Assembly (NCBI GenBank): GCA_001563915.1 | Contig: LKMP01000017.1 | Coordinates: forward strand, 1-15,215 | Reading direction: 5' to 3' | DNA: 15,215 nt | From: Nanohaloarchaea archaeon B1-Br10_U2g21 | GTDB taxonomy: Archaea; Nanohalarchaeota; Nanosalinia; Nanosalinales; Nanosalinaceae | Part shown: piece by piece, positions 1 to 15,215 of the stretch | Position numbering within the stretch: position 1 is the stretch's first letter | Layout: each line of letters opens with the position of its first letter | The notes under the pieces: generated by a model | The model's input: only the letters and a program-made list of their open reading frames with translations | Database searches by the model: none | Told to the model about the DNA's origin: nothing | Position numbers and translations under genes: made by a program

Positions 1-2
1 CA

Positions 3-962
3 GATCACTTCGGAGAAGTTATGCGTACTATGGAGAACGAGATTCAGAAAGGTTATATCGGACAAGAGGATGTTATTAACAAAATCATGTTAACAGTATG
101 CGCAGGAGGAAATATTCTTTTAGAAGGCGTACCAGGTCTTGGAAAGTCTCTTCTTGTTGAGCAATTAGGAAGAGTTGTTGAAGGTACTGATTTCAATCGT
201 ATTCAATTTACGCCAGATAAGCTGCCGAGCGATATTGTGGGTGTTGAGGCCTACAACGAGGATAAAGGATTTTATGTCGAGAAAGGACCTATTTTTGCAA
301 ACTTCATTTTAGCAGATGAGATTAACCGTGCGCCGCCCAAGGTTCAGTCCGCGATGCTTGAGGCGATGCAGGAGCACAAGGTATCTATTGGAGACGAAAC
401 GTTCCATTTACCAGAACCATTCTTTACTATGGCTACTCAGAACCCTGTAGAGCAGGGAGGAACATATCCATTACCGGAAGCACAGATTGACCGCTTTCTT
501 TTCAAAATTTATTTAGATTATCCCAAGAAGCATAATGAAGCTAAGATTATTGATATGAACGCGAACATTATGGATGATGAAGATTTTGATGTGAATCCTG
601 TTGTCACAAGACAAGATGTGGCAGATCTTCAGGAGTTCGCAAAACAGGTTACTGTAAGGCCTGAGATCAAGAAATATATTGTTGATCTTGTTTCGGCTTC
701 AAGAGAACCTCAGGATTATGGTTTAGAGTATGCTGATTATATTGCTTGGGGTTGTACGCCTCGTGCAAGCATTAACTTAGCGTTAGCTGGTCGAGCTCAT
801 GCTCTTTATAATAAAAGGCATTATGTGACGCCTGATGATATTAGGGCTGTGCTAGAGGAAGTATTTATTCATAGGATTATTTTGAACTATGAAGGAGAGG
901 CTCAAGGGCTTGAAGTTTCAGATATTATTGAAAATATCGTGAATCGTGTTCCTGTAAGATAA
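3..962 (+). CDS. moxR: MoxR-family AAA+ ATPase, probably 5'-truncated by the window edge
   Basis: Walker A GVPGLGKS, RIQFTPD..PSDIVG, KGPIFAN, Walker B ILADEINRAPPKVQSA, ATQNPVEQGGTYPLPEAQIDRF, and a C-terminal lid with WGCTPRAS and HRIILN. The frame is open from position 3 (DHFGEV) up to the ATG at 21, so the true start may be upstream. Confidence 0.96.
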   Translation, partial: DHFGEVMRTMENEIQKGYIGQEDVINKIMLTVCAGGNILLEGVPGLGKSLLVEQLGRVVEGTDFNRIQFTPDKLPSDIVGVEAYNEDKGFYVEKGPIFANFILADEINRAPPKVQSAMLEAMQEHKVSIGDETFHLPEPFFTMATQNPVEQGGTYPLPEAQIDRFLFKIYLDYPKKHNEAKIIDMNANIMDDEDFDVNPVVTRQDVADLQEFAKQVTVRPEIKKYIVDLVSASREPQDYGLEYADYIAWGCTPRASINLALAGRAHALYNKRHYVTPDDIRAVLEEVFIHRIILNYEGEAQGLEVSDIIENIVNRVPVR

Positions 963-970
963 ATTGGGTT

Positions 971-1369
971 TTAGATTTCTCTAGGGTTGTAGTGGTCAAG
1001 CATCACGTCTCGTCCTTCATATACTGGTTCTGCTACTTGTTGGGGCACATCTCTAGCATCTATAATTTCCTCTAGGTTCTGAGTCACTGCATTTAAGTAG
1101 TTTTCAGCGTATTCAAACTCTTCTCTAATATAATGTCCGTTTTCTTGACTTTCTTCAAGCCATTCTAATACATTTTCTCTGCCTGATTCTTGAAACGCAT
1201 TTTGGATTGCCGACCCTTCATCACTGAAGTTTATGAACCTGTTTTTTACCATGTCATTATAGGCTTCAGGATTTCTTAGAAAGTGTTGAAAATCAGTTGT
1301 TAGCTGCTGGCCATATCTTACATATACTTCAAATGCTCTTGAGTTTAAGTTTAGTTCAGAGTCATTCAT
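971..1369 (-). CDS. Hypothetical acidic, predicted helical protein (132 aa)
   Basis: Intact ORF with acidic composition. Its start overlaps the upstream stop (ATGA, 1366-1369), suggesting translational coupling. No recognised motif. Confidence 0.75.
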   Translation of the reverse strand: MNDSELNLNSRAFEVYVRYGQQLTTDFQHFLRNPEAYNDMVKNRFINFSDEGSAIQNAFQESGRENVLEWLEESQENGHYIREEFEYAENYLNAVTQNLEEIIDARDVPQQVAEPVYEGRDVMLDHYNPREI

Positions 1370-2115
1370 TTTTCTTTCATCTCCATTTGTTCTGCTTTTC
1401 GTCCTAGTTCTTCATTTATCTCTTCTACATAGTCTATTACCTGTTCTCTTGCTTCTGAAGCAAGCCATGGGAAAGCAGTAAAGTGTTCTTCAAAGAAACC
1501 TTCAAGATATTCTCTGTCTTTATCATACATGGCCGGATTATATGATTGTACTGCGATAGTCTTAGCAGGATCTTTATTGGCTGATACTTGTTCATTGAGC
1601 ATGTAAAGGTTTGCTTGTGCTGTCTGAGGCTGAGTCAGTAGATTGGATTTGTTTTCGAGTCTGTTGATTTCTTGAGCTAGTTGCTCGTTTCTTTCTATTG
1701 CTGTTTCTTCTGAGATAGTTTCTGCCTCTTCTGCTTCATGCATATTTTTCCACATTCTATCATTTAAGCCGGAAATTTCTCTGTTGATTTCTGAGGATAG
1801 CTGGTTTCTTTCTAATTCTTCTTCAAGTCCAAAGTGTTGGTCTTCATAAGTTCCTCTTAAGACCTGTATTCGACTTACTATTTTTTCTTCCATTAGTTCT
1901 GGCCACAGATATGTTATTGCGTTCTTGTCAATGAAGTCAGGATCTACTTCGATATAGTCTCCGTTTGTTGCTATAATACCAGGGTAGTCCATATTTTCTC
2001 TGAGTGCAACTTCGAAACCATATTGTTCTGCTGTTTCTACTATATGTTCTCTTAATTCTTCTGTCTGTCCATAATTTTCAGGTTCCAAAGTTCCGTAGGC
2101 TACTATATCATCCAT
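1366..2115 (-). CDS. Gamma-glutamylcyclotransferase (GGCT/AIG2)-like protein with a long helical insertion (249 aa)
   Basis: N-terminal IVAYGTL, then GFEVAL..MDYPGII..IEVD, a later SRIQV strand and an ANLY strand, in the order of the GGCT-like pattern (YGTL / YP / V.G / R..v.v / awvY). Residues about 90-160 look like coiled coil. The ORF is solid; the fold call is tentative. Confidence 0.5.
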   Translation of the reverse strand: MDDIVAYGTLEPENYGQTEELREHIVETAEQYGFEVALRENMDYPGIIATNGDYIEVDPDFIDKNAITYLWPELMEEKIVSRIQVLRGTYEDQHFGLEEELERNQLSSEINREISGLNDRMWKNMHEAEEAETISEETAIERNEQLAQEINRLENKSNLLTQPQTAQANLYMLNEQVSANKDPAKTIAVQSYNPAMYDKDREYLEGFFEEHFTAFPWLASEAREQVIDYVEEINEELGRKAEQMEMKEK

Positions 2116-2133
2116 ATACTACTCTCCCATAAC

Positions 2134-2154
2134 AAACTTTAAATTTGCAAGTTT
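2134..2154 (-). promoter_or_regulatory. TATA-like box (TTTAAA, 2138-2143) inside a 6-9-6 inverted repeat; candidate promoter/operator of the 2115 operon
   Basis: AAACTT (2134-2139), N9, AAGTTT (2149-2154). The TTTAAA lies 23-28 nt upstream of the ATG at 2115, the spacing of archaeal leaderless transcripts. Confidence 0.45.
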
Positions 2155-2237
2155 TTTGGAAGAAGGTTATACACACTAAATTGGTATATCTAAACCTTAA
2201 TCCTATTTTTCAACGCTAAAAGTTGTATTACTTGTTT

Positions 2238-2879
2238 ATGCCGTCAGAAAGTAATTGGAAAAACCTCATCTCCGACAATAATTTTAACCAAGTACGAAAA
2301 GCACTAAGCAATGATTTTACTGCCGAAATTCTAGAAATTTTATCAGATAACCCTATGCACCGACGCGAACTAAGCAAACAATTTGACTGTCACGAAGCCA
2401 CCTTATATCGAAGAGTTGATACTCTAGAAGAAACCGGTCTTGTAGAAAATCAAAACAGTTTCTCCAACCTCCATAACGATAACCTAGATAACAGAGTAAA
2501 AATGCTCTATAAAACTACAGAAAACGGCAAAGACGTATTAGAAACTTACAAAAGTTTTGCCAACGAATATGAGTCTTTTGATAAACTCATAGGCAATAAT
2601 AACGTTTGCTACTTACTTGGAACTGTTAAAGACTCCCCAGGTTTTGAAACAGAAATACAAGAAACTTTGCATGATGCAGGAATCACTATATCTGCTCGCA
2701 CGACAGGCCGACACCTAGAGTTACTATATGATAACGGTCTTTTAGATACAATACCCTCTCAGAAAAGTACTGAAGAATCCTATAAAATAACTGGAATCGG
2801 AGAAGAGCTAATTGAAGGCATTCAAGATATTTACTCCTCCAGTTTACAATCCAGAACCCTCTCTCCAAGCCAGGATTAG
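2238..2879 (+). CDS. Transcriptional regulator with two tandem winged helix-turn-helix domains (ArsR/HxlR-like)
   Basis: Domain 1: KALSNDFTAEILEILSDNPMHRRELSKQFDCHEATLYRRVDTLEETGLVE...YKTTENG. Domain 2: ISARTTGRHLELLYDNGLL...YKITGIG. ATG at 2238 preferred over the TTG at 2223. Confidence 0.85.
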   Translation: MPSESNWKNLISDNNFNQVRKALSNDFTAEILEILSDNPMHRRELSKQFDCHEATLYRRVDTLEETGLVENQNSFSNLHNDNLDNRVKMLYKTTENGKDVLETYKSFANEYESFDKLIGNNNVCYLLGTVKDSPGFETEIQETLHDAGITISARTTGRHLELLYDNGLLDTIPSQKSTEESYKITGIGEELIEGIQDIYSSSLQSRTLSPSQD

Positions 2880-2886
2880 ATGATTC

Positions 2887-2896
2887 TTTTTTTATT
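2887..2896 (+). promoter_or_regulatory. T7 run / TTTTATT: possible oligo-T terminator of the wHTH gene and TATA box of the DUF58 gene
   Basis: TTTTTTTATT begins 8 nt after the stop at 2879 and ends about 25 nt before the ATG at 2921. Confidence 0.4.
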
Positions 2897-2920
2897 CAGG
2901 CCTGCCCTATTCTTCTCTAT

Positions 2921-3808
2921 ATGCGGGAAGAAGATTTCTTTGGTTCGGACGACTTGACCAAGAAAGTAGATGCCGAGGTTAAACGCGTTTCAGATACTTT
3001 CAGGTTCGCGCTGAAATACAAGGAGCAATTTCAGGCATCAGGCATTGAATTCTCCGACCTAAGAGAGTATCTGCCAAGTGATGACGCATCTCGAATTGAC
3101 TGGAAGAACTCTGCCGCTACAGAAGAATTATATGTCAAAGAGTATGAGGAAGAAAAAGACATGGATGTCTTTATCGTGCTAGATGCTTCCGATTCAATGA
3201 TGTTTGGCACCTCAGACAAGTTGAAATCAGAGTACGCCGCCGTTATTGCATCCGCTATAGCTTATGCCTCTGTAGACGCAGGAATCAGTGTTGGGTTCGG
3301 CATCTATGCTGATAATGAATTGACTATGACTCCTGAAGGAGGACAGGTCCAATACCAAAAAATTTTGAACGAAGTTACACGATTTGAGAACTATGGAGGA
3401 GAATTCAACCTAGAAAAAGCCCTAAACAACATTATAGGCCAGATAAAAGCTAATACTGCAGTATTCATAGTTTCAGATTTTATTGATGTTCAAGGAGAAT
3501 GGAAGTCTAAGATGCTCGTGTCATCGAAAAAATTCAGACACGTAATGAACGTAATGGTCAGAGACCTTAGAGATTATAAGCTGCCTGAAGCAGGAAACTA
3601 CAGATTTGAAGACATCTCTACTGGAGAGCAAATGGTTGTCAACACTTCAAAGATTCGAGAAGAGTTCAATAAAAAGGCCTTAGAACAGGAAGGAAAAATA
3701 ATGGACAAAGTAGAGGGAGCTGGAGCTTCAATTATCAAGGTAGATACACGAGATGAGTTCGCAGGTAAATTCGCAGAGTACTTTGATGAGGAGGGAGCTA
3801 ACTGGTGA
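2921..3808 (+). CDS. DUF58 family protein (VWA-like MoxR partner)
   Basis: GIEFSDLREYLPSDDASRIDWKNSA, YVKEYEEE, MIDAS-like VLDASDSM, and FIVSDF. Confidence 0.93.
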   Translation: MREEDFFGSDDLTKKVDAEVKRVSDTFRFALKYKEQFQASGIEFSDLREYLPSDDASRIDWKNSAATEELYVKEYEEEKDMDVFIVLDASDSMMFGTSDKLKSEYAAVIASAIAYASVDAGISVGFGIYADNELTMTPEGGQVQYQKILNEVTRFENYGGEFNLEKALNNIIGQIKANTAVFIVSDFIDVQGEWKSKMLVSSKKFRHVMNVMVRDLRDYKLPEAGNYRFEDISTGEQMVVNTSKIREEFNKKALEQEGKIMDKVEGAGASIIKVDTRDEFAGKFAEYFDEEGANW

Positions 3809-4758
3809 GATTAATATTCACAGACCAATACGCCAACTTACTGCTTTTACTTAATGGATTAATTATACTGATATTTCTCTACTCGAAGAGGAAAAAGAGA
3901 AAAAGAGTAATGAAATTCGGGAACTATGAAGTTATGAAGAAGGTAGCTGAAGGAAACCTGATAAAATCAGATAACATAATAATTATTATCAGAGTATTAG
4001 CAATCTCAGCACTCTTAATAGGCCTCTCAAATCCAGTCATAGTGCAACAAGTGACTGGAGCTGACGCTGACTACGTATTAGCTCTTGACGCATCAGGTTC
4101 AATGTTTACCTCTGATGTTGAACCAACACGCTTTGATGCAGCAAAGGAGGTAAGTCAAGAATTCGTAGCTGGTCTCGGAAACAGCACCTCTGTAGGCCTA
4201 ATCTCTTTCTCAGGAGAAGTAAATGAAGAAAAAGAAATCACCGACGATCTCTCAGATGTTCAACACAGCATCCAAAGCTTAGAAATGGGAGATGAAGCAG
4301 GCGCAGCCACCGGCGACGCAATATCTTCAGGAGTATCAATGATGATAAGCTCTGAAAGATCTCGTGAACTAGTATTAGTGACTGATGGTCGTCAAAACGT
4401 AGGACAAACCATTAACGAGTCCGCAGATTTTGCGGCACGCCAAAATGTTACAGTCCACTCAATAGGTATAGGCGATGGAGAAGTAGACGAACAAGACCGC
4501 TATGGAATGGTGTCTGGCGAGAATGCTACTCGCGCCGATTTCCCTAACTTAAATGAAAATGATCTATTAGGTCTTGCAAACCAAACAGGCGGAGAAACAA
4601 TTTTTGTATCTGATCGAGAAGGCCTTGAAACCGCTTTTGTCGATTTAACTGAAGATGAGGCAGAAAGAGATATTTCCAGATACTTAATATTACTTGCAGG
4701 GTTTTTACTAATTCTTGAAGCAGTAGTACGAACTACTGACTTCCAGATCATACCTTAA
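3805..4758 (+). CDS. Membrane-anchored von Willebrand factor A domain protein (BatA-like)
   Basis: Two N-terminal TM helices, MIDAS LDASGSM, DVEPTRFDAAK, ATGDAI, LVTDG, VHSIGIG, LANQTGG, and a C-terminal TM. GTG start overlaps the DUF58 TGA (GTGA), with GAGGAGGGAG upstream. Confidence 0.93.
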   Translation: MRLIFTDQYANLLLLLNGLIILIFLYSKRKKRKRVMKFGNYEVMKKVAEGNLIKSDNIIIIIRVLAISALLIGLSNPVIVQQVTGADADYVLALDASGSMFTSDVEPTRFDAAKEVSQEFVAGLGNSTSVGLISFSGEVNEEKEITDDLSDVQHSIQSLEMGDEAGAATGDAISSGVSMMISSERSRELVLVTDGRQNVGQTINESADFAARQNVTVHSIGIGDGEVDEQDRYGMVSGENATRADFPNLNENDLLGLANQTGGETIFVSDREGLETAFVDLTEDEAERDISRYLILLAGFLLILEAVVRTTDFQIIP

Positions 4759-4771
4759 AGTATTATTTAAG
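4758..4771 (+). promoter_or_regulatory. TATA-like promoter (AAG-TATTATTTAAG) for the 4794 gene
   Basis: TTATTTAAG at 4763-4771, 23-31 nt upstream of the ATG at 4794, preceded by purines. Confidence 0.5.
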
Positions 4772-4793
4772 CCCTCCCAATTGATTTCCAGAG

Positions 4794-6287
4794 ATGAGTG
4801 ATGTCGAAAAACTTTCAACGGAAAAAGTATCAGAGCTTGTTACTAGCGATGCCTCTGAGTTTAAGGACAAAGTTTCAGACACCGATTTGAGCGTTGAAAG
4901 TCTTAAGGAGTTAAAAAAAGCTGAGGCTGCCGGACAAGATAGAGAAGAAATATTGAAGTTTATAGACAGCAAAATTAATGCAGGCAATGTTGCAGTGCAT
5001 TTGGGTACTGCTAAAGATGATGTAGCTGAACTAGAAGAAATTATAGAATTCATAGAGGAAGTAGAAGATATAGAAAATTTTGAAAAAGATTCTATAGAAA
5101 TAGACCAAAACACGTTAATTGATCTTGTAGGCGGCACCGTTAAAGAACTGAAAAAATTTGTGAGCGAGAACTCCTTGACTGCAGAACAAATAGATAACAT
5201 CCTAAACGCTGAAAGCAAAGTCAAGGACCGTAAAACCGCCAAATCATTTCTAGAAGCTGAGTTAAGAAAGAGGAAAATGGCGCAAGATACTTCAAAAGTC
5301 AAAGAAGATATAGACAGTCTCAAACATGATCTCAAAGAGCTTGAAGAAGATTCTGACGCAGAAAACATCGACTTATCTCCTAACTCAGAAAATGTTGAAG
5401 ACTCAAAAGAAAGTCCTGAAGAAAAATCGGAAGAGGAAGAAGACGAACAAGAAAAAGATGAATCCGAAAACACAGTTGAACAGGAACATGAAAGAAACAG
5501 AAAGAATGAGTCTTCAGAAAAAGTCGCTGACTCAGAAGAAGAGGAACTAGACTCAGAAGATGATAATCTCGAAGAAAAGCGAGATATTGCGGAGGAGTTA
5601 GGCCTAGATATTTCTGATAAAGATCTCGAAAAGTTCTCTGTAGAAGATTTACATAATGTTCTTGGTGAAAAGAAGCATAGAACTGATTTAATAGATTTTC
5701 TCAAAGGCAAAGGTCTTGAAAAATCTACCTTAAAGGCTTCTAGTACTAAAGATCTTGAGAAAATAGCGGAAGGTTTTGAGGATGAAGACAAAAAGGAAGA
5801 CCATGAAGAGATGCGTGAAGAAGCCGAAGAAGATTTAGAAATGTTAATGGGAGCTGTGAGAGGAAAAAATAATGAGGAAGAAGATGAGGAAGACGCAAAA
5901 GATACTCGAGAAAAGCTAAGTGATTTGAAGGAAAGTATAACTGAGAAATTGAATAGAAATAGCGGAGATGAAACCGCTTCTGATGGCATCGACCCGGGCC
6001 AGGTAAGCGAAGTACTGGATCAGTACAGTAATCTGGGCGATGAGGAAGCTGCTGTGAAGACTGCTCACGTTATGAAAGGTTTTCTTGAGCAAAGCCTAGC
6101 TATTGAGCGGGAGATGACGTACAAGGAGTTAGCGGAAAATATGCCAGTAGACGATAATGAAGATGTAGAAGCTCTAGCAGAGTTCTTTTTGAAGATGCAC
6201 CGCGAACAGTATACAGGACAATTCAGTATAGAAGATGTAGATTCAACTATTGATATATGTGAGAACGTTCTAGAGACTTTAAGTTAA
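4794..6287 (+). CDS. Highly acidic cytoplasmic protein with internal repeats and a C-terminal DUF4129/DUF4381-like helical domain (497 aa)
   Basis: Two roughly 96-aa N-terminal repeats, a D/E-rich linker, a second short repeat pair, and C-terminal MKGFLEQSLAIEREMTYKELAE...LAEFF...EQY. No signal peptide or TM. The ORF is solid; the domain name is tentative. Confidence 0.8.
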   Translation: MSDVEKLSTEKVSELVTSDASEFKDKVSDTDLSVESLKELKKAEAAGQDREEILKFIDSKINAGNVAVHLGTAKDDVAELEEIIEFIEEVEDIENFEKDSIEIDQNTLIDLVGGTVKELKKFVSENSLTAEQIDNILNAESKVKDRKTAKSFLEAELRKRKMAQDTSKVKEDIDSLKHDLKELEEDSDAENIDLSPNSENVEDSKESPEEKSEEEEDEQEKDESENTVEQEHERNRKNESSEKVADSEEEELDSEDDNLEEKRDIAEELGLDISDKDLEKFSVEDLHNVLGEKKHRTDLIDFLKGKGLEKSTLKASSTKDLEKIAEGFEDEDKKEDHEEMREEAEEDLEMLMGAVRGKNNEEEDEEDAKDTREKLSDLKESITEKLNRNSGDETASDGIDPGQVSEVLDQYSNLGDEEAAVKTAHVMKGFLEQSLAIEREMTYKELAENMPVDDNEDVEALAEFFLKMHREQYTGQFSIEDVDSTIDICENVLETLS

Positions 6288-7945
6288 CCAAAAGGTAGTA
6301 GGCCTGGTGGCATCGCACCATAGTATGCAGAAGCCAGATAAATTATTATGAATGCTTCTCCGACTACTAAAAGTACTAAAGGCACTTTAACAGTCATATT
6401 GTGTATACCATATTTTTTAGTCATTAAAGCGTAAATTAGAAGTAATACAGTCCATAAAGATGCAACTATAGGTACCCTAAATTCCTCAGGCACAACTCCA
6501 ATTTCTTCTCTTACATCAATATCTAAATCTGCAAAAGTAAACTCTCCCTCTTCTGAAGACACAATAACCGTAGACTCGCACTCTGTTACTTCATCTGTAG
6601 CATCAAAACCGATATCAACCGAAACCTGTTCTTCAGGACTTAAGGTCTCTAATGTTTCAGCCTCATATTCTCCACAATCCTCAGAGTTCTGCAATTCAAC
6701 AGTTACATCATTCAAGTCTTCCTCCCCCATATTTTCGAGAAGTATAGGTATGTTTCGCGACTGATTCATCTCAAATGCAAGATTTCTAGGAGATTCTTGA
6801 ATAGCAAGTGATCCAACGAAGATATCTTGAGTTACGTCTACGTTAATATGCTCTATAGCTACGTCTTCCTCATCTATAGATGCATATACAGGTATCTGAT
6901 ACATTCCTGGAGAAACATCTTCACTAGGGTTTACGTAAACCTCTCTCTCCAAAGACTCGTTTACTTCAAGCGATTCTATATCTGCATCTTGAGACTCCCA
7001 GTCCTCGTTATCGAATCGTGGCTCAAGATTCATCCCATCAATATCTTCCTCTCCAACATTTTCGATTTCCATACCCACCTCTGTAAATCGCCCTCTAGGA
7101 GCCTCATATGTTGTGTTCAATGGTTGCATACTGACACTAATCATTGGAACGGGACTAGGCGATGGATCTGGCTGTGGCACTTCAGTTTCTCCTGGATCCG
7201 GACTATCACCAGGGCGTGGTTCTGCATCATCATCTGTCTCATCAGCATCAGCATCAAGCTCTGCATCATCCTCTAGATCGCTTTCATTTGCATCAGTATC
7301 TATTTCTGCTGTATCATTCAACTCTTCCTCTTCTGCATCTACATCTACATCCAAATCTACATCATCGTCTTCTCCTACGTCATCAGGAATTACCCCGTCA
7401 CCATCTACAAGTATTACCTCAAAAGTTCGATTTTCTTTTACAGTCCCCGACTCATTACCACAGTTGTAATCTATGTCCGCTCTACCCGTATAGTTTCCTG
7501 AAGGATAATCCGCCCAGAACTCTAGCATAAAGTCCTCAAAGCGGCCTGTTATAGTTTCATTACCATCTTCATCAGTTTCAATAGACGTTTCAGTAGAAAG
7601 CTCAGTATCAAAAGAATAATTTGCTGGCTGATTATCATCCGGAGGAATAACGTATTCAGTATCATTTTCAGGCATATCCAAAGTTCTGTTCTCATGAGAC
7701 GTAACACTCAAATTAAAGGCCACATCAGCATCGTGATTACCTTGATTCGCAAGAGTTCCTGAAAAGTAGCCTGTACCATTAGTACCTATCACCTTATGAT
7801 CCTGTGTGCCGATTCCTGGCTGTTCAAAATCATAGAGCGAAACCTGACAAGACTCGCTGACTGAAACATTTACATCTGTATCTTGAGAAGCTGCAGCTAG
7901 AATTACTAAACCAGTTACTGCCAAGACTAAGACGAATTTTTTCAT
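6284..7945 (-). CDS. Secreted, membrane-anchored cell-surface glycoprotein with CARDB/NEW3-like Ig folds (553 aa)
   Basis: Signal peptide MKKFVLVLAVTGLVILAAAS. Acidic and Pro-rich linker. Two Ig-like repeats (IENVGEEDIDGMNL...LEVNES...VSPGMYQIPV; LENMGEEDLNDVTV...LSPEEQ). Two C-terminal TM helices. Many N-x-S/T sequons. Confidence 0.85.
   Translation of the reverse strand: MKKFVLVLAVTGLVILAAASQDTDVNVSVSESCQVSLYDFEQPGIGTQDHKVIGTNGTGYFSGTLANQGNHDADVAFNLSVTSHENRTLDMPENDTEYVIPPDDNQPANYSFDTELSTETSIETDEDGNETITGRFEDFMLEFWADYPSGNYTGRADIDYNCGNESGTVKENRTFEVILVDGDGVIPDDVGEDDDVDLDVDVDAEEEELNDTAEIDTDANESDLEDDAELDADADETDDDAEPRPGDSPDPGETEVPQPDPSPSPVPMISVSMQPLNTTYEAPRGRFTEVGMEIENVGEEDIDGMNLEPRFDNEDWESQDADIESLEVNESLEREVYVNPSEDVSPGMYQIPVYASIDEEDVAIEHINVDVTQDIFVGSLAIQESPRNLAFEMNQSRNIPILLENMGEEDLNDVTVELQNSEDCGEYEAETLETLSPEEQVSVDIGFDATDEVTECESTVIVSSEEGEFTFADLDIDVREEIGVVPEEFRVPIVASLWTVLLLIYALMTKKYGIHNMTVKVPLVLLVVGEAFIIIYLASAYYGAMPPGLLPFG
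7223..7357 (-). repeat. Three degenerate 15-aa (45-bp) acidic tandem repeats inside the 553-aa protein
   Basis: DLDVDVDAEEEELND / TAEIDTDANESDLED / DAELDADADETDDDA. The plus strand is rich in gcatca/acatct hexamers. Confidence 0.6.
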
Positions 7946-8589
7946 GTTAATGCCTCTCTTATTATATAAAGCACTGTCAACAGCAGCAAAGCTACCAGTA
8001 TATATGTGGATGCACTGAAGCCTTCACCTTCTTCAACAGTTTCTTGCTCCTCCTGTTCTTCTCCCCTTTCTGTTTCATTTACTTGTTCGGAGGTTTTTGT
8101 TTCTTCTTCCTCTGTATCATTTCCATCTCTCGTTTCTTCGGGCGTTATGAGATCGCCTCCGAACCCATGTTCCTCCTCAAAACCTGAAGCATACTCAAAG
8201 CTGTACTCCCGTTCTTGTACGACTAAAGGACCTGTTCCTCCTTGATCTCGGTAAGCTCTCAAAGTTACTGGAACTTCATAGACTCCTTGCACAGGATCTT
8301 TATCTGAAACGTTCACGCCATAATAGTTGACTGGTAGATTCTCTCCCCGGTACATATACTGGGAGCTTGGGTCATTGATATCAAAAGTTCTGTTTCTTTC
8401 ATATTCGTAATTTAGGCCTTCTACCTCTTCTATATCTATTTCGACTATTATTTCTTCATCAGCCACAACACCTATTTTAAATTCCGCTTTAGGACCTTCT
8501 TGCTGTTTATCAGAAGCAAAAGTTCCAAAAATAGCTTGAGCTGAAGAAATTAAGAGGAATAATACTAGAATTAGACTTATTTTTCTCAT
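7942..8589 (-). CDS. Secreted single-domain surface protein with an acidic stalk and C-terminal TM anchor (215 aa)
   Basis: Signal peptide ending SSAQA, beta-rich domain ending GVYEVPVTLRA...QEREYSFEY, E/T-rich linker, TM YILVALLLLTVLYII. ATGA overlap with the next gene. Confidence 0.85.
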   Translation of the reverse strand: MRKISLILVLFLLISSAQAIFGTFASDKQQEGPKAEFKIGVVADEEIIVEIDIEEVEGLNYEYERNRTFDINDPSSQYMYRGENLPVNYYGVNVSDKDPVQGVYEVPVTLRAYRDQGGTGPLVVQEREYSFEYASGFEEEHGFGGDLITPEETRDGNDTEEEETKTSEQVNETERGEEQEEQETVEEGEGFSASTYILVALLLLTVLYIIREALT

Positions 8590-8595
8590 TTAGTG

Positions 8596-10368
8596 TTATC
8601 CCTCTGTTGTGTTAGCTTTGAAAGTTATACTTCCCGTATATGCTCCTCTAATTATGCCTTGAGGCACATCAAGCCAATAGTTAAAGCTTAGTATTTCTCC
8701 AGGATCTAAATCTTCATCTACACGAGTGAAACTAGATCCTATGGTTTCTGGCTCATTATTTCCTTCAATAGAATAAGACATATTTCCAATACCTATACTG
8801 TATCTAGATTCTTCCTCAGATATGAGATCACTACCTTTAATCCATAGATGATCCACAGTATTACTTTCTTCATCTACTGTCAAGTTATATCCCTGCTCAT
8901 TATCTTGTGCTGGCCTTTCAGAGTCACCAGGATCTAAAAGCCCGAAATCTATAACATTCCAGCCCATATCAAGTAATAATATTTCTTCAACAGTTATCTG
9001 TGTCCTATTAGAAGACTGTGATTCAATATCATAGTTCGAAGAGGCTTCAAAGTCTAATAGATGAGTTGATCCATCTTCACCAGTAGCATTTACACTCCAG
9101 TCTATTTCACATCTTTCGTCTTGTTTGAGATCATCACAGTTGTCAGTTCTCATTTCTGTGACTTCAAATATGTCTTCATTAAATGATTCTTGTTGACCCG
9201 AATCATTGCTTCTAGGTTCAAGATCGAGTGTGCCGCAATCTCCTCCAATACAGTCTATAAAGCCTGTAAAGTTGAATTCACGATTTTTCTGCACAACAGA
9301 TCCATCTATAGGATTTTCAACAAATGCTTCAATTATCCCTAGAACAGTAACATCTAGTTCATGATTATCGCTATCTTGAGTGTCTTCGGTTGTTAATACC
9401 TCAAAACTCTGTTCAAATGTATTAGTAGATGCTTGACTAATATTGACTATATAGTTTGCATTTAGTTGTTGTTCAGGCTCTAAAGTGCCTCCGTTCCCTG
9501 TGTTCCAGCTTACTTCCCCTTCAGAGAAGTCTCCGCCTTCTTTTATCTCATCTAATTCATAATAAATGTCTTCTGCGGTATCTAATTCCCAAGATTGATT
9601 CAGGCCTTCATGAACAATAGAGTCTGAAGAAGTTAGAACCCAGTCATCAGATCCTTGGTTTTTAACCTCAAAAGAAAACCTGTACTCTTCAGAACTAGAC
9701 TGATTTAAATTAAAAGTTTTGTTTAGACCTTCATCCACTAACTCTCCCCCAGTTCTTTGACTTTCTTCATCTGTAACGTTAAAAATCTGTATATTTTCTA
9801 GTGACGGCAAGGCAGCATTTTCTCCTGTTGTATATCCTGAAAACTCTGAAACATTATAGCTGAAAACCTCGTTTTCAGAGTCATAACTTGATTCAAAATC
9901 CGAAACACTGTTTAATCCCCATTCTTGACATTCCAGCCCTTCAAAATCCATACATTGAGCTATTCTGTCAGGTTGTTCGCGTTCTAAAGTTAGTTTTGCT
10001 GTATCAAAGTCAATAGATTGGTTGTTAAAGTAAAATTTATCTGCATGTGTTAGGAATTCTTCTCCTTCCGGCAGTTCTTTCTCAAATATTCGAGGTCTAA
10101 AGTCAAAGTCTTCTGAAATGGAGAAATCATAAAAAGTTGTTTTTGGACCTTCTTCTGGTTCGGCAATTAATTTGTATTGTTCGGCTGTTTCTAGTTCTGT
10201 TTCTAAACTGCCATCAGAAGATTCGATCGTTTCCCCATCAAGCACAACTTCATATTCTACGTTTAATCTGTCTCCATCTGAGTCTAGCGTTTCCACAGTA
10301 AAGTCTGCTGCAGTCGTTGCTAGAGATAAAAATATTAGAATCGTCAGGAGAATTAGTGATTTTTCCAT
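8596..10368 (-). CDS. Secreted multi-domain beta-sandwich surface glycoprotein with no TM anchor (590 aa)
   Basis: Signal peptide. PGF-pre-PGF-like segment (IAQC..CQEW...FSYNVSEFSGY). Cys pairs (CIGGDC, CDDLKQDERC). C-terminal IDFGLLDPG...WLDVPQGIIRGAYTGSITFKA. About 14 N-x-S/T sequons by hand count. Confidence 0.85.
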   Translation of the reverse strand: MEKSLILLTILIFLSLATTAADFTVETLDSDGDRLNVEYEVVLDGETIESSDGSLETELETAEQYKLIAEPEEGPKTTFYDFSISEDFDFRPRIFEKELPEGEEFLTHADKFYFNNQSIDFDTAKLTLEREQPDRIAQCMDFEGLECQEWGLNSVSDFESSYDSENEVFSYNVSEFSGYTTGENAALPSLENIQIFNVTDEESQRTGGELVDEGLNKTFNLNQSSSEEYRFSFEVKNQGSDDWVLTSSDSIVHEGLNQSWELDTAEDIYYELDEIKEGGDFSEGEVSWNTGNGGTLEPEQQLNANYIVNISQASTNTFEQSFEVLTTEDTQDSDNHELDVTVLGIIEAFVENPIDGSVVQKNREFNFTGFIDCIGGDCGTLDLEPRSNDSGQQESFNEDIFEVTEMRTDNCDDLKQDERCEIDWSVNATGEDGSTHLLDFEASSNYDIESQSSNRTQITVEEILLLDMGWNVIDFGLLDPGDSERPAQDNEQGYNLTVDEESNTVDHLWIKGSDLISEEESRYSIGIGNMSYSIEGNNEPETIGSSFTRVDEDLDPGEILSFNYWLDVPQGIIRGAYTGSITFKANTTEG

Positions 10369-10396
10369 CTATGTTTGTTTTTTAGTATGGATGTTT

Positions 10397-10834
10397 TTAG
10401 ATGTATATGACTGTGATTCCTGCTACAAGACCGAGTAGACCTATAAGCACTGTCCACTGATATGTTGTTCGTGCATCTTCGAGCTCTTGTGATAGCTGAT
10501 CTAACTCCTCCACTGTCTCTGACACATATCTAAGTTCTGAAGTTATTTCTCCAGCAGTCTGTCCTCCTATAGTTGCCCCTGAACTTTCAAGCGAGTCCAT
10601 ACTCGACTGGAATCTTTCAGAGTTAACAAGCATTGATGCAGTCTGTATATCTTCACTAGACTGCGAAGCTTGCTCTACTGCATCATCAACAGTATATATT
10701 GCATGTATAGAAACTACTAAAATTGATAACGATGCTATTATCATGACCTTTCCAAGTTCAGCTTGGTCTATCTTGTACTGTTCCCTGAGACTAATTATTT
10801 TCTCTTTAAATTCCAGTACTTCTTCGTGCCCCAT
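10397..10834 (-). CDS. Hypothetical membrane protein: two TM helices flanking a helical loop of about 75 aa (145 aa)
   Basis: TM1 VMIIASLSILVVSIHAIY, heptad-like loop, TM2 WTVLIGLLGLVAGITVIYI. Confidence 0.8.
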   Translation of the reverse strand: MGHEEVLEFKEKIISLREQYKIDQAELGKVMIIASLSILVVSIHAIYTVDDAVEQASQSSEDIQTASMLVNSERFQSSMDSLESSGATIGGQTAGEITSELRYVSETVEELDQLSQELEDARTTYQWTVLIGLLGLVAGITVIYI

Positions 10835-10857
10835 GTTCTGTGTTTTGATTTCTTTGG

Positions 10858-10889
10858 AATTTAACTGTGCTGGGTTAAAAGGCTTTAAG
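10858..10889. promoter_or_regulatory. Back-to-back divergent archaeal promoters
   Basis: Plus strand: AAAAGGC-TTTAAG (TTTAAG at 10884-10889), 24-29 nt before the ATG at 10913. Minus strand: TTAAAT (10864-10859), 25-30 nt before the ATG at 10834. Confidence 0.55.
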
Positions 10890-10912
10890 GATGTGGTTTC
10901 AGAAGTTAATCT

Positions 10913-11314
10913 ATGGAAGTAAAACTTTGGATGGTATTTGAAGCTGTGGCAGCTACCGAAGAAGGTGTTGAAGGAGCTCTAGACGAACATCTTGAAAAAC
11001 TTGGCAATGAGCCAAAAGCTGAAATAGTTGAACAGAATATTGACAAGGTTGAAGAGGTAGAAAATCCACATCCGAGTATTGAGAAAGGTTATTCCCAAGT
11101 AGCTGAAGTAGTAGTAGATGCTTCTAGTTTTGAGGAGTCTGTTGCCCTTGTTATCAATTATGGACCTACTTATATCCAGATTGAGGAGCCTGATTTGTAT
11201 GAATTAAAATTAAAAGAAGGTCAGGAAACACTTCAGGATGTTGCAGATATTATGCGACGTTATGCAGAGATGGGTGTTGGAGGCATGCTTGTATCCAAAA
11301 CCGGAGAAAAATAG
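10913..11314 (+). CDS. Hypothetical alpha/beta protein, probably a conserved archaeal family (133 aa)
   Basis: Intact acidic ORF with its own TATA box. Alternating strand/helix pattern with YSQVAEV and NYGPTYIQIEEP segments. Function unknown. Confidence 0.8.
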   Translation: MEVKLWMVFEAVAATEEGVEGALDEHLEKLGNEPKAEIVEQNIDKVEEVENPHPSIEKGYSQVAEVVVDASSFEESVALVINYGPTYIQIEEPDLYELKLKEGQETLQDVADIMRRYAEMGVGGMLVSKTGEK

Positions 11315-11326
11315 AGAGCGTGGAAA

Positions 11327-12208
11327 ATGAAGCGAAAAATCGTGTTAGTTGTTTTTATTATTCTTATAACTTCTCTAGCATCAGCTAACTCGATAGATGA
11401 GCACAACGTAACTGTTGACTTAGAAGATGATACTGTTGAAGTATCCATGTTTTTCAACAGTATTAGTCAAGACCGTTTTACTTATCTAACCGATCACCCA
11501 GTTGATAACGTAGAGGGCGAAGTTGATGGAGAACCTACTGACTGCGAATTTGAACCTATGTCTCTTGGAGGAGAGATAGTCTGCGATATTGACAAGTTTG
11601 AGGACTTTAAAATAGATCTAGACTATGAAACTTCGGGCTTAACAACCGATCGTAACGGCGCAACAATATTCCGTTACAGTCAAGTAATCTATAGGCCTAC
11701 TAGCAGCCATAATTTCAAGGTTTTCTTGCCGGAAGGAACAGGAATTCTTGAGGAGGATGGAAATATTTCCACACAAGTTGTGGATCCTGAAGATGGCGTG
11801 GTTGGCAGTGAGGGCCGTAGGATACATGTTGAATGGAGTACCGATCCATCTTTAGGAGAATCTGTTTCTTACCAGGTAATATACGAAGATATTCAAACTG
11901 ACTTCAGATTCATTATAGGATTATTAACTCTATTAGTATTGTCTATAGGTTTTATTCGGTTTTACATTACTTACAGGTCTAAAAGAGATATTTCAGGTAT
12001 TTTAGATGAGTTAACAGAGGACGAAATAATGGTTCTAGATTTAATTCGTGAAAACAAAAGCATGTTGCAGAAAGATATTGTTTCCGAATCTGATTACTCA
12101 AAGGCAAAAATTTCAGGAGTTATTTCAAGCTTGGAAGAGAAAAATATTGTTTCAAAGGAGAAAGAAGGCCGAAGTAATAGAGTATGGGTAAAAGAAGAAT
12201 ATCTTTAA
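11327..12208 (+). CDS. Membrane-anchored winged-helix transcriptional regulator (COG2512-like)
   Basis: Signal peptide, extracellular beta domain with a Cys pair (PTDC...IVC) and VFLPEG, TM FIIGLLTLLVLSIGFI, then wHTH LTEDEIMVLDLI..MLQKDIV..YSKAKISGVISSLEEKNIVSKEKEGRSNRV. Confidence 0.88.
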   Translation: MKRKIVLVVFIILITSLASANSIDEHNVTVDLEDDTVEVSMFFNSISQDRFTYLTDHPVDNVEGEVDGEPTDCEFEPMSLGGEIVCDIDKFEDFKIDLDYETSGLTTDRNGATIFRYSQVIYRPTSSHNFKVFLPEGTGILEEDGNISTQVVDPEDGVVGSEGRRIHVEWSTDPSLGESVSYQVIYEDIQTDFRFIIGLLTLLVLSIGFIRFYITYRSKRDISGILDELTEDEIMVLDLIRENKSMLQKDIVSESDYSKAKISGVISSLEEKNIVSKEKEGRSNRVWVKEEYL

Positions 12209-12474
12209 TTTGTATGAGATATTGGAATATACTGGGCAACACCATTCCTTTCCAATCTACAAACACACTCGAGTTCTGAGGCCTGCTCTACTTCTTCAGA
12301 AAGCTCTATTTCAATTTTTTCAGGATCAAAACACGCGAATGATCCTTCTAATCTGTCTCTTTCTATCACTTCTTCTTCTATATCATCGCAGTACGTATCT
12401 TGAGTTCCCGTGGCAGTTACCATACCTGCCGCAAGACCAAGTACGCACGCAATTATGATTAGATATGTTTTCAT
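12205..12474 (-). CDS. Small secreted or membrane-tethered protein with four mature-region Cys (89 aa)
   Basis: N-terminal hydrophobic segment, then YC...ACF...ECVC. ATGA-coupled to the upstream gene. Confidence 0.75.
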   Translation of the reverse strand: MKTYLIIIACVLGLAAGMVTATGTQDTYCDDIEEEVIERDRLEGSFACFDPEKIEIELSEEVEQASELECVCRLERNGVAQYIPISHTN

Positions 12475-13109
12475 TCAAGCACCTCGTACCTGAGTTCTCC
12501 TTCAGATATAAATCCTTCTATTTTTTCTTCATCATCTACTATTAACGTAGGGCTTTGTGTAATGTTGTAATCTATCTCAAGTATTTCAATTATTAGCGAA
12601 TCATCCGTTTCAGTATTAAACGCAAACACTTGGAGATCTGTATCCATAACTATCTCATCTAGCACCGCTCCTTGTCTCTGACTATCAGTAGAATCATCAA
12701 AGAAAAACAGCACTTTATTTTCTTCAGCATCACACTCATCTTTATAGTCTGAAAGCATCATATACAGGCGCAGCTGATTGTTGTAGTATCTATCTCTAAG
12801 ATAATCATATTCGTCTTGATCATACCTGCCTCTTTCATCAAATCTTTCAAGCCTCTGACCTAGTTCAGCTCCTCTTTCAGATATTTCAGGCAATTGTGCC
12901 TCCGCAAGACCACAGTAGGATTCATGATTCTGTTCCATATAATTCTGTAGAACTGTAAATGTTTCAGTTTCTAAATCAGACTGCCTAATTTCATCATTTA
13001 GGTAATCCTGACGAAGATCATCCATTTGTAAGCCTACAAGCACTCCTAATAGCAATATAAGTAGCGTGAATCCTGCTGCTTTCAAGAATGATTCCTGAAC
13101 TATGTCCAT
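12471..13109 (-). CDS. Membrane-anchored protein with a helical hairpin and a C-terminal thioredoxin-like fold lacking CxxC (212 aa)
   Basis: N-terminal TM, helical region bracketed by two Cys (YCG, ECD), then KVLFFF-DDSTDS-QRQGAVLDEI, LQVFAFN, YNITQSPTLIVD..KIEGFISEGEL, which is the thioredoxin beta-alpha pattern with the cis-Pro motif. Confidence 0.7.
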   Translation of the reverse strand: MDIVQESFLKAAGFTLLILLLGVLVGLQMDDLRQDYLNDEIRQSDLETETFTVLQNYMEQNHESYCGLAEAQLPEISERGAELGQRLERFDERGRYDQDEYDYLRDRYYNNQLRLYMMLSDYKDECDAEENKVLFFFDDSTDSQRQGAVLDEIVMDTDLQVFAFNTETDDSLIIEILEIDYNITQSPTLIVDDEEKIEGFISEGELRYEVLE

Positions 13110-14323
13110 ACTTTCTCAATGCGTAATACTTCTTTTAAAACTGCAGCAACCCAAAACACTGACTGGAGTATAAAGTACATAAAGAAGTAAATTAGTAGTG
13201 CTAATCTATGTCGAGGCGTTTCTCCAGAATAACTGTATGCTAAACTAATTATATAGGCTATAAGTACTAAAGAAAGCAACATAGGCGCATAAACCATTAT
13301 ATTAAGCCCTAAAAATGATGCATACACATTTATGGCGCCTAACTCAGGCAAATAAAAACCTGTAGCAGACACTCTGAGCAAAATATTATAGATGCTTAAA
13401 GATACTCCATAAGACACCATCCCCAAACTCATAACAATTAATAATGGCATTATTACAAGCATAGGTAGCTGCAAAGTGCCAAAATAACCATATTTCCTAT
13501 TGAAGAACATTTCTCGATATTTCCAACCATTATATATGAATCCCCGAGCCCACCTAACTCTTTGATTGTATAACGCTCTCAGAGTAGACGGAAATTCCGT
13601 TTTTGAGGAATTAAAGTAAATCATTTCAAAGGATTTACCATATTTTCTTAGTTTAAATGCCATTTCCAAGTCTTCTGTCAGATTGTCTTCATCAAAACCT
13701 CCGGCCTCTTTTACGTCACGAGTACGATAAATAGAGAAAGCGCCCGGAGTAACGTTTAAGGTATTGATTTCAGTCATCAGCATCCTATAAAAATTCGTTA
13801 AACGATATTCTACTTTCTGAATCTTCTTGATAAAATTATCCGTATCTAAAGGCGCTATAGATGCAATAACTGCTCCTAAGTCTTCCCTCTCATGTATGGT
13901 GGCAACTGCTTTCTCCACTAATCCATCATCAATTTTTGAATCAGCATCCTGAACTACTACATACTCAGTATCAGTATATTCTAACCCTGTGTTGAGAGCT
14001 GCAGCCTTACCTTTGTTTTCTTGATGCCTCAAAATTTTGATATTTTTTGATTCAAATTTTTCAGCTTTTTGAAGCGTGCTATCAGTAGAAGCATCATCTA
14101 TAAACACTGCTTTAACAGGGTATTTAAGCTCTTTAACGCTGTTTAACGCTTCTTTGACAACATCCTCTTCATTGAACGCAGGCATTAGTATAGTAATCTC
14201 AGGTCGTTCATCAAGCTTGAGTTCTTCATTTCTTGTTTTCTTAACATTTGAATATATGCTGACGTAGAATACAGAAATGAATATTGAAGAAAATATTAGC
14301 ATCCAAGCCAGGTAAAGTATCAT
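13100..14323 (-). CDS. Processive family 2 glycosyltransferase (cellulose synthase / PgaC-IcaA-like, COG1215)
   Basis: MPAFNEE, IDDASTD, NKGKAAALN, VQDADS, VTPGAFSIYR, GGFD...TEDLE, QRVRW. One N-terminal and several C-terminal TM helices. Confidence 0.93.
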   Translation of the reverse strand: MILYLAWMLIFSSIFISVFYVSIYSNVKKTRNEELKLDERPEITILMPAFNEEDVVKEALNSVKELKYPVKAVFIDDASTDSTLQKAEKFESKNIKILRHQENKGKAAALNTGLEYTDTEYVVVQDADSKIDDGLVEKAVATIHEREDLGAVIASIAPLDTDNFIKKIQKVEYRLTNFYRMLMTEINTLNVTPGAFSIYRTRDVKEAGGFDEDNLTEDLEMAFKLRKYGKSFEMIYFNSSKTEFPSTLRALYNQRVRWARGFIYNGWKYREMFFNRKYGYFGTLQLPMLVIMPLLIVMSLGMVSYGVSLSIYNILLRVSATGFYLPELGAINVYASFLGLNIMVYAPMLLSLVLIAYIISLAYSYSGETPRHRLALLIYFFMYFILQSVFWVAAVLKEVLRIEKVWT

Positions 14324-14330
14324 GAGCGAT

Positions 14331-15215
14331 CTAGTTCTTGTTTATTTCTCTGAGGAACGCTGTTGCATAACATCCTTTTGGTAAGTCAAATTTGACTGTC
14401 ATTTTATTCTTACCCATATTTAGATCGTCTTCTTCTATTTCAAGAATGTCAAAGTTTCTGAAGTCTGCAAAAGCTCTTCTGTAAGTACCTTCAGATCTAA
14501 GTTCCGGAACATCCTGCATTCTGAAGTCTTCCTGTGAAACCTTCTCTTCCTCTAAAATTTCTTTAATCATGTTTTCAGGCATGTTATCTTTGAGATCTGT
14601 TTTGTATCCTACTAGAGGAATTTCATATTTTTCATCGTACCATCCTTCATTTACGAGTCTTGACAGTACTTTATTGAACACCCATGACTGGTATGCGTGT
14701 ATAAACAGTGTTTGAAGACCTTCAGGAAGTCTTTTGATAGCTCCTTTGTAATCCTCAGGATTCTTTGTTAAATGATATAACAAGGTTTTTTCATACCTGA
14801 ATTTTTCTGGAAATCTTTCTGCAGCACCTTCAACTTCACGAGTTTCCCATAAATCTTTTCTGACTTTACGGATTGATTTGTATTCAGATTCGTAAGGTTT
14901 AGCGATATAAGTCCATACAGCCTCTTCATATTCTCCCCTTAGAATATGACGCCCTACTTGGTGCGTTATAGGTCTTGCTGAGCCAAAACGTTGCTCTCCA
15001 AAGTAGTTCGGCATTTTTCCATCCATTTCTTCAACAGTTTTCAGCCCAAAATTCCTTATATTTTCTATAGGTAGCGCTAAGTCTCTAATAGTTATTTCAA
15101 AACGGTTTGCCATCAAATTGCCAAGACCTATCCTATTCCCTTTACCTATTACCTCTAGATCAAATTCATCAGTGAATACTTGATTCACATCTTCTTCTTC
15201 TACTCCTTGAATAGA
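14331..15215 (-). CDS. truD: tRNA pseudouridine(13) synthase TruD, 5'-truncated by the window edge
   Basis: LGNLMANRFEITIR, PNYFGEQRFG, LFIHAYQSWVFN, GTYRRA, FDLPKGCYATAFLREI. The frame is open to the window edge; the catalytic Asp motif is not in view and presumably lies upstream. Confidence 0.95.
   Translation of the reverse strand, partial: SIQGVEEEDVNQVFTDEFDLEVIGKGNRIGLGNLMANRFEITIRDLALPIENIRNFGLKTVEEMDGKMPNYFGEQRFGSARPITHQVGRHILRGEYEEAVWTYIAKPYESEYKSIRKVRKDLWETREVEGAAERFPEKFRYEKTLLYHLTKNPEDYKGAIKRLPEGLQTLFIHAYQSWVFNKVLSRLVNEGWYDEKYEIPLVGYKTDLKDNMPENMIKEILEEEKVSQEDFRMQDVPELRSEGTYRRAFADFRNFDILEIEEDDLNMGKNKMTVKFDLPKGCYATAFLREINKN

Follow-up and report, generated by a model that had tools for sequence, protein, structure and literature searches.

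A candidate two-subunit membrane glycosyltransferase, a GT2 synthase paired with a thioredoxin-fold protein, in Nanohaloarchaea and other DPANN archaea

The described systems closest to the locus reported here include the poly-beta-1,6-GlcNAc synthases PgaC-PgaD of Escherichia coli and IcaA-IcaD of staphylococci, in whose pga and ica operons the gene for a small membrane partner comes right after the synthase gene, as it does at this locus. BcsB, the partner of BcsA, is TM-anchored and holds its outer domains over the channel exit. The channel-forming hyaluronan synthases (HAS) and BcsA have more TM helices than the roughly 4 of the synthase described below. Among archaeal enzymes, the membrane GT2 PcManGT of Pyrobaculum calidifontis (PDB 6YV7) has a 'minimal cellulose-synthase-like fold'; it is reportedly a mannosyltransferase that depends on Dol-P and makes no polymer, and no thioredoxin-fold partner of this enzyme is known to us. 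Ost3/Ost6 (TUSC3/MagT1) are membrane-anchored, CxxC-bearing thioredoxin-fold subunits of the eukaryotic oligosaccharyltransferase, situated on the non-cytoplasmic side.

We analysed 15,215 nucleotides of Nanohaloarchaea archaeon B1-Br10_U2g21 (contig LKMP01000017.1; hereafter the window), in which genes for a GT2 synthase, a 212-aa bitopic protein (p212) and a small bitopic Cys protein (p89) run towards a gene for a wHTH protein (Table 1). All four reading frames named in the original prediction are present, and their coordinates bear out the overlaps that it described: the GT2 and p212 genes have 10 bp in common (13100-13109), and the p212 and p89 genes share the four bases ATGA (12471-12474). 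The stop codon said to be shared by the p89 and wHTH genes is not literally one codon; rather, the two stops interlock through a two-base overlap inside TTAA (12205-12208). This arrangement is not due to chance, as dozens of genomes repeat it. The DPANN origin assumed in the original prediction is borne out: the source genome, 92% complete, is 816 kb in size, and homologs bear the source names Nanohaloarchaea, Nanosalina and Nanohalobium.

Table 1. Positions of the genes and motifs discussed, in coordinates of the window.
Feature	Position	Strand	Length	Basis
GT2 synthase gene	13100-14323	minus	407 aa	
p212 gene (212-aa bitopic partner protein)	12471-13109	minus		
p89 gene (89-aa small bitopic Cys protein)	12205-12474	minus		
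wHTH protein gene, neighbour	11327-12208	plus	293 aa	
p133 gene, neighbour (133-aa acidic protein, no assigned family)	10913-11314	plus		
DAD (DxD) metal/nucleotide-sugar motif, GT2 residues 126-128	13940-13948	minus		translation
QRVRW (QxxRW) acceptor-binding motif, GT2 residues 254-258	13550-13564	minus		translation
STDS in p212, aligned to CxxC of relatives	12681-12692	minus		translation and alignment A1

PgaC and IcaA resemble the GT2 synthase in length (about 410 aa) and in domain order, which here starts with a single TM helix at the N-terminus and continues with the GT-A domain and the interface helices, ending in three TM helices. The D,D,D,QxxRW set recognised earlier is complete (D77, D126-A-D128, E217-D218 and Q254-R-V-R-W258), and D77, D126/D128, E217-D218 and Q254-R255-W258 are invariant in an alignment of 31 orthologs. 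GT2 matches PF00535 in Pfam (2e-31), and its best NCBIfam family is PgaC_IcaA (144.7 bits, collinear over 3-401 against 7-393 of 407), as is the case for 7/7 orthologs tested (139-184 bits). These full-length matches nevertheless fall well below the 422-bit cut-off of the best curated family, and assignment of GT2 to the PgaC/IcaA equivalog itself (TIGR03937, cut-off 422.3 bits) was therefore rejected. An operon of PgaC/IcaA type was rejected as well, with no PgaD/IcaD or PgaB/IcaB match in p212, p89 or other neighbours (E <= 0.1). The predicted lack of BcsB, PgaD, IcaD, PilZ and deacetylase agrees with our searches, which returned no match to any of them among eight neighbouring proteins (Pfam and NCBIfam, E <= 0.1). 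Unlike the Pga and Ica systems, this locus is without a deacetylase, porin or c-di-GMP element, and its host is an archaeon.

The AlphaFold2 (AF2) model of GT2 (pLDDT 88.8) superposes as a whole on the HAS of Chlorella virus (Cv-HAS; VIA Z 31.8, 367 aligned, rmsd 3.2) and Xenopus (XlHAS1; Z 30.0) and on BcsA (Z 27-29), albeit with only 12-20% sequence identity and with fewer TM helices (about 4 predicted). Chs1 is matched with a VIA Z of 25, and Foldseek matches to synthase folds lie between E 1e-15 and 1e-12. GT2 thus has the motifs and fold of membrane-integrated processive GT2 synthases (the BcsA/CesA, HAS, Chs, NodC and PgaC clade) and is a cellulose/hyaluronan-synthase-like catalytic subunit. 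Its processivity, export activity and product identity are what we infer, and what it makes may be a polymer that is exported or else a lipid-linked glycan.

The latter product belongs to an alternative that we consider somewhat unlikely, although several observations fit it. Under this alternative, GT2 would be PcManGT-like and non-processive, adding sugar to dolichyl phosphate or to a glycan carried on Dol-P(P); the p212 helix and the incomplete TM bundle of GT2 would present or flip the lipid-linked sugar, which a GT-C enzyme (encoded in the cluster of most relatives, lost in this genus) would use on surface proteins or glycans, while the thioredoxin domain of p212 would hold Cys clients such as p89, reminiscent of Ost3/Ost6. 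PcManGT has the same overall fold as GT2, ties with the polymer synthases as a fold match and is the top Foldseek match (E 4.9e-16, TM-score 0.75 on target; VIA Z 30.4, rmsd 3.2, 325 aligned), as well as the best PDB sequence match of the single GT2 protein (E 1.8e-11). The low number of predicted TM helices counts against a processive synthase, as does the presence of the D,D,D,QxxRW set in ceramide glucosyltransferase too, which the GT2 profile matches at 4.5e-8. However, PcManGT is shorter than GT2 (346-356 aa), 42 fewer of its residues superpose than for HAS, and the GT2 profile aligns with it over positions 34-233 only, that is, over the GT-A domain without TED or QxxRW. The alignment of the profile with BcsA extends over positions 6-311 and takes in both TED and QxxRW (E about 1e-31), and QRVRW of GT2 pairs with QRGRW of BcsA. 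Every curated polyprenyl-phosphate GT2 family, moreover, scored far below PgaC_IcaA. Since the source genome encodes a separate soluble EpsD/AglG-like GT2 beside a GT4, plus AglB, ordinary lipid-linked glycan assembly has no obvious need of the GT2 synthase.

The partner protein p212 consists of an N-in TM helix (~11-29), a spectrin-like three-helix stalk and a C-terminal thioredoxin fold (~129-212). Pfam gave a weak match only (Thioredoxin_3, E 0.056), but the fold claimed in the original prediction is borne out by a profile match to a PDB thioredoxin (E 1.3e-6) and by the AF2 model (pLDDT 86.2), which matches thioredoxins in Foldseek (E 3.7e-4, prob 1.0) and VIA (Z 12.0, rmsd 1.6, 78 aligned). 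Four residues are invariant in alignment A1, namely C66, Y108, C126 and P187, of which C66 and C126 form the Cys pair of the stalk and P187 belongs to the thioredoxin cis-Pro loop. The description of this domain as redox-dead is correct for the copy in the window, with STDS in place of CxxC, and for its genus. It does not extend to the family: CxxC occupies this position in 11/39 rows of A1 and occurs in 88/149 family representatives listed, a frequency that accords with a lipid-linked pathway, whereas its loss here and in the sampled Woesearchaeota clade (CxxC in 0/21 p212-like ORFs) argues against one. Many relatives thus retain CxxC while these two groups do not, and the role that is conserved in p212 would therefore be a structural one, with any redox function accessory to it.

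We rejected p212 as a homolog of BcsB, PgaD or IcaD, given the lack of a Pfam or NCBIfam match and a model that combines a three-helix bundle with a thioredoxin; the likeness is functional only. PgaD and IcaD are small proteins with two TM helices, whereas the unrelated p212 has one, followed by a 180-aa stalk/thioredoxin ectodomain. In comparison with BcsA-BcsB, GT2 is without a PilZ domain or gating-loop region, and p212 carries a thioredoxin and helical stalk, not BcsB domains. Ost3/Ost6 have four TM helices and a domain order opposite to that of p212, and they serve the STT3 complex, while the partner of p212 is GT2 and possibly also GT-C. No Ost3/Ost6 chain was present among the PDB matches of p212, which weighs slightly against the lipid-linked alternative.

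Modelling GT2 together with the 212-aa protein, as had been proposed, yielded a predicted interface with an ipSAE of 0.72 (runs 0.71, 0.73 and 0.72), against 0.00 for the best of 3 controls. In calibration, the mark was reached by 116/157 solved complexes and 2/215 mismatched pairs, with alignments that differed from those used here. Contact agreement between runs was at least 97% and partner pLDDT at least 78. In the predicted complex, p212 residues 3-36 pack with GT2 residues 7-27 and 313-350, so adding one TM helix to those of GT2, and p212 residues 86-93 and 141-152 contact the GT2 outer loop 334-343. The modelled interface is topologically coherent, and we infer that the two proteins bind each other in cells.

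We assessed how widely the two genes occur together. In the nanohaloarchaeal sample, p212 was matched in 54/61 genomes, none of which was without GT2; profile A1 finds p212 in 66/70 genomes of the phylum, including 28/28 high-quality ones. By a hand tally of match coordinates, GT2 abuts p212 or lies within about 220 bp of it in 41 of the 54 genomes, is separated from it by a spacer of 1.38-1.48 kb in 11, and lies 161 and 287 kb away in the remaining 2. Synteny among such close kin is not independent evidence, because TruD is as syntenic as the pair within the phylum. Outside the phylum, one genome (G060) has an overlapping GT2-p212 pair between the genes for CTP synthase and ribosomal protein S15, and a full GT2 ortholog lies directly upstream of a p212-like gene in 17/18 Woesearchaeota/Nanoarchaeota loci; the pattern used to find these loci came from a single clade lacking CxxC (A3), and they thus sample one lineage. 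The GT2 orthologs of the 17 loci match at E 1e-111 to 1e-133, apart from two cut by contig ends (3.5e-49 and 3.8e-53). The overlap with the p212-like gene is 7 bp in 6/6 of these loci checked, and the remaining neighbours are housekeeping genes. The neighbourhood survey that had been suggested is thus borne out for GT2 and p212, though for neither p89 nor the wHTH gene, both missing beside the pair in 18/18 Woesearchaeota/Nanoarchaeota loci.

This pairing bears on whether p212 might serve exported proteins in general, as a DsbA- or ResA-like thiol-disulfide oxidoreductase or chaperone outside the cytoplasm, and have nothing in common with an unrelated GT2 but a conserved place in the operon. 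Such a coincidence would suit the thioredoxin fold, the conserved cis-Pro loop and the CxxC of many members, and long syntenic blocks are kept whatever their function in the nanohaloarchaeal sample, TruD being an example; one p212-family member is named 'thiol-disulfide isomerase/thioredoxin' by its source. We nonetheless regard it as very unlikely, as the overlapping pair survives in other phyla where all other neighbours differ, whole clades without CxxC retain both p212 and the pairing, and the complex prediction passes where the controls do not. The proposal that p212 is a dedicated, non-homologous partner of GT2 therefore gains from gene overlap, cross-phylum pairing and complex prediction alike. 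A literature search found no published description of the GT2-p212 pair, in keeping with the claim of an undescribed system as far as the pair is concerned.

Additional glycosyltransferases accompany the pair in many relatives. GT-C genes (PMT_2 / Glyco_transf_22) lie between or beside GT2 and p212 in the 8 nanohaloarchaeal genomes checked and also in Woesearchaeota loci, and in 6 of the 11 genomes with the spacer mentioned above, this spacer was confirmed to be a GT-C gene. In two genomes of one genus (G022 and G034), GT2 has been relocated while the GT-C, p212 and p89 genes remain together, and p212 is therefore not tied to GT2 alone. As GT-C enzymes use lipid-linked donors, both observations favour the lipid-linked alternative; against it, the GT-C gene of the cluster was not found in the source genome (92% complete), which still keeps the pair.

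Weighing these data, we lean, if only slightly, towards a locus core that is a two-subunit membrane glycosyltransferase conserved across DPANN, in which GT2 makes and exports a beta-linked glycan and p212 caps it. The first subunit would be GT2, with the fold and motifs of processive beta-glycan synthases (PgaC/IcaA, NodC, hyaluronan and cellulose) and its GT-A domain on the cytoplasmic side. The second would be p212, translationally coupled to GT2, with its N-terminus in the cytoplasm, its single TM helix packed alongside TM1 and the TM helices at the C-terminus of GT2, and its stalk clamped by the conserved Cys pair. GT2 has just one outer loop of appreciable size, the presumed product exit, and the ectodomain of p212 (stalk plus thioredoxin fold) would rest on it. 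GT2 would assemble a beta-linked oligo- or polysaccharide from nucleotide sugar and move it outward via a TM bundle that the p212 helix completes, whereupon the p212 ectodomain may cap, guide or hand over the product, a role akin to that of PgaD/IcaD and BcsB but played by an unrelated protein. A bolder version, which we hold only tentatively and think rather unlikely, is a DPANN-wide, undescribed two-subunit synthase-translocase: a minimal cellulose-synthase-like GT2 both completed and capped by a bitopic, thioredoxin-derived subunit, with the export or hand-over of a surface glycan coupled to thiol-redox conditions at the cell surface where CxxC is kept, and with the GT-C enzymes of the cluster grafting or decorating the product. 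If true, ultra-small symbiotic archaea would share a core machine for surface glycans that defines their lineage, and a thioredoxin fold would have been co-opted as the structural partner of a glycosyltransferase, in convergence with Ost3/6 of the eukaryotic OST and with BcsB/PgaD of bacteria.

The third gene of the operon, p89, was seen only in the nanohaloarchaeal sample. Across 21 orthologs, its TM helix carries an invariant GxxxG (G13 and G17) and its ectodomain of ~60 aa has four conserved cysteines (C29, C48, C70 and C72), next to which p89 relatives have N-X-S/T sequons, a feature that would fit a client of the lipid-linked pathway. It is possible that p89 is a third subunit; probably it is an extra subunit or a client confined to the nanohaloarchaeal sample.

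In the wHTH protein, a signal peptide and an ectodomain are followed by a TM helix and, at the C-terminus, by the wHTH domain (DUF7343/MarR-like). Its match to PF24034 (7e-14; 51.9 bits against a gathering cut-off of 27.6; residues 230-286), preceded by a hydrophobic stretch at ~196-218 of the translation, indicates a membrane-tethered member of the DUF7343 family. A literature search found no publication characterising DUF7343. In the original prediction, all four genes formed one exopolysaccharide system in which this protein sensed host contact and regulated the synthase. The layout does fit a one-component membrane regulator, and the gene is adjacent, with interlocked stops, in the nanohaloarchaeal loci examined (match in 54/61 genomes). 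We judge this scenario most unlikely, however, because the wHTH gene lies in a separate transcription unit, convergent to the GT2 operon, and its adjacency is part of an extended block of synteny, with TruD and large surface proteins among its members, in which TruD, p133, p145 and p590 are equally conserved. It is also absent beside the pair in the 18/18 Woesearchaeota/Nanoarchaeota loci and in G060 (no match genome-wide), and neither a binding site nor a regulatory signal came to light. Other archaea carry this family widely and in several copies (5 matches in G057), and the Atlas has DUF7343 clusters of about 290 aa from Aenigmatarchaeota, Woesearchaeota and Nanobdellota (scores 0.94-0.97). 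The wHTH protein is thus a neighbour from a widespread DPANN regulator family, linked to the pair by phylum-wide gene order and by nothing beyond it, and no finding ties it to host contact. Beside the wHTH gene is the gene for p133, which has no Pfam or NCBIfam match; it lies 12 bp upstream on the same strand and is syntenic with the wHTH gene in nanohaloarchaeal loci, and the two probably form one transcription unit.

All four open reading frames of the original prediction were present at the locus, together with the two overlaps it described, 10 bp between the genes for the glycosyltransferase (GT2) and its 212-aa neighbor (p212) and an ATGA between p212 and the small cysteine protein (p89). 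The stop codon said to be shared by p89 and the winged-helix (wHTH) gene proved to be a pair of stops that interlock within TTAA. TruD, encoded on the same strand, ends 7 bp before GT2 begins, and the transcription unit may therefore start further upstream. The window comprises the whole of contig C9 in a genome of 816 kb (24 contigs, 92% complete), and the proteins translated from it are very acidic. Source databases label homologs of these proteins Nanohaloarchaea, Nanosalina or Nanohalobium, and the only sequencing runs listed with this DNA carry the label salt lake metagenome, with no RNA run among them. These features place the genome among the nanohaloarchaea, within DPANN.

Features of the contig, with the glycosyltransferase locus listed first
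Feature	Position	Strand	Description
GT2	13100-14323	-	407 aa, ORF
p212	12471-13109	-	ORF
p89	12205-12474	-	ORF
wHTH protein	11327-12208	+	293 aa, ORF
Acidic proteins	6284-10368	-	553, 215 and 590 aa
Long ORF	4794-6287	+	497 aa
Long ORF	4763-5989	-	408 aa
MoxR-VWA cluster	3-4758	+	MoxR-type AAA ATPase (AAA_3), DUF58 protein, VWA/BatA protein
wHTH gene within the MoxR-VWA cluster	2223-2879		

Family scans, motifs and fold matches indicate that GT2 has the fold and motifs of membrane-integrated processive synthases. It matched Pfam Glycos_transf_2 (2e-31) plus related families, and PgaC_IcaA was by far its best NCBIfam family (144.7 bits), with GT2 residues 3-401 collinear with model positions 7-393 of 407. 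PgaC_IcaA was also the top family in all seven GT2 orthologs tested (139-184 bits). The GT2 score is well below the PgaC_IcaA cut-off of 422.3 bits, and no curated family fits GT2 as an equivalog. Residues invariant in an alignment of 31 orthologs include D77, D126, D128, E217, D218, Q254, R255 and W258. Compared with PDB sequences, the GT2 profile aligned with BcsA at positions 6-311, including TED and QRGRW (~1e-31), with the archaeal mannosyltransferase PcManGT in the GT-A domain only (34-233, 1e-32), with HAS1 at positions 83-310, and with ceramide glucosyltransferase at positions 4-266 (4.5e-8). The AlphaFold2 model (pLDDT 88.8, pTM 0.86) is laid out as an N-terminal transmembrane (TM) helix, a GT-A domain, interface helices and three C-terminal TM helices. 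Its VIA matches were Chlorella virus hyaluronan synthase (Z 31.8, 367 residues aligned, rmsd 3.2), PcManGT (Z 30.4, 325 aligned), Xenopus HAS1 (Z 30.0, 359 aligned), BcsA (Z 27-29, 363-367 aligned) and yeast Chs1 (Z 25, 328-346 aligned), in agreement with Foldseek. By fold alone, polymer synthases and enzymes of the PcManGT type cannot be told apart. Only two PF00535 (GT2) genes were found in this 92% complete genome, and the synthase gene is one of them.

The catalytic subunit is of a known kind. Its partner p212 represents an unannotated protein family with a new architecture. Sequence scans of p212 returned only a sub-threshold thioredoxin match. In the AlphaFold2 model, based on an alignment of 39 relatives (pLDDT 86.2), the TM segment is part of one long helix, and two further helices complete a three-helix bundle that is spectrin-repeat-like (Z ~12, a level that means little for helical bundles). 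Residues ~129-212 form a thioredoxin fold, according to Foldseek (E 3.7e-4, prob 1.0), VIA (Z 12.0, rmsd 1.6, 78 aligned) and a profile match to a PDB thioredoxin (1.3e-6). Across the 39 relatives, C66, Y108, C126 and P187 are invariant. The window protein carries STDS at the site where 11 of the 39 have CxxC, and the latter motif was present in 88 of 149 other family representatives among those listed. The earlier description of p212 as redox-dead therefore applies to this genus and some clades, and not to the family. Ost3/Ost6 homologs were absent among the PDB matches of p212, so likeness to those proteins remains an analogy.

The p212 family comprises 1,436 or more clusters at 50% identity (E <= 1e-3; 1,117 at E <= 1e-10), has no Pfam domains, and carries the name 'hypothetical' in source databases. 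No GT2-p212 fusion was found among longer proteins, a search in which a single long form (707 aa) came up and which gives weak evidence. At three Woesearchaeota/Nanoarchaeota loci, the short p212 gene is followed in tandem by a long paralog of ~700 aa (L051:4977-7094, L059:4977-6992, L061:5558-7666), and P0111, P0138 and others are also long. The extra C-terminal 480 aa of these forms had no Pfam match and yielded only sub-threshold MBL-fold leads in the Atlas (scores <= 0.81), with no family named.

We assessed how consistently p212 accompanies GT2 among 61 sampled relatives, in which p212 was found in 54 and GT2 in 57. By distances tallied from match coordinates, which do not always reach gene ends, GT2 abutted p212 or lay within about 220 bp of it in 41 of the 54 genomes with p212, was separated from it by a spacer of 1.38-1.48 kb in 11, and was far away in two (287 kb in G022 and 161 kb in G034). 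None of the 61 relatives had p212 without GT2. Genomes lacking p212 had a partial GT2 (G031, 79% complete), a GT2 at a contig end (G056), a distant GT2 only (G059), or neither gene (G027, G045, G057, G058). Profile searches with the 39-row p212 alignment covered 70 genomes of the phylum and detected the family in 66, including all 28 of high quality. The GT2-p212 pair is thus nearly universal in the sampled nanohaloarchaeal genomes, and it recurs in other DPANN lineages. Together with the small number of GT2-family genes in the window's genome, this suggests an important envelope function.

The spacer holds a GT-C glycosyltransferase gene (Glyco_transf_22 / PMT_2). This gene was verified next to p212 in eight genomes (six of the spacer group plus the two in which GT2 has moved away), and we infer it from spacing alone in the remaining five spacer genomes. 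GT-C proteins of 473-476 aa are encoded between GT2 and p212 in many nanohaloarchaeal genera (L030:6663-8093, L027:5117-6538 and six further loci), and no such gene was found in the 92% complete genome of the window. G006 has two copies of the module (C58:830-4094 and C25:33134-34944), one with a GT-C-sized spacer and one with GT2 and p212 directly adjacent; given 3% contamination, two strains are possible. In the one genus with a displaced GT2 (161-287 kb from p212), the ortholog lacks a membrane partner gene (L028:4124-6511, G022), and is followed in G022 by a soluble 362-aa protein that reads as ArgE/DapE-type peptidase-like.

Synteny among kin proves little here, because TruD, the 133-aa neighbor p133, p145 and the 590-aa protein are equally syntenic in the phylum. 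Pairing across phyla is the decisive part of the case for a tie between p212 and GT2. In G060, which belongs to another phylum and is the only genome sampled from it, an overlapping GT2-p212 pair is kept between CTP synthase and S15 genes. A further 18 loci in Woesearchaeota/Nanoarchaeota were found through the pattern of a narrower p212 alignment, which samples one CxxC-less clade only. In 17 of these, the p212-like gene directly follows a full GT2 ortholog (E values of 1e-111 to 1e-133 with the GT2 profile; contig ends cut two of the orthologs), and a contig-end fragment is all that the 18th locus holds. A 7-bp overlap between the two genes was present at each of the six loci checked. The remaining neighbors comprise PMT_2-like membrane proteins and housekeeping genes (ScpB, an HTH_3 protein, RpoL, PCNA). 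Of the four families originally proposed to form a module, the GT2-p212 pair recurs outside the phylum, and p89 (in the Woesearchaeota/Nanoarchaeota loci) and the wHTH gene were not found beside it.

An interface between GT2 and p212, which the original prediction had proposed as a synthase or export partner, was returned by complex prediction using the alignments of both families. The ipSAE was 0.72 (runs 0.71, 0.73 and 0.72) compared with 0.00 for the best of three controls. In calibration, the mark was reached by 116 out of 157 complexes of known structure and by 2 out of 215 mismatched pairs, counts that are a rough guide here given that our own alignments were used. Contact agreement between runs was at least 97%, and partner pLDDT at least 78. 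Predicted contacts join p212 residues 3-36 to GT2 residues 7-27 and 313-350, and p212 residue 4 to GT2 residue 186 in the cytoplasmic domain. The interface also includes p212 residues 86-93 and 141-152, the latter a helix that comes after the CxxC-equivalent position, and GT2 residues 334-343, which lie between two TM helices in the AlphaFold2 fold. This contact pattern would give a coherent topology, with the p212 N-terminus inside and its ectodomain outside over the GT2 outer loop. We are aware of no comparable complex among solved structures, which makes it unlikely that the predictor merely reproduced a known one. The model supports binding of p212 to GT2, and the two are probably physical and functional partners.

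What the pair makes is less certain. We give roughly even chances to an exported oligo- or polysaccharide as the GT2 product. Consistent with this are the motif set, including a QxxRW that aligns with the BcsA motif, the consistent ranking of PgaC_IcaA as best family, the larger number of GT2 residues superposed on HAS than on PcManGT, and the predicted position of p212 over the outer face of GT2. The same reading is favored by the presence in the genome of AglB and of a separate conventional glycan-assembly cluster on contig C18, where a soluble EpsD/AglG-like GT2 adjoins a GT4 and a sugar nucleotidyltransferase is encoded close by. The motif set of the synthase also occurs in ceramide glucosyltransferase, and PcManGT matches the synthase fold equally well, as might be expected if GT2 acted in a lipid-linked glycan route feeding a GT-C, a reading we regard as possible though rather unlikely. 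The GT-C genes within the cluster in many relatives, the persistence of p212 with the GT-C gene where GT2 moves, and the prediction of only about four TM helices in GT2 also fit such a route. GlmS had no match in the 92% complete genome.

The genomes of Nanohaloarchaeota and Woesearchaeota do not exceed ~1 Mb, and these archaea are host-dependent. To our knowledge, little has been established about how they build their surfaces and attach to their hosts. The p212 family, its architecture and its conserved pairing with GT2 appear to be undescribed, based on literature outside subscription journals. Searches for PgaC or glycosyltransferases in nanohaloarchaea, and for N-acetylglucosamine synthase, cellulose synthase or GT2 enzymes in DPANN archaea, retrieved no relevant paper, nor did a search for DUF7343, the Pfam family of the wHTH protein.

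For p89, sequence conservation in 21 aligned orthologs comprises a GxxxG motif in the TM helix (invariant G13 and G17), invariant C48 and C72, and nearly invariant C29 and C70. The protein has the appearance of a small ectodomain, stabilized by disulfides, on a TM helix that has been retained, and its Pfam scan gave only a sub-threshold DACNK match (E 0.0057). It may serve as a subunit or a client of the pair. The sensor or regulator role originally assigned to the wHTH protein found no evidence: its gene is convergent to the GT2 operon and preceded by p133 at 12 bp, it is missing beside the pair outside the phylum, and DUF7343 is widespread, occurring in Aenigmatarchaeota, Woesearchaeota, Nanobdellota and methanogens, with five matches in one unrelated genome.

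Elsewhere in the window, the 553-, 215- and 590-aa proteins had no family above Pfam cut-offs and are syntenic with the GT2-p212 locus throughout the phylum; the 590-aa protein begins with a stretch resembling a signal peptide and contains numerous N-X-S/T sequons. All three are candidate surface glycoproteins. The two long ORFs that precede them overlap on opposite strands, and the minus-strand frame is probably a shadow, since a relative of the plus-strand frame occurs in a second genome (L038). At the start of the window, the genes form a typical MoxR-VWA cluster with a second wHTH gene in between.
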